Part shown: positions 1 to 63,290 of the stretch, one piece after another
How the letters are laid out: each line of letters starts with the position of its first letter
How positions within the stretch are numbered: position 1 is the first letter of the stretch
Source: Chloroflexota bacterium
Lineage (GTDB): Bacteria > Chloroflexota > Dehalococcoidia > Dehalococcoidales > UBA5760
Length of the DNA: 63,290 nt
Direction: 5' to 3'
Assembly (NCBI GenBank): GCA_015222205.1
Contig: JADFUW010000027.1
Span: forward strand, 1-63,290
The notes under the pieces: generated by a model
What the model saw: the letters and a program-made list of their open reading frames with translations, nothing else
Database searches by the model: none
What the model was told of the DNA's origin: nothing
Translations under genes and position numbers: made by a program

Positions 1-110
1 ATAAGCAAATCAGGTTTCAGGTAGCAGCGCAGCCTCTTTTCCCAGGTACCATCGGCTCTACCTCCTCCCAGATCAGACAGCAGCCGATTTGCCTTGATAA
101 ACAGGGCACT
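1..110 (-). pseudogene. istB: IS21-family IstB helper ATPase fragment, runs off the window edge
   Basis: Manual minus-strand translation gives LFIKANRLLSDLGGGRADGTWEKRLRCYLKPDLL, resembling the IstB segment before Walker B; in-frame TGA just upstream and no Walker A. Confidence 0.6.
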
Positions 111-204
111 TCACCAGAGTGACAGACAATAGCCAGTCTCTAATTGCCTTGGGTTAGTACACGATGCGGATTCATAAACATAAAAGTATCTTCACTAGTT
201 GTAG

Positions 205-1233
205 TTATCTCTGGGGCTGGATAATCACCTTGATAGAATTCTGGGCCTCGGCAACAAGCTGGAAGCCTAAGCCTGCCTCTGCCAGACCTAAGCGATGGGT
301 AATCATCTGGCGTACAGGGATAGTGCCAGCCCGAATTAGTTCTAGCGCCGTTTGGTAGTCAGCAGGGCTGCCGGCATAGGAAGTGGTGAGCGTTATATCA
401 TTACGCCAAAAGAGTTCATTTATTGAAATGGGAATAGTGATGCCAGGGTCTGTCGGCGCGAAGAAGAGAACAGTGCCCCCACGCTCCACTGACTCTAAGG
501 CTTGGACAATGGCCGATGTGGCACCGGTACTCACTATCACTAGGTCAGCTAGGCGACCTTGATTGACCTGTTGCAGGCGGGCGGACAAGTCCTCTTTAGC
601 CTGGATGGTAGCATCAGCCCCAAACCGCTCTGCTGCCTCTAGCCGATAAGGAGTTATGTCCGTGGCTATGACGTGCCCTGCACCCAGAGCACGGGCTAGC
701 TGCACGTGGAGCAGCCCAGCAATGCCACTACCGATGACGAGCACGCTACTCCCTGGCCGCATGTGTGCCTTACCTTGCCCACGCAGGATGCAAGCTAGCG
801 GCTCAATAAATGTTGCCTCTTCGTAAGATACTTCGCCAGGGAGCAGGAATACCCCGCGGTTGACATTGACGGCTGGCAAACGGACGTATTCAGCAAAGCC
901 ACCGGGGTCAAAATTCGTCTGGCGGAGCATATCGCAGACAGTGTGATGGCCGTTCAGGCAATAATGGCATGTGTTACACGGGACGTGATGAGCCGCTGAT
1001 ACCCGGTCACCCTTTCGGTAATGCTCCACTCCCTCCCCCACAGCCACAATCTGCCCACCAATCTCATGACCCAGTACCAGGGGCGCCCGGTCAAGGCGAT
1101 ACCATTCCATTACATCGCTACCACAGATACCGCAAGCCTCCACACGCACCAATAGCTCACCAAAACCTATCTCCGGGATGGGCACCTCCTCTGTCCGTAC
1201 ATCCCGGTTGTTATACCACATCGCAACACGCAT
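205..1233 (-). CDS. Zn-dependent alcohol/sugar-alcohol dehydrogenase (MDR family)
   Basis: CGICGSD, GHE, CxxCxxCx7C and GSGIAG motifs; start moved to ATG 1233 behind a GGGAG SD. Confidence 0.9.
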   Translation of the reverse strand: MRVAMWYNNRDVRTEEVPIPEIGFGELLVRVEACGICGSDVMEWYRLDRAPLVLGHEIGGQIVAVGEGVEHYRKGDRVSAAHHVPCNTCHYCLNGHHTVCDMLRQTNFDPGGFAEYVRLPAVNVNRGVFLLPGEVSYEEATFIEPLACILRGQGKAHMRPGSSVLVIGSGIAGLLHVQLARALGAGHVIATDITPYRLEAAERFGADATIQAKEDLSARLQQVNQGRLADLVIVSTGATSAIVQALESVERGGTVLFFAPTDPGITIPISINELFWRNDITLTTSYAGSPADYQTALELIRAGTIPVRQMITHRLGLAEAGLGFQLVAEAQNSIKVIIQPQR

Positions 1234-1253
1234 TGTATTTCTCCCGATGCCGG

Positions 1254-2057
1254 TCACAACTTCTTCCCTGCCTTCTCCTTTTCACTGCTGAATATCCCTT
1301 GAGCCTGTTTTGGGGTAGCGTTTTGGTGAACAAGGGCCCGGATTGCCTTAATCATTGCCACGGGGAAATCATTTTGCCAGATGTTCCTTCCCAGATTCAC
1401 TCCTATAGCGCCTTTTTGCATGCCATCGTAGACAAACTCAAACACCTCAAGCTCAGTGTCAACCTGAGGTCCACCTGCTATAATTACTGGAACAGGACAG
1501 CCCCTTACCACCCGCCCAAAGTCTTCACACCAGTAGGTTTTTACCACGCGTGCCCCCAGCTCAGCGGCGATGCGGCAGGCCAAGGCGAGGTAGCGGGTGT
1601 CTCGTTTTTCAAGCTCTTTACCCACAGCGGTAACTGCCATTACTGGTATACCATACCTTTCACCCTCATCAACAAGCTTTGACAGGTTTAATAACGACTC
1701 TTTCTCATAGTCAGTACCAACAAAGATAGATATGCCTACTGCCGAAACGTTAAGACGGATAGCCTCCTCCATAGAGGTGGTAATTCCTTCATTAGCTAGG
1801 TCTTTCCCTACCATACTGGTGCCCCCAGATACCCTCAGAATAATCGGCTTAGTGTTGCCCGGGTCTACTGATGAGCGTAACACGCCCCTAGTAATGAAGA
1901 TTGCATCTGCATAGGGCAGCAGTGGCTCAATAGTCTTACGTGGTTCTTCCAACCTTCTGGTGGGACCTTGAAAGTATCCATGGTCTACTGGTAGGAACAG
2001 AGCATGCCCGTCCGATTGGATTAATTGTGCCATACGGTTTGCCATTCCCCATTCCAT
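1254..2057 (-). CDS. lsrF: LsrF-like class I aldolase/thiolase
   Basis: DHGYFQGP, AELGARVVKTY (Schiff-base Lys), IAGGP and GRNIWQ motifs. Confidence 0.85.
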   Translation of the reverse strand: MEWGMANRMAQLIQSDGHALFLPVDHGYFQGPTRRLEEPRKTIEPLLPYADAIFITRGVLRSSVDPGNTKPIILRVSGGTSMVGKDLANEGITTSMEEAIRLNVSAVGISIFVGTDYEKESLLNLSKLVDEGERYGIPVMAVTAVGKELEKRDTRYLALACRIAAELGARVVKTYWCEDFGRVVRGCPVPVIIAGGPQVDTELEVFEFVYDGMQKGAIGVNLGRNIWQNDFPVAMIKAIRALVHQNATPKQAQGIFSSEKEKAGKKL

Positions 2058-2369
2058 GTTAGTAATCCTCCTTTTATCTGTTGCCCAGTTGCAGTGCTAA
2101 CCGGTCAATTTTTGTGCTGTCTTATTGACTCCATTTTATACTATAAGATATTAATTTGCATCTGTCGGGTTGGCAAAAGCAAGATTGCTCTCGAAGATGT
2201 CAAACTTTCTTAAAGGGTTGATGTCATTGATTTCCTTCCCCTTCTTAGTATCCTTATGCTAAAATTTGATTACACATAGCAGTGCAACTAGTTATAGTCT
2301 ATTAACCCTGTTACCTGTTATGCTGTGGTCGTGCCTTGGATTATCTCGGTAATATTGTGAAGAAAATCT

Positions 2370-3602
2370 GTGGAGGGGTATATGTCCTCTAAACCAGTCG
2401 GCTACTTGCTGGGCAACTGTAGCCTGATAGTCATGCTCGTTGGATTAATCATTGCTGCCTACAACGGCAAGGTATTAATCGTCGTCCTGCTTGGACTGAT
2501 TCTGTCGGCTGCCGGCCTGGCTAAACTGTATAGCTACCTCTCATTGGTCAGGGTTCATTGCCAGCGGTCACTAAACTGGCAGCGTGTTTTCCCGGGAGAG
2601 CGTGTTGAAGTAAACATGCGTGTTGTAAACTTTAAGCCGCTACCCCTTCCCTGGCTAAAAGTGGATAGCGAAATACCAGCCGGGCTTATTCCTGAAGCGT
2701 CCCCGGCTAGAGATGGTTTGCTCAGTAAAGTGATAGCACTTCTATGGTATGCCCGAGCTAGTTGGCAACATAAGCTAGTTTGTCCAAGACGTGGATATTA
2801 CCCTCTGGGACAAATCAGAATTACATCTGGGGACATATTTGGCCTCTATCGCCGTACCCGCTTAAAGAAAGTAAGCGACCCTATCATTGTCTACCCCCGG
2901 CTTTTTGCTATTGATAAAATGGCAATACCATCTTGGTATCCCTTAGGAGAAACCAGAGCCGCACAGCGCATCTTTCGGGATCCAACTAGGGTTATTGGAA
3001 TACGTGACTATACTCCGCACGATAGCCCCCGCTATATTCACTGGAAGGCAACCGCCATTCATCAGAAACTACAGGTGAAGGTTTTCGAGCCGACGACAAA
3101 TCCAAAATTAGCCCTGCTTCTTGACCTCGAAAGCTTCGGCTACGATGAGGTTAGTAGTGAGCGCACTGGTTCACTGTCCAGCAAAACCGACGAAGTATTT
3201 GAAACAGCTCTCAGTACCGCTGCTTCTCTGGCTAAATATTTTATCGAGCACAAAAGTGCCGTTGGCCTATTTGTTAACACCTGTCTTGCTGACTCAGGCC
3301 GACCAGTGGGTATTCCCCCGGGTAGCGGGACTGGCCATCTGGTGAGTATCCTGGAGGCTTTAGCTAAAGTTACACCACACTCCAGTGGACTTCTCGCTGA
3401 ATTAATACAGGGCGAGCAGAAACACCTACCATGGGGCACCACTCTCATCTTTATACTATCTAAACCAACCGTCTCTATATCCAGGCTGCTATCTTCTCTT
3501 AAAGAAAGGGGGCACAAGTCGGTAACTATCCCTGTGGGTGAGCATGACTGGAAAGAGGATGATGCGCTAAATCAAAGCGAAGCTGTTGGGGTAATCAGCT
3601 AA
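2370..3602 (+). CDS. DUF58 domain protein (MoxR-associated)
   Basis: RRGYYPLG, IIVYPRL and GIRDYTPHDSPRYIHWKATA motifs; N-terminal TM segments. Confidence 0.85.
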   Translation: MEGYMSSKPVGYLLGNCSLIVMLVGLIIAAYNGKVLIVVLLGLILSAAGLAKLYSYLSLVRVHCQRSLNWQRVFPGERVEVNMRVVNFKPLPLPWLKVDSEIPAGLIPEASPARDGLLSKVIALLWYARASWQHKLVCPRRGYYPLGQIRITSGDIFGLYRRTRLKKVSDPIIVYPRLFAIDKMAIPSWYPLGETRAAQRIFRDPTRVIGIRDYTPHDSPRYIHWKATAIHQKLQVKVFEPTTNPKLALLLDLESFGYDEVSSERTGSLSSKTDEVFETALSTAASLAKYFIEHKSAVGLFVNTCLADSGRPVGIPPGSGTGHLVSILEALAKVTPHSSGLLAELIQGEQKHLPWGTTLIFILSKPTVSISRLLSSLKERGHKSVTIPVGEHDWKEDDALNQSEAVGVIS

Positions 3603-3613
3603 GAGGAAATTCA

Positions 3614-5005
3614 ATGAAAGCAAGTTGGTCTCGAATGGCTCTATATATAACCATAATGGGCATGGAGTGCTGCTGGCTCTTTGCCATCCTGTCGCTGGTA
3701 AATGGACTGGTTCTACAGGGACGCTTGTCCATTATTGGTCTTCTGGCTCTCTACCCCATCGCCTTTGGCATCAATATGCTGGTCGCACGGCTCAAGTTGC
3801 CCAAGGCTTATCTTAATCTCATTAGCTGGTTGATATGGGTTGGTGCCATGCTACTGCTGGTTAAGCTTCAGATCTACGGTAGCCTGGCATTATGGGACCA
3901 GAGCTGGCTAAGGGCAATTCCTGCAGCACTAAGGCAGGCACCCTATGATTTCCAGCCCGAGGTTCTGCTGTTTATCGGTAGCATTATCGTCTGGTGGCTC
4001 AGTCAGCGGTTGGTTCATCTTAAAACTGATTTTCCCAGGCTTGTTATTGAATTCCAGTTCGGCATACCGATGCTAATTATCGCCTTTATTATCAGCTCAT
4101 ATTTTGCCGGCGTATTGGAACATGCAGTATTTATTGCGGTTGCCTTTTTCGCCTTCGCTTTATCGGGACTGTCTATTAGTCACGCTCAGCAGACAGACAG
4201 TCCTATCTGGCAGATATATCGAGGTCGCTGGTTGGGTATTCTTATTGCCGGCATTAGTCTGGTGATTGCACTGGGCATGCTCAGTGGCTCTGCAGTTAAC
4301 CCTGATTTCTTCGAGCGTATCCTCAACATAGCAAAATGGGCTTGGGGAGTTGCGGTCAGGGCGTTAATATGGGTAGCCAATTTGCTACCCACTCTTGGAG
4401 CAGAACCATCTAGTGATCTACTTGGTGGTATTGATCAAGATGTCTTCATTAAACCAAAGACATACATATTCGGCATATCCGAATCACTAAGAAGTGGTCT
4501 TAGGTTTGCTCTAGCCATTTTTTTTGCTTTTTGGTTTATTTTTGCCCTGTGGCGAATCTCAGGGCAAGTGCTCAATTGGCTGAGTCGGCGGTTAGCCAGC
4601 ATGGCGGGGGTAGAGACGGAATCACTGTCCGGGGCATTCAGGTCTGATGTGCTCCGGCTGGCAAAGTGTATTTTGGCTAGGTTCCTGGGCTTTATGGTAT
4701 TCTTACGGCGAGGACGAAAAACCAGGAACCTTCCGCCGGAGGTAGCCTCTATTCAACAGCTTTATCACCAGATGGTACGCTGGGCAGCCGCCAAGGGTTG
4801 CCCCCGCCAACCGACACAGACGGCCTACGAATACCAGGCTCATCTGGTTGACCTGCTTCCTGAATTTGGGGAGGAGTTTAACCTCATTACCGGCCAGTTC
4901 GTTAGCGCCCGCTATGGTAGCGTAGTACCCGGAAGGGATGAATTAAGCCGGCTAAGACAAAGTTGGCGAAAGATACGGCAGATACGACGGAAAAGCCTGG
5001 CTTAG
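3614..5005 (+). CDS. Polytopic membrane protein with C-terminal DUF4129
   Basis: Many TM helices; C-terminal YHQMVRW..G.PRQPTQTAYEY...FVSARYG. Confidence 0.75.
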   Translation: MKASWSRMALYITIMGMECCWLFAILSLVNGLVLQGRLSIIGLLALYPIAFGINMLVARLKLPKAYLNLISWLIWVGAMLLLVKLQIYGSLALWDQSWLRAIPAALRQAPYDFQPEVLLFIGSIIVWWLSQRLVHLKTDFPRLVIEFQFGIPMLIIAFIISSYFAGVLEHAVFIAVAFFAFALSGLSISHAQQTDSPIWQIYRGRWLGILIAGISLVIALGMLSGSAVNPDFFERILNIAKWAWGVAVRALIWVANLLPTLGAEPSSDLLGGIDQDVFIKPKTYIFGISESLRSGLRFALAIFFAFWFIFALWRISGQVLNWLSRRLASMAGVETESLSGAFRSDVLRLAKCILARFLGFMVFLRRGRKTRNLPPEVASIQQLYHQMVRWAAAKGCPRQPTQTAYEYQAHLVDLLPEFGEEFNLITGQFVSARYGSVVPGRDELSRLRQSWRKIRQIRRKSLA

Positions 5006-5044
5006 CTTAACAGCTATATCATGATACAGGAGGGATAATGTATT

Positions 5045-6007
5045 ATGGGAGACTCTAATCAGCAACTGAATCAGATAGCAACGTTCACCAATCGTTTTAT
5101 GGATAATGTGGGTAAGGTAATTGTGGGTAGGAGGGATGCCGTAGAGCTTATTCTGGTGGCGCTGCTCTGTGAAGGACATGTCTTAATTGAGGATGTCCCG
5201 GGTACCGGAAAGACAATGCTGGCTAAGACAACTGCCAAGTCAGTCAGCTGTAGTTTTCAGAGAATTCAGTGCACCCCCGACCTATTACCGTCGGATATCA
5301 CCGGGATTCATTACTTCAATCAGAAGACCGCGGAGTTTGAGTTCCGCCCTGGTCCGATAATGGCTAATATCTTGCTGGTTGATGAAATAAACCGGGCTAC
5401 GCCTCGCACTCAATCATGCCTTCTAGAATGTATGCAGGAGCAGCAGGTTACTGTTGACCTCGAAACGATACTGCTACCGCGCCCTTTCCTGCTGATTGCT
5501 ACCCAGAATCCCGTAGAACTGGAGGGGACCTTTCCGTTGCCTGAAGCCCAGCTTGACCGATTCCTGATGAAGATTACCATGGGGTATCCTGAAGAAGACG
5601 AAGAAGAAGCCATTTTGCAGCGTTTCCAACAGGAGAATCCTCTGGCAAGTCTTCCCAGTGTTATCGAAACTAAAGAACTGCTAGCATTACAAAAACTGTC
5701 CCGCCAGGTATATGTGGAAGACTCGGTACGGAGCTATCTTCTCGCTATTACTAGGGCCACTCGTGAGCATGGGAGCGTTGAGCTGGGGGCTAGCCCGAGG
5801 GCTTCGCTGAACCTCGATTTGGCTTCAAGAGCGCTGGCTGCTGTTAGGGGACGTGGCTACGTTATCCCCGATGACGTAAAGTATCTAGCTCTCCCTATCC
5901 TGGGGCATCGTTTGATTGCAAAACCCGAAGCCAGGTTACGAAAACACTCAACAGAAGCCATATTGGGAGAAGTCCTCTCTAATTTACCTGTCCCCGTCGA
6001 GGAATAG
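5045..6007 (+). CDS. moxR: MoxR family AAA+ ATPase
   Basis: EDVPGTGKT, RIQCTPDLLPSD, DEINRA and TQNPVELEGTFPLPEAQLDRF motifs. Confidence 0.95.
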   Translation: MGDSNQQLNQIATFTNRFMDNVGKVIVGRRDAVELILVALLCEGHVLIEDVPGTGKTMLAKTTAKSVSCSFQRIQCTPDLLPSDITGIHYFNQKTAEFEFRPGPIMANILLVDEINRATPRTQSCLLECMQEQQVTVDLETILLPRPFLLIATQNPVELEGTFPLPEAQLDRFLMKITMGYPEEDEEEAILQRFQQENPLASLPSVIETKELLALQKLSRQVYVEDSVRSYLLAITRATREHGSVELGASPRASLNLDLASRALAAVRGRGYVIPDDVKYLALPILGHRLIAKPEARLRKHSTEAILGEVLSNLPVPVEE

Positions 6008-6148
6008 AGGGCTGCGCATGTTCAGTTATTGTCTTGAATCAAAAGCCAATATGCGTCGTTGTTACACTCGACTCACCTATTGGTAAACAACTCCACAAAT
6101 TCCTCTCCGCTCCAAAAGGCTCATCGCTGAGCTGGTTCAGATAGATGG

Positions 6149-6169
6149 GTGACATTATAATAGTGTCAC
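6149..6169. promoter_or_regulatory. Palindromic candidate operator upstream of apbE-rnf
   Basis: GTGACA-ttataatag-TGTCAC inverted repeat enclosing TATAAT. Confidence 0.4.
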
Positions 6170-6327
6170 TAATCATATTAACGCTACAAAGACTAGAATT
6201 CTGGGAAACTTTCTGCTAAAATAACAAAAGCTATCCTTGGACTGTTTTTATAGCTTTCCTTCTCCCAAGGGTCATGTTCTTCACTTTGAGTGGTTATACA
6301 CGGCTTGAAAGGCTAAGCATAGAAAGT

Positions 6328-7335
6328 ATGAGAAAACCTTACTGGGTTATAGTGGGTGTTTTAATCCTCCTCATTGCTACGCTCGGCGCCCCTGGTTGCA
6401 TTGGCTCGTCTCTAAAGAAGTTTGAAGCGACCCGCTCGATGATGGACACCTTTGTCACCATTACTGTTTACTCCCGTGATGAAAAAGTAGCTGAAGGGGC
6501 AATAAGTGCTGCCTTTGCTCGAATGGAGGAAGTAGAGAGAGTGGCCTCAATATTTGATGAAGAAAGCGAGGCATTTCAGCTTAACCAGGATGGATATTTG
6601 GAAGCACCATCCGACGACCTTCTGGAGCTAATAACTATGTCCCTTGACTACAACCAACTTACGGATGGGTGTTTTGATATAACCGTTCAGCCACTGTTAG
6701 AACTGTGGCAGGCTGGCTTGTGGCAAGAGAGTAAGGTAATTCAGAAAATCAGGATACAAGAGACACAAGGGTGTGTCGGTTCAGATAAGATAAGCATTGA
6801 GGACAATAGAATATCCTTCAAGTTAGAGGGAATGAAAATCACCCTCGGTGGCATCGCCAAGGGCTATGCTGTCGATGAAGCATTAGAAGTCATGGGGGAG
6901 ATGGGTATTAAGCATGCTCTGGTGAACGCCGGTGGCGACATGAGTATGCTTGGCTCCAAGCCGAAAGATGAACCCTGGCTCGTTGCTTTGGTAAACCCCG
7001 ATGATACCAGCCAGAGCCTGGCTAACTTCAGTGCCTTCGATAAAGCGATAGCTACCTCAGGAAACTACGAAAGATACTTTGACCCGGATAAGGAGGCACA
7101 TCACATAATTAACCCCGAGACGGGATATTCGGCAGATGAATGCATCAGTGTTACTGTGATAGCCGACGGTGCCGCCCGGGCTGATGCTCTGGCTACCAGC
7201 GTTTTTGTGATGGGACATGAAGACGGCGTAGAGCTAATTGAATCGCTGGCTGATGCGGAGTGTCTCATCGTAGACGCCGACAGGACAAATATATATGTCT
7301 CCTCTGGGTTATCCATGTACCTGGTTGAAGATTAG
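6328..7335 (+). CDS. apbE: FAD:protein FMN transferase ApbE (lipoprotein)
   Basis: Lipobox-like APGC, LGGIAKGYAVD, ATSGNYERYF, HHIINP and ADALAT motifs; next to rnf genes. Confidence 0.92.
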   Translation: MRKPYWVIVGVLILLIATLGAPGCIGSSLKKFEATRSMMDTFVTITVYSRDEKVAEGAISAAFARMEEVERVASIFDEESEAFQLNQDGYLEAPSDDLLELITMSLDYNQLTDGCFDITVQPLLELWQAGLWQESKVIQKIRIQETQGCVGSDKISIEDNRISFKLEGMKITLGGIAKGYAVDEALEVMGEMGIKHALVNAGGDMSMLGSKPKDEPWLVALVNPDDTSQSLANFSAFDKAIATSGNYERYFDPDKEAHHIINPETGYSADECISVTVIADGAARADALATSVFVMGHEDGVELIESLADAECLIVDADRTNIYVSSGLSMYLVED

Positions 7336-7339
7336 TGGG

Positions 7340-8674
7340 GTGAACAAGTTGGTTATCAGGCTTAAAAAGAGGGGCACACCTTACGGAGTAAAGGTGCCGG
7401 AGAGCAAGCTTAGCGAGGGAAGCCCAATTGAGCCGGCACCATTACCGGAGAAGGTGATTATCCCCCTGCAACAGAATATAGGGGCTCCATGCCAGGCCCT
7501 GGTTAAAAGAGGGGATAGGGTGCTGACCGGCCAGAAGATAGGTGACTCAGAGAAGTTTGTCAGCGCACCGGTTCACGCGACACTGTCTGGTGAGGTAACT
7601 GGTACTACCGTAGTGGTTAATCCCCCCACCGGGGCACTGGTTGAGGCTTTGGTGATAACCTCTGATGGGGAAGATAAGTGGGTAGAACTCGAAGCCCCTA
7701 AGAAACCCGAGGCGCTTTCCGTAAAGGAGATTTTAGAGAGGATAAGGGAGGCCGGTTTAGTGGGGCTGGGGGGAGCTGCCTTCCCCACCCATGTTAAGCT
7801 ATCGCCACCTAAAGACAAGAAGATAGATACTGTCATTCTGAACGGCTGCGAGTGTGAGCCCTATGTAACTTCAGACCACAGGTTAATGCTAGAACAGGGG
7901 GAGAGGGTGCTCTCCGGTCTAAACATTATAAAGAAGGTACTCTCTCCTGAGGCTGTTTATGTTGCCATAGAAGATAACAAGGAAGATGCTATAGACCACA
8001 TGGAAGGGCTGATAGCGAGCCTGGGCTTTGAGGATTTCAAAATAGTTCCCCTGAAATCAAAATATCCGATGGGTGCGGAAAAGACCCTTATAGATATGAT
8101 ATTGGGCCGGGAGGTTCCTATCGGTGGGCTGCCTTTAGACGTTGGTGTGGTCGTTCACAATGTGAGCACCGCCAAGGCAATCCACGATGCTATCATTGAC
8201 GGCAAGCCGCTAATCGAGAGGGTGGTAACCGTCACCGGTGCTGTCGCGACTCCAAAGAATCTGCTAACACGGTTTGGCACTTCTCTAAGAAACCTTATAG
8301 AGTACTGTGGAGGCATGGATGGCAAAGCCAACAAGGTTATTCTCGGCGGACCAATGATGGGTATTGCCCAGTTTGACCTTGATTTTCCTGTAGTCAAGGG
8401 AACGAACAGCGTGCTGGTAACGGAAGGCACGCCAATTAGGGAGCAGGACTGTATAAGCTGTGGTAAGTGTATCGAGATCTGTCCCATGCGTCTCATGCCC
8501 ACCGTGCTGGCTAGATATGCCAAGGCTGGTAGGTACGACGAGTGCAAAGAGGCTTATATTGACGATTGTTTTGAGTGTGGGGCTTGTAGTTATACCTGTC
8601 CGGCTAACATCCCAATAGTGCAGTATATAAAAGTAGCCAAGAAAGAGCTGGCTAAGAGGGCAGCTAGCAAGTGA
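7340..8674 (+). CDS. rnfC: Rnf electron transport complex subunit C
   Basis: GLVGLGGAAFPTHVKL, NGCECEPY, GGPMMG and two CxxCxxCxxxCP motifs; start is GTG 7340 or TTG 7349. Confidence 0.95.
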   Translation: MNKLVIRLKKRGTPYGVKVPESKLSEGSPIEPAPLPEKVIIPLQQNIGAPCQALVKRGDRVLTGQKIGDSEKFVSAPVHATLSGEVTGTTVVVNPPTGALVEALVITSDGEDKWVELEAPKKPEALSVKEILERIREAGLVGLGGAAFPTHVKLSPPKDKKIDTVILNGCECEPYVTSDHRLMLEQGERVLSGLNIIKKVLSPEAVYVAIEDNKEDAIDHMEGLIASLGFEDFKIVPLKSKYPMGAEKTLIDMILGREVPIGGLPLDVGVVVHNVSTAKAIHDAIIDGKPLIERVVTVTGAVATPKNLLTRFGTSLRNLIEYCGGMDGKANKVILGGPMMGIAQFDLDFPVVKGTNSVLVTEGTPIREQDCISCGKCIEICPMRLMPTVLARYAKAGRYDECKEAYIDDCFECGACSYTCPANIPIVQYIKVAKKELAKRAASK

Positions 8675-8711
8675 CTCAAGAGGGCAGTCAGGGGTTGACC
8701 CAAGAGGGCAG
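8654..8711 (+). repeat. Three degenerate 24-bp tandem repeats across the rnfC/rnfD junction
   Basis: AAGAGGGCAG at 8654, 8678 and 8702; RnfD begins TQEGSQ twice. Confidence 0.8.
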
Positions 8712-9672
8712 CCAAGAAGCGATTCATGACAGAGGATTTCTGATTTCACCGGGCCCGCATCTCTGGAAGGGGCTCTCGGTGAGCAAGATAATGTACCTTG
8801 TGGTGCTTGCCCTCCTGTTTCCTGCCGGAGCGGGGGTCTATTTCTTCGGGTATAACGCCCTTTCGGTAATGGGTGTGAGTGTGGGCACGGCCATCCTTAC
8901 TGAGTATCTATGTAAGAGATTAAGGGGCCAGGCCTTTGTCATGGACGGGAGCGCCGTTGTTACCGGGCTTCTCCTCGCCCTAATCCTACCGCCGACAGTA
9001 TCCTTGTGGATGGTGGCAATTGGCTCTATATTTGCTATTGCCATTGTCAAAGAAGCCTTTGGTGGTTTGGGGCACAATATATTTAACCCTGCCCTCGGAG
9101 GCAGGGCTTTTATGTCAGTCAGCTTCTCAATGGAGATGACAACATGGGTATTGCCGATGGGCTTTGGTGCCGATGCTATAACCTCTGCCACTCCCCTGAG
9201 CGGGACTTCTGTCTGGCAGCCTTTCGACCCTTCTGTATATCAGGCAATGTTCCTGGGTAACATCGGCGGCTGCATAGGCGAGACCTCGGCTCTTCTTATA
9301 ATTATTGGCGGCGTTTTTCTTATAGCACGCGGTATCATAAACTGGAGAATTCCGGCAGTCTATATCGGAACGGTTGTCCTGATGGCTCTTGGCTTAGGCG
9401 AGGACCCCCTGTTTCATATTCTGGCGGGGGGGCTTATGCTGGGGGCTTTCTTTATGGCTACGGACTATGTGACCTCTCCCCTTACTAACCGGGGGAAAAT
9501 AATATTCAGCGTGGCTCTGGGAGTATTAACCGTGCTGATAAGGCGCTTCGGCGGTATGCCCGAGGGGGTTTGTTACTCCATCCTCTTCATGAATGCCATT
9601 ACCCCCCTTATTGACCGCTATACTAAAGTAAGGCCGTATGGCCTGGTAAAGAGGGCGGAAGGTGCCGGCTAA
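8671..9672 (+). CDS. rnfD: Rnf complex subunit D
   Basis: FGGLGHNIFNPA, FMN site TSATPL, GCIGETS and FFMATDYVTSP motifs. Confidence 0.95.
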   Translation: MTQEGSQGLTQEGSQEAIHDRGFLISPGPHLWKGLSVSKIMYLVVLALLFPAGAGVYFFGYNALSVMGVSVGTAILTEYLCKRLRGQAFVMDGSAVVTGLLLALILPPTVSLWMVAIGSIFAIAIVKEAFGGLGHNIFNPALGGRAFMSVSFSMEMTTWVLPMGFGADAITSATPLSGTSVWQPFDPSVYQAMFLGNIGGCIGETSALLIIIGGVFLIARGIINWRIPAVYIGTVVLMALGLGEDPLFHILAGGLMLGAFFMATDYVTSPLTNRGKIIFSVALGVLTVLIRRFGGMPEGVCYSILFMNAITPLIDRYTKVRPYGLVKRAEGAG

Positions 9673-10201
9673 AAACACTCTTAAAAATGTTTTCCCTGTA
9701 ATCCTGCTTACGGTAGTGGTGGCTGTGGCAGTCACGCTGCTTGCTTTTACCGACAGCTTTACCCGGGATAGGATTGAAGCCCAGGAGGAGCAGAAAGTAC
9801 AGAGCATGCTCTCCGAAATGTTCCCCGATATGAGCCGATATGATTTTAAGGATGATATATATACATTATATTCTGATGGAGAGAAGGTTGGCTATGCCTT
9901 TATCGCCATAGGTAAGGGATACGGGGGTGATATTAACATCCTGGTCGGGCTTGAGGATGCGGAGACAATAAAGGGTATAACCATAATCTCCCATGAAGAG
10001 ACGCCGGGGTTGGGTAGTAGAATAGCTGAGCCGTTTTTTACCGAGCAATTTACCGGTATAAATGTTGGCGATGTGGCTTTAAGCCGGGATGGCGGTCAGA
10101 TAGATGCCATAACCAGCTCCACGATAAGCTCCTCGGCAGTCGTTGATGCTGTTAGAGCTACCGCTATGGAAAAGGTTAAACTACTAGAGGGCAGTGAGTA
10201 A
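9662..10201 (+). CDS. rnfG: Rnf complex subunit G
   Basis: Single TM, GYGGDI, ETPGLG and DAITSSTISS FMN-site region. Confidence 0.92.
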   Translation: MPAKNTLKNVFPVILLTVVVAVAVTLLAFTDSFTRDRIEAQEEQKVQSMLSEMFPDMSRYDFKDDIYTLYSDGEKVGYAFIAIGKGYGGDINILVGLEDAETIKGITIISHEETPGLGSRIAEPFFTEQFTGINVGDVALSRDGGQIDAITSSTISSSAVVDAVRATAMEKVKLLEGSE

Positions 10202-10212
10202 GGAGGCTAAAG

Positions 10213-10827
10213 ATGGGTAAATTCGGTAAGGAGTTTGCCAAGGGGCTAATTCTATCTAATCCGGTCTTTGTCCTGGCCCTCGGTTTATGCCCAGCGCTGG
10301 CTATTAGTACCTCAATTGATAATGCACTGGGTATGACCCTGGCGGTACTTATTGTCCTTTTGGGGTCGAATATAATAATAGCCGCCATAAGAGGATTTGT
10401 TCCGAGCATAACGAGAATTCCTATATTTATTGTCGTCATTGCTACCCTGGTTACCGTTGTTAATCTAATATTTCATGCCTACCTTCCGGATATGTATGAG
10501 TCACTGGGTATATTCCTGCCCCTCGTTGTCGTAAACTGTATTATACTCGGTCGAGCTGAGGCTTTTGCCTCCAAGAATCCAATATTGCACTCCATTGCTG
10601 ATGCCCTGGGAATTACCGTTGGCTTTATGTTAGCCCTGCTTATGATATCATTCATAAGGCAGATACTCGGCACCGGTAGCCTATCGGTGTTTGGTTTTGA
10701 CTTTTTTACCCTACCTGTCCTGGGGGAACACCCCATAGTTATCTTTGTACTGCCGTACGGGGCATTCTTGATTATAGGGCTGCTCATGGCACTGTTTAAA
10801 CGAACGGGGGTGATGAAGGGTGAATGA
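10213..10827 (+). CDS. rnfE: Rnf complex subunit E
   Basis: LGLCPALA and VVNCIILGRAEAFA motifs. Confidence 0.95.
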   Translation: MGKFGKEFAKGLILSNPVFVLALGLCPALAISTSIDNALGMTLAVLIVLLGSNIIIAAIRGFVPSITRIPIFIVVIATLVTVVNLIFHAYLPDMYESLGIFLPLVVVNCIILGRAEAFASKNPILHSIADALGITVGFMLALLMISFIRQILGTGSLSVFGFDFFTLPVLGEHPIVIFVLPYGAFLIIGLLMALFKRTGVMKGE

Positions 10828-11395
10828 GCTTATTGCCATATTCCTCGGTATGGTTTTAATCAATAACTTTATTCTGGTGAGGTTCTTGGGGCTTTGCCCC
10901 TTCTTTGGCGTCTCTAAGAAGCTAGGCCCCGCTATCAGTATGGGGGTAGCGGTCACCTTTGTCATGACTATTGCCTCCGTTGCTACCTGGCTCATCCGTA
11001 ATTATATCCTGATTCCTTTTGACATTGAGTATATGAATATCGTTATCTTCATACTGGTGATAGCCACGCTGGTCCAGATTATAGAGCTGTTCATCAAAAA
11101 GACGAATATCGGGCTTTATTTTGCCTTTGGTATATACCTGCCGCTCATTACCACGAATTGTGCTGTGCTTGGTATCACCCTGATAAACGCTACCCAGAAT
11201 TACTCGTTCGGTGGTAGCGTGGTGGCTGCCCTCGGTGGTGGCTTGGGCTTTACCCTAGTCCTGGCCATGATGTCGGGCATACGGGAAAAGCTGGAGCTGG
11301 CTAATACCCCTAAGTCAATGAGGGGACTGCCCATCGCCTTTTTAATAGCTGCGTTGCTTGGTCTTGCCTTCTCTGGATTTGGGGGGATGATATAA
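10820..11395 (+). CDS. rnfA: Rnf complex subunit A
   Basis: FLGLCPFFGVS and LPLITTNCAVLG motifs. Confidence 0.95.
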   Translation: MNELIAIFLGMVLINNFILVRFLGLCPFFGVSKKLGPAISMGVAVTFVMTIASVATWLIRNYILIPFDIEYMNIVIFILVIATLVQIIELFIKKTNIGLYFAFGIYLPLITTNCAVLGITLINATQNYSFGGSVVAALGGGLGFTLVLAMMSGIREKLELANTPKSMRGLPIAFLIAALLGLAFSGFGGMI

Positions 11396-11434
11396 TAGAT
11401 GGTATAATATGGAATAGAGGATCTAGAAGAGAAG

Positions 11435-12277
11435 ATGATTATAGGCATACTCACCGCTATAGGCTTAGCCTGCGGGTTAATAATATACATGGTACATATT
11501 AAGGTTCCGCAAAAGGTAAAGGGACTTGAAAAAACGGAGGAGATAAACTCTATCCTGCCCGGGATGAACTGCGGTGCCTGTGGCTATCCCGGTTGTTTTG
11601 GTTATGCTCAGGCACTGGCTAAAGACCCAGACCTAGTGGTTAAGACACCGTGCTCTCAGGTGCTACAGGATGCCGAGAAGCTAGAGCAACTGGAAAAAGC
11701 CCTCGGTATAACCTTGGATGCATCGGAGATGAGCAAAAAGGCCCTTGTCCACTGTGATGGTAACTCGGAGGTTATCTGTAGTTATTCCGGAGTCCAGACA
11801 TGCAAGGCGGCCGCTCAACTTCTCCGGGGGTACAAGAAGTGCCCCTATGCCTGCCTGGGTCTTGACGATTGTGTAAAGATCTGTCCCCAGGGTGCCATAT
11901 CTATAGACCCGGAGAAGAATGTAGCTATCGTTGACCCGGAGGAATGTACCGGATGCGGGCTTTGTGTAGTTGAATGTCCGCAGGACCTCATTGAGTTGGT
12001 TTCGCCAGGGACGAAGATTGCTTTTCTCTGTAGTTACAAGCCGTTGAAGAACATTCCGGGTAGGGAGAGGTGTGATTTTGGCTGCATCCACTGTCGAAAG
12101 TGCTTTAAGGCTTGTGAAGACGAGGCTATAGAGTGGAACAAGGAATTGGCTATACCCGAGTTTAATCAGGAGAAGTGTACCCTCTGTCATAAATGCATTG
12201 AGGTGTGTGAGCAGAATACCCTGGCTGATTTTACCAAAATAGGGAAAGGGAAAGAGGCCGAACTGGTTTCAGTATGA
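11435..12277 (+). CDS. rnfB: Rnf complex subunit B (polyferredoxin)
   Basis: LPGMNCGACGYPGC plus several 4Fe-4S motifs; N-terminal TM. Confidence 0.92.
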   Translation: MIIGILTAIGLACGLIIYMVHIKVPQKVKGLEKTEEINSILPGMNCGACGYPGCFGYAQALAKDPDLVVKTPCSQVLQDAEKLEQLEKALGITLDASEMSKKALVHCDGNSEVICSYSGVQTCKAAAQLLRGYKKCPYACLGLDDCVKICPQGAISIDPEKNVAIVDPEECTGCGLCVVECPQDLIELVSPGTKIAFLCSYKPLKNIPGRERCDFGCIHCRKCFKACEDEAIEWNKELAIPEFNQEKCTLCHKCIEVCEQNTLADFTKIGKGKEAELVSV

Positions 12278-12328
12278 TATTCGCCAGGAAGCAGGATAAT
12301 AAAGGCTACTTTAATAAGTTTATAGAGA

Positions 12329-12886
12329 ATGCGAGTTATCGCTGGTAAAGTAAAGGGACACCGACTTAAAGCACCAAAGGACGCTAGGATTACTCGCCCA
12401 GCAACAGATTTAGTGCGAGGTGCTATTTTCTCTATTCTGGAAGCTACTACCAGTGAGTGGACACAAGTGCTCGATTTATTCTCTGGTAGTGGTGCTTTAG
12501 GTATTGAGGCGCTAAGTCGCGGTGCTCAGTGGGTTGACTTTGTTGAGCAGGAGCCACGGTGTTGTGATATAATTAGGCAAAATTTAGAAAAGACGAGGCT
12601 CATCGCTCAGGCTCGTATTTACTGTTGTGATGTTGCTAAAGCAATTCTCTTTCTGAATAAGGAGTATAGCATTATACTAATGGACCCGCCCTATTCTAAT
12701 CCGTCTATAGGCAAATTGGTAACCCAACTGGCAACCTCCCCACTCGTCGGCCCAAACTCAATCGTAGTGGTAACACATTCCTCTCGTCTTCCCTTAGAAC
12801 CGGTATATGCTACACTGAGTCTTGCTAAAGAGCGTCGCCACGGGGATAGTTGTATTGCCGTATACCGAAAGGAGAATAAGCCTTGA
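12329..12886 (+). CDS. rsmD: 16S rRNA m2G966 methyltransferase
   Basis: MRVIAG, LDLFSGSGALGIEALSRGA and DPPY motifs. Confidence 0.95.
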   Translation: MRVIAGKVKGHRLKAPKDARITRPATDLVRGAIFSILEATTSEWTQVLDLFSGSGALGIEALSRGAQWVDFVEQEPRCCDIIRQNLEKTRLIAQARIYCCDVAKAILFLNKEYSIILMDPPYSNPSIGKLVTQLATSPLVGPNSIVVVTHSSRLPLEPVYATLSLAKERRHGDSCIAVYRKENKP

Positions 12887-13359
12887 CTATTGCTATCTAC
12901 CCCGGCAGCTTCGACCCCATAACTAATGGGCATCTTGATATTATCACCAGAGCCGCTAAACTATTCGAAAAGTTAATTATCGGGGTCTACGATAGACCAA
13001 ACAAGTCTCTACTCTTCACTACCGAGGAGAGGGTAGAGATGGTAAAGCAATCAGTAGCGACTCTACCCAGAGTTGAGGCAAGGGTTTTTAGCGGACTGAC
13101 CGTTAGCTTTGCCAGGGAGGTGAAGGCACAGGCTATAGTGCGCGGGTTAAGAATGAGTGCTGACTTCGAGAGGGAGTTCGACCTGGCTATGATGCACAAA
13201 GAGTTATCTCCTGAGATAGAGATAGTCTGTTTAATGGCAGACCTAAAATATCAGTTCCTTAGCTCTAGTCTCCTCAAGGAGGCTGCTGAGCTGGGGGCTA
13301 CTGTTGATGGTTTCGTCCCTAAACATGTAGCCATAGCGCTAAGAAAGAAGGTTAAATAA
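12883..13359 (+). CDS. coaD: Pantetheine-phosphate adenylyltransferase
   Basis: YPGSFDPITNGHLDI, VRGLR and SSS motifs. Confidence 0.97.
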   Translation: MTIAIYPGSFDPITNGHLDIITRAAKLFEKLIIGVYDRPNKSLLFTTEERVEMVKQSVATLPRVEARVFSGLTVSFAREVKAQAIVRGLRMSADFEREFDLAMMHKELSPEIEIVCLMADLKYQFLSSSLLKEAAELGATVDGFVPKHVAIALRKKVK

Positions 13360-13432
13360 CCAAATGTAGAGATTGCTCAAAAACGGAGAGTATTAAAACC
13401 AGTTTTTTAAGGAACAAAGACAGGAGGTATAT

Positions 13433-13708
13433 ATGGCGTACAAGATTACTGACGAGTGTATTAGTTGCGGGGCCTGCGAGCCCGAGTGCCCAAATGAGGC
13501 AATTAGCGAGGGGGAGACTATCTATGTGATTGACCCCGATAAGTGTACTGAGTGTATTGGTAGCCATGAATCACCCCAGTGCGCTGAAGTCTGCCCTATA
13601 GACAACTGCTGCATACCCGACCCTGAGCATCCGGAGACCAAAGAGCAGCTTCTCGAAAAATGGCGTAAGCTGCACCCGGGTGAAGAGCCAGCTGACGGCA
13701 CCTATTAA
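13433..13708 (+). CDS. YfhL-type 2[4Fe-4S] ferredoxin
   Basis: [12 protein letters not shown] and CTEC..x..QCAEVCP motifs. Confidence 0.92.
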
Positions 13709-13732
13709 GACTAAATAATACGTGTAACGGAA

Positions 13733-13796
13733 AGCAACCCCTTGTTAGTAGCCAACGTTAGTTGGTCTAATGGGGGTTGCTCGTTGTTTCTCTTTT
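13733..13796. terminator. Long hairpin between convergent ferredoxin and cvpA genes
   Basis: AGCAACCCC...GGGGTTGCT outer stem with GCCAAC/GTTGGT inner stem, then a T-rich tail. Confidence 0.7.
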
Positions 13797-13823
13797 GCTA
13801 TGACTTAAACGGTCTGTAACCAG

Positions 13824-14312
13824 CTACTCAAAGAAAGGCCGTATGGCATCAAATTCGCTGGGTAGCAGAGCTAGCACCCTGGGGAATTCGTTTAATAAGA
13901 TAGGCGCTATTCTTGATTCGGTAATAGCCCCCGGGATACCTAAATATTTGACCCAGATGGCTAAAATGGCACCACAGAATATGGCTCCCAGCATAAAACC
14001 AAGCACCGCACCGACGAGACGATTAACCCAGCCTAGCATTATCACCGAGGCTGCCCGCTCTATTAAGCGTGCCAATAAAGCAGCAATCACCATTACACCA
14101 ATAAATATGATGGTAAAGGCAGCCGCCTTCGCCCAACCGGGTGAGGTAATAAGTGTTAGCTGCTCAGAGAAGGGAATATAGTAGCGCCCGGCCAGGAATA
14201 TGCCAAGTATCAGTCCAGCCAGGGTTAGGGCAGCTTTTATTATTCCCTTTCTCAGCCCAATAAAGGTAGTAATACCTATAGCTACTATGAGAACTATATC
14301 AAGCCAATTCAT
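13824..14312 (-). CDS. cvpA: CvpA (colicin V production) family membrane protein
   Basis: MNWLDI start, GLRKG, NRLVGAVLG; four TM helices. Confidence 0.88.
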   Translation of the reverse strand: MNWLDIVLIVAIGITTFIGLRKGIIKAALTLAGLILGIFLAGRYYIPFSEQLTLITSPGWAKAAAFTIIFIGVMVIAALLARLIERAASVIMLGWVNRLVGAVLGFMLGAIFCGAILAIWVKYLGIPGAITESRIAPILLNEFPRVLALLPSEFDAIRPFFE

Positions 14313-14358
14313 AGAAACTTACTTACCTTTATATATGGCGTTTGCAGCATCTATAATA

Positions 14359-15609
14359 TCATCCGTAGTGTAGGGCATCAATGGGATTAAGCCGGGCTGC
14401 CCTCAGTGCCGGGTATATCCCGGAGACAAGACCAATAAAAATAGAGACTGATATCGCCAAGATTACAATATCTGGTGATACCACGGCTGGAATTGCTTCT
14501 CCGCCAATATTTATACGGGAAATAAGGTGTGATACAATGAAGCCCCCAATTACGCCGATAGCGCTACCGACCAGGCTAATCATGGCTGCCTCAAGCAGGA
14601 ATTGACCCAAGATATCCCGTCGCTTAGCCCCCAGTGCCTTGCGGACGCCTATCTCCCGGGTGCGCTCGGTTACGGAAACCAGCATGATATTCATAATGCC
14701 GATGCCACCAACGAGCAGGGAAATGCCAGCAATAGCCCCTAAGAATATGGTGAATACCCCGGTTATCTGCTCCAACATACCAACTATCTCCTCCTGACTG
14801 ATAGCACGGAAGTCATCCTCGTCGTCAGCGGCTAGACGATGGCGCTGCCGCAAAACATCCTCAATATCATAAATGGCTTCATCTATAGCCTTGGCACTGG
14901 CTACCTGAACCATAATTGAGTCAACAGCATCTTCGCCACTAGCCGTCTGCTGGGTAAATAGACGGGTGTGAAAGGTGGTTATGGGTACCATAAGCAGCTC
15001 ATCCTCACTAACCCCCATAAACGCCCCACCCTTAGCCTCCAGAACCCCGATAACAGTAAACCGACGCCCCTTAATCTTAATCTTTTGCCCGATAGGGTCT
15101 TCCAAATCAAACAGGTCGGTAGCCACTTTATCCCCAAGCACTGCCACCGAATCTCTACGAGACACATTCCTCTCGGAAATAAATTGACCCGAGGCTAGAG
15201 AATAATTTAATAGCCACTGACAATCAGGGGTAACTCCATTTATTATGGTGACTACACTTTCGCCACCAAATGACACCTCACCATAGTTATCACATGACGG
15301 AGCTACTGCTACTACCGAGCGGACATGGTCTGGGTTAGCCAATGCCTTGGCATCATCCATGGTGAGGGTAGGCTCCACGGAAGGTGGCCCCATTAGCCCG
15401 GGGCCGGGTATGCTAGGCAACACATAAATTACATTCGTGCCCAGGTCTTCAAAAGTAGAGGTAATCATCGCTTGGGCACCTCTACCTATTGACATAAGTC
15501 CTATTACCGCCGTCACCCCGATTATTATGCCCAGCATAGTTAGTGTGGAGCGCAGTTTATTGGACGCAAGTGACTTTATAGCACTAACTAGGGAGTCTCT
15601 GAACTTCAC
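14359..15609 (-). CDS. MacB/FtsX-type ABC transporter permease
   Basis: NKLRSTLTMLGIIIG and GGIGIMNIMLVSVTERTREIG motifs. Confidence 0.93.
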   Translation of the reverse strand: MKFRDSLVSAIKSLASNKLRSTLTMLGIIIGVTAVIGLMSIGRGAQAMITSTFEDLGTNVIYVLPSIPGPGLMGPPSVEPTLTMDDAKALANPDHVRSVVAVAPSCDNYGEVSFGGESVVTIINGVTPDCQWLLNYSLASGQFISERNVSRRDSVAVLGDKVATDLFDLEDPIGQKIKIKGRRFTVIGVLEAKGGAFMGVSEDELLMVPITTFHTRLFTQQTASGEDAVDSIMVQVASAKAIDEAIYDIEDVLRQRHRLAADDEDDFRAISQEEIVGMLEQITGVFTIFLGAIAGISLLVGGIGIMNIMLVSVTERTREIGVRKALGAKRRDILGQFLLEAAMISLVGSAIGVIGGFIVSHLISRINIGGEAIPAVVSPDIVILAISVSIFIGLVSGIYPALRAARLNPIDALHYG

Positions 15610-16280
15610 TAGCTGGTAATCCTCCCATCAGAAAGGCGAATCGTTCTCTGGGCCTGAGCAGCTATATCTGTCTCATGGGTAATCAGGATTATAGTTTTAC
15701 CCTCTTGGTGAAGCTGGCGGAAAATAGACATAATCTCGGCAGAAGAATGAGTGTCAAGATTACCCGTTGGCTCATCAGCTAGGATGAGAGCGGGATTATT
15801 AACCAGCGCCCGGGCGATGGCTACCCGTTGTTGCTCACCGCCGGATAGCTCGGTAGGTTTATGATTGGCCCTCCCCCCCAGTCCTACCCACTCTAGTGCC
15901 TCGGCAGTACGTTCTCGTCTGTGGTGGACACCGCCACTATAGATAAGGGGCAGCTCTACATTGGCTAAGGCAGTAGCCCGCGGCAGAAGGTTAAAGTCCT
16001 GAAAGACAAAACCAATCTTTTTATTTCTCATCTCGGCTAACTGATTATCATTGAGCTGACTGACATCAACCCCGTCAAAGAGATATTTACCCGAAGTAGG
16101 CTTATCCAGACAGCCTATTATGTTTAACATGGTTGATTTACCCGAGCCTGAGGCACCAATAATGGACACCATCTCTCCCGCGGTAATAGAGAGAGTTACT
16201 CCCCTCAGGGCATTAATCTCTACCTTACCCATGCGGTAAACCTTGGTAATATTTTCCAGCTCTATCATATCTTTAGGCAT
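15609..16280 (-). CDS. ABC transporter ATP-binding protein (LolD/MacB type)
   Basis: [17 protein letters not shown] and ADEPTGNLD motifs. Confidence 0.95.
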
Positions 16281-16312
16281 ATAATAATCCTGTCAACCCG
16301 AGGTTCTATTTA

Positions 16313-17548
16313 TTAATGAAAAGCACCGAACATTCCTGAGTTTGGCCTAGGCCGCTCTTCTACAGCCACTATTTCTCCCTCGCTAAGTCCAGACTTAATC
16401 TCTGTCTGGAAGCCATCGCTTAAGCCGATAACTACCGGCCGTTCCTCAATCTCCCCAAGCTGTTCATCGACCACAACATAGACCACCGGGCTACCGTTGA
16501 TATATTCAATCGCCCGGTCGGGTATTAGCAAGACATCACTTTGGTCACTGAGTATAATATCAGCGGTAGCACTCATGCCAATCCTCAGGCCAGAACCCTC
16601 AGGAACATCAAAGCCAATCTTAGTACTGTATATAACTATGCCAGCCTCTACCGTTGGCAGTGGAGAAATGGAGATAACCCTGCCCTCAAGCTGAAGCTCC
16701 GGCAGGGCATCAATTTCAATAATGACTCTTTGTTCCGGCACTACTCCGGGGATATCTATCTCATCTAGGTCTACATCTAACTCCATAGTCTTAGTGTCAA
16801 TCAGGTGAATAATTGTTACTTGTGACACACCTGGGGCTGGGATAACATCCCCCTCATCAACATATATATTAGCCACGACTCCGTCAAAGAGGGTAGTGAT
16901 AGTTTCCCCTTCTAGGTCACCCTGTGCCTTTTCTAGAGCCTGCCTGGCTGCTTCTACCTCCTGCTTTCTTAATGCTACCTCCTTGGCATCACCACCAGTC
17001 AGTATTCTGTCCAATTCCTGTTGGGCTCTAGCCAGATCTAACTCGGCATGGTACACTTCATTGGCCCATACATCTTTATATATGTTAGCTTCTTCTAACC
17101 TGTCTTTAGCATAATCCAGGTAGTCCTCAGCACTATAAACCGCCTGTCGCGCCTTATGGATATCAGGTTTAGTATATATCTCTTGAGCATTATCCAGATT
17201 ATATTCTGCCGTCGCCAGGGCTAGCTCTGCCTGGGTTACCGCCAGCTCCAGTTCATCAACATTAAGTGGGGCTAACGAAGCTAACGCTTGACCTGTGCTG
17301 ACCTCATCACCCTCCTCAACATATATCTTCTCCACCTCGCCACCATCGTCAAAAGCTAAATTCACCTCATTTGATGCCTCTACGGAGCCACTGCCGCTAA
17401 CACTAACGGTTAAATCACCCCGAACTACCTCGACCAGTTGCTGTGTGCTCTCTTCTTCATTTCCCCCACTCCCAAATGGGCTACAAGCCACAGTACCGGC
17501 TAAAGCCACACACAATAGTAAGGCGGCTACAATTTCCCAACGCTTCAT
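16313..17548 (-). CDS. MacA/HlyD-like membrane fusion lipoprotein
   Basis: Lipobox TVAC, VEEGDEV lipoyl-like motif, coiled-coil hairpin, LRIGMSA. Confidence 0.88.
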   Translation of the reverse strand: MKRWEIVAALLLCVALAGTVACSPFGSGGNEEESTQQLVEVVRGDLTVSVSGSGSVEASNEVNLAFDDGGEVEKIYVEEGDEVSTGQALASLAPLNVDELELAVTQAELALATAEYNLDNAQEIYTKPDIHKARQAVYSAEDYLDYAKDRLEEANIYKDVWANEVYHAELDLARAQQELDRILTGGDAKEVALRKQEVEAARQALEKAQGDLEGETITTLFDGVVANIYVDEGDVIPAPGVSQVTIIHLIDTKTMELDVDLDEIDIPGVVPEQRVIIEIDALPELQLEGRVISISPLPTVEAGIVIYSTKIGFDVPEGSGLRIGMSATADIILSDQSDVLLIPDRAIEYINGSPVVYVVVDEQLGEIEERPVVIGLSDGFQTEIKSGLSEGEIVAVEERPRPNSGMFGAFH

Positions 17549-17552
17549 CTAA

Positions 17553-17834
17553 CTAATCCCCCTTTTCTTGCTCGGCTGCTTCTGATTTATACTCTTTCAC
17601 CAGCTTCTCGAAGCGAGCAATCCCTTCACTCATCATACCTAACATGTGTTCCATGACATCGGCTTTGAGTAATGCTAACATTCCTTTTTCATGGCCGGTA
17701 AAAAATAGGAGTGTAGTTCCGGTATCTATGCCCAGCTCCTTGCGGGCATTGACGGGTATAACTATTTGTCCTTTAGGTCCAACCGTAGTTGAGCCAAAGT
17801 ATTTAGGCTCACCCCAGATATTCTTAATTTTCAC
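17553..17834 (-). CDS. AbrB/MazE/SpoVT family DNA-binding protein
   Basis: TTVGPKGQIVIPVNARKELGI motif. Confidence 0.88.
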   Translation of the reverse strand: MKIKNIWGEPKYFGSTTVGPKGQIVIPVNARKELGIDTGTTLLFFTGHEKGMLALLKADVMEHMLGMMSEGIARFEKLVKEYKSEAAEQEKGD

Positions 17835-17850
17835 GATACCCCCCTTTAGC

Positions 17851-17909
17851 TAAGTAGTAATATAAATCTAACCTTCCCTACTTATACTACTTATAAGAAA
17901 AATTGTCAA
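17851..17909 (-). promoter_or_regulatory. Sigma70 promoter with TAAGTAG repeat array (candidate operator)
   Basis: Minus-strand TTGACA-17-TATAAG; CTACTTATA twice in tandem (17878-17895) plus an inverted copy at 17851. Confidence 0.55.
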
Positions 17910-18023
17910 GTGGTTGCTGGAGGATTCGGGGCTAGAATTTAAACGGCAAGGTTAACAAATAGTGCCTAATTAACAAGAATTACCAAGCGGCCAATTGTCT
18001 GCAAAAATCTGAAGCACTGCTGG

Positions 18024-18824
18024 CTAATTACCCAGTTCTTTAGCTTTATTATAGGCAGCTATAACTGCTTGCTTAATTAGCTCGGTAAACTGTCCTTTTT
18101 CCAGCTGGGCTAACGCTTCAGCGGTAGTGCCGCCGGGGGAGGTAACCATCCTTCGTAGCTCTGACGGGAGCTTACCTGACTGCTGCATAAACTGAGTTGA
18201 ACCCAGAATTGTTTGTAAGACCAGCTCCTGTGCTATATCATGAGAGAGGCCGATATGTATGGCGGCATCAACCAGTGCCTCGGCAAAGAGAAAAACATAG
18301 GCTGGCCCGCTACCGCTTACTGCCGTCGCCATATCAATATACTTCTCATCGTCAACATAAATCTCCCTACCCATAGCACCGAGAATAGAGCCAGCCCATG
18401 TTTTTTGTTGCTTGGTTACCTCTTTAGTAGCTGTCCAGGCACTCATCCCCTCACCAATCTGGGCGGGGGTGTTGGGCATCACCCGGACGATATGATTATG
18501 GCTAAGCCCATGACGCAGAGTGCTAATTCTGGCGCCGGCAATGATAGATAATGCCAGCTGAGACGGCTTAAGCTGACTGTTAAGCTCTGCCATTACCTCA
18601 GCTAGCTGCTGCGGTTTAATCGCTAGGACTACTATGTCACCCTTGCTTACTGCCTGACGATTATCACCCACCACGGTAACACCATATTTCTGTCCCAGAT
18701 ACTGACGACGAGTCTGACTAACATCACTGACCGAGATAGCCTCTTTAGAGCTGAGTCCCTTAGCTAAGATAGCGGCTAGTATTGCCTCCCCCATATTGCC
18801 ACCACCAATAAATGCTACTTTCAT
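18024..18824 (-). CDS. proC: Pyrroline-5-carboxylate reductase
   Basis: FIGGGNMG, RVMPNTP, SGSGPAY and VTSPGGTT motifs. Confidence 0.97.
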   Translation of the reverse strand: MKVAFIGGGNMGEAILAAILAKGLSSKEAISVSDVSQTRRQYLGQKYGVTVVGDNRQAVSKGDIVVLAIKPQQLAEVMAELNSQLKPSQLALSIIAGARISTLRHGLSHNHIVRVMPNTPAQIGEGMSAWTATKEVTKQQKTWAGSILGAMGREIYVDDEKYIDMATAVSGSGPAYVFLFAEALVDAAIHIGLSHDIAQELVLQTILGSTQFMQQSGKLPSELRRMVTSPGGTTAEALAQLEKGQFTELIKQAVIAAYNKAKELGN

Positions 18825-18853
18825 ACTAACTTCCCTTCCCTCATACTGCTTCT

Positions 18854-21337
18854 TCACCGCACTACCAGATTTACCAGCTTCCCTGGAACATATATTTCTT
18901 TTAATGTCACTTTATCCTTGAGATAAGCCTTCACCCGCTGGCTTTCCAGCGCCAGTTTTTTGGCTTCAGCCTCAGTAATACCTGCCGGAACAATAATCTT
19001 GTCACGCAGCTTGCCATTAACCTGAACTACTAGAGTAACCTCTTCGTCCTTAGCCAGCTCCTCATCCCACTGGGGCCAGCTCTGATTATGAATGCTATAG
19101 TTATGCCCTGTCCTCTCCCATAGCTCCTCAGCCAGGTGGGGTGCTGTGGGTGCTAGAAGTAACAGCAAAATATCTATTGACTCGTTCCAGACTGAGGGAG
19201 TAACAGAGCCTGCTTCTTTAACCTTAGCCAGATAGTTGGTGAACTCCATAAGGGCGGCTATCATCGTATTAAACCGTAGCTTTTCCAAGTCTCCGGTTAC
19301 CTTTCTGATAGTCTGGTGAGTAATGCGGGATAGCTCCCGTTCTACCTGCTCTATATCAGCTTGCTCCCCCTTCAGTTTCTCTAGAGCATGGTCTGGGGTT
19401 CTCGGTTTGTATTCCTCCAGCACCAGGTTCCACACCCGGTTAAGCCAGCGGCTGATGCCACTAATGCCGCTATCATCCCACTCACCGCCCTGCTCCCAGG
19501 GGGCGACAAACATGAGGTAGGCACGCACGGCATCAGCTCCTAGTTCAGAAACATACTCATCGGGAGTAATCACATTGCCCCGTGATTTACTCATCTTTTG
19601 CTTCTCAACAATAATAACCCCCTGGTTAAATAGGCGACTAAACGGCTCGCTAAAACTAACCAGGCCCATGTCCCGCAGCGCCTTGATAAAGAAGCGGGCA
19701 TAGAACAGGTGCATAACCGCATGCTCAGCACCACCGGTATACAGGTCTACCGGTAGCCAGTACTTGACCTTCTCAGCATCAAAAGGAGCCGTATCACAAT
19801 GGGGACTGGCATAGCGCAGGAAATACCACGAGGAGCACATAAATGTATCCATAGTGTCCGTCTCCCGCTTGGCTGGAGCTGAGCACCTGGGGCAGGTAGT
19901 GTTGACAAACTCCTCACAGTACTTTAAGGGAGATTCGCCAGTAGGCTTGAAATCAGCATTTTCCGGTAGTAATACAGGCAGGTCCTCCTCAGGAACCGGG
20001 ACAATGCCACACTTCTCGCAGTAAATCATGGGTATTGGTGCCCCCCAGTAGCGTTGGCGGGAGATGAGCCAATCGCGAAGCCGATAGGTTATAGCCCGCT
20101 TTCCCCAGCCCTTGCCCTCCAGGAAATCACAAATTGCCTCTATGCCTTGTTGGCTGGGCAGTCCATCAAACTGCCCTGAGTTCACCATCGTGCCCGGTTC
20201 AGTATAGGCTTCTGCTAGCTTCCCACCCTGCCACCCCGGCGGGGCTATGACCAGCTTGATGGGCAGGTTATACTTTTTGGCGAAAGCATAGTCACGTTCG
20301 TCGTGAGCCGGCACCGCCATTACTGCCCCGGTGCCATAGCTCATAAGTACATAGTCGGCAATCCACACTGGCACCTTGTCACCGGTGAGCCGATTTACCA
20401 CATAAGCCCCGATAAACACCCCGTCCTTTTCCTTCTCAGTAGACAGCCGCTCTATTTCACTCTGGCGGCGTGACCGGGTAATATACGCCTCAACCTCAGC
20501 CTTTTTCTCTGGTGATGTCAGTTTAGCCACCAGGGGGTGCTCGGGGGCTAGAACCATAAAGGTAACCCCGAAGGCAGTATCCGGGCGGGTAGTGAATACC
20601 CGAATCTCCTTCTCATCTATCCCCGGGCAGTCAAGGGCAAAGGAAATCTCAGCGCCGACGCTCTTACCTACCCAGTTCCGCTGCATTATTTTTATCCGCT
20701 CCGGCCAGTCAATGCCATCATGCTGCATAAGCTCATCAGCATATTTGGTGATACGGAAGAACCACTGTGCCAGGTCTCGCCGGATAACTGCTGTCCCACA
20801 GCGTTCACAGACCCCTCCACCCACCACCTGTTCGTTAGCCAGCACCGTCTGACAGCGAGGGCACCAGTTAACCGGAGCCTTAGCCCGATAAGCCAGACCT
20901 GCCTCATAGAGTTTCAAAAAGAACCACTGTGTCCACTTATAATACTCCGGCAGGCAGGTAACTACCTCACGGCTCCAGTCATAGATAGTGCCCATACTAC
21001 GGAGTTGACGACGCATATTGTCTATGTTTTGCATTGTCCAGGTAAAGGGGTGAATACCCCGCTTAATCGCCGCATTCTCGGCCGGTAGCCCGAAGGCATC
21101 AAAGCCCATCGGGTGGAGCACATTATAGCCCTGCATCCGCTTAAACCGGGCGTGGACATCAGATGGAGCCAGGGCATACCAGTGCCCAATATGGAGGTCT
21201 CCCGATGTATAAGCGAACATGGTCAGGGCATATAACTTGGGCCGGGTATCGTCCTCAGTTACCTCATACAGCCTATCCTCAGCCCACCGCCGCTGCCACT
21301 TCTTTTCTATTTCCTGCGGATTATACTTAGCTAGCAT
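18854..21337 (-). CDS. leuS: Leucine--tRNA ligase
   Basis: HIGH and KMSKS motifs, editing domain VFTTRPDT, WLISRQRYWG. Confidence 0.98.
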   Translation of the reverse strand: MLAKYNPQEIEKKWQRRWAEDRLYEVTEDDTRPKLYALTMFAYTSGDLHIGHWYALAPSDVHARFKRMQGYNVLHPMGFDAFGLPAENAAIKRGIHPFTWTMQNIDNMRRQLRSMGTIYDWSREVVTCLPEYYKWTQWFFLKLYEAGLAYRAKAPVNWCPRCQTVLANEQVVGGGVCERCGTAVIRRDLAQWFFRITKYADELMQHDGIDWPERIKIMQRNWVGKSVGAEISFALDCPGIDEKEIRVFTTRPDTAFGVTFMVLAPEHPLVAKLTSPEKKAEVEAYITRSRRQSEIERLSTEKEKDGVFIGAYVVNRLTGDKVPVWIADYVLMSYGTGAVMAVPAHDERDYAFAKKYNLPIKLVIAPPGWQGGKLAEAYTEPGTMVNSGQFDGLPSQQGIEAICDFLEGKGWGKRAITYRLRDWLISRQRYWGAPIPMIYCEKCGIVPVPEEDLPVLLPENADFKPTGESPLKYCEEFVNTTCPRCSAPAKRETDTMDTFMCSSWYFLRYASPHCDTAPFDAEKVKYWLPVDLYTGGAEHAVMHLFYARFFIKALRDMGLVSFSEPFSRLFNQGVIIVEKQKMSKSRGNVITPDEYVSELGADAVRAYLMFVAPWEQGGEWDDSGISGISRWLNRVWNLVLEEYKPRTPDHALEKLKGEQADIEQVERELSRITHQTIRKVTGDLEKLRFNTMIAALMEFTNYLAKVKEAGSVTPSVWNESIDILLLLLAPTAPHLAEELWERTGHNYSIHNQSWPQWDEELAKDEEVTLVVQVNGKLRDKIIVPAGITEAEAKKLALESQRVKAYLKDKVTLKEIYVPGKLVNLVVR

Positions 21338-21344
21338 TTATCCA

Positions 21345-21444
21345 TCTCACCTAAATAAAAGCCCTCCGCCACCACGCATCACCAGCGAAGAGCTACCCAG
21401 CCCTTATTTAGGGTAATTGTAACAATAAGCAGTGTGGCTTGCAA
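21345..21444 (-). promoter_or_regulatory. leuS promoter and structured 5' leader
   Basis: TTGCAA-17-TACAAT with TG extension; leader CCUAAAUAAGG pairs with UUUUAUUUAGG, which overlaps the SD; inner GC-rich stem. Confidence 0.55.
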
Positions 21445-21630
21445 CCGCGGGTAATCTGTCAGCGAGACTTCCTTAGGGAGGGGAAGTCTCTAAAAGAAGT
21501 GGTTATTGAAGATTTGACCAGGGAGCAGATGATAAGTTATCTTAAGTGTGGTTAGAGAACCCAAAACGCTAGAGAAAATCTGGCTTGACTGGGTAGGCTT
21601 GTGAGATGAATGTTTTAAGGGAAGACCAAG

Positions 21631-23613
21631 ATGATAGAAGACAAGAAGGATAAATATTTAGTCACCTTTCGGCCATCGGGCAAGAGAGGCTATATCGAAG
21701 CGGGGAGGAGTGTTGGGGAGGCTGCTCTGGAGCTGGGTGTGGACCTGGAGAACATCTGTGGAGGCAGAGGTGTCTGCGGCAAGTGCCGGGTTAGGATTAA
21801 AGAAGGCTTACTGGGTAGACATGACATCAAAACAGGGGTTAAAGGTCTTTCCCCTTTGACGGATTCTGAGCGAAAGCGCCTCACCAGACAGGAGAAATCA
21901 GACGGTTATCGGTTAGCCTGTCAAGCTCGTATTTATGATAACATCACCGTCTTTGTTCCCGAGGAGAGTCGGGTAGGGAAGCAGATTGTACGCAAAGCGG
22001 CTACAGAGAGGGCGGTTAACTTAGAACCAGCGGTCAAAAAATACTATGTAGAGATGAAACCGGCTAGCCTAGAGGAGCCACAGGCAGACTGGGAGCGCCT
22101 GCAAGCTGAGCTTAAGAAAAGGTTTGGCTTGGATAACTTGATTATTGACTATACGGTGCTTCTCAATTTACGGAAGGCGATGCGCTTAAACGATTGGAAA
22201 GTAACCGTAACACTCTGGATGAATAGGGAGGTTATTAAGATAGAGCCTGGATTTGTGGATAAAGGATACGGTCTGGCTGTGGATATAGGCACCACTACCA
22301 TGGTTGGTTACCTCTGTGACCTATCTGGTGGTGAAGTGGCGGCTAGCGATTCTATGATAAATCCGCAGGTGATTTATGGTGCCGATGTCATGTCTCGCAT
22401 CACCTATATTATGGCTAATGACAGTGGATTGGAACGTGCCCACCGGGCGGTTATTAAGGCCATTAATCAGATAGCACGGCGGGCTGCTCTTCAGGCCGGC
22501 GTTAAGCGAGAGGACATAGTTGATGTGAGTGTTGTCGGCAATACCTGCATGCATCATATCTTCCTCTCCATTGACCCATCTGGTTTGGGTCAGTCTCCCT
22601 TTACGCCGGCGATACATCATTCCCTGGATATTAAGGCTCGTGATTTAGGACTCAAAATATCACCTGGGGCTTATGTTCATGTTCTCCCCATTGAGGCTGG
22701 TTTCGTAGGCGCCGATAATGTAGGGGTGCTCATTGCCGAAGAGCCCCACAAACAGAATGATATTATGCTCATCATTGACATCGGCACTAATGGCGAACTT
22801 GTCTTGGGCAACCGTAAGAGGCTCATTTCCAGTTCCTGTGCTACTGGCCCGGCCTTTGAGGGAGCCCAGATTAAATACGGCATGTGTGCTGCTCCGGAAG
22901 CTATTGAGAAAGTAAAGATAGACCCGGTCACTAAAGAAGTGCACTTCAAGGTTATCGGCGGGGCGGACTGGGATGTGGATTCAGGTGCTGTGAAGGCAAA
23001 AGGTATCTGTGGCTCGGGGATAGTTGACGCTGTAGCTGAGATGTTGAAAGCAGGTATTTTACAGCGAAGTGGTCGCTTTAACATAGATTTAGGGACGCCT
23101 CGCCTGCGCCGCACTGAGAAAGGACCGGAGTTTGTTATTGCCTGGGCAAATGAAACAGCCATCGGCCAGGATATTACCCTGTGTCAGGGTGATATCAGGG
23201 CGGTGCAGTTAGCCAAGGGCGCTATGTATGCTGGGGCCAAGCTGATGATGTGCCGTTTAGGGGTGGCTAGATTGGATAAAGTTGTCCTGGCGGGGGCATT
23301 TGGTAGCTACATTGATAAGGAATCAGCCCTAACACTGGGGCTTTTTCCCGACTGTCCTTTGGAGGATATCTATTCTGTGGGTAATGCCGCTGGTGATGGA
23401 GCTCGCCTTGCCTTACTTAATATGGATAAAAGAAGTGAAGCTGATGAGATTGCCCGGGAAGTGGAGTATATAGAATTAGCTGTGGAACCAGACTTTGCTA
23501 CCCAGTTTAGCCAGGCTATGTACTTTCCCCACAAGAAGGATGAGTTTCCTCACCTGAGCGAGCTCTTTCAGGCAAAGAAAAATTCTGAAGTTAAGGGGAT
23601 GAAAACATGCTGA
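21631..23613 (+). CDS. RACo/DUF4445-type ASKHA ATP-dependent corrinoid reductive activator with N-terminal 2Fe-2S domain
   Basis: CGGRGVCGKC...RLACQ, DIGTTT, DIGTNGE, CATGPAFEG, GICGSG and LAGAFG motifs. Confidence 0.92.
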   Translation: MIEDKKDKYLVTFRPSGKRGYIEAGRSVGEAALELGVDLENICGGRGVCGKCRVRIKEGLLGRHDIKTGVKGLSPLTDSERKRLTRQEKSDGYRLACQARIYDNITVFVPEESRVGKQIVRKAATERAVNLEPAVKKYYVEMKPASLEEPQADWERLQAELKKRFGLDNLIIDYTVLLNLRKAMRLNDWKVTVTLWMNREVIKIEPGFVDKGYGLAVDIGTTTMVGYLCDLSGGEVAASDSMINPQVIYGADVMSRITYIMANDSGLERAHRAVIKAINQIARRAALQAGVKREDIVDVSVVGNTCMHHIFLSIDPSGLGQSPFTPAIHHSLDIKARDLGLKISPGAYVHVLPIEAGFVGADNVGVLIAEEPHKQNDIMLIIDIGTNGELVLGNRKRLISSSCATGPAFEGAQIKYGMCAAPEAIEKVKIDPVTKEVHFKVIGGADWDVDSGAVKAKGICGSGIVDAVAEMLKAGILQRSGRFNIDLGTPRLRRTEKGPEFVIAWANETAIGQDITLCQGDIRAVQLAKGAMYAGAKLMMCRLGVARLDKVVLAGAFGSYIDKESALTLGLFPDCPLEDIYSVGNAAGDGARLALLNMDKRSEADEIAREVEYIELAVEPDFATQFSQAMYFPHKKDEFPHLSELFQAKKNSEVKGMKTC

Positions 23614-24410
23614 TAATTGGAGAGAAGATAAATGCATCTATAAAGTCGGTGAGAACGGCAATAATGGAAAGGGATGTCAACCTTTTGCAAAACCTGGCTA
23701 AATCTCAGGCGGAGAGCGGCGCCGATTATATAGACGTCAACGTTTCTACTGAGAAGGGAAGGGATTTTGACATAGAGAGTATGGAATGGGCGGTGGAAAA
23801 GATTCAGGAAGTAGTGGATAAACCTTTGACAATTGATTCCCCAGATGCCAAAACCCTTGAGGCTGGGCTACGAAGATGTCAGCAAAAGGCCATGATAAAC
23901 TCAATAACTGCTGAGCCAGGGAAACTAGAGAACATTCTTCCCTTAGCCAAGGAATTTGATTCTGAAATCATAGCCTTAGCATTAGGAGATGAAGGGATTC
24001 CACCTGAGGTAGAGGGAAGGCTTAGGGCTTGCCAGAAGATAGCAGAGAGTGCCCAGAAGCAGGGAATAGCTTTGGAGAAATTGTATTTTGACCCTCTGGT
24101 GCTCACTGTGTCAGCAGATACCTCCCAAGGAATTATTACCCTTGAGGCTTTAAGGGGGATAAAATCTCAGTTACCCGAAGCGAAGACAACGCTTGGTTTG
24201 AGCAATATATCTTTTGGCCTTCCGGGAAGGTCGCTGGTAAACAGGAGCTTCCTGCTTATGGCAATTTATGCCGGTCTTGATTCTGCAGTTATTGACCCTC
24301 TGGATAGGAAACTTATGTCCGTAGTAAAAGCTGGAGAAATGGTTTTGGGTAAGGATAATTATTGCGTGAATTACTTACGAGCCTACAAGAAGGGCCTTCT
24401 AGAATTTTAG
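23607..24410 (+). CDS. acsE: Methyltetrahydrofolate:corrinoid methyltransferase (AcsE-like, pterin-binding)
   Basis: IIGEKIN, IDS, MINS, FDPLV and GLSNISFGLP motifs. Confidence 0.85.
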   Translation: MLIIGEKINASIKSVRTAIMERDVNLLQNLAKSQAESGADYIDVNVSTEKGRDFDIESMEWAVEKIQEVVDKPLTIDSPDAKTLEAGLRRCQQKAMINSITAEPGKLENILPLAKEFDSEIIALALGDEGIPPEVEGRLRACQKIAESAQKQGIALEKLYFDPLVLTVSADTSQGIITLEALRGIKSQLPEAKTTLGLSNISFGLPGRSLVNRSFLLMAIYAGLDSAVIDPLDRKLMSVVKAGEMVLGKDNYCVNYLRAYKKGLLEF

Positions 24411-24548
24411 GCGTTGTTATACACTTTCCCATTGGGAAAGGCAATATAGCCGGGATAAGTCAAATAGTGAACCCATTTAGTAAACTGGCCGGCAGGATAA
24501 GATTGAGAAGCAAAGAGTAACATCAGAAGTTCTGCCTATTGTCACCCT

Positions 24549-24624
24549 TGGTGGAGATAGGGGGATTCGAACCCCCAACCTCTGCGATGCGAACGCAGCG
24601 CTCTCCCTACTGAGCTATATCCCC
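24549..24624 (-). tRNA. tRNA-Ala(CGC)
   Basis: GGGGATATAGCTCAG...CTGCG-TTCGCAT-CGCAG...GTTCGAATC...CTCCACCA cloverleaf with G3:U70 pair. Confidence 0.97.
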
Positions 24625-24746
24625 ATGTCAGTAAAAATTATAACATACTTCACTGAACTTGGTGCCCTCTTTGGACAATTCAATAGATTCAAGCGTTGCA
24701 GTCACGCCGATTAATAGCTCCTCAGTATTCGTTATTAAGGGCAAAA

Positions 24747-26378
24747 TTATCTTGGATGCTTTTGCCGATAGTACCCATAGTACCAGGTTAGCCAAGCTAA
24801 CAATGTGAGAGCAGCAATGAGCCCTCCAATAAGCCACCAGTTGGTCCATACCAAAGTCTGGAATTCTCCACTCAGGTCACCTATCTGTACTACATAGTGG
24901 CCTGGCTTATTTTCAGTAACAGTGAAGATTACCTCCCGACTTTGTCCGGGACGAAGGGTGATATTCTTGGTGTCTTGTGTTTGCCCATTTATCTTGAGGT
25001 CGGCGACATAGCTGCCTTCCTGCCCACCATCGTTACCTATCTCGGTGCTGATGGTAACACTTTTTGCTGTTCTTACCATAAGGGTAAAGGGTTCCCATAT
25101 CCCTATCTTTTCCTGGCTGGGCGTGATGGTCAAGCCACCGGCCACAAAGTGGGCAGGTGGAGGTGGCGGCGGTGGGGGAGGTGGAGGCGAAGGTTCTGGT
25201 GAAGAAGGTGGGGATGGTGATGGGGGTAACGTCGCCATTACGGCGAGTGAAGAAAAGTGGTTTACCAGTCCAGCTGCCGTACCGACCTCAGCCACTCTAC
25301 CTGGGACACCTTGTGATTTAACCCATTTGCCGAGTTCAGTATCGTAATAGGCGATAAACAACGAGGTAGCATCCTCAGGCAGTTCCTCGGTGGGATAACT
25401 TAATAACACTGTAATTGGTGAGCCGAAGGTAACCATAGGACATTTTGGACAATCTGGGTCTTCCCAATACACTTCCTTATATCCGATAAAGTCATAAACT
25501 TGACCAACTGCTGCCATATCATCCGGTATTGGTGGCGGGTCCTCAGACGGCCTCATTACCACTATTTCTGGGTAGTTCCCACATCCTGGATGCTCACCAC
25601 AAATTACCGGCGTGCCATCGTCAATTACTAAGAAGTGTATATCTTCGGGGTCAGAGGGCTCGTAGTCTTTGAGAACCTTGTTGCCACAGCATCCGACCTT
25701 TATCTTGGTTATTTCACCCAGCATGTCTATCAGGAAATAACACGCCCCTCCACCACCGCCAGTGGGGCCACGGCTACCAGTGGTAGTGGGAGGAGGAGGA
25801 TACTCCTCGAGTGCATAATTTATGTCAAAAGATAGGCAATCTCCTTGAACATCATTACCTGTCGGGCAGGGCAGTTCCCAGTCCCAATCCAGGGTAACGG
25901 TATCACCAGAATTGAGTGGAATTATCTTGACATAATTTGGATCCAAAAAACTCTGCGGAAGGTTAAGGAGCGTCGTTGGAAGGCTTATATTGGTGCTTAA
26001 TCGGCCAGGAGGAATAGAAGAGAGGTCAAACAGTAAGTGGTCAATAAGCTCACCGGGCTCTGAGGTATCGCCCGTCTCAGGTTCCGGGTTTAAGCCTTCA
26101 GTGCTCTCAATATCGCTTATCCAGATGGTAACAAAACCATCTTCGTCACCAGCATTGTGCAGGGTGACCGTCTCAACGCCGCTATCGCAGGGCATAATAT
26201 TCTCTATATTCCAGCTAGTAGCTCCTCCACCCCCCAGCACCAGGTCTACCGGGTCAGCAGCCTGAACTGGGGTTGGTAAAGAGCCAAGCAGAGCCAGCCC
26301 TATTACCGCCGCTAGAAACAATCTGGTGGCGTATCTCGTAGTTCTGCCATTCATAATAGCTTCTTTTAACCTGTTCAT
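24747..26378 (-). CDS. Membrane-anchored TasA/camelysin-like protein with Pro-rich linkers, CARDB-like Ig domain and C-terminal TM; lacks the donor strand
   Basis: Sec signal ending VQA; NIENIMPCDS..VTLHNAG and TGNDVQGDCLSFDI align with the neighbouring TasA-like subunit; C-terminal TM plus basic tail. Confidence 0.75.
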   Translation of the reverse strand: MNRLKEAIMNGRTTRYATRLFLAAVIGLALLGSLPTPVQAADPVDLVLGGGGATSWNIENIMPCDSGVETVTLHNAGDEDGFVTIWISDIESTEGLNPEPETGDTSEPGELIDHLLFDLSSIPPGRLSTNISLPTTLLNLPQSFLDPNYVKIIPLNSGDTVTLDWDWELPCPTGNDVQGDCLSFDINYALEEYPPPPTTTGSRGPTGGGGGACYFLIDMLGEITKIKVGCCGNKVLKDYEPSDPEDIHFLVIDDGTPVICGEHPGCGNYPEIVVMRPSEDPPPIPDDMAAVGQVYDFIGYKEVYWEDPDCPKCPMVTFGSPITVLLSYPTEELPEDATSLFIAYYDTELGKWVKSQGVPGRVAEVGTAAGLVNHFSSLAVMATLPPSPSPPSSPEPSPPPPPPPPPPPAHFVAGGLTITPSQEKIGIWEPFTLMVRTAKSVTISTEIGNDGGQEGSYVADLKINGQTQDTKNITLRPGQSREVIFTVTENKPGHYVVQIGDLSGEFQTLVWTNWWLIGGLIAALTLLAWLTWYYGYYRQKHPR

Positions 26379-26398
26379 TGCCCGCTCATCATTTATAG

Positions 26399-27268
26399 TT
26401 ATACACCCGTTGCATCAGCGTTATTACCGTCAAGTGCGAACTCAGATGTGGCATTTTCTTCAATGCCGACTCCATCAAATAGGTTGGTTATGTCATACTC
26501 ATACATCTTATCTGTACCATCATCCACCACCCACAGCGATGTACCATCAAGCATAGCCCCGGCTGGACTCTGGAGCTTATTGTTAGTTGTGTACTCTAAT
26601 AGTACCTTTGAGACGGTTACTGGTGTGCCTCCAGGGTGTGGGTACTGATAGAACCTTGTTTCTTTCGGCGTGCTCGTGCTGTAATCCACTACATAGAGGT
26701 AGTTACTGTCGATAGCTAATCCCGCGGCTCCTTTGTTATCAGTATCAAGAGTAATCTTCTGAGCAGCGTTTATGTCACCAGGTCCAGAAAATGCTGTACC
26801 CAGTGGATATCGGTATATATTCTTATCGTTACCCGAAAGCACCCACATTTCAGTACCATAAATAGCTAAACCATCTATGTTCCCAACACTACTCGGCCCA
26901 ACAGCCTTCAAGAGCTTCTTGGAGACATCTTCAAGAGTCCCACAACAGTCGTATTTATAGACCTGCTTCCGAGCATGGTCGATGACATAAACATTCGTTC
27001 CCACCGCAGCCACGCCAGTGGGGAACCCGTTGTCGCCCGAAAGGCCAAAGCTATCTACCGGAGTACCGGAAGCATTGTACTTGTAGATTTTAGCATCAGG
27101 CTTGTCGGAGACATTAAACTTCTCGCAGGTACATACAACCTCCTCTACCCATGCCGTAAACTGATTACCCGTTGAGGTCTCGGTATCACTAAAAAAAGCG
27201 GAGGTGCCACGGCTCGTTATCCCCAGAAGAAGGATAAGAGCTAATGACAGAATTAAGACCTTCTTCAC
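26399..27268 (-). CDS. SipW-cognate signal peptide protein with NHL-like beta-propeller repeats
   Basis: GTSA|FFSDTETSTGNQFTA, then about four GxAxxGxxxYVxD..IYxY repeats. Confidence 0.75.
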   Translation of the reverse strand: MKKVLILSLALILLLGITSRGTSAFFSDTETSTGNQFTAWVEEVVCTCEKFNVSDKPDAKIYKYNASGTPVDSFGLSGDNGFPTGVAAVGTNVYVIDHARKQVYKYDCCGTLEDVSKKLLKAVGPSSVGNIDGLAIYGTEMWVLSGNDKNIYRYPLGTAFSGPGDINAAQKITLDTDNKGAAGLAIDSNYLYVVDYSTSTPKETRFYQYPHPGGTPVTVSKVLLEYTTNNKLQSPAGAMLDGTSLWVVDDGTDKMYEYDITNLFDGVGIEENATSEFALDGNNADATGV

Positions 27269-27370
27269 CTATGGCACCTCCTTTCTTTCAGTAGTCTCTC
27301 TATTCCTAGCGGGCTTCCGCCCGCCATTGCACAAATTCAACCATATGCCGGCTCCGAAGTAAAGGTGAAG

Positions 27371-27433
27371 CCGACCCCACCGCCAACCATGACACTGGGT
27401 TGGTGGTGGAGCGGGACTCCCGCCCCACCACCA
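27371..27433 (-). promoter_or_regulatory. Strong intercistronic hairpin(s) after the TasA-like major subunit gene
   Basis: 27401-27415 pairs with 27419-27433; alternatively 27371-27388 pairs with 27398-27414. Confidence 0.6.
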
Positions 27434-27472
27434 CTTTACTGCCACCTCCATCTAACCAACTAGCCACGGGCA

Positions 27473-28555
27473 TTAAGGTGTGTCAAGGTCGTTGTGCCAG
27501 ATGAGATAGGTCTCAAACAGGTAATCGCCGGAGTTCCAGGCTGTCATCTGACCACTAGCACCAGGGGTAGTGGTGCTATAGTCGCTGGATGGGACGAGCC
27601 ATATCTTGGCGCCGAGTGCCAAGTTGTCATCGGGCGAAGTTGGCAGGTCTATAGCAAGGTCTTGTGAACCCGACGTAGATACGATAGCGCCCGAGCCATC
27701 GGTGGTAAAGGTGGCAATCAGAGCACCAGGATTGTTGCCCGCCCATGGGTCGGCGTAGTAGATGAGGCTGTAATCGGTAGTGTTCTGAAGTCCAATGGCA
27801 CTGAAGGTGTAGTCAAAGGTTGAGCCCACCGTGTTGTAATCCAGGTATCCTGCCGTGCCATCACCGAACAGCACCAACCAGTTCTGGCTTTCATCCTTGT
27901 TCTCCAATACTAGCTGGGTGCCTGGCATCTGCTGGGCAAGGAACTCAACGGTGAAGGTCAGGGTATCGCCCTGATACTCATTGCCGGTAGCAGCATCCAG
28001 GTGATAGCTCTGGATGACATGCATCTTTCCACCCGGCGGAATTGAGCCCAATGGTACAGACACGCTGGCGAGGTCGCTAATGAGCACATTCTCGTTAAAC
28101 AGGGTCTGGTGCCATTGGTCCGTCGTTCCCCCAGTTGTAGGGTCGATAATCTCCGAGGACAGGTCATACAAAATCCAGGCATCGATGTCGTTAATGCTGT
28201 CGTTGGGGTCTACCTGCCACTCAGGCTCAGAAGAACATGTGGCACTCCCTACAGGATACGCTGGAGTACCACCGCCGGTGACGAAATCCGTGAGGTGCTT
28301 CCAGACGACGCAGGGGTTAGTGCCCACGTTGGTGATGTCATACTCTACATACCACGTCTCACACGGCTTGGCATCTTCAATGGTGAACGGCGCTGACCAC
28401 GGGTTATCGCCATCAATGGCGATGTCAATGGTTCCCGCCGAGAAGGTGTTATCCGTGCTGGTCTCAGTATCGGTGAACAAAGCCCAGGTTCCACTAGCCA
28501 CCAGGCTGATTACCACCGCTACCGCAATCGCTAAGCCAAGTATTCTCTTTTTCAT
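27473..28555 (-). CDS. TasA/CalY (camelysin) family fibre subunit with an extra C-terminal domain
   Basis: GTWA|LFTDTETSTDNTFSAGTIDI SipW-type N-terminus; ITNVG and GNEYQGDTLTFTVEFLAQQ motifs. Confidence 0.85.
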   Translation of the reverse strand: MKKRILGLAIAVAVVISLVASGTWALFTDTETSTDNTFSAGTIDIAIDGDNPWSAPFTIEDAKPCETWYVEYDITNVGTNPCVVWKHLTDFVTGGGTPAYPVGSATCSSEPEWQVDPNDSINDIDAWILYDLSSEIIDPTTGGTTDQWHQTLFNENVLISDLASVSVPLGSIPPGGKMHVIQSYHLDAATGNEYQGDTLTFTVEFLAQQMPGTQLVLENKDESQNWLVLFGDGTAGYLDYNTVGSTFDYTFSAIGLQNTTDYSLIYYADPWAGNNPGALIATFTTDGSGAIVSTSGSQDLAIDLPTSPDDNLALGAKIWLVPSSDYSTTTPGASGQMTAWNSGDYLFETYLIWHNDLDTP

Positions 28556-28720
28556 TTCTATTATCTCCTTTAATTAATACCGATATTATTCGCCAATTGG
28601 CGAACTCGAAGGGTTAAAAAAATCCTGTTCTCTTTTAATGCACCTCCTTTCATATCTTTATTTAATGCGCTTTTTGTGTCTCTATCTAGTTATGCTGTTC
28701 CCAAGGCATCACCCCTTTTA

Positions 28721-29212
28721 TTAGGCTACCTTCTCAGATTCCCTCAGTTTTTTGCGTATGTCCCGGATAAGGAAGGCAACCAGGACGGCAGCCGGAATAA
28801 CAACTACCAACAACCAGCCGGGCTTGGTCCGGATGAAATTGGACACATAACCCATGCCGGGAATTTTGAATAAGTAAACACCTCTGACATCGGACAGGCT
28901 GACTGCCCACGGGTCAGTGTCTTCCACGGCGTCACCCTTGGTGAGCAGGGTGCTACCATCAACCGAGAGCACCCTGTGCGTGACTAGCTCCGCCCCATGG
29001 AGGTAGGTTACGATGCTCCCCGGTTTTGCCTCACCGCGTATTGGGCCATCTAAGGGACCAATGACTACCATATCCCCCATATTGATAGCTGGCTTCATGC
29101 TCTCACTCCTCACCAGGTACATGTTGTAGTCAGGTGAGAAATGCACAAAAACAAACCCGCCGATAACAACAGCCAGTACTGTGAAAACTACCCAGCCAAG
29201 AACCTTCTTCAC
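28721..29212 (-). CDS. sipW: Signal peptidase I, SipW/ER type (S26B)
   Basis: VRSESMKPAINMGD, VTHRV (Ser-His) and TKGDA..D motifs; N- and C-terminal TMs. Confidence 0.92.
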   Translation of the reverse strand: MKKVLGWVVFTVLAVVIGGFVFVHFSPDYNMYLVRSESMKPAINMGDMVVIGPLDGPIRGEAKPGSIVTYLHGAELVTHRVLSVDGSTLLTKGDAVEDTDPWAVSLSDVRGVYLFKIPGMGYVSNFIRTKPGWLLVVVIPAAVLVAFLIRDIRKKLRESEKVA

Positions 29213-29306
29213 TATCTAAATCACCTCGAGATAAACCAGCAGCTTCCTGTATCTATGCCTCTATTTAGTTAGTCGCTGATTGGGGGAGAAATCCCTCATA
29301 TGGGTG

Positions 29307-29334
29307 AGTATACACCTAAATTACTAAATGTCAA
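29307..29334 (-). promoter_or_regulatory. Sigma70-like promoter of the sipW operon
   Basis: Minus-strand TTGACA-16-TATACT. Confidence 0.55.
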
Positions 29335-29516
29335 CATATATTAACCTCATTTTAAGTTACCATTGGATAAATTTAGATACTATTGGTGCTTGTCAATACC
29401 CTTCTAACAGAAGCTATCCAACACTCCGCTATAATGTTAAGTAAAGGCAAGGTAATTGAACTTGCCTTTTCTCTTATGGGATATATATAGTATTAGTACT
29501 AATGTATTATGCTTTA

Positions 29517-29799
29517 TCAAGCGAGGCTGGTAGGGCAAGTGTGGTCAAATGCTTTAACGCTGACCTTCGGGCAAGAGGGCTTACCATTTTTTGTGTTGAT
29601 TTCCTTAAGCAGCTCGTTATCCAGAGCTTGCTGAGCTATTATCCGCTTCAGCCTGGCGTTTTCTTCCTCCAATACCTTCAAGTGTTTAAGCTCAGGGAGA
29701 GTCATCCCACCATATCTGCTTGTTTTCACGATTACCCTCCTGTAGTTATTTTACAGGAGTCTCGCATTCAATGTGGGCCTATTTTCGGGGGGCAGGCCA
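29517..29799 (-). mobile_element. IS3-family remnant: left IR, internally deleted orfA, frameshift site
   Basis: End TGGCCTGCCCCCCGAAAATAGG; MKTSRY fused to GGMTLPELKHLKVLEEENARLKRIIAQQALD; AAAAAATGGTAAG slippery site; no DDE domain. Confidence 0.8.
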
Positions 29800-29951
29800 G
29801 CAGCACTCTTGAATACTTTACTTAATGCCTAACTTAATACCTGCTTCTAGGGCAGTCGTCTTTGTGAACTAGACAGAGATGACCGAAGTGGGGTAATATT
29901 TAACAGGTTATATTATTGGCTGGGGTTAAAGAGCCACCAGGGGGTGATAGA

Positions 29952-31286
29952 ATGAGCGAAAAGGAAAAAGCAAAAGAGTATGTCCTCAAAACAGTCAAGG
30001 ATAGGGATGTCAAGTTAGTAAGTCTCTGGTTCACAGATATTCTAGGCTTTCTTAAGAGTTTTGACATTGCCCCCCGCGGGTTGGAAGGGGCTTTGGCTGA
30101 CGGGATAGGATTTGACGGCTCCTCTGTTGAGGGGTTTGCCAGGGTTGATGAGAGCGATATGATAGCCCTGCCCGACCCGGCTACTTTTCAGGTCCTGCCC
30201 TGGAGCCAAACGGAATATCCGGTAGCTAGAATGTTCTGTGATATTGTAAGACCCGGCGGAAAGCCCTTTGAGGGTGACCCCCGCTATGTATTAAAGAGAA
30301 ACCTCGGGAGAGCATCTGACCTGGGTTATACCTTCAATGTAGGCCCGGAACTGGAGTACTTCTATTTTCAGAACCCAGAGGGGACCCACATTCTGGATGA
30401 AGGTGGTTATTTTGATTTGACGCCTCCTGATATAGCCAGTGGTTTAAGACTGGAGACGGTACTTATCCTGGAGCAGATGGGTATTGGCATTGAGACCAGT
30501 CATCATGAGGTGGCTACGAGCCAGCATGAGATAGACCCGCTTTATACCGATGCCCTGACCATGGCTGAGAGCGTCATGACCTGCCGATTGGTTATTAAAG
30601 AGGTGGCTCAGAGACACGGTGTCTACGCAACTTTTATGCCTAAGCCTATCTTCGGTGTCAACGGTAGTGGTATGCATGTGCACCAGTCATTGTTTCAAGG
30701 TAACAGGAATGCCTTTTTTGATAAGAATGACCCATACTATCTATCAAAAGTAGCTAGACACTACACTGCTGGTCTATTGAAGCATGCTCCTGAGATTACC
30801 TCGGTGGTTAGCCAGTGGCTCAATTCCTATAAGCGGTTGGTTCCCGGCTATGAGGCGCCGGTATATATCTCCTGGGCAAGAAGAAACCGGTCAGATATGA
30901 TTAGGGTTCCTGAGTATCAATTAGGGAGGGAAAAGGCGACCAGGGTTGAATTTAGGGTTCCTGACCCGGCCTGCAATCCTTACCTGGCTTTCAGTGTAAT
31001 GCTAGCCGCTGGTCTGGAGGGCATTGAGCAGAAGTATGAACTGGCTGACCCTGTTGAGGAAAATGTTTTTGAGATGAGCAGTGAGGAGAAGGAGCAAAGG
31101 GGAATAGGTACTTTGCCCATGAACCTGTCTGACGCGATAAGTGTAACCGAAAAAAGTGAGCTGGTAAGAAAAGTCCTTGGCGACCATGTCTTTGATAGCT
31201 TTATCAGAAATAAGAAGATTGAGTGGGAGCAGTACCGTAGTCAGGTAACGGAATATGAACTAAAAAGATACTTACCTATTCTCTAA
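29952..31286 (+). CDS. glnA: Glutamine synthetase type I
   Basis: FDGSS, GPELEY, HHEVA, FMPKP..GVNGSGMH and KRLVPGYEAP motifs. Confidence 0.97.
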   Translation: MSEKEKAKEYVLKTVKDRDVKLVSLWFTDILGFLKSFDIAPRGLEGALADGIGFDGSSVEGFARVDESDMIALPDPATFQVLPWSQTEYPVARMFCDIVRPGGKPFEGDPRYVLKRNLGRASDLGYTFNVGPELEYFYFQNPEGTHILDEGGYFDLTPPDIASGLRLETVLILEQMGIGIETSHHEVATSQHEIDPLYTDALTMAESVMTCRLVIKEVAQRHGVYATFMPKPIFGVNGSGMHVHQSLFQGNRNAFFDKNDPYYLSKVARHYTAGLLKHAPEITSVVSQWLNSYKRLVPGYEAPVYISWARRNRSDMIRVPEYQLGREKATRVEFRVPDPACNPYLAFSVMLAAGLEGIEQKYELADPVEENVFEMSSEEKEQRGIGTLPMNLSDAISVTEKSELVRKVLGDHVFDSFIRNKKIEWEQYRSQVTEYELKRYLPIL

Positions 31287-31318
31287 TTCTCTAACAGGGT
31301 GCTAGCTTACGAAAGACT

Positions 31319-32791
31319 ATGAACTTTGAGACTATTATCGGACTAGAGGTGCATGCCCAGCTACTTACTAAGAGCAAGATGTTCTGTCGCTGCAATGCTG
31401 ATTATGCTGATACTCCACCTAATACCTGTGTCTGTCCGGTGTGCCTGGGGATGCCTGGCGTCCTGCCTGTCATCAATCAGCAGGCGGTGGACTATACAGT
31501 AATGACTGCCCTGGCACTAAACTGCACTATCCCTGGTTACACTAAGTTTGACCGTAAGAACTATCCCTATCCTGATTTGATGAAAGGCTACCAGATTTCG
31601 CAGTATGATGCCCCCCTGGGGCAAAGGGGTTGGTTAATTATTGAGGTTAGTGGTAACAAGAAGAGGGCAGGCATAACTCGTGTTCACCTAGAAGAAGATG
31701 TTGCCAAGCTGGTACATCGTGTCTCTCCGGATGGGAAACCCTATAGTCTGGTGGATGTCAATCGTTCTGGGGTGCCGCTAATGGAGGTTGTGGGTGAGCC
31801 GGACCTGAGTTCCTCTGAAGAAGCCAGGCAATACCTGATAAAGCTACGTAGCATACTTCAATATCTGGGTGTATCTACGGGGAATATGGAAGAGGGGAGC
31901 TTTCGGTGTGATGCCAATATCAGTATTCGTCCTGAGGGTAGCACAGAGCCTCTAGCTAAGGTCGAGGTCAAGAATATGAACAGCTTCAGGGCGGTCTACT
32001 GTGCCTTGGAGTATGAAGCCAGGCGACAGAGAAAGGCAGCTAGCGAGGGCAAAAAACTTGTTCAGGAGACCAGGGGGTGGGTAGAGGAAGGGGGGAAGAC
32101 GGTTTCTATGCGAAGCAAAGAGTATGCCCACGATTACCGCTACTTCCCTGAGCCAGACCTGCCCCCACTAATTCTAAGCCATGAGCGGGTGGAGGCAATA
32201 AGGTCAAGGCTTCCCGAGTTACCCGATGCTAGGCGCCAACGATTCATAGCTGAATATGGCCTCCCGGACTATGATGCCAGCCTGCTTACCAGCTCCCGGG
32301 AAATGGCTGACTATTTTGAAGACTGTTTGAAGGCTGAAGAGCATCAGAAGCTGCTGTCGGCTAAGGGGACTAAGGAGGTGAGTAATTGGCTTCTGGGTGA
32401 GGTTAGCCGTATAATAAACGCTACGGGTAGCAATATAGGTGAGTTCAGAGGAAGAGTTAGTCCTGAGCAGCTTTGTGAACTAATATCATGCTCTCACAGT
32501 AGTATTAATACTGCCACGGCTAAATCTGTGCTTGAGGAGATGTTTAATACTGGGAAAGATGCTGCTGATATTGTTACCCGGCAGGGGCTTAACCAGATAA
32601 GTGATAGTCATGAGCTTGCAAAAACAGTCATTGAAGTGATAGGCTCTAATGCTCAGGCCGTGGCTGATTATAAGGCAGGCAAAGCACAGTCTCTTAAGTT
32701 TCTCCTCGGACAGGTAATGAAGGCAACCCAGGGGCGTGCCAATCCGCAGGTAGTAAACGAATTATTAAAGCGAAAGCTTGAGGAAGAATAG
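31319..32791 (+). CDS. gatB: Asp/Glu-tRNA amidotransferase subunit B
   Basis: IGLEVHAQL, FDRKNYPYPDL, GSFRCDAN and DYRYFPEPDL motifs. Confidence 0.98.
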   Translation: MNFETIIGLEVHAQLLTKSKMFCRCNADYADTPPNTCVCPVCLGMPGVLPVINQQAVDYTVMTALALNCTIPGYTKFDRKNYPYPDLMKGYQISQYDAPLGQRGWLIIEVSGNKKRAGITRVHLEEDVAKLVHRVSPDGKPYSLVDVNRSGVPLMEVVGEPDLSSSEEARQYLIKLRSILQYLGVSTGNMEEGSFRCDANISIRPEGSTEPLAKVEVKNMNSFRAVYCALEYEARRQRKAASEGKKLVQETRGWVEEGGKTVSMRSKEYAHDYRYFPEPDLPPLILSHERVEAIRSRLPELPDARRQRFIAEYGLPDYDASLLTSSREMADYFEDCLKAEEHQKLLSAKGTKEVSNWLLGEVSRIINATGSNIGEFRGRVSPEQLCELISCSHSSINTATAKSVLEEMFNTGKDAADIVTRQGLNQISDSHELAKTVIEVIGSNAQAVADYKAGKAQSLKFLLGQVMKATQGRANPQVVNELLKRKLEEE

Positions 32792-33016
32792 ATGCAAACC
32801 AATCTTAATATAGCCCAGATTATATTATCTATAGCCTTGATACTGATTATTTTATTTCAGGTTAGAGGTGGTGGACTGGGGGGTATCTTTGGTCAGCAGA
32901 GTAGCGTCTATCGGACTAGGCGAGGTGTGGAGCAGATATTGTTTCGACTTACCATCGTCTTTGTGGTTACATTTCTGGTGATCGCGGTGCTGACGCTTAA
33001 GTTGGGCATAGCATGA
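32792..33016 (+). CDS. secG: Preprotein translocase subunit SecG
   Basis: Two TMs, QVRGGGLGGIFG and RTRRGVE motifs. Confidence 0.92.
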   Translation: MQTNLNIAQIILSIALILIILFQVRGGGLGGIFGQQSSVYRTRRGVEQILFRLTIVFVVTFLVIAVLTLKLGIA

Positions 33017-33111
33017 CTAAATAGAGTATACTCCCCTCCAGCCCTAGTCTGAGTGTTTTTTATTGATAGATTATCTTGTGGCTGGCCGGCATGGTCTTTG
33101 GAGGGTAACTT

Positions 33112-33456
33112 CTGGAAGCGATAGAAGTAGCGCGTCGGGTAATAGAGGCTGCTAGTAATAAAAAGGCTACCGATATTGTGTTGCTGGATACTCGGCAGGT
33201 GTGCAGCTTTACCGATTACTTTGTAATGTGCAGTGGTGACAGCCGCCAGCAGATTGAGGCTATTCGTGATGAAGTTAGCCGGGCATTAAAGAAGGAAGGC
33301 GTTTTACCTCACCACTGTGAAGGTACCGTAGACTCAGGATGGCTGCTTATTGATTTTAACGATGTTATCGTGCACATCTTTACCCCCCCCGAGCGGGAAC
33401 GATACCACTTAGACAGGCTATGGAATGAGGCTGCCCTAGTAGTCAGAATCCAGTAA
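33112..33456 (+). CDS. rsfS: Ribosome silencing factor RsfS (probable CTG start)
   Basis: KKATDIVLLD, DYFVMCSG, WLLIDFNDVIVHIF..R..Y.LDRLW motifs; helix 1 lies upstream of the ORF-track start. Confidence 0.92.
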   Translation: MEAIEVARRVIEAASNKKATDIVLLDTRQVCSFTDYFVMCSGDSRQQIEAIRDEVSRALKKEGVLPHHCEGTVDSGWLLIDFNDVIVHIFTPPERERYHLDRLWNEAALVVRIQ

Positions 33457-33479
33457 CCCGGTGCTAATCTATATGGGTT

Positions 33480-33896
33480 TTAAGCGAAAATTTCAGCTTC
33501 GTTAAAGAAGAGTCTAATTTCCTCGGTGGCCGTTTCTGTCGAATCAGAGCCGTGAACACTGTTGTGTTCGATATCTAGGCCAAAGTCACCCCTGATGGTT
33601 CCGGCTTCCGCTTTAGACGGGTCGGTCGGTCCCATTGTTTTTCTAATTAACTCCACTGCCTTATCACCCTCAAAGACCAGGGCGATTATCGGTGCCGAGG
33701 TGATGTAACCTACTAAACTTTCAAAGAAGGGTTTATCTTTGTGGACAGCGTAGTGGCGTTGGGCTAAGGTTTTATCCAGGTGGAGCATCTTTGCTGCTAC
33801 CAACTTGAGTCCTGTTTTCTCCAATCGGCTGATGATAGCGCCCGCCAGACCTCTCTCTAAAGCATCGGGCTTGATAAGTACTAGAGACCTTTGCAT
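33480..33896 (-). CDS. ndk: Nucleoside diphosphate kinase
   Basis: LIKPD, GTIRGDFG and NSVHGSDS motifs. Confidence 0.97.
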   Translation of the reverse strand: MQRSLVLIKPDALERGLAGAIISRLEKTGLKLVAAKMLHLDKTLAQRHYAVHKDKPFFESLVGYITSAPIIALVFEGDKAVELIRKTMGPTDPSKAEAGTIRGDFGLDIEHNSVHGSDSTETATEEIRLFFNEAEIFA

Positions 33897-33931
33897 TTTA
33901 TCTATTTAGCTCCTTTAATTATACTTACTAT

Positions 33932-34597
33932 CTATGAAAGGTTGACCAGACCCTCTAAATCAGCTGCTGTTACCCTCTCCAGGGTATCAACCACCAGGTT
34001 AGCCTCAGCCAGGCTTATCTCAGGGTTAGTATTGGTAACGGCTAGGCAGTGCATGCCAGCCCTCTTGGCAGCTCTAACGCCGGCAATAGCATCCTCAATG
34101 ACGACGCAGTTTTGGGGCTTAATCCCCAGTTTCTCTGCCGCCAGCAGAAAGCCTTGGGGACTTGGTTTACCCTCTGTGACCTCTCTACCAGAGATGACAA
34201 CCTGGAAGCAGTTTTCTATATCTAGTTCCCTGGTGACCAATTGGATATTTGCTATGGGGGCTGATGAAGTCAGTGCCACAGAAAAGCCATACTCTTTAAG
34301 TGATTTTAGCAGTTTTACTGCCCCCGGTAGTGGCTTTACGCTATTTTTAACGCTCTGGCGGAAGTTCTCCTCTTTCTCAGTGGCAATGGCTTCTATTTCA
34401 GCAGGCGAAGTGTCTTTTCCCAGTGTCTTTCTGATTATAGTGTCATTCCTCTGGCCAAAATTGCGCCTGAAGTCAGCCTCGGTAAAGTCTATACCCTGTT
34501 TACGAAAGACCCCTTGCCAGGCTTTGAAGTGATAAGGAGCGGTGTCAGCGATTACCCCGTCCATATCCCAGATTACCGCCTTATTGGGTATTACTAT
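33932..34597 (-). CDS. HAD family phosphatase, beta-PGM-like (probable ATA start)
   Basis: AVIWDMDGV motif I begins before the first ATG; GKPSP and EDAIAG motifs. Confidence 0.88.
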   Translation of the reverse strand: MVIPNKAVIWDMDGVIADTAPYHFKAWQGVFRKQGIDFTEADFRRNFGQRNDTIIRKTLGKDTSPAEIEAIATEKEENFRQSVKNSVKPLPGAVKLLKSLKEYGFSVALTSSAPIANIQLVTRELDIENCFQVVISGREVTEGKPSPQGFLLAAEKLGIKPQNCVVIEDAIAGVRAAKRAGMHCLAVTNTNPEISLAEANLVVDTLERVTAADLEGLVNLS

Positions 34598-35042
34598 TGG
34601 GCTTACCTCCTTCGCTACTAAAAATTATCGTTTTTGAACTGATGTATTGTGTTGCTTTAGCCTCAGTTATTACGGTGCCGTCCCTAAAGGTTAGCCTGGC
34701 TTCAGTCTCGGCAAATCTTCGCTCCTTTCTGGTCACCCAGGCGGTGATAATAAGTGGTTGGCCTATTAAGGCTGGCCGCTTGAGCTTGATTTCCATAGTG
34801 GCGGTGACACCGGCTACCTCCTCGTAGTAGGCGGCGTAAGCCATAGCCTCATCAAGGAGGGTGGTTAGAATGCCGCCATGGATAATTCCTTTCCATCCCT
34901 GGTGTAGCTCAGTCGGCGTAAATTCAGATTTGACTACCTTGCCATCCCAATCAAATTTTAATTTCAGACCGCAAGGGTTATTCTGCCCGCAGCCAAAACA
35001 GAGGTCGCTGGCGGCAACTGATATTTCTTTCCCAGTTTCCAT
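34581..35042 (-). CDS. PaaI/hotdog-fold thioesterase
   Basis: CFGCGQNNPCGL and HQGW.GIIHGGILTTLLDE motifs. Confidence 0.9.
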   Translation of the reverse strand: METGKEISVAASDLCFGCGQNNPCGLKLKFDWDGKVVKSEFTPTELHQGWKGIIHGGILTTLLDEAMAYAAYYEEVAGVTATMEIKLKRPALIGQPLIITAWVTRKERRFAETEARLTFRDGTVITEAKATQYISSKTIIFSSEGGKPNSNTQ

Positions 35043-35062
35043 TTTGAACTTCCATTCTATCG

Positions 35063-35743
35063 TTATCGGTGCTTCGGTTGGGTAATGTTTGGTCGTCTGA
35101 GGTATATCGGATGCAGGGTAGCCGGATTATCATAGTTACCGGCTTCCAGTTGCTTTTGCCCCAGCTCAGCCAGGAAGCCAGCCCGCCGCAATCGGGCTGC
35201 TGGTGATAATACTACTGCTTTTCTCTTAAGCTTATCTCTTAGTTGGGCAGAGGTTGAGGTGGTGAGTTCGCCGCAAAATATAGTCTTGGTGGTTATCTGC
35301 AAGCATAGAGCGTCAACAGTAGTTATATGTTCGCCGGTAATCTGCTGCCACTTATTTTGCTTCATCTGATATGTAGCCGTGGCAATCTCGCCTCTACCGG
35401 CATTAAATATCGGGCAGACAGGTAAATTAGTTTCCGCATGCTGGTAGGCTTCTGCTTCCAGGGTGCTGATACCCACTACAGGGATACCCAGGCTAAAAGC
35501 CAGTCCTTTAGCCGTGCTGATGCCAACTCGTAAGCCGTTGAAGCTTCCTGGTCCCTTGGCTACGATAATGCCGTTTAAGGACTGAAGACTTAACCTACTT
35601 TGCCCCAGGAGGCTAGTCAGGTGAGGTAGTAGCTCGGTAGAGTGGTTTTGTCCACAGCTCCAGGTTAGTTCGGCTATTACTTCGCTCTCTTGGACAAGAG
35701 CCAGGCTAGCCGTATTGGTTGAAGTGTCTATTGCCAGTTGCAT
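35063..35743 (-). CDS. tsaB: t6A37 biosynthesis protein TsaB
   Basis: LAIDTS, GPGSFNGLRVG and PIYLR motifs. Confidence 0.95.
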   Translation of the reverse strand: MQLAIDTSTNTASLALVQESEVIAELTWSCGQNHSTELLPHLTSLLGQSRLSLQSLNGIIVAKGPGSFNGLRVGISTAKGLAFSLGIPVVGISTLEAEAYQHAETNLPVCPIFNAGRGEIATATYQMKQNKWQQITGEHITTVDALCLQITTKTIFCGELTTSTSAQLRDKLKRKAVVLSPAARLRRAGFLAELGQKQLEAGNYDNPATLHPIYLRRPNITQPKHR

Positions 35744-35755
35744 CAGCTGCTCTTT

Positions 35756-36241
35756 CTATGAGTTTAGTGGTAGTTGTTTCAGTTGCATTAGTAATTCTTG
35801 GTAGCGCCTGCCACTGGGTTTGAAGTGGAAACCACGTTTGGTGTCATCCAGATAGCCTATTTCAATCAGCAGGTGCTCTGGTGGTAGTAGCTGTAGACCC
35901 TTCTCTGCCCATTCTACGACACAAACACCGTTACCGTACAGATAGTCATCCAAACCCAGGTCCTCAATCTCCTCTACACGCTCAAGCCGAAAGAGGTCTA
36001 TATGATAGAGGGGTAATCTGCCATAAAGCTCTCTCATTATAACAAAGGAGGGACTTAGCGCATAATCTTTGATATTTAGCCCCCAGGCAATACCCTGGGT
36101 GAGGCAGGTCTTCCCCGTTCCCAGGTTGCCGACTAAGAGAAAAACATCGCCGGCCTGAGCTAGCTCGCCAATACGGACGCCAATTTTTTGAGTCTCTTGT
36201 GGGCTAGGGCTTATTAAATCAAGGTGGTTTTTTTCGTACAT
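35756..36241 (-). CDS. tsaE: t6A37 biosynthesis ATPase TsaE
   Basis: GNLGTGKT, SPSF, HIDLFRL and VEWA motifs. Confidence 0.95.
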   Translation of the reverse strand: MYEKNHLDLISPSPQETQKIGVRIGELAQAGDVFLLVGNLGTGKTCLTQGIAWGLNIKDYALSPSFVIMRELYGRLPLYHIDLFRLERVEEIEDLGLDDYLYGNGVCVVEWAEKGLQLLPPEHLLIEIGYLDDTKRGFHFKPSGRRYQELLMQLKQLPLNS

Positions 36242-36293
36242 TACTTTCAGCCTTTTGGAAACCTGAGTTTTAATGAAATGCTTCCGGTCTCTT

Positions 36294-37331
36294 TCAAGAG
36301 GTTTGCCCTTTAGTAAAATGTTCCCAGCCTTGCCTGGGGAGCTTAAAAGGATTTCCCTGATGGTCGACCAGGGTTATCTTGCTTTCTTTGCCTACTATCT
36401 CACCGATTACTGTTATCGGGCACGGGGCTATCATTTTTATCCTGTCGATAATCTCGGCGCTTCCAGTAAACAGCAGTTCGTAGTCCTCTCCCCCTGATAG
36501 TGCCAGCTCCAGCGCCCTACCTCCGAAGTTAGCCCTGACATCAGGGTGGATGGGCACACAGTCAACATCTATTCGGGCACCAAGCTGGCTGGACTGGCAG
36601 ATGTGTTTCAGGTCTGAGGCCAGCCCATCACTAATATCTATCGCTGCCTTGACCCCGTGGTCTAAGAATAGCTGCCCTTCAGCTATCCGGGGGTAAGGGT
36701 GCAGAAAAGCCTGTTTAAGATGAGCGGTAGCTTCGGCATCAAATTGAAGCTTCCGTGTAAGCATCTCCCAGCCGGCACTAGCGGCGCCTAAATAACCGGT
36801 AACGGCTATTTTATCGCCGGCTCTGGCTCCGGAGCGAGTTAGAATGTTTTCATACTGACTTCGGGGGCTGCTTTGACTTCGGGCACTGCCTAGAACCGTG
36901 ATGTTAATCACAACCTGTGGTGCCCGGCTGGTATCGCCGCCGACTATAGCCACCCCGAACTGCTGCGCCAGCTCAATCATCCCCTGGTACAGGCTGGTAA
37001 CGCTGTCAACTTCAGTATCGTTGGGTAAGGCTAGTGATATTACAGCATATTGGGGCACGCCGCCCATGGCGGCAATATCACTTAAATTTATGGCCAGTGC
37101 TTTCCAGCCCAGCTCCTTCCAGGGGGTGATATCCAGAGAAAAGTGGACATCCTGAATGAAGGAGTCAACCGTAACCAGTTGAGTTAAGGACTTGCTGTGC
37201 CAGGCGGCGGCATCATCACCAATACCAATTATGAGTTGTTGCCAGGCAGGGATTTCTTTGTCCTGAGCCTGATAAGCCATTTCAGCCAGGAGGTCAATCA
37301 GTCCAAATTCGCCCAGCTCCGAGACCTTCAT
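36294..37331 (-). CDS. thiL: Thiamine-monophosphate kinase
   Basis: GEFGLI, GDDAA, NLSDIAAMGG, DISDGL and GGEDYEL motifs. Confidence 0.96.
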   Translation of the reverse strand: MKVSELGEFGLIDLLAEMAYQAQDKEIPAWQQLIIGIGDDAAAWHSKSLTQLVTVDSFIQDVHFSLDITPWKELGWKALAINLSDIAAMGGVPQYAVISLALPNDTEVDSVTSLYQGMIELAQQFGVAIVGGDTSRAPQVVINITVLGSARSQSSPRSQYENILTRSGARAGDKIAVTGYLGAASAGWEMLTRKLQFDAEATAHLKQAFLHPYPRIAEGQLFLDHGVKAAIDISDGLASDLKHICQSSQLGARIDVDCVPIHPDVRANFGGRALELALSGGEDYELLFTGSAEIIDRIKMIAPCPITVIGEIVGKESKITLVDHQGNPFKLPRQGWEHFTKGQTS

Positions 37332-37484
37332 GGCTAAAATTATAGCACGCCTATAGCTGGGTCACAACCAACCCCCTAATCTGTTAATAAAGGGCATTTA
37401 TCAAGGGGTATTTAAGAAGGACGAAATAGGGACTGGAAAGCCCTCTAGCCATATTGGCTAAAAGCTGTTATATTGTTTAGCAGG

Positions 37485-38219
37485 ATGCGTTACGCTATTA
37501 TTGCTGATATTCATGCTAATCTAGCTGCTTTTGCAGCCGTACTGACTGACATTAAGCACCGGGGAGGGGTGGAGGAGGTATGGTGTCTGGGAGATGTTGT
37601 CGGCTATGGCCCGGACCCTCACCAGTGTATTGAGCTTTTGTGTCAGTGTAATCATATCTGTATTGCTGGAAATCATGATTGGGCAGCCGTAGGCAAGGTT
37701 AATCTCTCTGAATTTAATCCCGATGCTGCAGCTGCTTGCCGCTGGACAGCCGAGCAGTTACGCTCGGAGGACAGGGGGTATCTGAAGAACTTGCCACTGG
37801 TTATTGAGAAGGAGGATTTTACTTTAGTGCATGGCAGCCCGAGGGAGCCTGTCTGGGAGTATCTGCTGTCAGTCAGCACGGCTAAGGAAAACTTTACCTA
37901 CTTTAGGTCGTCATATTGTCTGGTAGGTCATTCTCATGTGCCTTCAATATTCAAATATACTGAAACTGGGGCTTGTTCCTTTAGCCCGTTCTCAGCTAGT
38001 GTTGGGCTTGCCCTGGGTAAGAGCCGGCTAATTATTAATCCCGGTGCTGTCGGGCAGCCACGGGACGGTGACCCCAGGGCTAGTTATGCTATTTTTGATA
38101 GTGAGACCAGGATGGTTCGGCTCTATCGGGTTCCTTATGATATTAATGCCACTCAGCTTAAAATGGTAAAGCATAACCTGCCGGTGAGCCTGATGTCGCG
38201 CCTGAGCCATGGTGTGTGA
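37485..38219 (+). CDS. Calcineurin-like metallophosphoesterase
   Basis: DIHAN, GDVVGYG, GNHD, HGSP, GHSH and NPGAVGQPRD motifs. Confidence 0.92.
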   Translation: MRYAIIADIHANLAAFAAVLTDIKHRGGVEEVWCLGDVVGYGPDPHQCIELLCQCNHICIAGNHDWAAVGKVNLSEFNPDAAAACRWTAEQLRSEDRGYLKNLPLVIEKEDFTLVHGSPREPVWEYLLSVSTAKENFTYFRSSYCLVGHSHVPSIFKYTETGACSFSPFSASVGLALGKSRLIINPGAVGQPRDGDPRASYAIFDSETRMVRLYRVPYDINATQLKMVKHNLPVSLMSRLSHGV

Positions 38220-38318
38220 CCGACCCAAGCAAAGCCCTATCTCCCGTATGATTATTATCTACTTAGCTACTTTGGGAGGGGTTGAGGTAACAGAGAGGCA
38301 GCCTGCGGGAGGTGTTAC

Positions 38319-39203
38319 CTGAAGGCAGAATCACTTTTAACTCAGACCAAGCGGCTACTACGCCGTTTTGACCTCCGGGCGAGAAAAGGACTGGGGCAGC
38401 ACTTCCTCATTGATGAGGAGGTGCTTAAGCTGGTCGCTTCGTCTGCCGAGCTAATTCCCAGCGACATTGTTATAGAAGTAGGCTCTGGTCTTGGGGTATT
38501 AACCAGAGAGCTGGCTAGGCAGGCAGGCAGGCTTTTTGCCGTTGAACTGGACAGCAAATTAGCCGCCATTTTGAAAAAGAATCTGGCTTCTTTTAGCAAT
38601 GTTACCGTGATTAATGAGGATATTCTTAAGATTGACCCCGAAGCCGTGCTCCACGAAGAGCAGATGACATTCCCCACACCAGTTAGTAGCCCCTTTAGTT
38701 ATAAGATAGTAGCTAACCTTCCCTACTATATTACCTCTCCCGTTCTTCGTCATTTTTTAGAAGCCTCACTCAAGCCCCGGCTTATGGTAGTAATGGTGCA
38801 GAAGGAGGTCGCTGAGGCTATTGTGGCCGGTTCCGGTCAGATGAGTGTGCTGAGTGTTAGTGTGCAGTTTTATGGTCAGCCGGAAATAATTAGCTATGTG
38901 CCGGCGCGGTGCTTTTATCCGGCACCGGAGGTTGACTCGGCTATATTAAGGGTGATGGTGTATTCCAAACCAGCCGTAGATGTAAGCGAAGAAGACTTCT
39001 TTAGGCTGGTAAGGGCTGGTTTTACCGCCTCCCGTAAGCAGCTCTGTAACTCTTTAAGTCAGGGTCTTAAGCTACCCAAGGCTGAGGTCTTATCAATATT
39101 GGAACAGGCAGGGATAGTGCCCAAGCGCCGGGCGGAGACACTTACCCTTGAGGAGTGGGCAAACTTATGGCGGGTATTTACCCAGCTAGAGGAAGGGAGA
39201 TAG
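38319..39203 (+). CDS. rsmA: 16S rRNA m62A1518/1519 dimethyltransferase (probable CTG start)
   Basis: RARKGLGQHFL lies upstream of the ORF-track start; EVGSGLG, ANLPYYIT and RRAETL motifs. Confidence 0.95.
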   Translation: MKAESLLTQTKRLLRRFDLRARKGLGQHFLIDEEVLKLVASSAELIPSDIVIEVGSGLGVLTRELARQAGRLFAVELDSKLAAILKKNLASFSNVTVINEDILKIDPEAVLHEEQMTFPTPVSSPFSYKIVANLPYYITSPVLRHFLEASLKPRLMVVMVQKEVAEAIVAGSGQMSVLSVSVQFYGQPEIISYVPARCFYPAPEVDSAILRVMVYSKPAVDVSEEDFFRLVRAGFTASRKQLCNSLSQGLKLPKAEVLSILEQAGIVPKRRAETLTLEEWANLWRVFTQLEEGR

Positions 39204-39204
39204 C

Positions 39205-40077
39205 ATGCTTAAAGTTCTAGCGCCGGCTAAGCTTAATCTGACCCTTGAGGTTCTGGCGAAACGCCCGGATGGTTTTCATGAAATCCGCAGTGTTGCCCAG
39301 ACCATAAATCTGTGTGACACCCTACATTTCCAGACGAGCCAGAATATTGAGTTTAGCTGTGCTGACCCTGATTGGACTTCAGGGGAGAGCCTGGTATCTA
39401 AAGCCGTAGATTTGCTACAGAAGTCCACAGAATGCTCTAAGGGGGCAGTAGTAGAGGTGAGTAAGCGTATTCCCTTGATTTCTGGGTTGAGTGGGGACAG
39501 CAGTGATGCGGCGGCTACCCTACAGGGGCTTAGCCAGCTTTGGGGACTGGGTTTATCGCAAAAAGAACTACTTGGGTTAGCCGCCCAGTTAGGTTCCGAT
39601 GTAGCCTTCTTTCTCTATGGCGGTACGGCTCTGCTTGAGGGCAGGGGTGAGATAGTAACCCCGCTACCGCCGTTTCCCCACCGGTGGGTTGTCTTGATGC
39701 TGCCGCCGGTGCCCCGGATGCCAGGCAAGACCGCCCGACTCTACGCCGGTGTCCGGGCTGAGCACTATACTGACGGGCAGATTACAGACAGGTTTGTTAC
39801 CCATCTAGCCGGGGATAGGGAAATGGCATCATATAGGTTGTTTAATGTGTTTGATAAGCTCGCCCCGGATATTTTTTCAGGGCTTGGGGCATATTGGCAG
39901 GAGTTCTTGAAGGCTGGCGCCCATGAGGTTTATCTGGCTGGCTCGGGGCCGGTTCTGTTTACTCTAGTAAAAGACAGGGCTGAGGCGGAGAAGATATACG
40001 GGAATCTCCAAGAGCAGGGGCTTGAGTCTTACCTGACTGAGACATTAGCGGGTAGTGATATGGATAAACTAGAATGA
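39205..40077 (+). CDS. ispE: 4-diphosphocytidyl-2-C-methyl-D-erythritol kinase
   Basis: APAKLNLTL, GFHEI, KRIP..SGLSGDSSDAA and GSDVAFF motifs. Confidence 0.93.
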   Translation: MLKVLAPAKLNLTLEVLAKRPDGFHEIRSVAQTINLCDTLHFQTSQNIEFSCADPDWTSGESLVSKAVDLLQKSTECSKGAVVEVSKRIPLISGLSGDSSDAAATLQGLSQLWGLGLSQKELLGLAAQLGSDVAFFLYGGTALLEGRGEIVTPLPPFPHRWVVLMLPPVPRMPGKTARLYAGVRAEHYTDGQITDRFVTHLAGDREMASYRLFNVFDKLAPDIFSGLGAYWQEFLKAGAHEVYLAGSGPVLFTLVKDRAEAEKIYGNLQEQGLESYLTETLAGSDMDKLE

Positions 40078-40127
40078 AATGCCCTGTATGCGGTGCACCC
40101 CGCAGTATGTTTAAGCGGGTGGAGTAG
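40074..40127 (+). other. 17-aa micro-ORF or remnant encoding a rubredoxin-type half site (MKCPVCGAPRSMFKRVE)
   Basis: Manual translation; ATGA overlap with the ispE stop codon. Confidence 0.5.
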
Positions 40128-40167
40128 GGAGACAGTTAAAACGCTGGAATCTTTTCTCACTTGAACA

Positions 40168-40752
40168 TTAGCTGTTGAACAGATTAATAAGAGCTATAAT
40201 CAACGAGGCTAACCATAGCGTACCAAAGATGGCTGGGATACACTTTTTGGATGCGTGTTCGGCTAGGGAGCGAGATAGCATTCCCCAACGGCCTGAGGCC
40301 GTGCTTTCATATGTCCATATATTTTTATCGTTTTGTTTCCACTTCCTGTCTTTTGCTAGGAAGTCAGTTCTGTCAGTGTAAGGGGCAAATTTTTTGTCTT
40401 TCATGTAGGTAAACTCTGGGCTTTCCCTTTCCATATTCTCCTGAGAGTGCCAAAGGAACTCTAAGCGTTCAATAGAACCTCGGGCAAGGGAGTAGAAAAC
40501 AAGAGTTAGGAAAATGCCTAAAGACGACAGGATAATGCTAAGTGGCTTAGCCAATATTAGTGATAGTGTGGTCGAAGACTGATTCAACATGACGAAGGCT
40601 AAGAACAAAATTGAACTGGCTGCTAGGAATATGGTGGTTCTTTCTGTGAGTAAGCGGTTTTCGTCTATAGTACGCTGCATAAGAATATCGTAAGCTTCAA
40701 CAGGGCCTATATTTTTCATTTCTCTAGTCTCTTTAGCTGGCTTTTCTGACAT
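40168..40752 (-). CDS. Hypothetical membrane protein (three TMs)
   Basis: Open frame with AAGGAG SD and hydrophobic helices; no family recognised. Confidence 0.65.
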   Translation of the reverse strand: MSEKPAKETREMKNIGPVEAYDILMQRTIDENRLLTERTTIFLAASSILFLAFVMLNQSSTTLSLILAKPLSIILSSLGIFLTLVFYSLARGSIERLEFLWHSQENMERESPEFTYMKDKKFAPYTDRTDFLAKDRKWKQNDKNIWTYESTASGRWGMLSRSLAEHASKKCIPAIFGTLWLASLIIALINLFNS

Positions 40753-40786
40753 ATCGGTCTCCTTGTAAGCCCTCGCTATCTAGTCG

Positions 40787-42046
40787 CTATTCTTTATTAT
40801 CTACCCACCCCTTGACTAGCTCCTCCTCATCCTGTTTACTGGTTACTTTTCCATTCAGCCTGGCTTCGTATAGGCGTTCTAGGATTTCTTTAATCTGGGG
40901 GCCGGGGGCAATACCCAGTCTGATTAGGTCATTGCCATTCAGGGCTGGCTTGACATAATGTAACTCGTGAAGAAAGGTTTCCAGGTGCTGGTGGGCTATG
41001 GGAGAGGTGGTGGTTAATGAATTGGCTATGATGGCTGAGGGTGAAAAACCGTGAAGGAGTCGGTAGATATTGCTGTGGCTGAGCTCAGGGTAAGTCAGTA
41101 TCTCGAGTTTGGCTTTGATGGCACTACTATCTCGCAATGCTTGGGCTACTGTCTTTGGTAACCTGAGATATGAAATCAGTTGCTCACTTTCTTCAGTACT
41201 CAGGTGGTAAGTCCACAGTGCCATATAGAGCCCGAAGGGGGGCAGGTTTGGTGAAGTCTGCTTCCGGGCGGCCTTAAATTTATCTTCAAGCCAGCTGTTA
41301 CCCTTGAGTGACGGGTGCAGCTTGGAGAGAACACCGAGTTCCTCGGCACGGTGTAAGACCTTCTCCGGCTCTGGCTCCTGAAATACACATTCCAGCTCAT
41401 ACCGTATGCGGTCGCCACTAATAGTATCCAGCATTGTTAAATCTTGTTTAAGTAGCTTGAGGGTAGTCTCTTCCAGTTGGAAGTCCAGCCGTTGCTCGTA
41501 GCGAAGCCCGCGCCAGATACGGGTAGCATCATCGGTAAAGCTTTTTTTGTGCAGGATGCGGATGAGTTTTTGCTCAAGGTCTTTCCGTCCCTCATAAAGG
41601 TCAATGAGTTTACCGTAGCGGCGGGGGTTGAGATAGATAGCCATAGCATTGATGGTGAAATCACGACGGAAGAGGTCAGCCTTAATAGAGCTGGGTGTTA
41701 CGGTGGGTAGGGCACCGGGCTTGGCATAGGTTTCGGAGCGGGCAGTGGCAAAGTCAACACTCCAGTTATTCCACTTTAGTTTGGCGGTATTGAAGAGGGG
41801 ATGGGTAGTAATCTCCCCTGGCTTTATCTCGGCTAGCTTGCGGGCTAGCTCAATGGCATTTCCCTCGACCACCAGGTCAAGGTCAAAATTAGGTTTCCCC
41901 AGTAAGAGGTCACGAACTACACCGCCGACAAGGTATAGACTCTGTCCCTGACTGGCAGCAACCCTACCGGCTACCCACATAAAGTTAACCAGCTCCGCTG
42001 GTAGCTGCTTTTCAACTTTATTGGCTAAATTAGTAGTCTTTGTCAT
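40787..42046 (-). CDS. cca: Class II tRNA nucleotidyltransferase (CCA- or A-adding)
   Basis: LVGGVVRD, DLD, RRDFTINAM and SFTDDATR motifs. Confidence 0.9.
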   Translation of the reverse strand: MTKTTNLANKVEKQLPAELVNFMWVAGRVAASQGQSLYLVGGVVRDLLLGKPNFDLDLVVEGNAIELARKLAEIKPGEITTHPLFNTAKLKWNNWSVDFATARSETYAKPGALPTVTPSSIKADLFRRDFTINAMAIYLNPRRYGKLIDLYEGRKDLEQKLIRILHKKSFTDDATRIWRGLRYEQRLDFQLEETTLKLLKQDLTMLDTISGDRIRYELECVFQEPEPEKVLHRAEELGVLSKLHPSLKGNSWLEDKFKAARKQTSPNLPPFGLYMALWTYHLSTEESEQLISYLRLPKTVAQALRDSSAIKAKLEILTYPELSHSNIYRLLHGFSPSAIIANSLTTTSPIAHQHLETFLHELHYVKPALNGNDLIRLGIAPGPQIKEILERLYEARLNGKVTSKQDEEELVKGWVDNKE

Positions 42047-42129
42047 TTCCCGAATTATATCACAGGTTTACGGTGTATTCATTGCTATTTACCGGCTATT
42101 TTTCCTATAATGAAGCTCGTATAGTTATT

Positions 42130-42681
42130 ATGAAAAAAGTAGTCTCAATAGTAGGTATGGCGGGTGCGGGAAAGTCTGAGGTAGCCAGGGTGTTTGAAGA
42201 GAATGGCTTTACCCGGATACGATTTGGGGATGTTACCGATGAGGAGATAAAGAAGAGGGGCTTAGAGCTAAATGAGAAGAATGAGTGCCATATAAGGGAG
42301 CTCTTGAGACAAGAACATGGTATGGATGTATACGCTAGGCTGAACCTGCCCAGAATTGATTCATCCTTAGGGCACTCCCCTGTGGTAGTTGATGGGCTTT
42401 ACTCATGGGAGGAGTATACCCTGCTTAAGGATTACTATGGAGAGTGCTTTTACATGGTTGCTGTTTGGGCCTCACCTGGAACTAGGCATGCCCGGCTGAG
42501 CTATCGGGTAAACCGGCGCCTGACACCAGAAGAGGCTGTCAGCCGGGACAGGGAAGAGATAGAGGATATCAATAAGGGTGGGCCCATCGCTATGGCTGAC
42601 TTCACCATTATAAACGAGTCTTCCCTAGAAAACCTGGTGACGGAGACAAAGAAGATTGTCTTGGAACTAACTGGGGGCTAA
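42130..42681 (+). CDS. P-loop kinase, dephospho-CoA kinase/UPF0200-like
   Basis: VGMAGAGKS, VVVDG and IAMADFTIINE motifs. Confidence 0.75.
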   Translation: MKKVVSIVGMAGAGKSEVARVFEENGFTRIRFGDVTDEEIKKRGLELNEKNECHIRELLRQEHGMDVYARLNLPRIDSSLGHSPVVVDGLYSWEEYTLLKDYYGECFYMVAVWASPGTRHARLSYRVNRRLTPEEAVSRDREEIEDINKGGPIAMADFTIINESSLENLVTETKKIVLELTGG

Positions 42682-42712
42682 GAATAAGGGGAGTTGTTCT
42701 GTAATTAATAAG

Positions 42713-43195
42713 ATGAAAATGTCAGCTAGGCCGGGTATAGAAGAGTATTTTTTGAAGATAGCCTCGGTAGTTGCCGAACGCTCAACCTGTCGCCGGCATC
42801 ATGTTGGTGCTGTGGCGGTGAGGGATAAACACATACTGGCCACAGGCTATAATGGGGCTGCTTCTGGTCTTAAGGACTGCCTTGAGCTTGGCTGCCTCAG
42901 GGACGAGATGAATATACCGTCGGGGACACGGCACGAAATATGTCGGGGTATTCATGCCGAGCAGAATGTAATCATACAGGCTGGTCTGCATGGTGTCAGC
43001 CTTGAGGGGAGCACTATTTACTGCACCCATACGCCGTGCGTGCTGTGTGCCAAGATGCTGGTAAATGCCAGGATAAAACGGTATGTTAGTTTTGGTCGGT
43101 ATAACGATAAAGGGTTTATCAGCCTATTTAAGGAAGCCGGCATAGAGGTTGACATAAAGAAAAAGCCGCCATCCCGGATAAGCTATCTAGATTAG
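42713..43195 (+). CDS. dCMP deaminase (ComEB family)
   Basis: RSTC.R..VGA, TGYNG, HAEQN and PCVLC motifs. Confidence 0.93.
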   Translation: MKMSARPGIEEYFLKIASVVAERSTCRRHHVGAVAVRDKHILATGYNGAASGLKDCLELGCLRDEMNIPSGTRHEICRGIHAEQNVIIQAGLHGVSLEGSTIYCTHTPCVLCAKMLVNARIKRYVSFGRYNDKGFISLFKEAGIEVDIKKKPPSRISYLD

Positions 43196-44085
43196 TGTTC
43201 TGGTGGTGGCTTCTGTAGCGTGTCTATGAGTTTATACATATCTTCGTAAGCGCTACTAAAATCAGGATTAACCTTATTAAATTTGTCTTTCAGTACCCTC
43301 ATTTTCTGGGCGAATTCCGGTTGGTCTTTGCTTTCGACTAAGTCGGCCCAGGTTCTTACTTTTTCCTGGAACGACCTTTCGATTTCTGCCAGTTTCGGTA
43401 GATTTGTCTGTAAGGAGGCATAAAGTTCAGGGTCTTCAGTAATAACACTTTCTGTCAGGGTTACCAGCAGTTTGAAGGTGACACCACTGACTACGTCCAT
43501 CTGTTTTAACCTGTCAAAGCTAAGCAGGGTATCGGCGGAGACTATAGCAATGAAGTGGGATAGCCCCAGAACGACGGCCATGGTTTCATCGTGTTCGTTG
43601 GGACTCATTAAGATAGCTCTAGCCCCTCTGGTTTCTAGGTACTTCTTGACTCTTTGGGCTAAGGCTGTCTCTGTGTCATTAGTTGGTGTTAGGACAAAGC
43701 TTCGGTTAGCAATATCTTTAGCCCCGGGACCAAATAGGGGGTGTGCGCCAAGCACTACCCCTGCTTTTATATGTTTGTGCATGGCTGCTACGGGGGATGC
43801 TTTGATGGAGGTAATGTCTATGATGACCTGCTCAGGGCGGGTGTAAGGTCCAATCTGCTCTACAACCGCCTCAAAATTATCTATTGGTACTGATATTAAG
43901 ATAACCTGGGCATTCTCAACCGCTTCTATATTATCAGTGGTGGCTGTAATTCCTAGTCGCCGCTTGGCCTCCAGCAACTTGCCTTCGTTTCTACCGGTGA
44001 TTATTACCTCACGACCCTCTTTCAGTAGAAAACGGGTAAGCCAGCGCCCCATATTTCCTGAGCCACCAATTATTGCTACTCTCAC
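43192..44085 (-). CDS. tyrA: Prephenate dehydrogenase
   Basis: GGSGNMG, DITSIK, HPLFGP and HDETMA motifs. Confidence 0.93.
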   Translation of the reverse strand: MRVAIIGGSGNMGRWLTRFLLKEGREVIITGRNEGKLLEAKRRLGITATTDNIEAVENAQVILISVPIDNFEAVVEQIGPYTRPEQVIIDITSIKASPVAAMHKHIKAGVVLGAHPLFGPGAKDIANRSFVLTPTNDTETALAQRVKKYLETRGARAILMSPNEHDETMAVVLGLSHFIAIVSADTLLSFDRLKQMDVVSGVTFKLLVTLTESVITEDPELYASLQTNLPKLAEIERSFQEKVRTWADLVESKDQPEFAQKMRVLKDKFNKVNPDFSSAYEDMYKLIDTLQKPPPEH

Positions 44086-44105
44086 GATTACCTCATAGCT
44101 TTGCT

Positions 44106-45173
44106 TTATTTTGCCTTAGGATAAGAACCCAGGATTTTCAGAAAACGTGCCTTTGTTTCTAAACTGGCTAGAACATCTCGTGATACCTTATCTTCTCGGT
44201 GGCCTTCGAAGTCAAGGTAAAAGTTATAGTCCCAGGCCTTTTGCCTTGTTGGTCGGGATTCAATCTTGGTCAGGTTAATGTCTCTAGTAGCAAATTCTTT
44301 CAGGAAATCATAAAGTGCCCTTGGTTTATGTTTTACTGAGAAAACTATGGAGGTTTTGTCGTTCCCTGACGGTGGGCAGTCCTCCTTGGACAGAATAAAG
44401 AATCTGGTAAAATTATTCGGGTTATCTTCTATTTCACAGGTAATCGTCTTCATCTTATAGATTTCTGCCGCCCGGCTACTAGCAATGGCGCCGCCATCGG
44501 TCATCTGTTTTTCCTTTATCATCCTTACACTGCCGGCAGTATCGGTGGTAGGGATTAATTCACAGCCCAGGTGCTTTAAGAAGGTTTTGCATTGCCCCAG
44601 GGCTTGAGGGTGGGAATAAATCCTTTTGATAGCGTCCAGCCGCGTGGTGGGATTGGTTATCAGGCAGTGGGCGATTCGGAGTTCTATTTCACCACATACC
44701 TTAAGACTTGAGTCTAAAAGCAGGTCGTATGACTGGCCTACGGTACCCTCCAGTGAGTTCTCTACCGGTACGATGCCAAACTGGACATCATCTTGCTCTA
44801 CGACCTTGAAGACCTCTTCCAGGGTTTCCTGGGGCTTAGTTATTACTAGATGCCCAAAAAACTGAAGAGCCGCCCCTTCGCTATAGGCACCAAATTCTCC
44901 TTGAAAAGCAACCTCAGCACCCTGTGTCCTTCGGCACTCCCTCATTATTTGTTCGTAGATGCTCTCGATAGCTTCTTGTTCTATGTTTTCGTTCTGGGCA
45001 ATGCGTTTGATATGGTCTAAGACCCTTTTTTCCCTGGCGGTATCGTTAATTTGTTTGCCCTGTACCCGTTTCTCCTCACCGATTTCACTAGCAATCTTTA
45101 ACCGCTCACCGATTAGCCTAACAATCTCGGCATCGGTGACATCTATTTTCTTCCTTAAATCATCCAGGCTCAT
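44106..45173 (-). CDS. pheA: Chorismate mutase / prephenate dehydratase
   Basis: AroQ N-terminus, [19 protein letters not shown] and ACT domain IESRP. Confidence 0.96.
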
Positions 45174-46261
45174 TTTATCACCCTTAGAATTAGTCCCGCC
45201 CTCATGGCTAAATCACACAGGGTTATGGCTATCATTGATTCAACGACCACCACTGCCCGGGGTACAATGCAAATATCATGTCTTCCCTTGATGCTCAAGC
45301 TGGTATTCTCCATATCTTTGATATTCACCGTGGGCTGGTTTTTGGCTATAGATGGGGTTGGCTTAATAGCTACCCTGAGTATTATCGGCATGCCGTTACT
45401 TATGCCACCGAGAATGCCGCCGGAGTTGTTGGTTGTGGTGATTATCTTGCCATTTTTGAGGGCGAACGGGTCATTGTTCTCGGAGCCTTTTTTGCTGGCG
45501 GCGGAGAAACCGGAGCCGAACTCAACCCCCTTGACAGCGGGGATAGCCAAAAGGGCTTTAGCCAGCTCGCCATCCAGTGTATCAAATATTGGCTCTCCCA
45601 GACCAGCGGGTACATTAAGGGCTATACCTTCAATAATGCCACCGAGGCTATCCCCCTCCTTCTTAGCCTCCTCAATGGCTCTAGCCATCTCTTCGGCAGC
45701 CTCAGGGTCAGCGCAGTTTAACGAATTCTTACCCGTATTCTCTCTAATCTCGTCAAATTTCTCTGGTTTGGCGGTTATTCCCCCTATCTGGATAGTATGA
45801 GCCAGAACCTCAACACCAGCGAGGCCCAGGATTTTTCTGGCAATAGCCCCACCCATCACCAGAGTGGCGGTAATTCTTCCGGAGAATCTACCCCCGCCCC
45901 GGAAGTCGTTAAACCCCCCGTACTTCATAAAGGCGGTGTAGTCAGCCTGACCCGGCCTCGGCAGAAATCTATTTTTTTCATACTCGCTTGAGTCTATATC
46001 CTGGTTCCATACCATGAGGCAAATAGGGGCCCCGGTAGTGATACCGTTAAAGATGCCGGAAAGAATCTCTACCTTATCTGCCTCTGCCCTTGTGGTTACC
46101 GCTATACTTTTCCCTGGTCTTCTCCTATCTAGGTCTCTTTGGATATCCTCCTCAGTGATGGCTAGACCAGCAGGGCAGCCATCAATGATGGCACCCACAC
46201 ACCTACCGTGGCTTTCGCCAAAGCTGGTTATAGTAAAAAGCTTACCCAGACTATTCGCCAT
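45170..46261 (-). CDS. aroC: Chorismate synthase
   Basis: [25 protein letters not shown] and GRHD motifs. Confidence 0.97.
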
Positions 46262-47516
46262 CTACCTTCACCTCGCCGCCGATGCTTCTTAGTATCTTCC
46301 AGAAGTCGGGGAATGTCTTAGAGACACAGTCCGCTTGATTTATTACCGTTTCCCCGGTAGCCGTGCCCAGTACACCGAAAGCCATGGCAATCCGGTGGTC
46401 ATTTCTGGGGTCTATCACAGCCCCTCTCGGTCTTGAGCCGGTGATGAGCAGTCTATTTCTTTCCTCCTGGACCTTTATGCCCATTCTTTCCAAGCCTTCC
46501 CGTAAGGCTGAAACCCGGTTTGATTCCTTTATTCGGGCTCTATCTATCCCGGTAAACTCACTTGTGCCGTCGGCTACGGCCGCCAGAATAGCCACGGTCG
46601 GCAACAGGTCAATGTAGTCAGCCATATCAACCTTTATAGCCCTTAGTTCTGATTTTCTCACGGTTACCGCATTTTTGTCTATACTAACTTGCGCCCCCAT
46701 ATCTGTTAAGAAACTTAATATAATCTTATCACCCTGTAAGCTTTCTGGATTCAGGTTGTCTAGCTGCATCCACCCTGATAGCGCCCCTAGAGCCAAAAGA
46801 TATGAGGCTGAGGACCAGTCCCCCTCTACCAGGTACTTCGCCGGGGTATAGCTTTGTAGTGATATATTAAATTCCCTTAAATCCGGGGAGGTTTCTACCT
46901 TTATGCCGAACTTGCTAAGACAGTCTAGGGTCATCAGTATGAAGGGCTTTGACTCCGGTGGTGTCGTCAGTCTGATTTTAACCCCCAGCTCGGCTAGCGG
47001 GGACACGAGTAGTAGTGCCGAGACGAACTGGGAGCTTATGTTGCCGGCTAGCTCGGTTGTTCCGCCTTTCAATCTACCTCCGTGAACTATTACCGGGGCT
47101 ACCTCGCCCTGAGAGGAGCAATCTACCCCCAGTTGCCTCAGTGCCTCTAGCAATGGTTTGATTGGCCTCTGGGATAGGGAGGGGCCGGGGACTAATCGGC
47201 ATCTCCCGGGGACTTGCGAACAGATAGCCGTCATGAATCTCAAGGTGGCTGCCGAATCACCACAGAACAGGTCTATAGTTGGCTCACAGAAATTGCCTCC
47301 CAAGACCTTCCACGAATCCTCTTCCTGCTGGATATCTGCCCCGATCTTGCGTAACACATTCAGGGCAGCTTCGGTATCATCTGAGCTTAAAGGACGAACA
47401 ATTTCACTCTCGCCCTTAGCCAGGGCAGCACACATGAGTCCCCGAATGGTATAGCTCTTTGACGCCGGGGCAAAGGCCCTTCCCTCTATCTCGCTTTTAT
47501 TGATTAAGGCCTTCAT
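46251..47516 (-). CDS. aroA: EPSP synthase
   Basis: [21 protein letters not shown] and DHRIAMA motifs. Confidence 0.96.
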
Positions 47517-48027
47517 GCTCTTTTATCCTGGCTATTATCTGGTCGGCGGCAGAATCAATATCCAGCCTTGAAGTATCTATGGCGATGTCAGCGGCTCGCT
47601 GGTAAAATGGCTCACGAAATGTTAACAGTTCCTGGATAGCCTGGGCCGGGTTAGCCACTTTAAGGAGCGGCCTCTCTTCGGTATCGTTTGATGTCCGCTT
47701 TAGTATTACTTCCGGGGAGGTAGTGAGGTAGACTATTACGGCTTCTTTCTTTAGTCGGTCAATGTTTATTTTATTAAGGATTAACCCACCCCCACAGGCA
47801 ATCACGGCGTTTTTCTTTTGGCTAACCTCTTTAGTGACTTCAATCTCAAGCTCCCGAAAGGCTATCTCTCCGTCCTCTCGGAATACCTCGGGTATGGGCT
47901 TACCTGCCTTCTGCTCAATCAACGGGTCTAGCTCAATAAATTCCTTACCCAGTTTTCCAGCTAGGGCCCTCCCCACCACAGTTTTCCCCGTCCCCATGAA
48001 ACCAATTAGGGCGATGCTAGTTTTCAT
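47497..48027 (-). CDS. aroK: Shikimate kinase
   Basis: GFMGTGKT, GEIAFRELE, CGGG and RPLL motifs. Confidence 0.96.
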   Translation of the reverse strand: MKTSIALIGFMGTGKTVVGRALAGKLGKEFIELDPLIEQKAGKPIPEVFREDGEIAFRELEIEVTKEVSQKKNAVIACGGGLILNKINIDRLKKEAVIVYLTTSPEVILKRTSNDTEERPLLKVANPAQAIQELLTFREPFYQRAADIAIDTSRLDIDSAADQIIARIKEHEGLNQ

Positions 48028-48895
48028 TAGCCTCTAGTGCCTTAATGGCTTCCTTTTTCATCAGGTCAACGGGGGCTTTTTGTCCCGTCCACTTCTCAAA
48101 GGCCAAAGCCCCTTGCCAGACCAGCATATCAAGCCCGCCGATAGTTTTGGCACCAGCTGCCCCTGCCTCTCTCAGTAACCTCGTCTTTAGCGGGTTATAC
48201 ACGACATCAAAAACAACCAGGCTAGATTTTAGCAGTTTAGCTGGAACGAGGGTGTCATCAATATTCGGACTCATGCCGATACTGGTGGCATTAATCAGCA
48301 CATCGGCTCCTTCCAGTGCCGTTGCTAGATTTTCCTCATCCAGTTCTAGTGCGTTAACCTCTTTCTTAAAGGTATTAAAGATTTCCTGAGCTAGCTCCTC
48401 TGCCCAGTCTAATTCCAGTGGGCGGTTAAGGATAACCAGATTAGCCCCCCTATCAGCAAGAATAAAGGAAATCGCTCTTGAGACACCACCTGCCCCTAGG
48501 ATGACTATGTTTTTTCCCTCCGGCTCGACCCCCTTATCCCGTAGTGCTTGCAGGAATCCGGTGGCATCGGTATTATAGCCCCTTAAAACACCGTCGTCAC
48601 TCACTATGGTATTAACGGCACCTATCTTTTGGGCCAGGGGGTCTAGTTCATCCAGAAATGGAATGACTGCCACCTTGTGGGGTATAGTGACATTTAAGCC
48701 CCTTATATTCAGGGCTGTCATTCCATGAATTGCCTTACCCAGTTCTTCTTTTCTTACCCGGAAAGCAATATAAATATAATCTAACCCCAACTCTTTAAAG
48801 GCGGCATTATGCATCACCGGTGACATAGTGTGCTCTATAGGGTCACCGATTACACCACAGATTCGTGTTTTCCCCGATATAACCATATTTCTCAT
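48017..48895 (-). CDS. aroE: Shikimate dehydrogenase
   Basis: SPVMHN, NVTIPHK, GAVNT, NTD and GAGG motifs. Confidence 0.96.
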   Translation of the reverse strand: MRNMVISGKTRICGVIGDPIEHTMSPVMHNAAFKELGLDYIYIAFRVRKEELGKAIHGMTALNIRGLNVTIPHKVAVIPFLDELDPLAQKIGAVNTIVSDDGVLRGYNTDATGFLQALRDKGVEPEGKNIVILGAGGVSRAISFILADRGANLVILNRPLELDWAEELAQEIFNTFKKEVNALELDEENLATALEGADVLINATSIGMSPNIDDTLVPAKLLKSSLVVFDVVYNPLKTRLLREAGAAGAKTIGGLDMLVWQGALAFEKWTGQKAPVDLMKKEAIKALEANEN

Positions 48896-48923
48896 CCGTT
48901 TACCATACTATAGATTTTCTTTC

Positions 48924-49580
48924 TCATCCTGACATTATTTGGTATATTTTTGTCAGGTGGCTTACCGTTATTTGGCCGGGGGCAGATTCTTTACCCTCCC
49001 CGATGGAGGCATAGGTAAAATATCCCCCGACCAGGGGACAAAAAACCCGACTGGTAAAACCCAAGGGACCCATAGCAAACGAAACTATCTTTACCTCGGG
49101 AAACTCAGCGATGAGCTTGAGGGTGGTCAGGTTGTCCTTAAAGCTCTGTGCCGTGGTAATCACCTTGCATACATCGGCGCCAGCGGCTAGCTCTCTTTGA
49201 ACTATCTCCTTTAGCCTGTTAAGTGGAGGCGTTTTCTTAAGCTCATGAAGCGACACCAGGCACCTGGCTCGCCTCTTAATTAATGGGATAGCCGTCGCTA
49301 GATTTTTTGTTCTAAGCTCAATATCAACTATATTTGCCCCCAGCTCAACGGCCCTAATAAGCTCCTCTATTCTACCAGCTTCATCCCTTTGCCACCGTCC
49401 ACCCTCGTCTGACATTCTATTACAGGCTATCCAGGGTTTCCTAAGCTGCTTGGCTAAATTCGGCCACCCCCCGCCAATTAAGTCTATGCGAACCTCAAAT
49501 AGCTCTACGAGAGGCTCAACCTTTCTTATTGCTGATAGGTCATCTTTTATAATTGCAGCACAAATCCTCGGTTTTTTCAT
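48924..49580 (-). CDS. aroD: Type I 3-dehydroquinate dehydratase
   Basis: EVRID, GADVCK, FAMG..G..SR and SAPGQ motifs. Confidence 0.94.
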   Translation of the reverse strand: MKKPRICAAIIKDDLSAIRKVEPLVELFEVRIDLIGGGWPNLAKQLRKPWIACNRMSDEGGRWQRDEAGRIEELIRAVELGANIVDIELRTKNLATAIPLIKRRARCLVSLHELKKTPPLNRLKEIVQRELAAGADVCKVITTAQSFKDNLTTLKLIAEFPEVKIVSFAMGPLGFTSRVFCPLVGGYFTYASIGEGKESAPGQITVSHLTKIYQIMSG

Positions 49581-49595
49581 TCTAGTTCCAGCTTT

Positions 49596-50669
49596 TTAAT
49601 CTAATAAAACCTGCTCTATTAAAGATAGGTTTACTTCGTCGGTGATAAATACCTTGCCTAGGACTTCGGGTAAGATGAACCTTATCTTACCCATTAAAAC
49701 CTTCTTGTCGTGTTGCATCGCCGAAATTAGTTCTTCTACTTTAAGCTCTGGGAGTTTGGTTGGCAAGCCAGCCTGCTTAATAAGGCTTTCTAGTCTGAGT
49801 AATTCATTTTCACTGAGTATTCCCATCTTGTTTGAAATTCTGGCGGCGGCTATCATCCCAATAGCTACTGCCTCACCGTGTCCTACTCTGAAGTCTGAGG
49901 CTGATTCAATGGCATGTCCCACCGTATGACCGTAGTTTAAAATAGCTCTTAGATTTAAGTCCTTCTCATCCTTAGCCACTACTTCAGCTTTAATTTCAGC
50001 TGACCGGAAGATAATCTCCTCAAGTGCCTCCTCATTGAGTGATTTTATTCTGTCAATGTTTTTCTCAAGATAGGTAAGGAATCCTTTATCCCAGATAACC
50101 CCGTATTTTATCACCTCGGCTAAACCGTCACTGAGTGTTTTGTTATCAAGTGTTTTTAGGGTATCAATATCAGTAATTACTAGCCTTGGTTGATAAAATG
50201 CCCCGATTTTGTTTTTCAGCTGACCGTGGTCTACGGCCACCTTACCCCCGATACTGCTATCAACCTGTGCCAGCAGGGTAGTTGGTATCTGTATTAGTGG
50301 TACCCCTCGTAGGTACGTAGCCGCTACGAATCCAGCTAAGTCGCCGATAACACCACCGCCTAAGGCTAGAATAGGTGTTGTCCTTTCTGCATGGCAATTG
50401 GCTAATTCATGGTATAGCCTGCCGGCGGTCTCCAGTGATTTTTGCTCCTCCCCGTCGGGAACCTGTAGGGTAGTTACCGTGAAGCCCTCTGGAGTCAGGC
50501 TTTGCTCTAGAGCCTCGCCATACAGACCTTTCACGACAGGGTTGGTGATAATCACCACCTTGTCAACAAAGCCGGCTTTCTTTAGTTTACGGCCGGTTTG
50601 GGAAAGTATTCCGGAATCTATATGGGCCTCGTAGCTGTTACTGCCTAGTTTTATCTTAACTTTCTTCAT
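49596..50669 (-). CDS. aroB: 3-dehydroquinate synthase
   Basis: GGGVIGD, PTTLLAQVDSSIGGK and LNYGHT motifs. Confidence 0.97.
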   Translation of the reverse strand: MKKVKIKLGSNSYEAHIDSGILSQTGRKLKKAGFVDKVVIITNPVVKGLYGEALEQSLTPEGFTVTTLQVPDGEEQKSLETAGRLYHELANCHAERTTPILALGGGVIGDLAGFVAATYLRGVPLIQIPTTLLAQVDSSIGGKVAVDHGQLKNKIGAFYQPRLVITDIDTLKTLDNKTLSDGLAEVIKYGVIWDKGFLTYLEKNIDRIKSLNEEALEEIIFRSAEIKAEVVAKDEKDLNLRAILNYGHTVGHAIESASDFRVGHGEAVAIGMIAAARISNKMGILSENELLRLESLIKQAGLPTKLPELKVEELISAMQHDKKVLMGKIRFILPEVLGKVFITDEVNLSLIEQVLLD

Positions 50670-51726
50670 TTTTTCTTGGCTTAGTTAGTTTGTGGATTTC
50701 TCGGCAGGTATTGATGACTTCTTTAAGTTCATCAGGGGTGATTGCCTGTTGGGCATCAACTAGAGCCTCTGCCGGATTGTAGTGCATCTCAATCATGAGT
50801 CCGCTGGCTCCGGCGGCGATAGCGGCGCAGCACATATTAAAGATGAGGTCCCGACGTCCCGAGGCATGACTGGGGTCAACAATTACCGGCAGATAGGTTT
50901 CTTTCTGAATCACGGGAACGGCAGATAGGTCTAGGGTATATCGGGTGTAGTTTTTACCTTTACCTATGGGTAGTATGCCTCTTTCACAGAGAATAATGTC
51001 TTTATTACCCTCGGCGGCGATATATTCAGCAAAAGACAGGAATTCTTCAATACCGGCACCGAAATGGCGTTTAAATAAAATGGGCTTCTTTGTCCTGGCT
51101 ATCTTGGTTAGCAGGTCCTGATTATACATGTTTCTAGACCCTATTTGGAGTATGTCGGCATACTCAGCGGCTAGGTCGACCTGTGTTTCCCCTCTTACTT
51201 CAGTCACCGTGGCTAGATTAAACCTTTCTCCAGCTTCACGTAGCCAGGCTAAAGCCTCTCTGGCTTCTTCCCAGCCTATGGAGCCCAGGCCCTGGAAAGA
51301 GTGAACTGAGCTCCTTGGTTTAAAGATGCCCCCCCTTAGAATATGAGCTCCGGCCTTCTTGGCCTCTTCGGCAATTCTTAGTAGTTGTCTGTGGCTCTCC
51401 ACGGCACAGGGTCCGGCAATGAATACGGGTTCGCTGCCACCTATCTCAATGTCACCCACCTTGATTATTGAGTGTTCCATTTCATCTTCAAGGAATTTAC
51501 TGTATTCCTTGCTGATTAGTTTATAGGGGACTTCAACCATTGTTGCCTCCTTCACCCCGGGGAAAGTGGCAAAGTGTTCGAATGGCGCTTTATTCTCATC
51601 GCCAACTAAGCCGATTATGGTTCGGTATTTCCCCTTGGAGACATCGGCTCTCAATCCGTATTTCTTTATTTCTTTCACTACCTGGGTTACTTGTTCTGGC
51701 GTTGCGTCAGTTTTCATTATAATCAT
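50656..51726 (-). CDS. aroF: DAHP synthase type I-beta with N-terminal regulatory domain
   Basis: IAGPCAVE, FKPRSS..SFQG, QIGSRNM, CERGI and DPSH motifs. Confidence 0.94.
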   Translation of the reverse strand: MIIMKTDATPEQVTQVVKEIKKYGLRADVSKGKYRTIIGLVGDENKAPFEHFATFPGVKEATMVEVPYKLISKEYSKFLEDEMEHSIIKVGDIEIGGSEPVFIAGPCAVESHRQLLRIAEEAKKAGAHILRGGIFKPRSSVHSFQGLGSIGWEEAREALAWLREAGERFNLATVTEVRGETQVDLAAEYADILQIGSRNMYNQDLLTKIARTKKPILFKRHFGAGIEEFLSFAEYIAAEGNKDIILCERGILPIGKGKNYTRYTLDLSAVPVIQKETYLPVIVDPSHASGRRDLIFNMCCAAIAAGASGLMIEMHYNPAEALVDAQQAITPDELKEVINTCREIHKLTKPRKNEES

Positions 51727-51797
51727 TTATCCCCCTCCCAAAAATTTTATACAGATTAGGTAACCTCTTATTGGATGAAGTCCTTGTTGTTGTGCCC

Positions 51798-51831
51798 AAA
51801 ATAGAAGAACCCCCCTTGCTTGGGAGGGTTC
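51798..51831 (-). terminator. Attenuator terminator of the aromatic operon
   Basis: mRNA GAACCCUCC-CAAGCAA-GGGGGGUUC followed by UUCUAUUUU. Confidence 0.8.
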
Positions 51832-51873
51832 CTGAATTTCTATAGTCTACTTTTACTGTCTTATGATATTTTC

Positions 51874-51963
51874 TTAAACGCTGTCCCCCCAAGCGCACCT
51901 TGTGCGCCAGCTAAACGCGAAATAAGTATAATACACTCCCTGGAGGGCAGCATAGCTTAGCAT
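51874..51963 (-). CDS. Aromatic amino acid attenuation leader peptide MLSYAALQGVYYTYFAFSWRTRCAWGDSV
   Basis: GAGGT SD; 8 of 29 residues aromatic, with a YYTYFAFSW cluster; overlaps the antiterminator segment. Confidence 0.85.
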   Translation of the reverse strand: MLSYAALQGVYYTYFAFSWRTRCAWGDSV

Positions 51964-51993
51964 AATAATACTTACCTCATTTCCTTCTAGCTT

Positions 51994-52022
51994 AGCCTAT
52001 CACAAGGGATATGGTTTGTCAA
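51994..52022 (-). promoter_or_regulatory. Sigma70 promoter of leader and aro operon
   Basis: Minus-strand TTGACA-17-TAGGCT. Confidence 0.7.
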
Positions 52023-52093
52023 GCAAGCCTGCATTACTAAGGTTTTATCTAGTAAGCCTGGCCGCTTTTATTGCTCTAGGGGGGAGATGGTGC

Positions 52094-52142
52094 TTGACGG
52101 TGGTGAAAATTTGCTGTAGAGTAATATCGTATTGCAATATCG
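52094..52142 (+). promoter_or_regulatory. Promoter and candidate PadR operator
   Basis: TTGACG-17-TAGAGT, then AATATCG-tattgc-AATATCG (direct and partly inverted repeat). Confidence 0.5.
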
Positions 52143-52154
52143 GGGAGCGTTATT

Positions 52155-52460
52155 ATGGTGGACAGGGAGTTTTTCCTGGGATTTATTAAGATTCACATCC
52201 TATATCACGCTTCCAAGGAGCCAATCTTTGGCGTGGAAATAGCCAAGGAGCTGGCAAGACACGGCTATAATGTCAGCCCGGGCACCCTGTATCCGGTGCT
52301 GCACCGCCTGGAAAAAGAGGGCTATCTGGAGAGCAGCCCCAGGTTAGTTAATGGCAGAGTAAGGAAATACTACCAGGCTACTGGCGAGGGAAAGAGGGCA
52401 CTGGTGCAGTCGAGAAAGAAAATCAGGGAACTGGTGACTGAGGTCTTATATGATAGATAG
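52155..52460 (+). CDS. PadR family transcriptional regulator
   Basis: SPGTLYPVLHRLEKEG and RKYYQAT motifs. Confidence 0.93.
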   Translation: MVDREFFLGFIKIHILYHASKEPIFGVEIAKELARHGYNVSPGTLYPVLHRLEKEGYLESSPRLVNGRVRKYYQATGEGKRALVQSRKKIRELVTEVLYDR

Positions 52461-52499
52461 TTGGAAAAGCTATTAATTGAGGTTTTACAGGGTAAGTAG

Positions 52500-53735
52500 T
52501 TGGCAGAGCTATTAAATAATAAAGATGTGCCCCGCAGGGAAATCTGGGGATTTCATCCCAATGTATTCTTTCTGGGTATCGTCAGCTTCTTGACTGATGT
52601 CTCCAGCGAGATGATTTTTACCCTTGTCCCCCTTTTCTTGTCTAATGTGCTGGGGGTGGGGACTGCTATCATAGGCCTTGTTGGGGGATTGTCGGAAAGC
52701 ACTGATGCCCTATTTCGGATATTTAGTGGTTGGCTTAGTGACAAGATAGGCAAGCGCAAGTCCCTAGCCGTGGCTGGCTACACTATTTCTACGATTGCCA
52801 AGCCCTTTATGTATCTGGCTTCAACGTGGGGTATGGTCTTAGGTGTCAGATTTGGTGACCGGGTGGGTAAGGGCATCCGCAGTTCATCACGAGATGCCCT
52901 GATTGCTGATTCTACCCCACCTGCAGAGAGAGGCAAAAGCTTTGGGTTTCATCGGGCGATGGATACCTCCGGTGCTGTTTTGGGGTTGGCTATAGCGGCT
53001 GCTGTTATCTATCTTGTTCAGGGTGGAGGGCTAGAGCTTAGCCTGAGGACTTACCGGTGGTTGGTACTAATAGGTGTTGTGCCAGCCGTGCTGGCAGTGG
53101 CAATACTGGTAAGATTTGTTAAGGAGAGGGAAAGGAAGCCATCGCTAACTGGCCCTTCTCGCCCCGGGTTTAATCTGGTCAAACTAGCCGCTGGTTTTGA
53201 CACCCGCTTTAAGCTATTTCTGGTGGTTATGGTGTTATTTACCCTGGGTAACTCCAGCGATTTTTTCGTTATACTGCGGGCGCAGGATATGGGCTCATCT
53301 GTTTTCCATATCACGCTGATGCTTGTCCTGTTTAACGCTACCTATGCGGCGGTTTCTTTGCCGGCAGGCAGATTATCAGACCGACTGGGCAGGAGACGTG
53401 TTATCGCTATGGGCTGGGGTATTTATGCCCTGGTTTACCTTGGGTTTGCCCTGACCTCTGAGCTCTGGCAGGTGTGGCTGCTCTTTGCCGGCTACGGCAT
53501 TTATTATGGTATAGTTGAGGGGGTAGCCAGGGCTTTTGTTGCCGACCTGGTGCCTGCGGAGAGAAGAGGCACTGCTTATGGACTGTATCACGGGGTGGTT
53601 GGTCTTACTCTTTTACCTGCCAGCCTGATTGCCGGCTGGATGTGGCAGACTTATAGCCCTCAAGCCCCGTTTTTCTTTGGCGCTGGCCTGGCGGCTCTGG
53701 CAACAATAGGCATGATGGCTTTTATCAGAGAATAA
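52500..53735 (+). CDS. MFS transporter
   Basis: DVSSEM, GWLSDKIGKRK, RDALIADS, FHRAMD and LSDRLGRRR motifs; about 12 TMs. Confidence 0.93.
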   Translation: MAELLNNKDVPRREIWGFHPNVFFLGIVSFLTDVSSEMIFTLVPLFLSNVLGVGTAIIGLVGGLSESTDALFRIFSGWLSDKIGKRKSLAVAGYTISTIAKPFMYLASTWGMVLGVRFGDRVGKGIRSSSRDALIADSTPPAERGKSFGFHRAMDTSGAVLGLAIAAAVIYLVQGGGLELSLRTYRWLVLIGVVPAVLAVAILVRFVKERERKPSLTGPSRPGFNLVKLAAGFDTRFKLFLVVMVLFTLGNSSDFFVILRAQDMGSSVFHITLMLVLFNATYAAVSLPAGRLSDRLGRRRVIAMGWGIYALVYLGFALTSELWQVWLLFAGYGIYYGIVEGVARAFVADLVPAERRGTAYGLYHGVVGLTLLPASLIAGWMWQTYSPQAPFFFGAGLAALATIGMMAFIRE

Positions 53736-53754
53736 AGAGGGCGAAATCGTTCAC

Positions 53755-54249
53755 CTACTTAGGCTGCTTTGACCTAATAATGTCTTGAACTCTTTGGACT
53801 TCACTCTTCCAAGCTGGCTCGTGTGTGGGAAGAGGTTCCAAAGGCGTCTTAGGCTCTTTCTTATGAAACCTCTTCGCAGTCTCAAGAGCGTTTCTTGCCC
53901 TTATTATATCTCCATGCTCAGCAAATATCTCAGCAAGTAAGATCCAATCACTGTCTTTCCCACCGAATAATCCAAGCGATTTCACACATGTGGATGCCGC
54001 ACCCTTGGAATCACCGGAGGCTAGTTTTAATCTTGCCAACCTACGAAGTGCTTCCTGACCAACCACATTCAATACCATGTCAGCAACATTTTTGGGGAAT
54101 ACTTTGCCCTTCAGTTCCGGAAATCGCATCTTTATTTGTCTATCGATAGCACCTTTTTCCTGCTTATCAAGAACGATTGGCTCTCCAGCCTTGACCTCTT
54201 CAATCAACGGCGGCATGTCAGGGAATTGCCGCTTATGGAAAAAGCCCAT
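53755..54249 (-). CDS. Hypothetical protein with TPR-like helices
   Basis: GGAGGAGG SD; WILLAEIFAEHGDIIRARNALETA is TPR-like. Confidence 0.65.
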   Translation of the reverse strand: MGFFHKRQFPDMPPLIEEVKAGEPIVLDKQEKGAIDRQIKMRFPELKGKVFPKNVADMVLNVVGQEALRRLARLKLASGDSKGAASTCVKSLGLFGGKDSDWILLAEIFAEHGDIIRARNALETAKRFHKKEPKTPLEPLPTHEPAWKSEVQRVQDIIRSKQPK

Positions 54250-54315
54250 TTTATAATACCTCCTCCAACCAAATACATCGTTAGATTATAACAATCCCGG
54301 GTACTATAGTGCTTA

Positions 54316-55134
54316 TTAGGTGATAGGTAAGGGAATTTCTGTTACTTCTCCACCTCTCATGAAATAGACATGTCTCATTTCAGAGTAGCTTTCGGCGTTA
54401 ATGTTTGTAAAGGCTTGCATTATTTCGGGAGGGTCTATCGGTCTCTCTCTTTCTTCAATTAGCACCAGAAAAGTCTCTTTTGTATTTGATTGTTTTAGCT
54501 GTTCGTTTGCATGTGAGACTAGTTGTTCAAATTTTTCTAACTCAAGCTCGTCGAAGCTGATAGAGTAGCAGCCAGTTGTCCCGTGGTGTAGCTTTACTAC
54601 GCTACCTTGATTATTTAGTTTCTTAAGCTCAAGAAGTATGATATCAGGTAACATGAACAATAATCTTTCACTAATCTCAGGCTTTAGGTCTTCTGTCTCC
54701 CCTACATTAAGCCTTTGTGCTACTTCTATAATAGTCTCAGACAGAATGTCCTTAAATGTTTGTCTGCTTTCAGGCTGTTTCTTGAACGGGAAGTTATACT
54801 CCTTATATGTATCGACAAACAGACTGAAAGTGCCTGTCAACTTGTTGGAGAGGCTACTTGTCACCTCATCTAAAAGATTGCAGATCTCCTTTCTCTTTTT
54901 CTCTAATATCTGCTTCGTTATTCTTTTAACTTCTACCGCTATTTCATCACCTGTTTCCGTATCATAGCAGACCCAGTCCCAATTAAGCTGGCCTTCTAAG
55001 TGAGGATAGACTTCGGTGGTTTTGTCTTTAATCGCAATATGTGTCCCATATTTCTCATTGTGATAATCTAGGACACGCTGCACATGCTCTCTTTCCCATT
55101 CGTCTTTTCTATCTTGCGTGGTTCTAGCCATCAT
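54316..55134 (-). CDS. Hypothetical protein, possible PD-(D/E)XK nuclease fold
   Basis: AT-rich ORF with E...WD...IAVEVKR pattern. Confidence 0.6.
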   Translation of the reverse strand: MMARTTQDRKDEWEREHVQRVLDYHNEKYGTHIAIKDKTTEVYPHLEGQLNWDWVCYDTETGDEIAVEVKRITKQILEKKRKEICNLLDEVTSSLSNKLTGTFSLFVDTYKEYNFPFKKQPESRQTFKDILSETIIEVAQRLNVGETEDLKPEISERLLFMLPDIILLELKKLNNQGSVVKLHHGTTGCYSISFDELELEKFEQLVSHANEQLKQSNTKETFLVLIEERERPIDPPEIMQAFTNINAESYSEMRHVYFMRGGEVTEIPLPIT

Positions 55135-55151
55135 CCCTTATTCTAACACGG

Positions 55152-55181
55152 AGGGGCAAAGAATAACTCTTTGCCCCTTTT
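55152..55181. terminator. Inverted repeat downstream of panC
   Basis: AGGGGCAAAGA-ataac-TCTTTGCCCCT; the T run is on the + strand. Confidence 0.5.
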
Positions 55182-55231
55182 ATAATAGGTCTAAGGCTCC
55201 GCAAAGCCGTAGAACACATTTTGAGAAGTTA

Positions 55232-56062
55232 TTATATCACTATATTGTCAATAAGTCTAGTCCTGCCAATTTTTACTGCCAGTGAGACTAGGGCTGGTGG
55301 TTTAACCGTATCCAGTTCGTCTAGGGTTTCAGCATTGGCGATAGATACATAATCAACATTGGCTAGTGGCTGTTGCTGGATTAGTCCTATAATCTCCTGC
55401 CGTAGGCGTTCGGCGTTTTTCTCTCCGTTAGCATATAATTGTTGAGCTAAGCTTAGTGCCTGATAAAGAACTACGGCGGCTTGGCGCTCGTGGGGATTAA
55501 GATAGGTATTACGACTGCTCAACGCCAGCCCATCAGGCTCACGCACCGTAGGTAGGGTAACTATTTCTATATTCATATTTAGGTCGGTTACCATTTTTTT
55601 GATGACTATCGCCTGCTGGGCGTCTTTCTGCCCAAAGTAGGCTCTTTGGGGCTGGATAATGTTAAACAGCTTGGCACAAACTGTAGTAACTCCCCTGAAA
55701 TGACCGGGGCGGGCGGTACCTTCCAGTCGCTCTGTTACCTTGCCTATCTCTACCCGGGCACTGAACGGCTGAGGGTACACCTCATCGGCCTGTGGTATGA
55801 AGACAAGGTCAGTTCCCGCCTTGTCTAGCAAAGCAAGGTCGTGCTGGGTATTTCGGGGGTAGCTAACAAAGTCTTCCTGTGGCCCAAACTGCATTGGGTT
55901 AACAAATATACTGACCACTGCTGATGGGTTTTCCGTTCTCGCCTTTCTCACTAGGGATAAATGCCCTTCGTGGAGGTAGCCCATAGTTGGCACAAAGCCA
56001 ACCGGCTCAGTAAGCCTACGCCTTAGCTTTCTCATGTCATCTATTTTTTCAGCGATTTTCAT
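55232..56062 (-). CDS. panC: Pantoate--beta-alanine ligase
   Basis: VPTMGYLHEGH, RPGHFRGV, FGQKDAQQ and LSSRN motifs. Confidence 0.97.
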   Translation of the reverse strand: MKIAEKIDDMRKLRRRLTEPVGFVPTMGYLHEGHLSLVRKARTENPSAVVSIFVNPMQFGPQEDFVSYPRNTQHDLALLDKAGTDLVFIPQADEVYPQPFSARVEIGKVTERLEGTARPGHFRGVTTVCAKLFNIIQPQRAYFGQKDAQQAIVIKKMVTDLNMNIEIVTLPTVREPDGLALSSRNTYLNPHERQAAVVLYQALSLAQQLYANGEKNAERLRQEIIGLIQQQPLANVDYVSIANAETLDELDTVKPPALVSLAVKIGRTRLIDNIVI

Positions 56063-56189
56063 AGAGGATGTTATCTACCTAACCAACTTGAATCTTAAAT
56101 TTTGTTACTTGGTAGCCCTCCCCCCTTTCCCCTTCTCTTATCAAGGGAGGGGGGAAATGTAGATGACCCATTCGGTGGAAAAGGTCTAT

Positions 56190-57017
56190 TTATTTGAGCT
56201 TATCTAGAATGCTTTCGTCCATGGAGAAGCCCTGCTCCTCGGTGGGGAAGCTGCCGTTTTTCACTTCTTTGTCGTATTCGGTAACGGTGGCTCGGATAGT
56301 ATCTGCCAGTTTGGCATATTGCTTGGCGTGCTTGGGAACAAAATCGGTAAACAGACCCAGAATATCACTTATAACCTGAACCTGACCATCACAGCCGATA
56401 CCGGCGCCGATGCCAATAGTGGGGATGCTTATACTTTGCGTAATCAGTGTTGCTAACGGGGTCGGCACAGTCTCCAGAACAACGGCGAAGGCTCCAGCCT
56501 GTTCCAGGGCGTGGGCATCCTCGAGCATTCTGGTGGCAGTTTCCTCGGTTTTACCCTGTACCTTATAGCCTCCCAGTTGATGAATTGACTGGGGGGTAAG
56601 TCCAATGTGTCCCATAACCGGTATGCCGCAACTTACGATACTTCTCACTGTTTCGGCTACGGTTACGCCTCCCTCAAGCTTAACTGATTGGGCACCACCC
56701 TCCTGAATAAAACGGGCTGCATTGCGTAGGGCGTCTGAGATACTGGTATGGTAGGTCATAAAGGGCATATCCCCGATTATTATTGCCTGTTTGGTGCCCC
56801 TGACCACCGCCTTGGTATGGTGTAGCATCTCCTCTATAGTTACCGGTATGGTTGATTCATAGCCTAGGACTACCATACCCAGGCTATCCCCCACCAGAAT
56901 TAGTGGTATTCCTGCCTCATCAATTATCTTGGCGGTGATGTAGTCGTAGGCGGTGAGTATGGTGATTTTCTCGCCCCTTTGTTTCATGCTTTTTAGCTGG
57001 CTTATAGAAATTCGCAC
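56190..57017 (-). CDS. panB: 3-methyl-2-oxobutanoate hydroxymethyltransferase
   Basis: LTAYD, LVGDSLGM, KLEGG and GHIGLTPQ motifs. Confidence 0.97.
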   Translation of the reverse strand: MRISISQLKSMKQRGEKITILTAYDYITAKIIDEAGIPLILVGDSLGMVVLGYESTIPVTIEEMLHHTKAVVRGTKQAIIIGDMPFMTYHTSISDALRNAARFIQEGGAQSVKLEGGVTVAETVRSIVSCGIPVMGHIGLTPQSIHQLGGYKVQGKTEETATRMLEDAHALEQAGAFAVVLETVPTPLATLITQSISIPTIGIGAGIGCDGQVQVISDILGLFTDFVPKHAKQYAKLADTIRATVTEYDKEVKNGSFPTEEQGFSMDESILDKLK

Positions 57018-57028
57018 TTGTTTCTCCT

Positions 57029-57403
57029 TCAGGAAGGCATAGCCTCAGCTACTTGTTTACTCCCGGTGATAGCATTTTTAGCATTAACATATACCAGTCG
57101 GGGCGTGAAGTCGTGGGCTTCAGCATCCTCAACGTGACAGTAGGCAAGGATGATAATCGTGTCCCCCTTGATGGCTAATCTAGCGGCGGCACCATTCAGG
57201 CAGACTTCACCGCTTTCTTCTCCCTCAATGGCATAAGTGGTAAAACGGGCACCGTTATTTATGTTTAATACCTGCACCTGCTCGTAGGGCAGGATGTCAG
57301 CCTCTTTTATAAGCTTCTTGTCGATGGTGATGCTGCCTTCATAACTAAGATTGAGTCGGGTAACCCGGGCTCGGTGGATTTTACTCTTGAGCATTACTCG
57401 CAT
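57029..57403 (-). CDS. panD: Aspartate 1-decarboxylase
   Basis: KSKIHRA, YEG|SITID autocleavage site and NGAAAR motifs. Confidence 0.97.
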
Positions 57404-57443
57404 TGACTTCTCCTGATGGTTTTATTTCTAAGCATTGTTCGCC

Positions 57444-58334
57444 TTAACTTCCCCTCGTTGATTCTTTACCTATTTGGGTTGTTGTTAATATAGCCTTTAG
57501 CTCCTCAGCCTGGTGCTCATTTATTCTTCCCTTGGCTAAAGCAATAGGGACGGTCTTAAGTCCAAGTTCTCTGTAGGTGGTAAGCAGGCTGGGAGCAGCT
57601 TTGTGTAGGGCGTCAAGATGCTTCTTAATAGTTCCGATATCGCCACGGGCGATTGGTCCGGTGAGGCACTCCGGTATTCCGACGGTTTCAATATTGTGGA
57701 TTGTCCCTCGTATCAGCGGCAGTAGCGCTTCAGTGGCTTGGTTTGTGGGGACATCAAAGGTTTGCCATAGGTCGGTAGCCAATTTAACCAGGGTTACCAG
57801 GTAATTGCAGGCGATAACCGCTGCGGCATGGTAAATTACCTTGTCGCTTGCCTTTAGCTCAATCCAATGACCACCAAGGGCGGTAGTCATATCTTTAAGT
57901 GTTTTTAGTAATGGTTCCGCAGCCTCCAGGGCGAAGGTAGAGCCGGGTGTGTTTTCTATAGCCTGTTCTACACTGGCGAATGTCTGCAGGGGGTGAAAGA
58001 CACCAACATGGGCATCTAATTTCTTAGCTGGCTCCAGAATTTCAGTAGAATCGGCGCCACTACAATGGACTACCCCCTGCCCTATATGCCACTTTATTTG
58101 AGATGCTACGGGGGCTATAGCATCATCGGGGGTAGTAATAAAGACAAGCTCGGCTCTATCAGCCACCTCTTGATTATTACTCGCCGGTATGCATCCGTTG
58201 ATTGCTTGAGCTAGGTTTCTGGCTGAGGTTTGATGCCGGCTAGATATAGCCACTACCGAGTAGCCCTTGTTGCTTAACTGAGTGCTAAGAGCAGTGCCTA
58301 TAGTTCCCGCCCCAATAAACCCCAGCTTAATCAT
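57444..58334 (-). CDS. panG: Rossmann-like + DUF2520 protein (PanG-type ketopantoate reductase)
   Basis: GAGTIG, HCSG, HPLQTF, YHAAAV and TGPIARGD motifs; first gene of the pan operon; start moved to ATG 58334. Confidence 0.8.
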   Translation of the reverse strand: MIKLGFIGAGTIGTALSTQLSNKGYSVVAISSRHQTSARNLAQAINGCIPASNNQEVADRAELVFITTPDDAIAPVASQIKWHIGQGVVHCSGADSTEILEPAKKLDAHVGVFHPLQTFASVEQAIENTPGSTFALEAAEPLLKTLKDMTTALGGHWIELKASDKVIYHAAAVIACNYLVTLVKLATDLWQTFDVPTNQATEALLPLIRGTIHNIETVGIPECLTGPIARGDIGTIKKHLDALHKAAPSLLTTYRELGLKTVPIALAKGRINEHQAEELKAILTTTQIGKESTRGS

Positions 58335-58362
58335 ATTCACTCTCCCACGAAACGAGTTTAAT

Positions 58363-58399
58363 AAAAAAACACCCTCTCTGCTTCTCACAGAGAAGGCGC
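58363..58399 (-). terminator. Intrinsic terminator in the pan leader
   Basis: mRNA GCGCCUUCUCUG-UGAGAAG-CAGAGAGGGUGU followed by a U run. Confidence 0.85.
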
Positions 58400-58423
58400 T
58401 CAAAACAACAATTCTAGTTTTTT

Positions 58424-58510
58424 GCCGTCTCGGTCGTCTCTGATCCAAGCGACTAAAGCTATATTCGCTATATTCACTTTTACAAGCTCACCGCTAAACT
58501 GGTCGGTGGC
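58424..58510 (-). ncRNA. pan RNA motif (cis-regulatory leader)
   Basis: Bulged hairpin GUCGCUUGGAUC...GACCGAGACGGC (58424-58453) plus an upstream hairpin, in the 5' UTR of pan genes. Confidence 0.7.
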
Positions 58511-58530
58511 CAATAATTATTCCGGGCTTA

Positions 58531-58559
58531 AGTATAGAAGGTCAGGTAAATTTAGTCAA
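58531..58559 (-). promoter_or_regulatory. Sigma70 promoter of the pan operon
   Basis: Minus-strand TTGACT-17-TATACT. Confidence 0.7.
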
Positions 58560-58575
58560 TAGGCACTATTATGCA

Positions 58576-59007
58576 CTACTTATTGGCGTCTAGTTTAGCT
58601 AAACATTTATCGGCTAAACTACTAAACACGGGAACCCTATATGTCTGACCGTGATATGCCTTGTACATCAAGACTCCCCACAGTATCCACCAAATTGCGA
58701 AGAAGATAGCGAAAATAACAGTGCCGGCAATCCATTGAGGGTAGGAAACTCCCCCCCAAACTGCCCAGGCCGACCAGCGCACGGTGTTGGCAATACCCCA
58801 GATAATATTAAGAATACCAAAGGTAACTAGTGACTGCATGGCGTGGAAGCGGATTAACTTATTCTTCTTCTCCGTAACGAGAAAGATGATGCCGGTTACC
58901 CAGAAGCCGACATAACATAGCAATCCTGCTTTATTTGGTTTTAGACTCGTTGTTGAACCAGCCTCCTTTGTCTTTTTCCCCTTCTTTCCTTCTGGTGACG
59001 CTCCCAT
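58576..59007 (-). CDS. DUF4870 family membrane protein
   Basis: AGLLCY..WVTGIIFL..EK.N..IRFHAMQS and KAYHGQTYRVP motifs. Confidence 0.85.
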   Translation of the reverse strand: MGASPEGKKGKKTKEAGSTTSLKPNKAGLLCYVGFWVTGIIFLVTEKKNKLIRFHAMQSLVTFGILNIIWGIANTVRWSAWAVWGGVSYPQWIAGTVIFAIFFAIWWILWGVLMYKAYHGQTYRVPVFSSLADKCLAKLDANK

Positions 59008-59125
59008 TTTAAGCCTCCTTATAGTTTAATATAGCTCTCGGTTGATTAACGGGTACTCTACTGATGTGTTGACTATAGTAGCCTGTTAATGGCTAACTGT
59101 CAATACCCTATTTCACAGCATGGAG

Positions 59126-59154
59126 TTGACACCTGTATTGCTAGAAGATACAAT
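59126..59154 (+). promoter_or_regulatory. tRNA operon promoter
   Basis: TTGACA-17-TACAAT. Confidence 0.75.
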
Positions 59155-59169
59155 AACCCTGACCTTGGC

Positions 59170-59245
<76 letters not shown>

Positions 59246-59254
59246 AAAGAAGGG

Positions 59255-59329
59255 GCGGAAGTAGTTCAGCGGTAGAATGCTTCCTTGCCAAGGAAGAGGT
59301 CGCGAGTTCGAATCTCGTCTTCCGCTCCA
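59255..59329 (+). tRNA. tRNA-Gly(GCC)
   Basis: Cloverleaf with TTCC-TTGCCAA-GGAA anticodon arm; ends TCCA. Confidence 0.97.
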
Positions 59330-59355
59330 GTGAGCTTTGACCACAATGCTACTGT

Positions 59356-59529
59356 GAGAGCTTTGGCCTTCCCGCAGTCCTAGAATTTATCCCTAACTAT
59401 AACTCTCGTCACCCTCTTCACCGATCCCTCGTCCTGTTATCTTAACATGGTCACCAGCCTGCCGCTCAGGGCAAGGCGATTGAAGAGGAACTGCGTAGGG
59501 TAGATGAACCTATCCGCGGTAGAGGGTAG
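59356..59529 (+). pseudogene. Possible C-terminal remnant of a type IIG-like restriction-modification gene
   Basis: ESFGLPAVLEFIPNYNSRHPLHRSLVLLS*HGHQPAAQG..EEELRRVDE, with an internal TAA at 59443. Confidence 0.4.
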
Positions 59530-59640
59530 TTGTCCTTATACTGATGCTTGTTTACAAACGTTGCCTTCCTGTGTATAATTAGAGGGTAGTTTCAGTTTAG
59601 GGCATTGTATACTTTTTGTCACTTCAGGTTTAGTTAAGGA

Positions 59641-59689
59641 TTGGATGACCCGGACTCTAACTAGAATTTCAAGAGAGGAGGTCATCCAA
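59641..59689 (+). promoter_or_regulatory. RBS-sequestering 5' UTR hairpin
   Basis: TTGGATGACC (59641-59650) is the exact reverse complement of GGTCATCCAA (59680-59689); promoter TTTACA-17-TATAAT at 59551-59579. Confidence 0.65.
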
Positions 59690-59994
59690 TGAGTTTTCAG
59701 GACAAGTCTATCCAGTGCTCTGATTGCGGGACTACGTTCACCTTCAGCGCTGAGGATCAGGAATTTTTCCGTTCCAAAGGCTACACCAATGAGCCTAAGC
59801 GCTGCCCATCGTGTCGTCAGGCAAGGAAGCTGAACCGTCAAGGAAGTAGCTCATATAGTTATTCCCAACGACGTCAGATGTTCCCTGCGGTATGTGCTGA
59901 GTGTGGCAAGGATACTCAGGTACCCTTTGAGCCGCGTGGGGACAAACCTGTGTACTGTAGCGATTGCTATGGTAAAATCAGATTGACCCGGTAG
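59689..59994 (+). CDS. Double zinc-ribbon (CxxC-x17-CxxC) protein
   Basis: CSDCG..F.F...Q.FF..KG..NEPKRC..CR and CAECG..T.VPF.P...KPVYC.DC motifs. Confidence 0.92.
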   Translation: MSFQDKSIQCSDCGTTFTFSAEDQEFFRSKGYTNEPKRCPSCRQARKLNRQGSSSYSYSQRRQMFPAVCAECGKDTQVPFEPRGDKPVYCSDCYGKIRLTR

Positions 59995-60064
59995 TCCAAG
60001 TTAAACCTGAATTGCGTCCGGGTCTGTTGTCAGATTCGGACATAATTCTAGAAAGTATGAGTTT

Positions 60065-60256
60065 TTGTCGTTAACAGTTTCAATACGTGAAGGCGAATCC
60101 CAGGATTCTTTGTTGAGTCGTTTCCAGAGAATGATTCAGATGAGTGGCGTTCTTCGAGAAGCGAAGGCTCGTCGTAGATTCATATCTGAACGAGATGCTG
60201 CTCGTATCAAGGCCAAGAATAGTATCAGAAGAAGGCGGCGTAGAGATACTAAGTGA
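60065..60256 (+). CDS. rpsU: 30S ribosomal protein S21
   Basis: REGESQDSLLSRF....SGVLREAK.RR.F and Arg-rich tail. Confidence 0.85.
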   Translation: MSLTVSIREGESQDSLLSRFQRMIQMSGVLREAKARRRFISERDAARIKAKNSIRRRRRRDTK

Positions 60257-60292
60257 CGGGAAGAGAAATAATTCAAGAAAAGGGGGTGGACT

Positions 60293-60613
60293 ATGAAAAT
60301 CTATGTGGGCAATCTATCGCATGATGTAACTGAAGAAGAATTAAAGCAAGAATTCATGGCTTTTGGAGAGGTGACCTCGGCGAGCATTGTTACAGACAGG
60401 TATACGGGACAACCCAGGGGCTTTGCGTTTGTTGAAATGGCGAAAGTGTCTGAGGGGCAAGCTGCAGTTAAGGGTCTCAACGGCAAAACACTAAAGGATC
60501 AAACTGTTAAAGTAGACGAAGCCCGTCCCCGCGCTGACACCAGAGGCGGTACGTCTTATGGTGACAGGAGGGGCGGCGGGTTTGGTGGTGGGGGTAGACA
60601 GCGAAGATACTAA
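60293..60613 (+). CDS. RRM RNA-binding protein with Gly-rich tail
   Basis: RNP2 IYVGNL, RNP1 RGFAFVEM and RGG tail. Confidence 0.95.
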   Translation: MKIYVGNLSHDVTEEELKQEFMAFGEVTSASIVTDRYTGQPRGFAFVEMAKVSEGQAAVKGLNGKTLKDQTVKVDEARPRADTRGGTSYGDRRGGGFGGGGRQRRY

Positions 60614-60910
60614 ATTTATGTCGTTGTCAGATATAAGCCTAGCGTATATTGGTAGCTTCAGTCTGGAAGCGTTAATGGTAACGTAGGTAACTAAAAGCCA
60701 AGTTGTTACTACGCCCCCCCTTTTTATCTTGTTATAGCACCCTTTAACCCTCAGCATAGGGGAAACCTTGCCCAGCCCGGAAGAACGCCTATTTTTGGAT
60801 TACAGGGGCTGTTCTAGATAATAGCCTGGGGAAGCCCTCTTCTTGTGCCTAGGGTCACATTTTAAGCTTCTGTGCAGTCTATAACGCCCGCTATGGCAGT
60901 TGGAAGAGAG

Positions 60911-62191
60911 TTATCCGCTCGGGTTCACAACACACCCAACAAACAGTATGGCACCGGTCTGTATGTCGTGAATCAGAAAGAGAAAGGGGTGATCAACGGT
61001 AACCTCAACAGGCTCCTCCCCCGGTGGCATAGCCGTCGGCATTATCACTGCAGTAGCAGCTGCTGCTTCTGTACCTGCTTCATCGACGGAGACGAATGCC
61101 TTGTGGATCACATCTCCGATGAACAGGTCGCGGTTGCCCGTCATGCCTGAGAAGTCTGCAACCCCCCATAAGAAAGCATCTGGCATGCCCATCGCTGCGA
61201 GAGTCTCGCCCAGCATAAAGTCCGATTCAAACTCGAATTTCGGTATCGTCAGGGCTACCTCCCTGTACTCCATACTGCCAATAATCTCATCCAGCCGTTG
61301 GGCATCTAACGATCCTTCAAACGCCTCGAATTGGCCAGCACGGGGAAGCAAGATGAGCATCGAGAGTTCACGGCCGTCATAGGGTAGTTCAATAGCCTGA
61401 TAGTTATCTCCCTCAGCGTAGCCAAGTGATTCGGTCTGCCTCATCATCGGCACAATGACTTCATCCCCGTTGAGTAGATGGAAAGTGCCATCACTAGTTG
61501 CATCCTCGTTAAAAGGAAACGCCCAAGCTGCGTTGAAATAGATGGCGTTGGTTAAAACAAGGCGGGTCAGCTGGTCTATTAATCCCTGTGGAATAAGGTC
61601 CTCAATTTTGCCCTCAGTCTGTTCGCTTACCCAATCGTTAATGTTAATACGAGACTCCTCAGGGGCTTTTGCAAAATCGAGTATTCTTAGTCCGGCGCCA
61701 TAATTCTCGGCAAGTGTATCGAGGAAACTGGCAAGGAATTTGTAGTCCTTTTGTCCCCAAATAGCATTAACAATATTCAATCTGAAACCTTCACCATCTT
61801 TGCCCTTTACTCCTTCACCACGCTTAGCAAGTTCAATGTCCAAGCTATTAAAAGCCGGGTGTAGCCGGTCTTTTGGGAGGTTGAAGTGCAGAGCGTTAGC
61901 CATCTGCTCTTCTGTTTCCCCACTAGCACCAGCATAGGTCATCGCCAGCGCCAGTGATATGCTGTAGGGGGAATAGAATAGATTGCCATCACCTGCTCTC
62001 AATTGCTGATAGAGGTCCAGCGCGAAAGTGCTATTATTGCTAACCAGGTTATTGAGGTCGCCTTCAGTTACGCTGGGTGAGGTGATTCGTGGTTTGTCTG
62101 ATTGTAGCACATTACCCTCTACAGGCTGAACGCAGGCGGTCAAGCTAGTCATCAGAATTGCCATTGAAGCAAAGACCATCATTCTCTTCAT
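60911..62191 (-). CDS. Serpin family lipoprotein
   Basis: Lipobox LTAC, SPYSISLALAM, NAIYFNAAW, hinge EAGTEAAAAT and DHPFLF motifs. Confidence 0.95.
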   Translation of the reverse strand: MKRMMVFASMAILMTSLTACVQPVEGNVLQSDKPRITSPSVTEGDLNNLVSNNSTFALDLYQQLRAGDGNLFYSPYSISLALAMTYAGASGETEEQMANALHFNLPKDRLHPAFNSLDIELAKRGEGVKGKDGEGFRLNIVNAIWGQKDYKFLASFLDTLAENYGAGLRILDFAKAPEESRININDWVSEQTEGKIEDLIPQGLIDQLTRLVLTNAIYFNAAWAFPFNEDATSDGTFHLLNGDEVIVPMMRQTESLGYAEGDNYQAIELPYDGRELSMLILLPRAGQFEAFEGSLDAQRLDEIIGSMEYREVALTIPKFEFESDFMLGETLAAMGMPDAFLWGVADFSGMTGNRDLFIGDVIHKAFVSVDEAGTEAAAATAVIMPTAMPPGEEPVEVTVDHPFLFLIHDIQTGAILFVGCVVNPSG

Positions 62192-62350
62192 CTCGATCAC
62201 CTCTCTTATCTTATGAGTTATTACCTAACATTATAACGGAAACCTTGACCTAAGGTTAGCAGCGTGCGGGACCAAAAGAAACACCATATCTTTGTGTTAA
62301 ACAGTGCGCCCACTCGGAAATGAAAAATCTATTTGATCAGGTCAGAAGAC

Positions 62351-62965
62351 TTACTCATATCCGGTGCTCACTTGTGTGATATTTCCATATTCATCGCAGA
62401 TGTAGGTACCCTTTGCTGTGCGAGAATAGAAATAATTGGTGTCAGGGGTACCATCACCATTGAAATCATGAAGAAATAGAACATAGCCTATACCGGCCTG
62501 ACCATGTCTCGTGGTATCATCGGGGAAGCGATGCATGCCACGGGTTGGTATCCTGACGGGGTTGGGAAGTTGACTCAACTTATTGTTCCTCATCATGACT
62601 TGTACTGCGTCTTGAACCTTGCGTAATTCCTCTGCCGCTGCTGCCTGTGGAGAGGGAGACGGCGCTTCAGAAGTGCTGCTTGGAGTCGTTTCCGTAGGCT
62701 GCGTCGGGGCGGGTGCAGGCGACTCGACTTCTGGCTTGGTTGCTCCTGTATCTCCAGGAATTTCTGCGTTCAGAGGATTTGAATCATACGGATCCCAATA
62801 CCCATCATTATCGGTATCTACGTTATTTGGGTTTGTGGCAGCTCTTACTTCTTGGGCATCAGACCATCCATCGCCGTCAGAATCAACTGGTTCCGCACAA
62901 GATATCGCCCCTACGAGGGAAAACGGAATAAGAGAAGTTATCAACAGTACCCTTAGTTTTCTCAT
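62351..62965 (-). CDS. Lipoprotein with DxDxDG Ca-binding repeats, Pro/Thr/Ser linker and pilin-head-like C-terminal domain
   Basis: Lipobox AISC; DSDGDGWSD and DTDNDGYWD; AAEELRKVQDAVQVMM...GTY..D.YG.ITQ..TGYE. Confidence 0.7.
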   Translation of the reverse strand: MRKLRVLLITSLIPFSLVGAISCAEPVDSDGDGWSDAQEVRAATNPNNVDTDNDGYWDPYDSNPLNAEIPGDTGATKPEVESPAPAPTQPTETTPSSTSEAPSPSPQAAAAEELRKVQDAVQVMMRNNKLSQLPNPVRIPTRGMHRFPDDTTRHGQAGIGYVLFLHDFNGDGTPDTNYFYSRTAKGTYICDEYGNITQVSTGYE

Positions 62966-63165
62966 AACTCAATTCCCCTCGCCCAAACCTTAGTCACCTA
63001 ACAATAATGATATATCATCTGTCACGGTTAGGCAATCTTCTGCAGAGGGTAATGCACTGTAATCAGCGGCTCGCGCGACAAATGAGGACACATAACAAGC
63101 AGTTGTGACATTACACATTCTGGACTTTTGTACAACTACGCTAACCTTTTGTGCGAGATTCGATT

Positions 63166-63290
63166 TTATATCGAACTCAATATGCCAGGCAATTCAGCGA
63201 GGCTCTTTATTATAAAGTCGGGCTTCTCGTCTTCGCTGCCTATTATCTCCTCGTAGCGGTCATTCCACCTAAACCACACGCTTTTCATCC
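63166..63290 (-). CDS. C-terminal end of a HAD family hydrolase (partial)
   Basis: Manual translation GMKSVWFRW...KPDFIIKSLAELPGIL, a typical HAD C-terminus. Confidence 0.7.
   Translation of the reverse strand, partial: MKSVWFRWNDRYEEIIGSEDEKPDFIIKSLAELPGILSSI

Follow-up and report, generated by a model that had tools for sequence, protein, structure and literature searches.

Even for Bacillus, whose biofilm fibre is TasA, the way in which fibres of this type are held on the cell is not settled, and according to bioRxiv 10.64898/2026.01.04.697558 no archaeal TasA homologue has been characterised. A four-gene operon of a Chloroflexota bacterium of the class Dehalococcoidia raises the question of whether its last gene, which encodes a membrane-spanning relative of the pilin without a donor strand, provides the base of such a fibre. 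We examined this gene (the target) in a window of 63,290 nt, the whole stretch of DNA that was analysed. The operon runs in the order SipW-type peptidase, TasA-like pilin (gene A), gene B and target:

29307..29334, minus strand: sigma-70-like promoter match TTGACA-16-TATACT (11/12, a consensus match only), 5′ of the peptidase gene
28721..29212, minus strand: SipW/archaeal-type signal peptidase I, the first gene of the operon (TIGR02228 at 5.3e-19, 68.6 bits, cut-off 51.85)
27473..28555, minus strand: gene A, TasA-like pilin (PF12389 at 6.2e-15; TIGR04088 at 2.5e-9)
26399..27268, minus strand: gene B, donor-only NHL/SGL-type beta-propeller protein (TIGR04088 at 6.4e-7)
24747..26378, minus strand: target gene, 543 aa, the last gene of the operon

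Gene A encodes a SipW-type signal, a donor strand (LFTDTETSTDNTFS), a jelly-roll body and a C-terminal extension of 145 aa. The product of gene B also has a SipW-type signal, followed by a donor-like strand (FFSDTETSTGNQFTAW) and an NHL/SGL-type propeller; the TasA body is absent, the match of the pilin profile being confined to positions 3-40, and some gene B homologues contain PF01436 or PF08450. The donor segments of genes B and A are near-identical (FFSDTETSTGNQF vs LFTDTETSTDNTF), and by its sequence gene B is a candidate tip or initiator. Sigma-70-like sites were no more numerous in the region than in shuffled sequences. In two RNA libraries the target, pilin and peptidase genes are partly covered, but only by contigs from relatives that are 90-97% identical, and gene B is uncovered; this is at most a weak hint of expression in this organism. 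This DNA is best represented in metagenomes from cold seeps and marine sediment, the highest-ranking of which may be the source sample itself. A second peptidase of the genome, of the LepB type, lies away from the operon (C19, 160 bits). A search of the 89.8%-complete genome for PBP, FtsW/RodA and MurG found none of them, and the host cell appears to be devoid of peptidoglycan. A tRNA-Ala gene is located 122 nt downstream of the target. A mobile island was considered for this window and rejected, as positions 24400-30000 showed no att-like direct repeat and no odd GC or GC3.

From its N- to its C-terminus, the target was divided into the following parts:

26259..26378, minus strand: Sec-type signal peptide, residues 1-40, predicted cut VQA/AD (sequence; A40 invariant)
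25800..26258, minus strand: donorless TasA-like jelly-roll ('socket'), residues 41-193 (hhalign, AF2, TasA 5of1_B)
25809..25856, minus strand: NDVQGDCLSFDINYAL, residues 175-190, equivalent of TasA beta9 (profile mapping onto PMC10151520)
25746..25799, minus strand: Pro/Thr/Gly linker PPPPTTTGSRGPTGGGGG, residues 194-211 (sequence)
25233..25745, minus strand: ZU5/GAIN-like (MAIN-like) beta-sandwich, residues 212-382 (AF2 model and fold comparison)
25251..25259, minus strand: H374-F375-S376, candidate autoproteolytic HX(S/T) site (model strands and motif column)
25149..25232, minus strand: Pro-rich spacer, residues 383-410 (sequence)
24843..25148, minus strand: CARDB-like Ig domain, residues 411-512 (PF07705)
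24750..24842, minus strand: TM helix (513-536) and basic tail YRQKHPR (hydropathy)

The original prediction had described this open reading frame, which is present as stated, and had assigned to it an ordinary Sec signal cut at PVQA/ADP. Indeed, the signal comprises a K/R-rich n-region, the h-region LFLAAVIGLALLGSL and PTPVQA/ADP; A40 is invariant across 66 aligned homologues, and SipW-type signal models, including TIGR04088, which recognises genes A and B, did not match the target. The poly-Pro spacer expected at about 25150-25230 and the TM helix with its basic tail were likewise recovered. As for the proposed CARDB-like Ig domain, PF07705 scored 18.9 bits in the target, below the Pfam cut-off of 22.7, and 55 of the 66 homologues match it at E<=1e-3. 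A phmmer search of the whole target against the PDB returned only Pro-rich low-complexity matches.

We then compared the N-terminal domain with the pilins. BLASTP aligned the target with gene A at E 1e-5 (63/265 identical) and reproduced all four motif pairs that had been matched by eye between the two proteins. With hhalign, the N-domains of 40 anchors, as we call the target and its relatives, aligned with 20 cognate pilins at 99.5% probability (E 2.8e-23, 144 columns). Anchor column 4 paired with pilin column 40, leaving unmatched the pilin columns 1-39 that hold the signal and the donor, and the pilin profile met anchors of other genomes from profile position 40-43 onward only. Among TasA structures, the family pilin profile, A3, matched 5of1 at about 1e-7 and the fibre 8aur at 1.3e-7; in the latter alignment FsDtetstgNtftAGtlDL lies opposite TasA FNDIK-SKDATFASGTLDL. 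PF12389 was detected at E<=0.01 in 13 of the 40 anchor N-domains; the N-domain of the target itself gave no direct Pfam match to PF12389, and the anchor N-domain profile had no match at E<=10 among PDB sequences.

The AF2 model of the N-domain (pLDDT 87.6) retrieved two PDB matches with Foldseek at E<=1e-3, both of them TasA. By VIA, the model gave Z 9.3 with TasA 5of1_B (rmsd 3.2, 138 aligned) and Z 8.5 with 5of2, the following entry scoring 6.4; model residues 1-155 correspond to TasA 41-235, that is, the model begins at TasA residue 41. In a wide PDB fold search independent of Foldseek no chain attained Z 8, and the sole TasA representative, in the fibre form (Z 6.0), ranked level with generic beta-sandwiches. 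In the ESM Atlas, the N-domain showed TM 0.76 and 0.74 to Peptidase_M73 clusters, and its structural neighbours include an LPXTG + Peptidase_M73 cluster. Both by homology and by its jelly-roll fold, the domain thus belongs to the TasA/Peptidase_M73 (PF12389) superfamily. Sequence, profile and predicted fold support the earlier description of the target as an acceptor-only TasA paralogue, and the structural likeness to TasA, whose absence had been named as evidence against that description, was found.

The open groove that had been anticipated is not shown by the prediction: the monomer model is nearer to closed, self-complemented monomeric TasA (Z 9.3) than to the fibre form (Z 6.0), and the socket could be permanently closed, like the Ig domain of TapA. 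On this basis the target might be a stand-alone surface protein, a closed TasA-like head on a releasable stalk that is co-regulated with the fibre and never joined to it, the head acting for example as a ligand-binding or matrix-contacting module. In line with this reading, which we regard as unlikely, four Trp residues (W56, W86, W165 and W167) are invariant in anchors, mostly not conserved in the pilin profile as judged by eye, and might pack the core; TapA provides a precedent, from such a system, for a stable domain that does not have to take up strands (PMC10151520); and what MAIN-domain proteins usually present for release is an adhesion or enzyme domain (bioRxiv 10.64898/2026.05.12.724683). 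However, since soluble TasA is also closed before it takes up a strand (PMC9674648), the closed model does not discriminate between the two possibilities.

Mature target ADPVDLVLGG aligns with A40-GTIDIAIDG of gene A, so that the 14 residues of the gene A donor have no counterpart in the target; the donor had been said to be missing, which the alignment bears out, with a length of about 16 residues, which it does not. A donor HMM run on the 27 anchors of related loci (the window's own excluded) gave no match in 26 and -1.3 bits in one. The donor regex matched 1/41 anchors vs 30/40 pilin or SipW-signal ORFs, 2/120 database homologues and, among 150 representatives, 0 (loose) or 2 (strict). Because a polymerising pilin is recognised by a SipW-type signal and an N-terminal donor strand, which the target does not have, we did not file it as a pilin; nor does it begin, as gene B does, with a SipW-type signal and then a free donor-like strand, the feature that marks a TapA-like initiator. 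The acceptor strand, in turn, is retained. In TasA filaments donor D31-S41 pairs with A230-N220 (PMC10151520), and target residues 180-190, DCLSFDINYAL, align with TasA beta9 (N220-A230). The beta9-equivalent block holds the most conserved 11-mer of the 40 anchor N-domains (0.89 vs a mean of 0.56); that the best-conserved part is the donor-pairing one argues against a head that never meets the fibre. Across 18 shared loci, mean pairwise identity was 70% for the donor, 44% for the anchor domain and 28% for the pilin body.

Homologues of the target at E<=1e-3 numbered 178, and the N-domain profile recovered 170 cluster representatives at E<=1e-30. All 34 complete relatives have a single TM helix downstream of the N-domain, the minimal forms (281-318 aa) consisting of N-domain and TM helix; one relative has a dockerin in place of the helix (27.4 bits). 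Among the 27 loci with at least 2500 nt upstream, to which the linkage counts refer, 25 encode SipW 5′ of the anchor and 24 a pilin, and the two occur together in 23. This tight linkage to pilin and SipW genes also speaks against a stand-alone surface protein. No conserved partner was found downstream of the anchors, the 36 ORFs of the related loci being unrelated housekeeping genes. A strong anchor occurred in 8/81 genomes, all 8 of which also contain pilins. Against the anchor reading, 11 of the 19 pilin-bearing genomes of the order sample are without a strong anchor; thus, fibres can exist anchor-free. What is observed in this family is the homology, the loss of the donor together with the change of signal, the folds as predicted, the TM helix, the linkage of the genes and their distribution.

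In 15 of the 27 loci, counted by eye, a donor-only gene lies immediately 5′ of the anchor; 10 of these 15 match the pilin HMM at positions 2-40 only (E<=0.05), and we give both figures because the automatic classifier mislabelled several pilins and missed divergent cases. These neighbours carry Kelch, NHL, Laminin_G_3 or DUF2341 modules. Such proximity, together with the gap of only 20 nt between gene B and the target in the window and the near-identity of the gene B donor segment to that of gene A, would also fit a target that pairs with gene B only, forming a two-protein stalked adhesin while gene A makes free matrix fibres. We find this improbable: in four loci (L025, L037, L039 and L042) the pilin is directly 5′ of the anchor and no donor-only gene was seen, and the sequences hold no bar to gene A binding, which makes this arrangement the n=0 case of a fibre anchored by the target.

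A same-genus genome, G075, provides a natural variant. Its anchor slot, after a gene B homologue (1e-49), is occupied by a 368-aa protein with an N-terminal hydrophobic segment of 22 residues, a spacer and a C-terminal part of 161 aa that is 78% identical to the genome's own pilin from LDLNIDGG on, with the donor absent. In quick trees with SH-aLRT support this protein grouped with its own pilin and not with the anchors (SH-aLRT 98). By sequence, it is an independently evolved, membrane-tethered, donorless copy of the pilin in the same operon slot, with the reservation that the hydrophobic segment may be no anchor but a signal that is cleaved off. Reuse of the pilin body is hard to square with an unrelated ligand function of a stand-alone head. 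The pilus anchor role that had been proposed as a candidate therefore gains indirect support, from the SipW and pilin linkage, the TM helix in 34/34 relatives, the beta9 conservation and this replicate.

Some relatives, among them those of Methanomassiliicoccales, extend beyond the TM helix into a cytoplasmic tail of 83-210 aa. Such tails would suit a membrane-tethered receptor that binds pilin donor strands only transiently, as a platform, holdase or sensor in fibre assembly, and that would share its binding logic with an anchor. One of the 150 representatives (P0232) moreover runs into a HAMP-PAS-histidine kinase, and a target that only terminates the fibre gives no retainer of the growing fibre, a point that counts against the anchor reading as well. 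We nevertheless hold a transient receptor to be rather unlikely in this operon. The tail of the target has 7 residues, too short for signalling. The kinase fusion was rejected, as it looks like two adjacent genes read through: behind a basic stop-transfer tail comes another pair of TM helices. Finally, donor-strand complementation is practically irreversible in known systems (chaperone-usher pili and TasA fibres).

The region between socket and spacer had been described as a Cys-rich domain. The target contains 10 Cys, most of them confined to one clade, and the region instead yielded an AF2 model (pLDDT 90.1, pTM 0.85) of a ZU5/GAIN-like fold. It scored Z 9.0-9.8 with ankyrin ZU5, 7.8 with the GAIN domain of 4dlo_B, 7.4 with CD97, 7.2 with ADGRB2 and 6.3 and 5.9 with FIIND, unrelated chains reaching at most 4.5. 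The assignment to the GAIN_B/ZU5-like beta-sandwiches, with ZU5 scoring above GAIN, comes from the predicted model only; the middle-domain profile had no PDB match, and Pfam matches appeared only at E>=0.0094, well under any cut-off. The original prediction had overlooked a motif in this domain, H374-F375-S376, which occupies model residues 169-171 in the turn between strands E162-170 and E173-176, ahead of the last strand. It fits the HX(S/T) motif defined for microbial GAIN-like (MAIN) domains; these self-cleave at F/S, their fragments remain together, and a role in shedding surface cargo under shear has been proposed for them (bioRxiv 10.64898/2026.05.12.724683). The model and motif suggest that the stalk may be cut between F375 and S376 with its halves held non-covalently. 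At the column of HFS, HX[ST] is present in 38/66 close homologues, 13 having Y for H, and by regex it was found in 6/34 locus anchors; therefore self-cleavage, if real, is not family-wide.

On balance, the target is probably an acceptor-only terminal subunit that anchors a TasA-type fibre, possibly in a releasable manner; donor-strand binding, fibre order, termination and self-cleavage are the steps that we infer. A housekeeping signal peptidase would remove the ordinary Sec signal, the C-terminal helix would remain in the membrane with the basic tail inside, and the stalk of CARDB-like Ig domain, Pro-rich spacer and GAIN/ZU5-like domain would keep the jelly-roll off the membrane. Because its own donor strand is absent, the target jelly-roll could not extend a fibre. 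In TasA fibres the strand of subunit n enters subunit n+1, and this polarity would therefore give the order gene B (tip or initiator), n copies of gene A and the target (base). Once the target had captured the last strand, the fibre would stop growing and be fixed to the cell, and a stalk cut at F375/S376 and held non-covalently could release the anchor under force.

A bolder and decidedly tentative proposal is a three-part donor-strand pilus with a donate-only lectin or propeller tip, a shaft and an accept-only base whose anchor includes a self-cleaved joint of the GAIN type. A pull at the tip would free the fibre and socket from a membrane stub, providing a force-limited 'fuse' for adhesion or dispersal in wall-less Dehalococcoidia. 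The socket might then be a portable module, mounted on TM helices, on a dockerin or, in methanogens, on TM helices with cytoplasmic domains, in a system common to Chloroflexota and methanogenic archaea.

The anchor family offers a concrete candidate for the fibre base, with a simple signature: Sec signal, donorless TasA body and TM helix. Anchors and the adjoining donor-only proteins would define both ends of the polymer, so that fibre polarity and length control become testable in a minimal four-gene operon. The GAIN-like domain with its HFS motif would join two lines of research, donor-strand matrix fibres and microbial autoproteolytic release domains, and its model is suggestive of a pilus anchor that mechanical force could release. 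In addition, the family represents further surface machinery common to Dehalococcoidia and methanogenic archaea; archaellum clusters have been reported in Chloroflexota (bioRxiv 10.1101/2025.02.02.636118).

Literature searches for SipW together with Dehalococcoid found nothing, and those for TasA with 'acceptor-only' found no paper about such a protein. In other donor-strand pili with a dedicated terminator, the subunit at the base gives a strand and the tip adhesin only accepts one. Here, the polarity would be reversed with respect to PapH, FimI and ElrB pili, with an acceptor-only base and a donor-only tip. The feature that the target would share with them is a last subunit that ends growth and fixes the fibre at its base, as described for PapH/FimI (chaperone-usher) and ElrB of the Enterococcus Elr pilus (PMC10673952; bioRxiv 10.64898/2026.10.17.759780). 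A further comparison is with bacterial abpX loci, where an SLH/LPXTG envelope protein has a predicted donor-strand link to the fibril (bioRxiv 10.64898/2026.01.04.697558), and with the LPXTG + PF12389 clusters of Bacillota; both are TasA-superfamily loci with an envelope-attached protein, as here. The abpX/LPXTG anchors bind peptidoglycan or secondary wall polymers, whereas the target has a TM helix on a long stalk.

The middle domain finds its counterpart in MAIN proteins such as B. subtilis YfkN, which are envelope-tethered and share the GAIN/ZU5-like sandwich and the HX(S/T) motif, HFS in the target (bioRxiv 10.64898/2026.05.12.724683). YfkN is sortase-anchored and the target TM-anchored, and, unlike in MAIN proteins, the cargo of the candidate GAIN-like joint would be a fibre socket. 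The terms TasA, camelysin, filament, fimbri- and pilus are absent from the main text of that source.

The target had also been presented as a different solution from Bacillus TapA, a comparison that proved misplaced. [quoted passage not shown] However, TapA only donates: its N-terminal strand goes into the first TasA and its own cleft cannot open, which places it where the filament begins (PMC10151520, PMC9674648). The target is its converse, a strandless socket with a TM helix that would sit at the opposite end of the fibre, and by analogy the functional counterpart of TapA in this operon is gene B, with which it shares the donor-only character.

Set beside the target by description, the closest published analogue is haloarchaeal TafF (PMC11821415), of the Tat-fimbriae of Haloarcula hispanica, with TafF1 and TafF2 in Natrinema. 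Both TafF and the target combine a donorless pilin-like domain with membrane span(s) in a pilin locus, and both have a Sec signal where the pilins take a different, dedicated route; the TafF locus, too, has genes for a dedicated signal peptidase of the archaeal type and for a tip protein, the latter containing a lectin-like domain (PMC11821415, PMC12337348). TafF has been proposed to accept the final pilin's donor strand, bringing assembly to a stop and anchoring the fibre, a role that rests on AlphaFold models only (PMC11821415, PMC12337348). The two systems differ in several respects. The pilins of the Tafi system branch separately within the superfamily and are exported by Tat (PMC11821415, PMC12337348); TafF has three C-terminal TM helices, or one N-terminal helix in Natrinema, compared with the single C-terminal helix of the target; and the stalk of GAIN-like, Pro-rich and CARDB parts is present in the target and absent from TafF.

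The 543-aa protein analysed here is encoded by the last of four co-directional genes, which are arranged as follows:

28721-29212, minus strand, SipW/archaeal-type signal peptidase (TIGR02228 at 68.6 bits, the cut-off being 51.85)
27473-28555, minus strand, gene A, a TasA-like pilin (PF12389, 6.2e-15; SipW-dependent signal TIGR04088, 2.5e-9)
26399-27268, minus strand, gene B, TIGR04088 (6.4e-7) and then an NHL/SGL-like propeller
24747-26378, minus strand, the 543-aa ORF

Gene B is separated from the last gene by 20 nt, and the flanking genes (a RACo-type corrinoid activase, a pterin-binding protein and glnA) are unrelated to the operon. The activase, with its 2Fe-2S domain, and the pterin-binding methyltransferase-like gene (21631-24410, plus strand) converge on the operon's end. 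A tRNA-Ala(CGC) gene (24549-24624, minus strand) lies 122 nt downstream of the last stop codon on the same strand; the window showed neither an att-like repeat nor an unusual composition. Gene A carries a 145-aa C-terminal extension past its TasA body (27473-27907, minus strand) that has no Pfam match, whereas related pilins are mostly about 200-230 aa long.

As the original prediction had it, the 543-aa protein starts with an ordinary Sec signal (basic n-region, 15-residue h-region, cleavage between PVQA and AD; A40 invariant in 66 aligned homologues), which stands here beside a dedicated pilin peptidase. Since the genome encodes a LepB-type signal peptidase (160 bits) besides the SipW-type enzyme, this switch of signal type is meaningful. 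The four motif pairs that had been matched by eye with gene A are those aligned by BLASTP (E 1e-5, 63/265 identical). The donor segment, that is, the N-terminal strand given to the next fibre subunit, is indeed missing, although the gap measures 14 residues and not 16. The description also holds for the linker, for the Pro-rich spacer (residues 383-410, 25149-25232), and for the C-terminal TM helix with its basic tail. The CARDB-like domain falls under the Pfam cut-off in the protein itself (18.9 against 22.7 bits) and was found in 55 of the 66 homologues. Cys64 and Cys171 (window about 26185-26187 and 25864-25866) are both present in 28 of these homologues, both absent in 38 and never single; the clade with this pair also has C213, C230, C231 and C266, and C260 and C313 are widely conserved (54/66 and 53/66). 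Judging from the alignment, the conserved cysteines may form disulfides, and all could alternatively stem from one lineage.

The N-domain corresponds to a TasA body that lacks the donor strand. Profile-profile comparison of the N-domains of 40 proteins of this type (anchors, in what follows) with 20 cognate pilins gave a probability of 99.5% (E 2.8e-23, 144 columns); because the anchors begin at pilin column 40 (AGTlDL), pilin columns 1-39, comprising signal and donor, have no counterpart in them. The pilin profile matches TasA both as fibre (8aur, 1.3e-7) and as monomer (5of1, 1.4e-7), with FsDtetstgNtftAGtlDL aligned to TasA FNDIK-SKDATFASGTLDL. An AlphaFold2 model of residues 41-200 (mean pLDDT 87.6, pTM 0.81) is nearest to TasA: Foldseek against the PDB at E<=1e-3 returned two chains only, both TasA, and VIA-align gave 5of1_B (Z 9.3, rmsd 3.2, 138 aligned, model 1-155 corresponding to TasA 41-235) and 5of2 (Z 8.5), followed by the next entry at 6.4, the TasA fibre form at 6.0 and the Pyrobaculum bundling pilin at 5.5. 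A Foldseek-independent structure search, in which TasA was represented by the fibre form only, gave no Z above 6.8; it is therefore the monomer entries that carry the predicted fold match to TasA. The donor of a TasA filament, D31-S41, runs antiparallel to A230-N220 of the next subunit (PMC10151520). The 543-aa protein begins at the equivalent of TasA residue 41 and thus lacks the D31-S41 segment; it retains the partner strand of the donor (residues 180-190), and in this region lies QGDCLSFDINY (178-188), the 11-mer with the highest conservation across the 40 anchor domains (0.89 against a mean of 0.56). The open groove that had been expected did not appear in the model, which has a closed, self-complemented state instead.

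This donorless socket defines a family. Homologues of the 543-aa protein in the database numbered 178 at E<=1e-3, and the N-domain profile matched 989, 294 and 170 cluster representatives at E<=1e-3, 1e-10 and 1e-30, respectively. The donor motif was found in 1 of 41 anchors of the retrieved loci (a truncated ORF) compared with 30 of 40 ORFs encoding pilins or SipW-type signals, in 2 of 120 database homologues and, among 150 representatives, in 2 (strict) or 0 (loose); the donor HMM had no match in 26 of 27 anchors. A single TM helix follows the N-domain in all 34 complete anchors examined. With a strict hydropathy threshold 114 of 150 representatives passed, many of the others being fragments or just under the threshold. 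The shortest anchors (281-318 aa) consist of N-domain and TM helix and nothing more, so that socket plus anchor form the core and the stalk is variable. Anchors of six archaeal loci (L028, L030, L034, L035, L036 and L038) and of L024 continue for 83-210 aa beyond the TM helix, and this cytoplasmic part, in Methanomassiliicoccales and some other anchors, has no Pfam match. One representative (P0302) ends in a dockerin (PF00404, 27.4 bits) in place of the helix; another (P0232) runs on into a HAMP-PAS-histidine kinase, probably by read-through of two adjacent genes. Quick trees, read without root or direction of transfer, split 40 anchors from 20 pilins by one branch (SH-aLRT 100 or 94), and archaeal anchors (Methanomassiliicoccales, Methanosarcinaceae) are interspersed with those of Dehalococcoidia.

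Anchor genes are tightly linked to genes for pilins, for the peptidase and for donor-only proteins. In the 27 of 41 anchor loci with at least 2500 nt upstream, we found a SipW gene in 25, a pilin gene in 24 and both in 23; no conserved partner gene was found downstream of anchors in the related loci. A tyrosine recombinase gene follows the anchor in L005, and L014 has two SipW-type peptidase genes (3549-4016 and 5015-5539), of which one immediately precedes the anchor. In 81 genomes sampled from the order, 11 had an anchor-profile match at E<=1e-15, of which 8 strongly (E<=1e-25, open frames of 414-704 aa) and 3 weakly, mostly in pilin-sized frames. The pilin profile matched 19 genomes, including all 8 with a strong anchor, which leaves 11 pilin-bearing genomes showing none; the anchor is an optional accessory.

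Gene B presents the complementary case. In gene B and its relatives a SipW-type signal is followed by a donor-like strand (FFSDTETSTGNQFTAW in gene B) but by no TasA body, and the pilin profile matches gene B at positions 3-40 alone. By eye, 15 of 27 loci have a gene-B-like gene immediately before the anchor gene; 10 of these 15 match the pilin HMM at positions 2-40 only (E<=0.05), and none matches in the body. Many donor-only genes have in common an N-terminal motif QAW(T/A)S..W.QT(T/S)..DF..G after the donor. Their C-terminal modules (Kelch or NHL propellers, Laminin_G_3, DUF2341) are of kinds that typically serve in binding; a laminin-G-like domain is likewise present in the proposed tip protein of Tafi (PMC11821415). 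An acceptor-only protein could sit solely at the fibre end opposite the donor-only protein; with gene B, the donorless protein and the pilin, the operon would thus encode a specialist for either fibre end together with the shaft. Across the 18 loci that contain both genes, pairwise identity averaged 70% in the donor, 44% in the anchor domain and 28% in the body of the pilin, a ranking that fits a socket reading a conserved donor strand, among other explanations.

The middle domain had no PDB match by sequence and Pfam matches at E>=0.0094 only, far below any cut-off. Its model (residues 206-382; pLDDT 90.1, pTM 0.85, 11 sequences) aligned with ankyrin ZU5 (Z 9.0-9.8, rmsd 2.8-3.2, about 129 aligned), with the GAIN domains of BAI3 (Z 7.8), CD97 (7.4) and ADGRB2 (7.2) and with the FIIND of NLRP1 and CARD8 (6.3 and 5.9), unrelated chains reaching at most 4.5; its structural neighbours in the Atlas are ZU5/SpvB-N-like. 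In this GAIN/ZU5-like model, H374-F375-S376 is placed where the penultimate strand ends and in the turn that leads to the final strand. Microbial GAIN-like (MAIN) domains, according to a 2026 preprint, are envelope-tethered and self-cleave at HX(S/T), an HFS site being cut between F and S in a beta-turn with the fragments remaining bound, and shear-triggered release of surface cargo has been proposed for them (bioRxiv 10.64898/2026.05.12.724683). TasA, camelysin, filament, fimbri- and pilus are absent from the main text of that preprint, whose supplements may list further domain combinations. HX[ST] occurs at the HFS column in 38 of 66 close homologues, Y replacing H in 13; as a regex it matches 72 of 120 database homologues, 6 of 34 locus anchors and, for comparison, 6 of 256 other ORFs. 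As far as these sequences tell, the candidate self-cleaving joint is a trait of part of the anchor family, the 543-aa protein included.

A natural replicate was found in a genome of the same genus (G075), where peptidase, pilin and a gene B homologue (35% identity, 1e-49) follow the same order and a 368-aa protein (L049, G075:C15, 3650-4756) takes the anchor's place. Its start is K/R-rich; a hydrophobic segment of 22 residues and about 170 aa of spacer follow, and the C-terminal 161 aa, which have no donor motif, share 78% identity with the genome's own pilin from LDLNIDGG on. On quick trees it clusters with that pilin, away from the anchors (SH-aLRT 98), and its architecture is rare (one further sequence among 92 matches). 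If the N-terminal segment stays uncleaved, this protein is a second, independently evolved case of a donorless pilin body tethered to the membrane, at the same operon position.

We hold with moderate confidence that the 543-aa protein is the membrane anchor of a TasA-type fibre. Its head would receive the donor strand of the last pilin, which would displace the self-complementing strand, as the incoming strand does in soluble TasA (PMC9674648). This capture would stop growth and fasten the fibre to the membrane, and the stalk would hold the fibre base out from it. The Pro-rich piece has 28 residues; fully extended, with the rise of about 3.1 Å per residue of a polyproline-II helix, it could by itself bridge roughly 8-9 nm. 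The HFS joint would render the link non-covalent and releasable. The source genome (0.94 Mb, 32 contigs), whose relatives are Dehalococcoidales, yielded no PBP transpeptidase, FtsW/RodA or MurG at 89.8% completeness, whereas the bacterial control genomes all matched; this suggests, rather than proves, a cell without peptidoglycan, in which wall-based anchoring (LPXTG, SLH) would be impossible. Two RNA libraries (lake-water metatranscriptomes of two studies) contain contigs over parts of the anchor, pilin and peptidase genes at 90-97% identity, a weak hint of expression that comes from relatives and may reflect DNA carry-over.

TasA homologues are known in Chloroflexota and Methanomassiliicoccales (PMC9245690). 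We found no description of this anchor family in the literature on SipW in Dehalococcoidia or on TasA or camelysin in Chloroflexota, Dehalococcoidia and Methanomassiliicoccales, nor in that on TasA and acceptor-only proteins, membrane anchors or donor-strand termination. An acceptor-type membrane anchor for a strand-donation fibre is already in print as TafF of the haloarchaeal Tafi, from AlphaFold models only (PMC11821415), and so are the SLH/LPXTG proteins of abpX loci as anchors of such fibres. New here are the anchor family with the signature that marks it, the modular stalk held by a single C-terminal helix, the association with donor-only tip genes and a GAIN-like HFS module within a fibre anchor.

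Follow-up and report, generated by a model that had tools for sequence, protein, structure and literature searches.

The propeller protein is encoded third in a four-gene operon

The window analysed here is positions 1 to 63,290 of contig JADFUW010000027.1 of assembly GCA_015222205.1 (0.94 Mb), which comes from an uncultured seabed bacterium of the Chloroflexota (Dehalococcoidia; Dehalococcoidales; UBA5760). Within it lies a four-gene operon that encodes, in order, a SipW-type peptidase, a TasA-like major subunit, a protein of 289 amino acids that we refer to as the propeller protein, and a membrane-anchored protein that we refer to as the anchor (Table 1). The propeller gene is preceded by a Shine-Dalgarno sequence, AGGAGGTG, 7 nt 5′ of its start, and the anchor gene starts 20 nt past its stop codon. 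We treat the promoter-like site upstream of the operon as a candidate only, because a scan of the region for promoters and terminators gave counts that did not exceed those of shuffled sequence (6 promoter-like sites versus a shuffle mean of 7.7).

Table 1 Features of the operon and of its products (positions in the window; residues are those of the propeller protein unless the anchor is named).
Feature	Position	Strand	Evidence
Promoter-like site (candidate), TTGACA / 16-nt spacer / TATACT	29307..29334	-	11/12 consensus positions, upstream of operon
SipW/archaeal-type signal peptidase I, 163 aa	28721..29212	-	TIGR02228, 68.6 bits (cut-off 51.85)
TasA-like major subunit, 360 aa	27473..28555	-	PF12389, 56 bits (cut-off 22.5); TIGR04088, 37 bits
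Propeller gene (tag + propeller protein), 289 aa	26399..27268 (incl. stop codon)	-	ORF translation, GTG start
Signal peptide, residues 1–24	27197..27268	-	TIGR04088 at residues 9–39; model helix 2–20
Donor-strand-like tag, residues 25–40, FFSDTETSTGNQFTAW	27149..27196	-	Identity to major subunit; profile alignment to TasA 28–40
Acidic Cys-containing short linker VEEVVCTCEK, residues 41–50	27119..27148	-	Recombination breakpoint of relatives falls here
Five-bladed beta-propeller head (predicted), residues 51–289	26402..27118	-	DSSP, blade alignment, structure matches
Membrane anchor, 543 aa	24747..26378	-	Profile-profile comparison; model pLDDT 80.5
TasA-like acceptor domain (putative) of anchor, residues 41–195	25794..26258	-	hhalign probability 97%, E 1.1e-10
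C-terminal transmembrane helix of anchor, residues 514–540	24759..24839	-	Helix in model; hydrophobic WWLIGGLIAALTLLAWLTWYY

The peptidase of the operon scores 60.3 bits against the SipW equivalog model NF046067, under its cut-off of 190, and is thus a relative rather than an ortholog of Bacillus SipW. The major subunit consists of a SipW-type signal, a donor strand, a jelly-roll body that reaches to about residue 212 and an extra conserved C-terminal domain. Its family profile matches the TasA fibre structure 8aur (E 0.0036, profile positions 27–232), and a motif of the N..QG kind is found both in the major subunit (GNEYQGD) and in the anchor (GNDVQGD).

The propeller protein carries a SipW-type signal followed by a putative donor strand

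A sequence-only reading of this stretch of DNA had proposed that the propeller protein begins with a SipW-type signal and a strand behind it. In agreement with the former, residues 9–39 match the NCBIfam model TIGR04088, a 34-position model of SipW-dependent-type signals, with 29.3 bits against a cut-off of 19, and a six-frame search of the whole genome recovered the match on this protein again (28.2 bits) as one of only two such matches in the assembly. The N-terminus, MKKVLILSLALILLLG, contains no RR and so is without a Tat signal. Alignment with TasA and with the major subunit suggests that the signal peptide would be cleaved after GTSA, at residue 24 (PMC9674648, accessible part).

The residues directly past this putative cut resemble a donor strand. 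The tag is identical at 10 of 15 positions to residues 26–40 of the neighbouring major subunit, in which residue 25 is probably the last residue of the signal peptide. The major-subunit family profile aligns to the TasA chain 8aur from residue 3 on, and through this alignment the tag lines up with TasA 28–40; in TasA itself the donor strand has been defined experimentally as residues 28–38, according to the accessible part of PMC9674648. At the level of sequence, the strand proposed earlier can be recognized as a likely donor-strand equivalent. Since residues 24–42 have a pLDDT below 50 in the model of the monomer, the tag is predicted to be free in the unassembled protein.

The same N-terminal segment is shared, at 54–83% identity, between the propeller protein and a further set of proteins (P0065–P0079) whose remaining sequences are unrelated to it. 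We compared the N-termini of 131 distinct sequences of the major type with those of 39 distinct sequences of the cargo type. At positions outside the search pattern, N at residue 35 is conserved in 96% of the major-type and 94% of the cargo-type sequences, S32 in 80% and 94%, and T31 in 67% and 79%, respectively; tag positions 2, 4, 6, 13, 15 and 16 were set by the regular expression used for collecting the sequences, and their conservation is by construction. The N-termini of the two types agree up to position 15 and part ways from position 16, where the major type continues as G-T-[LI]-D-[LI] and the cargo type as W-V-E-E. Part of the conservation past the cleavage site could stem from substrate recognition by SipW instead of a function after cleavage.

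The body of the protein is predicted to be a five-bladed propeller

The mature part of the protein had been read as a beta-propeller on the strength of four repeats, all four of which are present in the translation (GVAAVGTNVYVID/QVYKY, residues 85–106; GLAIYGTEMWVLS/NIYRY, residues 133–154; GLAIDSNYLYVVD/RFYQY, residues 183–209; GAMLDGTSLWVVD/KMYEY, residues 237–258). An AlphaFold2 model built with 26 homologues (mean pLDDT 87.8, pTM 0.80) agrees with a propeller, which takes up residues 51–289. The blade count, however, is five: DSSP assignments of the model together with a five-blade alignment place an additional, degenerate blade (KFNVSD/KIYKY, residues 50–64) that the earlier count had missed, with the C-terminal ATGV (286–288) as its innermost strand, a velcro-type closure. 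The TasA-type jelly-roll that the sequence-only reading had set against a propeller is not the fold predicted. In line with the absence of the N..QG motif of TasA that this reading had noted, there is no QG pair, and therefore no such motif, anywhere in the 289 residues; PF12389 gave no match to the protein at E ≤ 1 in a Pfam search, and the model contains no beta-sandwich groove.

The closest structure matches in the VIA comparison are also five-bladed, namely the glutaminyl cyclase 3mbr (Z 18.3, rmsd 2.5 Å over 190 residues), the C-domain of E. coli YjiK, 3qqz (Z 18.0), and the glutaminyl cyclase 3nok (Z 16.9). Such five-bladed structures reach Z values of 17–18, compared with about 15 for NHL/YWTD propellers. 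A fold search matches NHL propellers (E 1e-10, TM 0.55). DSSP and the blade alignment give five four-stranded blades and not six as in NHL/SGL proteins. The likeness to 3mbr, 3nok and 3qqz is one of fold alone, as identity is only 9–15% (13% for 3mbr, 9% for 3nok), and the Pfam families of these three structures gave no match at E ≤ 1; unlike them, the head bears YWTD/NHL-like blade motifs (LWVVD, IYKY). The best Pfam family for the head is SGL (PF08450), at 16.6 bits and thus under its cut-off of 26.3, and NHL (PF01436) gave no match at E ≤ 1. Among 62 homologous proteins found at E ≤ 1e-33 (P0002–P0063; 37–74% identity where listed), 13 have a precomputed PF01436 or PF08450 match, indicating that the blades are of a general NHL/SGL type. 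Across 26 propeller homologues, 31 columns are invariant. In one further protein, P0064, this propeller follows an ordinary signal peptide and is accompanied by a CAP domain.

Two other family matches, Phage_TTP_11 (E 0.006) and Asp5 (E 0.023), are under cut-off and fall on a blade or on the signal peptide, and we disregarded them. Fold matches to enzymes (the two glutaminyl cyclases and the nucleotidase 2h2n) raised a role as a glutaminyl cyclase, lactonase or nucleotidase, which we do not adopt because no sequence family supports an enzyme and because the corresponding slot otherwise holds binding modules (see below).

The downstream gene encodes a putative acceptor-only anchor

The anchor is made up of an ordinary signal peptide, a TasA-like N-terminal domain without a donor strand, a middle domain, a proline-rich linker, a CARDB-like domain and a C-terminal transmembrane helix. 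In the hhalign comparison, anchor residues 41–195 stand opposite residues 40–212 of the major subunit, and the putative acceptor domain opens directly behind the signal peptide at the equivalent of the AGTIDI of the major subunit, with no donor strand ahead of it. Eight of 35 members of the anchor family match PF12389 and 33 of the 35 match CARDB; the anchor in the window did not itself match PF12389 at E ≤ 0.01. Judged by the profile-profile comparison and by these homologues, the N-terminal domain is TasA-like in its sequence. Foldseek with the whole 543-residue model returned long, poor alignments only, to multi-domain beta proteins (TM ≤0.19), and in a VIA-wide comparison with the whole model the matches were taken up by the CARDB-like and middle domains.

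Head domains are exchanged as cassettes in related loci

In related loci from Dehalococcoidia and Methanomassiliicoccales, the slot ahead of the anchor gene encodes the same N-terminal tag joined to unrelated domains: the propeller described here, a lectin-like domain (14 metagenome loci), Kelch repeats (L008, L020, L035 and L047), or DUF2341 together with Laminin_G_3 (L014 and L021) or with a weak match to a 3-keto-disaccharide hydrolase (L009). The surroundings of the propeller gene are constant. Among 17 propeller-bearing metagenome loci, the anchor gene lies 3′ of the propeller gene in all nine with room downstream and a gene for a TasA-like major subunit lies 5′ of it in all 14 with room upstream, and genomes G032 and G340 have the identical gene order.

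Comparison of loci at the DNA level locates the point at which the cargo changes. Between L062, which has the propeller, and L129, which has the lectin-like cargo, DNA identity is 93% up to nt 128 of the gene, is absent across the cargo, and returns, at 89.6%, where the anchor gene begins; similarity ends at nt 124 in the pair L058/L084 and at nt 125 in the pair L079/L070. In all three pairs compared, then, the shared sequence breaks off after roughly 125 nt of the cargo gene, where the tag ends, and is picked up again at the gene for the anchor. In a tree of anchors from 38 loci the cargo types are mixed, such that the propeller label requires six changes, at least four of them forced by starred branches, and L062 and L129 are sisters with support of 100/99. 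An AU test rejects a single clade of propeller loci (delta lnL 146, p 1.5e-59), the group tested being defined by cargo label, although the tree had already been seen.

These observations show that the head is replaced as a cassette between two retained stretches, the 125 nt that encode the tag and the anchor gene. The sequence-only reading had suggested that the domain past the strand might vary among homologous loci, and it does so with breakpoints exactly at the end of the tag; given the variation in the slot, the breakpoints and the anchor tree, the notion of a portable tag with a swappable head has good support from the genomic data. That the strand docks and that the propeller protein sits at the fibre tip are inferences, and the earlier interpretation as a whole is partly supported.

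DNA near-identical to the window is present in metagenome runs from cold seeps and marine sediment. With the run that contains most of it set aside as a possible source, five runs from three studies contain it at a share of 0.21–0.31. The contigs from runs X2, X3 and X6 are short and patchy, and no contig spanned the cargo in a way that showed an alternative cassette; in X3 and X6 the propeller gene has little or no cover, which makes these two uninformative. A lake-water RNA library (X16) contains contigs that resemble the major-subunit gene (27338–28175), and parts of the sipW and anchor genes, at about 91%, and we do not take it as a sign that this operon is expressed, since the sequence is that of a relative and the library may hold DNA.

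Discussion

We propose that the 289-residue protein is a donor-strand-only minor subunit of a membrane-anchored TasA-type fibre, with an exchangeable, ligand-binding propeller as its head, a reading to which we give a probability of roughly 55%. Following Sec export, the SipW-type peptidase of the operon would cut past residue 24 and bare a strand of about 15 residues, FFSDTETSTGNQFTA, with the conserved pattern that the donor strand of the neighbouring major subunit also shows. This strand would enter the groove left open in the beta-sandwich of a major subunit, freeing that subunit's own strand and so starting or capping a chain, as has been proposed for TapA and TafC, and the chain would terminate on the 543-residue anchor. 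Because the anchor combines a TasA-like domain with the lack of a donor strand and with a C-terminal transmembrane helix, it would be able to accept a strand and unable to donate one, and the polarity of a donor-strand fibre would then place the propeller, which we infer to be the ligand-binding head, at the end distant from the cell. Relatives retain both the anchor gene and the 125 nt coding for the tag, and carry other binding modules between them. Complex predictions for the mature major subunit (25–360) with the mature propeller protein (25–289) gave values of 0.59, 0.20 and 0.51, as compared with 0.43 for one control with an unrelated partner, and these values speak neither for nor against a complex.

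The tag might instead do no more than donate the first strand, as in a TapA-like nucleator, with the propeller serving as a chaperone-like or structural body that is non-adhesive and may leave the finished fibre. Among proteins with different cargo, conservation is highest in the tag, which fits such a role, but an inert body would not be expected to be swapped repeatedly for Kelch, LamG and galactose-binding-like modules, nor to keep the 31 invariant columns of the propeller homologues, and donor-strand complexes are normally so stable that a nucleator would stay at the fibre end regardless; we consider this explanation unlikely. We think it similarly improbable that the tag plugs directly into the TasA-like domain of the anchor, displaying the propeller on a cell-surface stalk without a fibre while the major subunit forms fibres on other anchors. 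Such direct display would account for the 20 nt between the propeller and anchor genes, for a cargo gene that is always directly ahead of the anchor, and for an anchor that has a subunit-like domain and no strand of its own. Nothing in the data, however, sets the anchor's groove apart from the one in the major subunit, a major subunit is always present as well (14/14 loci), and published models of tafi place the strand of the major subunit in the anchor (PMC11821415, accessible part).

A further explanation is that the motif serves recognition by the peptidase alone and that the propeller is an enzyme or a soluble binder, secreted or held at the surface, that never enters a fibre. TIGR04088 is after all defined as a signal-peptide model, the top fold matches include enzymes (3mbr, 3nok and 2h2n), and in P0064 the propeller comes with a CAP domain and an ordinary signal peptide. 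Yet the positions conserved here are the ones also conserved in the major subunits, which polymerise, and type I signal peptidases are not known to require 15 conserved residues past the cut. Moreover, the gene is strictly linked to those for a major subunit and an anchor, and no enzyme family in Pfam was matched, the best match being the sub-threshold one to SGL. On balance we regard a protein that is only processed and secreted as rather improbable, and retain the reading of a donor-strand-only minor subunit with a propeller head.

The principle of a strand plus a body has published versions in TapA, in TafC of the tafi system and in the 'predicted tip proteins' of AbpX loci (PMC9674648, PMC10151520, PMC11821415 and bioRxiv 10.64898/2026.01.04.697558, in their accessible parts). 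An arrangement of this overall kind had been put forward before for the archaeal tafi and for AbpX loci, and the idea is less new than the sequence-only reading assumed. With the tapA-sipW-tasA operon of B. subtilis the present one shares a dedicated SipW-type peptidase and a major subunit of the PF12389 family, and its propeller protein resembles TapA, as described in the accessible parts of PMC9674648 and PMC10151520, in starting, once mature, with a copy of the major-subunit donor strand and in having a body of a fold other than the TasA jelly-roll. That body is V-set Ig-like in TapA, whereas here it is predicted to be a five-bladed propeller. For TapA, the effect on polymerisation has been assayed with a peptide of residues 44–57. 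The B. subtilis operon also differs in gene order and has no membrane-anchored acceptor-only subunit, and its major subunit lacks the C-terminal addition seen here; for TapA, the accessible sources contain no description of a body exchanged as a cassette. A TasA-type fibre has yet to be observed in Dehalococcoidia.

The tafi system (TafC tip, TafE adapter, TafA shaft, TafF membrane anchor and TafD peptidase) follows the same proposed logic, in that the tip protein gives the first strand and carries an adhesive domain, and the chain is ended and anchored by a membrane protein that resembles a subunit in its N-domain and has a transmembrane segment at its C-terminus (PMC11821415, accessible part). 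In both systems the genes for a signal peptidase I, a shaft subunit and such an anchor are clustered, and the DUF2341/LamG proteins of sister loci recall the laminin-G-like domain reported for TafC in the accessible text. There are also differences. Subunits of tafi are Tat substrates, whereas the propeller protein has a Sec/SipW-type signal; in TafC a pilin-like beta-sandwich separates the strand from the head, whereas here the propeller begins at residue 51, about ten residues past the tag; the tafi shaft is related to DUF1102 and the shaft here belongs to PF12389; and the present operon has no counterpart of the adapter TafE. The architecture of tafi, like the present one, rests largely on structure prediction. 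For AbpX/archaeal bundling-pilus loci, variable tips have been noticed before (bioRxiv 10.64898/2026.01.04.697558); the accessible part of that work describes variation across distant lineages rather than exchange of cassettes with defined breakpoints between near-identical loci, reports bacterial loci with SLH or LPXTG anchors rather than a transmembrane-anchored acceptor-only subunit, and does not mention Dehalococcoidia. We found no account of the Dehalococcoidia system in a literature search with only limited coverage of subscription journals.

Chaperone-usher pili are likewise donor-strand-linked fibres with a special adhesin at the tip (FimH/PapG) and a special terminator at the base (PapH). 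Their polarity is reversed relative to the one proposed here, since FimH only accepts a strand whereas the propeller protein could only donate one, and the present system, unlike theirs, involves no usher, periplasmic chaperone or outer membrane. The tip and terminator scheme of these pili is also discussed in the accessible part of PMC11821415.

A broader and more tentative reading, which we hold to be possible rather than probable, is that these 15 or so residues act as a docking tag of general use that is transferable in nature, and that they would load any folded domain behind them onto a TasA-type fibre, or onto its anchor, wherever a groove is free. Heads would be exchanged in marine Dehalococcoidia by homologous recombination, with the 125 nt that encode the tag as one arm and the 5′ end of the anchor gene as the other, and the result would be a pilus that is assembled tip first, terminated by its anchor, independent of sortase and usher, and capable of a quick change of adhesin. 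As DNA comparisons show the head changing as a cassette behind a strand that is kept, the idea of a portable tag is directly testable. If it is correct, the locus would offer a minimal system for protein display that is also usable in engineering.

Dehalococcoidia are abundant, mostly uncultured bacteria of the subsurface whose surface structures are almost unknown. Cultured Dehalococcoides are not known to have a peptidoglycan wall, and if they have none, a fibre anchored directly in the membrane would make sense. The locus would encode the most stripped-down donor-strand tip protein so far, consisting of a strand and then a head. If our reading is true, it would offer a simple means of decorating TasA-type fibres and would account for how these bacteria alter what they stick to.

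The propeller gene belongs to a four-gene TasA-type cluster

The gene for the propeller protein, with the Shine-Dalgarno sequence AGGAGGTG 7 nt 5′ of its start codon, is the third of four genes in a minus-strand cluster (see table) whose neighbours are either housekeeping genes on the opposite strand or unrelated genes (e.g. leuS-like, glnA-like and gatB-like). Only two matches to the SipW-dependent signal model TIGR04088 were found in the 0.94-Mb assembly (32 contigs, completeness 89.8%), namely the TasA-like major subunit and the propeller protein. We note a weak terminator-like hairpin (27364-27381, minus strand) within the 204-nt gap between the major-subunit and propeller genes, through which expression of the minor genes could drop relative to that of the major subunit; terminator-like sites in the region were no more numerous than in shuffles.

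Features of the gene cluster and predicted parts of the anchor protein
Feature	Position	Strand	Description
Signal peptidase I, archaeal/SipW type	28721-29212	-	163 aa; TIGR02228 68.6 bits, cut-off 51.85
TasA-family major subunit	27473-28555	-	360 aa; PF12389 56 bits, TIGR04088 37 bits
Propeller protein ORF	26399-27268	-	289 aa, GTG start
Anchor protein	24747-26378	-	543 aa; 20 nt beyond propeller gene
Anchor N-domain	residues 44-191		model
Anchor Gly-rich linker	between N-domain and middle domain		model
Anchor middle domain	residues 213-383		model
Anchor Pro-rich linker	between middle and CARDB-like domains		model
Anchor CARDB-like domain	residues 411-512		model
Anchor TM helix	residues 514-540		model

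The propeller protein and the major subunit share an N-terminal tag

The SipW-type signal noticed in the sequence-only reading was confirmed by TIGR04088, which matches residues 9-39 of the propeller protein at 29.3 bits (curated cut-off 19). Alignment with TasA, the mature chain of which begins AFNDI, would place cleavage after GTSA24, and the alignment of the major-subunit family profile to TasA chain 8aur begins at the third residue of 8aur. Böhning et al. describe the TasA donor strand as residues 28-38, which enter the next subunit with contacts at F29, I32 and F39 (PMC9674648). Once mature, the propeller protein begins FFSDTETSTGNQFTA and the neighbouring major subunit LFTDTETSTDNTFSA; 10 of the 15 positions are identical. 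Residues 24-42 have a pLDDT below 50 in the AlphaFold2 monomer, so that the stretch behind the signal peptide is free in this model.

A regular expression run over every retrieved locus picked out 131 distinct N-termini from majors and 39 from cargo proteins (cargo being the domain after the tag). Conservation at tag positions 2, 4, 6, 13, 15 and 16 is set by that expression and has no evidential value; positions free of it are similarly conserved in the major and cargo types (N35, 96% and 94%; S32, 80% and 94%; T31, 67% and 79%; G34, 57% and 87%). From position 16 the two types diverge, with majors continuing G-T-[LI]-D-[LI], the start of the jelly-roll, versus W-V-E-E in cargo proteins. Beyond its tag the propeller protein has cysteines C46, C48, C108 and C109 (nt about 27125-27133 and 26942-26947). 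In most homologues cysteines are retained directly ahead of strand 1 of the propeller (VC.KF) as well as in blade 2 (Y.C[CS]G), and a disulfide could fasten the linker to the propeller.

The head is a five-bladed propeller

An AlphaFold2 model of the propeller protein, built with 26 homologues (pLDDT 87.8, pTM 0.80), bore out the propeller body that had been proposed. The four repeats quoted in the sequence-only reading are all present (residues 85-106, 133-154, 183-209 and 237-258), but the blades number five, not four. DSSP assigns four strands to each; blade 1 (strands 51-55, 60-64 and 70-75) has no inner strand of its own and receives one from C-terminal residues 286-288. The five blades are mutually alignable and share V, Y, Y and L at sites that never vary. 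Foldseek returned NHL propellers (TRIM71, 8j72, E 1e-10, TM 0.55), and an exhaustive VIA search was topped by the five-bladed Xanthomonas glutaminyl cyclase 3mbr (Z 18.3, rmsd 2.5 Å over 190 residues), with further five-bladed matches to the YjiK C-domain 3qqz (Z 18.0), nucleotidase 2h2n (Z 17.1) and 3nok (Z 16.9); six-bladed NHL and YWTD domains rank lower, at about Z 15. From the blade assignment and the ranking of these matches we conclude that the protein is a five-bladed propeller with NHL/YWTD-like blades. The TasA-type jelly-roll, named beforehand as the fold that would refute the proposal, was not found: the Pfam search gave no PF12389 match to the propeller protein, and N..QG, the TasA motif reported as missing, is indeed absent from its 289 residues. 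The head comes from a propeller family without annotation. A 420-aa metagenome protein, P0064, joins a member of this family (identity 37%, query coverage 83%) to an ordinary signal and a CAP/YkwD domain (PF00188), indicating that the propeller is a module in its own right, with uses beyond the fibre as well.

The anchor is subunit-like and lacks a strand

Profile-profile comparison aligned anchor residues 41-195 with residues 40-212 of the major subunit (probability 97%, E 1.1e-10). The alignment starts at ADPVDLVLGG, the first residues past the anchor's ordinary signal (which ends VQA), opposite AGTIDIAIDG of the major subunit, and the anchor therefore has a subunit body without the strand. 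Among 35 anchor homologues, CARDB matches were seen in 33 and direct PF12389 matches in 8 (best E 7.8e-8); the anchor of the window had no PF12389 match at E <= 0.01. Its model (pLDDT 80.5) ends in a TM helix.

The middle domain of the anchor (window 25215-25745, residues about 211-387) resembles ZU5 and GAIN domains in a fold search, with matches to ankyrin ZU5A-ZU5B (3ud1, Z 9.8, 134 residues), CD97 GAIN (8ikj, Z 8.7) and BAI3 (4dlo, Z 7.8). In eukaryotes, ZU5 and GAIN domains are autoproteolytic modules. Several cysteines are conserved in this domain, C260 and C313 being nearly invariant. Compared with B. subtilis TasA, the major subunit is extended by a conserved C-terminal domain of some 145 aa (window 27473-27915, residues about 215-360).

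Synteny is strict and the cargo varies

Scanning species-representative genomes with the anchor alignment yielded 51 loci, mostly from Dehalococcoidia and Methanomassiliicoccales. The gene directly 5′ of the anchor usually opens with a signal and tag of this kind; AW or something close to it comes next, and from there on the sequence differs by lineage. Checked as the sequence-only reading had suggested, the domain after the strand varies among homologous loci, encompassing the propeller, a lectin-like domain and, by Pfam assignment, Kelch repeats (L008, L020, L035 and L047, the last two archaeal) and DUF2341 with Laminin_G_3 (L014 and L021); L009 has DUF2341 and a weak 3-keto-disaccharide-hydrolase match. 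A common cargo-gene type of 450-1058 aa continues W.QTT..DF..G.

The propeller slot is also occupied by a lectin-like family of about 245 aa (P0065-P0067, P0074 and P0077; loci L005, L070-L086 and L129), in which the tag precedes a domain with IVSDT..WIWET..DNGYTVWINGxLVG..NPAGLIY. Pfam gave nothing above cut-off for this family, and in its longer forms there is only weak similarity to the galactose-binding-like Bac_rhamnosid_N (P0048 and P0073; E 4e-4 to 6e-4, below cut-off). P0048 has the tag, the lectin-like domain and the propeller in tandem, P0073 the tag, another domain and the lectin-like domain, and P0070 the tag and an unclassified body of 430 aa.

The propeller alignment, run against metagenomes, retrieved 78 loci, 17 of them bearing this propeller. 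Where the contig left room, the anchor lay downstream of the propeller gene in 9/9 loci and a TasA-like major upstream in 14/14; the remainder of the 17 were ended by the contig. The lectin-like domain took the same slot in 14 loci, with the anchor visible in 12. Both cargo types are found alongside majors of one domain (about 205-230 aa) as well as of two (about 340-380 aa). In one metagenome contig (L068, 642-1171) the propeller gene is split between two frames (A1 positions 1-82 and 89-177), owing to a frameshift in this copy or to faulty assembly.

Across 363 genomes of the order, including that of the window (G000), a full-length family propeller is present in G000, G032 and G340 and a copy cut by the contig end in G345, these four belonging to two families; gene order is kept in G032, G340 and G345. 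The other seven matching genomes match only the tag or part of the model. Five Methanomassiliicoccales loci (L033, L035, L038, L041 and L047) have a common gene order in which the major subunit comes first, then sipW, the tag-cargo gene and the anchor; the two whose cargo was scanned, L035 and L047, carry the Kelch type. Their anchors cluster on the tree (support 94/87, not starred), and these loci suggest either an old layout common to both domains of life or inter-domain transfer.

The head is exchanged as a cassette

We compared three pairs of loci by blastn. L062 (propeller) and L129 (lectin-like) match at 93% identity from where the major-subunit gene ends, over the gap between the genes and as far as nt 128 of the cargo gene. 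No similarity is seen in the cargo itself, and identity, now 89.6%, sets in again no more than 25 nt from the anchor start codon. In L058/L084 and L079/L070 similarity ends at cargo-gene nt 124 and 125, respectively, and returns at most 50 nt from the start codon of the anchor, so that all three pairs break at the end of the tag and resume at the anchor. The tag-coding block of L058 (4964-5124) and L084 (6132-6291) is 88.8% identical versus 73-79% for the flanking major-subunit and anchor genes, which is consistent with a role of the tag DNA as a homology arm in cassette exchange.

A maximum-likelihood tree of the anchor N-domain was inferred for 38 loci, omitting those with an upstream major, unclassified or cut-off gene and seven distant 'tag+other' loci. 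On it the propeller label (9 rows) changes six times, at least four of these being forced by starred branches, and the lectin-like label (11 rows) six times, at least three being forced; L062 and L129 are sisters (support 100/99). An AU test, run after the tree had been inspected, rejected a single propeller clade (delta lnL 146, p 1.5e-59). Taken together, the breakpoints and the tree indicate that the head is a cassette open to exchange, with the tag on one side and the anchor gene on the other.

A model for the propeller as a distal head

A SipW-type peptidase would cut the propeller protein at 24/25, and residues 25-39 would enter the groove of a major subunit, or that of the anchor. By analogy with models for TapA, the strand-donating minor protein of Bacillus subtilis, and TafC, the tip protein of haloarchaeal tafi, the acceptor subunit's own strand would thereby be freed and the chain could grow, stopping when the last strand enters the anchor. 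TapA is reported to nucleate fibres and to donate an N-terminal strand that resembles the one in TasA (PMC9674648, PMC10151520); analogous Sec-dependent clusters have been proposed in other archaea (PMC11821415), and a preprint on AbpX notes that the tip proteins predicted for loci of the TasA superfamily differ in structure (bioRxiv 10.64898/2026.01.04.697558). Our search of the accessible literature found no published description of this system in Dehalococcoidia. Particular to the system here are a tip without a pilin-like domain, its strand joined straight to the head, exchange breakpoints set at the nucleotide level, and a head from an unannotated five-bladed propeller family.

The proposal of a donor strand fused to a swappable propeller tip adhesin is partly supported, standing for the propeller, for the shared N-terminal segment and for the varying cargo. 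Because a donor-only and an acceptor-only protein must take opposite ends of a polar chain, the propeller would lie distal to the membrane, and its interchangeability with Kelch, LamG and galactose-binding-like modules argues for a putative binding head rather than an enzyme.

Follow-up and report, generated by a model that had tools for sequence, protein, structure and literature searches.

A putative ribosome-mediated Tyr/Phe attenuator upstream of the nine-gene aroF-tyrA operon of a Dehalococcoidia bacterium

The nine-gene aromatic operon aroF-aroB-aroD-aroE-aroK-aroA-aroC-pheA-tyrA of a Dehalococcoidia bacterium is very probably controlled by a ribosome-mediated transcription attenuator of the trpL/pheL type, which senses tyrosine and phenylalanine. 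It lies in a window of 63,290 nucleotides, i.e., the whole stretch of DNA that was analyzed. The anatomy of the element, its conservation, the co-variation of its stems, and the correspondence of the leader codons to the downstream genes were observed directly. The features are the following, in the order of transcription:

52022-52017 and 52002-51994, minus strand: promoter as read from the sequence, with the -35 element TTGACA, a 17-nt spacer, and the extended -10 element TGaTAGGCT
51978-51974, minus strand: SD-like motif GAGGT, 10 nt 5' of the leader ATG (11 nt from the core GAGG)
51963-51874, minus strand: leader ORF of 29 codons plus TAA (ATG at 51963-51961, TAA at 51876-51874), with the aromatic codons Tyr 4, 11, 12, and 14, Phe 15 and 17, and Trp 19 and 25
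51951-51941, minus strand: segment 1, GCTGCCCTCCA, the C-rich anti-antiterminator strand within codons 5-8, which pairs with segment 2 in the minimum-energy fold
51933-51913, minus strand: regulatory codon run Y11 Y12 T13 Y14 F15 A16 F17 (YYTYFAF)
51908-51892, minus strand: small G+C-rich hairpin GGCGCAC-AAG-GTGCGCT, the 3' arm of which overlaps segment 2 by 3 nt
51894-51880, minus strand: segment 2, GCTTGGGGGGACAGC, which pairs with segment 1 or, as antiterminator, with segment 3
51833-51798, minus strand: intrinsic terminator from a terminator scan, with an 11-pair stem (51833-51805), a 7-nt loop, and the tail CTATTTT
51828-51818, minus strand: segment 3, CCCTCCCAAGC, formed by the terminator 5' arm and loop and complementary to segment 2
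51726-43192, minus strand: the operon from aroF to tyrA, nine genes

An earlier note on this DNA had proposed a promoter, an SD site, and a 29-residue leader peptide in front of a nine-gene, DAHP-synthase-led aromatic operon, together with three segments that can pair alternatively. All of this was borne out, on the minus strand throughout, and the sequence of the peptide (MLSYAALQGVYYTYFAFSWRTRCAWGDSV) as well as the positions and pairings of the segments were exact. The genes of the operon overlap or are at most 28 nt apart, and terminator-like sites are not in excess within it (9 found versus 11.1 expected). The aroF product has a ferredoxin-like domain, and pheA is of the CM-PDT-ACT type. 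The operon product chorismate is also needed by the Trp branch.

The promoter layout TTGACA-N17-TGnTAGGnT is also present upstream of the leaders in six relatives of the same genus. The leader promoter was not listed by a consensus promoter scan, because its -10 hexamer matches at only three of six positions. In relatives the motif AGGTGA is found 10-12 nt ahead of the leader ATG. The rather large distance between the SD-like site and the ATG in the present leader was counted against an attenuator, as were the four Tyr and two Phe codons, which are fewer than in many relatives, and the interruption of the U tract of the terminator (UUCUUCUAUUUU). That the leader ORF is translated we infer from its sequence. 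Contigs from three metatranscriptome libraries, derived from a relative with 95-99% identity, span aroF, the terminator, and the leader, and one of them (1006 nt, 50920-51925) crosses the terminator. The RNA-library contigs end at 51925-51967, while a DNA contig continues to 52132, and none of them covers 51968-52150, a lack of cover that proves nothing, as contigs cannot show a start. Such contigs show neither ends, strand, nor level, and RNA libraries may contain DNA; the agreement of their limits with the placement of promoter and leader is a weak hint.

The following sequence of events is proposed. Transcription would start about 25 nt ahead of the leader ATG, and a ribosome would read the 29 codons of the leader while RNA polymerase nears the terminator. 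A shortage of charged tRNA-Tyr or tRNA-Phe would make the ribosome stall in the run Y11-Y12-T-Y14-F15-A-F17, where it would cover or separate segment 1 together with the hairpin's 5' arm and leave segment 2 free. Free segment 2 (GCUUGGGGGG) could then pair with segment 3 (CCCUCCCAAGC) as soon as the latter is made, so that no terminator stem forms and the operon is transcribed. When both amino acids are plentiful, the ribosome would proceed to codons 22-30 and the stop codon and cover segment 2, the terminator would form, and transcription would end at about 51800. Without translation segment 1 could hold segment 2. Translation of the leader, stalling, and termination are thus predicted steps. 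The small hairpin may be an RNA polymerase pause hairpin.

The conservation of the leader is in agreement with this model. Among the upstream regions of 76 aroF homologs from named Dehalococcoidia assemblies, 70 contain a uORF with at least five aromatic residues within a stretch of eight, while the same criterion was fulfilled by only 64 of 3000 pieces of 420 nt drawn at random from this genome (2.1%) and 17 of 1520 shuffled sequences (1.1%), and chance is therefore excluded. This was the check that the earlier note had suggested, i.e., a search for aromatic-rich uORFs upstream of aroF in related genomes. The background frequencies in this genome are 2.9% for Tyr, 3.3% for Phe, and 1.0% for Trp. 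Six relatives of the same genus have a leader with the pattern (W)YY(Y/T).F.F in front of aroF. The first Phe codon varies synonymously between TTC and TTT, and the middle codon of the Phe-x-Phe motif is free to vary. The distance between the aromatic run and segment 2 is 11-25 nt in 75 analyzed leaders, apart from one leader with 7 nt, and 73 of these leaders have their stop codon in segment 2 or beyond it; in the remaining two it precedes the segment by 6-9 nt. More distant aroF homologs have aromatic leaders with other segment sequences; these divergent subfamilies are of the CCGGGAGC and GCCTGGGGG types.

A terminator is present in all 75 leaders, and here it follows the leader ORF and precedes aroF. 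The co-variation of its 5' arm with segment 2 is a second line of evidence. Segment 2 (51894-51884 of the present leader) pairs with segment 3 at 51828-51818, and in the family AAGC occurs with GCTT in 25 leaders, AGGC with GCCT in 11, and AGAC with GTCT in two, while an A in segment 2 (TTGAG) was found only together with a T in the terminator (six of six). The duplex of segment 2 and the terminator arm has a mean energy of -20.8 kcal/mol for cognate versus -17.0 kcal/mol for swapped partners, and the cognate duplex is better in 64 of 75 leaders. For the segment 1 zones, the cognate partner beats the mean of the swapped partners in 54 of 75, and segment 1 co-varies in part of the family, e.g., CTCTCA with TTGAGAGG. 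In 99 distinct sequences aligned with a covariance model, the antiterminator is 92.3% paired, compared to 46-66% when the strands are slid against each other, and five of its ten pairs are changed on both sides. The antiterminator is outside the structure of the model, and none of 500 shuffles matched the observed pairing or co-variation score. The terminator and the small hairpin together are 92.4% paired with 14 of 17 pairs changed on both sides, values from an alignment fitted to this same structure. The small hairpin on its own has 95.8% of cells paired and five of six pairs changed on both sides in the 99 sequences; it co-varies and is therefore a real structure. A MAFFT alignment of all 76 leaders was dropped for pair counts, as the terminators of the divergent subfamilies were shifted by one or two columns; the counts were taken instead from alignment-free tests and the model-based alignment. 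The conserved uORF, the geometry of codon run and stop codon, and the co-variation of the antiterminator with the terminator 5' arm thus support the trpL/pheL logic that had been suggested for this leader.

These results also bear on a different explanation, namely that uORF and terminator are real and yet no amino acid is sensed, the terminator being a constitutive partial stop and the uORF acting on translation or mRNA stability, e.g., by coupling or re-initiation. Leader translation and regulated termination are predictions from sequence, the aroR leader of Corynebacterium glutamicum is called a "translational regulatory leader peptide" in PMC7356990, and leader genes without regulatory codons are common according to PMC4833913. 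However, the extreme enrichment of Tyr and Phe codons, which match the pathway, would have no role in such a model, and a co-varying antiterminator is not expected of a constitutive terminator. In addition, the leader stop codon is 148 nt away from the aroF start and separated from it by the terminator, which makes coupling or re-initiation unlikely. We therefore regard this explanation as very unlikely.

The attenuator reading was also explored by folding the RNA in the presence of a ribosome mask. The minimum-energy fold of 51780-52000 contains the pairing of segments 1 and 2 together with the terminator (-63.1 kcal/mol, z -2.2), and five of 200 shuffled sequences fold as well. With the full terminator present, the terminator probability is 0.82 at every ribosome position, and therefore masked folding was performed with a transcript that was cut before the terminator 3' arm, i.e., extended up to the terminator loop. 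As the equilibrium fold always favors the complete terminator, the switch must be kinetic, as in trpL. For the present leader, the antiterminator probability in the shortened transcript amounts to about 0.9 as long as the A site is placed within codons 2-13, including Y11 and Y12, and to 0 from codon 22 to the stop codon. When pairing across the ribosome is allowed, it is 0.13 at Y14, 0.01 at F17, and 0.23 at W19. Among the 75 leaders, 62 have a probability above 0.5 when the ribosome is placed at the first aromatic codon, and 13 when it is placed at the stop codon; the latter number drops to 0 of 75 when pairing across the ribosome is forbidden. At the last aromatic codon the threshold is passed by 43 of 75 leaders with such pairing and by 71 of 75 without it. 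Thus, in the model a stalled ribosome would free segment 2 and a ribosome at the stop codon would cover it, and the outcome of stalls at the last Phe codons depends on cross-ribosome pairing. Without a ribosome, segment 2 of the present leader is 55% paired upstream versus 42% in the antiterminator at equilibrium, and 40 of the 75 leaders have an antiterminator probability above 0.5. That the anti-antiterminator is not dominant at equilibrium, and weak in part of the family, was counted against the attenuator.

A further question is whether tryptophan is sensed as well. The earlier note had one leader integrate Tyr, Phe, and possibly Trp via W19, and had taken W25 as probably structural. The Tyr and Phe part stands, and the view of W25 is supported: its codon is a UGG within segment 2, a ribosome at codon 25 would cover this segment, and in four leaders of the same genus the frame is already closed ahead of the respective position. 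Sensing of Trp through W19 is doubtful in this copy, because its codon supplies the xGG at the start of the small hairpin, and relatives encode W, G, E, or R at this position. The alternative, that the same attenuator responds to Tyr, Phe, and Trp together and that W19 is a functional sensor of Trp, is nevertheless a possibility to be taken seriously, although we lean against it. A Trp codon is present in the aromatic cluster of 60 of 75 aroF leaders, usually exactly one, at a Trp background of 1.0%, and in 38 of these leaders it is inside or at the start of the cluster and away from the hairpin. All six aroF leaders of the same genus have a Trp adjoining the aromatic run. Furthermore, chorismate from the operon is shared with the Trp branch, and the edge of a ribosome whose A site holds W19 would come to lie 2 nt short of segment 2. 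On the other hand, the TGG of W19 opens the 5' arm of the hairpin and is replaced by GGG, GAG, or AGG in relatives, so it may have been kept for pairing, and the masking model yields the low antiterminator probability given above for W19. The Trp branch has its own T-box in front of trpE in three relatives (98.8-107 bits versus a gathering score of 93). The trpE and trpA families were not found in the present assembly, which is 89.8% complete and thus does not show their absence, though a chorismate-binding enzyme is present in 13 of 14 genomes of the same genus.

The Tyr/Phe attenuator belongs to a family. A covariance model of the RNA scaffold matched 130 of 151 genomes of the order, often two or more times, while 143 genomes of the class from beyond the order yielded only four weak matches; this limits the scaffold, not the principle of attenuation. 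Codon contents were compared for 121 model hits, beyond which there are roughly 85 more, and mean counts were taken over the 16 codons that end just after Phe-x-Phe:

aroF leaders, 46 hits: mean Tyr 4.0, Phe 2.0
acyl-CoA ligase/ABC transporter operon leaders, 48 hits: mean Tyr 0.6, Phe 2.6
hisC-like leaders, 5 hits: mean Tyr 4.4, Phe 2.2
pheS leaders, 3 hits: mean Phe 3.7, with Phe only, e.g., ...FKVNFIF...
leaders of a second ligase type, 2 hits: mean Tyr 7.5, Phe 0
ilvB leaders, 2 hits: runs of Val/Ile/Leu codons

Leaders with Phe or Tyr codons are also present in front of a family III CoA-transferase. The Phe-only leaders with Phe-x-Phe precede a FadD11-like acyl-CoA ligase with a Liv-type ABC transporter. 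A profile search with nhmmer revealed two scaffold copies in all in this genome; the second is Phe-only, and its ligase/ABC operon adjoins an indolepyruvate oxidoreductase, an aminotransferase, and a PaaI-like thioesterase. One scaffold is shared and the leader codons track the downstream gene, and this is therefore a strong argument for sensing by the ribosome.

The RNA core TTYnnnTTTACCGGGCGCAC..GGTGCGCTTGGGGGG shows unusual conservation of its nucleotides and is common to families of the order and to operons of differing function. Together with the co-variation of the small hairpin, this could point to sensing by the core itself (small hairpin plus CUUGGGGGG), i.e., by a small-molecule riboswitch ligand, a protein of the TRAP/PyrR kind, or a T-box-like tRNA, with the aromatic uORF being incidental. 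Yet the same core precedes aroF, pheS, hisC-like, ligase, and ilvB operons with differing upstream codons (Tyr plus Phe, Phe, Tyr, or Val/Ile/Leu), and one common ligand or protein could not give such codon-matched specificity. The start codon, the open frame through the run, and the stop codon at or near segment 2 are conserved in 75 of 76 aroF leaders, and the synonymous variation of the first Phe codon and the free variation of the middle codon also argue against an incidental uORF. No Rfam family was matched at threshold. The best match, Phe_leader (RF01859), reached 19.2 bits compared to a gathering score of 55 (E-value 4.6) and involved the terminator part only; the present leader does not belong to this family. 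No T-box was matched in 51000-53000 at E-values up to 10, and as T-boxes are detected normally in front of trpE of relatives, one would have shown up in this leader. A match to RT-7 in the same region and at the same limit was rejected as chance. A scan of the second copy, one pheS leader, and one ilvB leader at Rfam gathering thresholds likewise yielded no family. Sensing without a ribosome is thus extremely improbable, and ribosome-mediated attenuation is compared to known systems below.

The closest known system is the aroR-aroF leader of C. glutamicum, by functional likeness only. In two sources, both of which cite Neshat et al. 2014, a short leader ORF with Phe-Tyr-Phe directly 5' of a DAHP synthase gene is read as a classical attenuator, and removal of the aroR leader relieves the control of aroF by Phe and Tyr (PMC4046766, PMC7356990). 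The C. glutamicum system concerns aroF and an actinomycetote, whereas the present leader precedes a nine-gene operon that extends through pheA and tyrA. In addition, the run is longer and dominated by Tyr (up to seven in relatives), the family often has one Trp, and the scaffold is reused in front of many other operons. The leaders of pheL-pheA and pheM-pheST in Escherichia coli contain Phe codons and alternative 1:2, 2:3, and 3:4 pairings. The pheM-pheST case is alike in that the scaffold of the order also precedes pheS with Phe-only leaders; in contrast to both, Tyr and Phe are combined here, and the controlled unit comprises the common pathway plus both branches. In the archetype, E. coli trpL, segment 2 is released by stalling of the ribosome and masked once the ribosome has reached the stop codon, and the switch is kinetic. 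This geometry fits the present leader without sequence similarity in the Rfam scan; however, the regulatory codons of trpL are within segment 1, while here they are between segments 1 and 2 and are followed by the small hairpin that overlaps segment 2. The T-box (RF00230) likewise switches between terminator and antiterminator according to tRNA charging, but it senses uncharged tRNA directly and without translation.

A literature search, supplements aside, revealed no publication that treats attenuation in Dehalococcoidia or Chloroflexi (a survey by Lopatovskaya et al., 2010, cited in PMC4833913, might bear on it), and it was fair to call a multi-aromatic attenuator unfamiliar in this phylum. 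The mechanism is an ordinary textbook one, and the element is without an Rfam family or a description found in Dehalococcoidia. Its value therefore lies elsewhere, in annotation, re-targeting, and the prediction of gene roles. It supplies a well-founded regulatory annotation for the aromatic pathway in Dehalococcoidia, mostly uncultured organisms with small genomes and few known regulators. We tentatively suggest, with more doubt than confidence, that one scaffold, consisting of leader codons, small hairpin, CUUGGGGGG, and CCCUCCCAAGC terminator, has been copied and re-coded into an attenuator regulon, in which the leader codons annotate genes of unknown role. The ligase/ABC, CoA-transferase, and Tyr-only ligase genes would then be switched on by Phe/Tyr starvation and may provide Phe and Tyr through uptake and aryl-acid salvage, in the manner of the Methanococcus maripaludis route via indolepyruvate oxidoreductase. 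The codons would predict the role of adjoining unknown genes for the ligase/ABC operon, the CoA-transferase, a metallo-beta-lactamase-fold protein, and an octopine-dehydrogenase-like protein. Single-contig genomes of the order carry the scaffold, and therefore the prediction should be testable in culture, if these are isolates. The lineage seems to pair two sensors of tRNA charging, in that the common pathway and the Phe/Tyr branches would rely on ribosome stalling and the Trp branch on the T-box, and a scaffold with differing codons in front of differing operons represents a natural experiment on the duplication and re-targeting of attenuators.

The leader upstream of the nine-gene aroF operon is encoded on the minus strand, and the three segments that the earlier note had proposed were recovered there at exact coordinates. 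The elements are as follows.

52022-52017 (-), -35 element TTGACA, 17-nt spacer to the -10 region
52002-51994 (-), -10 region TGaTAGGCT
51978-51974 (-), SD-like sequence GAGGT
51963-51961 (ATG) to 51876-51874 (TAA) (-), leader ORF of 29 codons, peptide MLSYAALQGVYYTYFAFSWRTRCAWGDSV
51951-51941 (-), segment 1
51908-51892 (-), small hairpin of the minimum-energy fold, between segments 1 and 2
51894-51880 (-), segment 2
51833-51805 (-), terminator with an 11-pair stem and the tail CTATTTT, 40 nt after the leader ORF; its 5' arm and loop contain segment 3 (51828-51818)
51726 (-), start of aroF, preceded by a strong ribosome site

The minimum-energy fold of 51780-52000 (-63.1 kcal/mol, z -2.2) combines the 1:2 pairing, the small hairpin, and the terminator. 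Segments 1 (51941-51951) and 3 (51822-51828) resemble the anti-Shine-Dalgarno motif CCCUCC, while resemblance to Shine-Dalgarno sites (GGGGGG) is seen in segments 2 (51884-51890) and 4 (51811-51816) and in the aroF ribosome site GGGAGGGGG (51731-51739). Directly upstream of the aro promoter, 52155-53735 (+) encodes divergently a PadR-family regulator (101 aa) and an MFS transporter (411 aa); a PadR-like gene is found at the equivalent place in at least one relative of the same genus (L007).

The downstream genes were identified by Pfam as aroF, aroB, aroD, aroE, aroK, aroA, aroC, pheA (chorismate mutase-prephenate dehydratase-ACT), and tyrA. They overlap or are separated by gaps of at most 28 nt, and this spacing suggests that the leader would control all nine. 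Terminator-like sites inside the nine genes are not in excess (9 versus 11.1 expected). The window is contig C21 of an assembly of 0.94 Mb in 32 contigs (89.8% complete), and the closest aroF homologs among named records are all from metagenome-assembled Dehalococcoidia, Dehalococcoidales or Chloroflexota.

The leader, used as a BLASTN query, matched 14 of 41 related genomes (same genus 8/14). Six genomes of the same genus have uORFs ahead of aroF, e.g., MLNTALHKLCYYTRFSFTWRIRCAGGVQH, MIYTTPQNWYYYFAFRGA, and MLNSGIPRSWYYYFVFRSA, in which the aromatic run is conserved and the remaining peptide, even the position of the stop codon, is variable. The named assemblies gave 80 aroF loci; the 76 with at least 300 nt upstream were used and four were dropped. 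The aromatic-rich uORFs for which the earlier note had suggested a search, here with at least five aromatic residues per 8-residue window, are present in 70 of these 76 upstream regions (seven aromatic residues in 36, eight in 11), far above the 64 of 3000 random 420-nt chunks of the window's genome and the 17 found among 1520 shuffles of the upstream regions. The later analyses cover 75 leaders, since locus L089 did not pass the uORF filter; L089 has the RNA scaffold nonetheless.

In each of these 75 leaders a script located the terminator and took the sequence pairing best with its 5' arm as segment 2 and, further upstream, the sequence pairing best with segment 2 as segment 1. The aromatic run ends 7-25 nt, mostly 11-19 nt, before segment 2; the stop codon falls within segment 2 or downstream of it in 73 leaders and 6-9 nt ahead of it in the other two. 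Segment 2 and the terminator arm vary in concert: the combinations of terminator and segment 2 are AAGC/GCTT (25 leaders), AGGC/GCCT (11), AGGC/GCTT (two, G-U pairs being kept), and AGAC/GTCT (two), while the TTGAG variant of segment 2 is found solely alongside the CCCTCTC variant of the terminator (6/6). The mean duplex energy of segment 2 with the terminator arm is -20.8 kcal/mol for cognate versus -17.0 kcal/mol for swapped partners, and the cognate beats the row mean in 64/75; the swap test was weaker for segment 1 (-18.8 versus -16.0, cognate better in 54/75).

Alignment A2, consisting of 12 aroF leaders and six leaders of a second class, was the source of a covariance model (R1), the structure of which comprises the small hairpin and the terminator. 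Across 102 model-aligned matches (99 distinct), these two helices are 92.4% paired, with two-sided changes in 14 of 17 pairs, in an alignment fitted to this very structure. The antiterminator, i.e., the 2:3 pairing, is absent from the model structure, and is 92.3% paired across the same matches versus 46-66% with slid partners; two-sided changes occur in five of ten pairs, and in 500 shuffles neither the pairing nor the co-variation score was as high as observed. A single column of the terminator, U or C, pairs both with G or A of segment 2 (GU 36, AU 31, GC 17) and, in the 3' arm, with A or G (UA 52, CG 28, UG 19), the pattern expected of a strand common to two alternative helices.

In a sample of 151 genomes of the order Dehalococcoidales, R1 matched 130, often with two to four matches per genome; among 143 genomes from the rest of the class only 4 were matched, all weakly. 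We inspected 121 of about 206 matches, namely the best 27 new ones, 14 further ones from five multi-copy genomes, and the next 80 listed, and this sample is non-random, with about 85 weaker or unlisted matches left out.

Genes downstream of the 121 inspected R1 matches, and leader codons (means over the 16 codons up to just past Phe-x-Phe)
FadD11-like acyl-CoA ligase, with ABC transporter as in the second copy: 48; Tyr 0.6, Phe 2.6 (e.g., ...TTKFVFT...)
aroF: 46; Tyr 4.0, Phe 2.0
family III CoA-transferase: 7
HisC-like aminotransferase: 5; Tyr 4.4, Phe 2.2
pheS: 3; Tyr 0.7, Phe 3.7 (e.g., ...FKVNFIF...)
aroB: 2
metallo-beta-lactamase-fold protein: 2
octopine-dehydrogenase-like protein: 2
second acyl-CoA ligase type: 2; Tyr 7.5, Phe 0, Tyr-only (e.g., YAYYYYYY)
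ilvB: 2; Val/Ile/Leu runs (e.g., VNVVVLVL)
DAHP synthase without regulatory domain: 1
molybdopterin oxidoreductase: 1; weak match, doubtful leader

The RNA core is constant across all downstream genes, and the codons ahead of it vary by gene (loci L111-L234 among the order-wide matches). A ligand or protein binding to the shared core, without any reading by the ribosome, could not explain that the codons change with the gene while the core stays identical. Ribosome stalling explains this pattern, and the match between codons and genes is the strongest argument that a ribosome would do the sensing.

The genome of the window itself contains a second attenuator of the same scaffold on another contig (C6, L016:2902-3078, +). 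Its uORF, M(GM)STANERQWETTKFVFTRRTQVRLGRSDIHI, is Phe-only (...TTKFVFT...), and the hairpin, segment 2, and terminator behind it are the same as at aroF. Downstream are genes for a 644-aa FadD11-like ligase, two Liv-type permeases, a solute-binding protein, and an ABC ATPase, and just upstream are those for the beta subunit of an indolepyruvate oxidoreductase, a PLP aminotransferase, and a PaaI-like thioesterase. Induction upon Phe starvation would fit Phe uptake, and the operon may also fit aryl acid salvage via indolepyruvate oxidoreductase, a route that Porat et al. reported for Methanococcus maripaludis (cited in PMC4162585).

The mechanism was modeled by masking 28 nt around each A-site codon and folding the transcript up to the terminator loop, when the 3' arm is not yet made. 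In the window, the antiterminator probability is about 0.9 at codons 2-13, including Y11 and Y12, 0.13 at Y14, 0.58 at F15, 0.01 at F17, 0.23 at W19, and 0 from codon 22 through the stop. At Y14, F17, and W19 the probability is low because segments 1 and 2 pair across the masked ribosome, a pairing that is doubtful on steric grounds. The antiterminator probability exceeds 0.5 at the first aromatic codon in 62/75 leaders, at the last in 43/75 (71/75 if pairing across the ribosome is forbidden), at the stop codon in 13/75 (0/75 if forbidden), and without any ribosome in 40/75. Once the full terminator is present it is always favored at equilibrium, and therefore the decision must be kinetic, as in trpL. 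Immediately behind the last Phe codon, the small hairpin shows both conservation and co-variation, and its 3' arm overlaps segment 2 by 3 nt. It may hold the polymerase paused until the ribosome arrives, and a ribosome stalled at the Phe codons would melt it and extend the antiterminator. Taken together, the anatomy, the co-variation of segment 2 and the terminator, and the codon-gene match agree with the trpL/pheL-type interpretation of the earlier note and support a classical, well conserved attenuator. The same logic operates in pheL-pheA, pheM-pheST, and trpL of E. coli.

Tyr and Phe would clearly be the sensed amino acids, and the aromatic clusters of the 75 aroF leaders contain 296 Tyr, 160 Phe, and 63 Trp. 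For Trp, which had been considered possible via W19, the evidence is mixed. The cluster contains Trp in 60 of the 75 leaders, exactly one in 57; it lies inside or at the start in 38, and is solely the last residue in 22, where its TGG also forms the first hairpin pairs. W19 is of this latter kind, its TGG opening the hairpin, and in relatives the residue is G, E or R. The UGG in segment 2 encodes W25, and because this codon lies beyond the stop in four leaders of the same genus, it is structural, as had been suspected. A T-box (RF00230, 98.8-107 bits) precedes trpE in three relatives (L101, L105, and L107 in G003, G017, and G023), indicating that the Trp branch has a sensor of its own. Judged by sequence, the lineage would thus use a T-box for the Trp branch and ribosome-mediated attenuation for the common pathway. 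Neither trpE nor trpA was found in the 89.8% complete assembly of the window; as 13 of 14 genomes of the same genus have a chorismate-binding enzyme, assembly incompleteness is the likelier reason.

Parts of the stretch occur in 20 public runs, of which four were compared. Three are metatranscriptome libraries with three study codes from the same year and habitat, perhaps one campaign. Their contigs derive from a 95-99% identical relative. Together with aroF and the terminator they cover the leader, as far as 51925, 51936, and 51967. One contig, of 1006 nt, spans the terminator, and none of the three libraries has a contig upstream of 51967, while a DNA contig continues to 52132. These extents agree with a start near 51985 and with read-through transcripts. 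They are a weak hint, given that DNA can be present in RNA libraries and that neither the ends nor the strand of a transcript can be read from contigs. The same contigs carry a minus-strand G to A change at 51813, which turns a terminator U-G pair into U-A, the state of most family members, and leaves segment 3 untouched; many differences are present in aroF, and none is listed within the uORF.

The closest described system is the aroF leader of Corynebacterium glutamicum, where a Phe-Tyr-Phe leader peptide upstream of aroF is interpreted as an attenuator (passage of PMC4046766); the leader was named aroR and was deleted to relieve control by Phe and Tyr (passage of PMC7356990). Literature searches gave no description of attenuation or leader peptides for Dehalococcoidia or Chloroflexi, and a survey from 2010 (Lopatovskaya et al., cited in PMC4833913) might mention the phylum. 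With 19.2 bits versus 55 needed, the leader does not belong to the Rfam family Phe_leader.

The aroF gene (50656-51726, -) encodes a DAHP synthase with an N-terminal ferredoxin-like regulatory domain (PF18152 by Pfam). In the DAHP synthase of Thermotoga, the ferredoxin-like domain mediates feedback inhibition by Tyr and Phe. If PF18152 acts likewise, the same amino acids would control the pathway at both the enzyme and the transcript level. The finding gains interest because a single scaffold has been re-coded ahead of many operons in this order.
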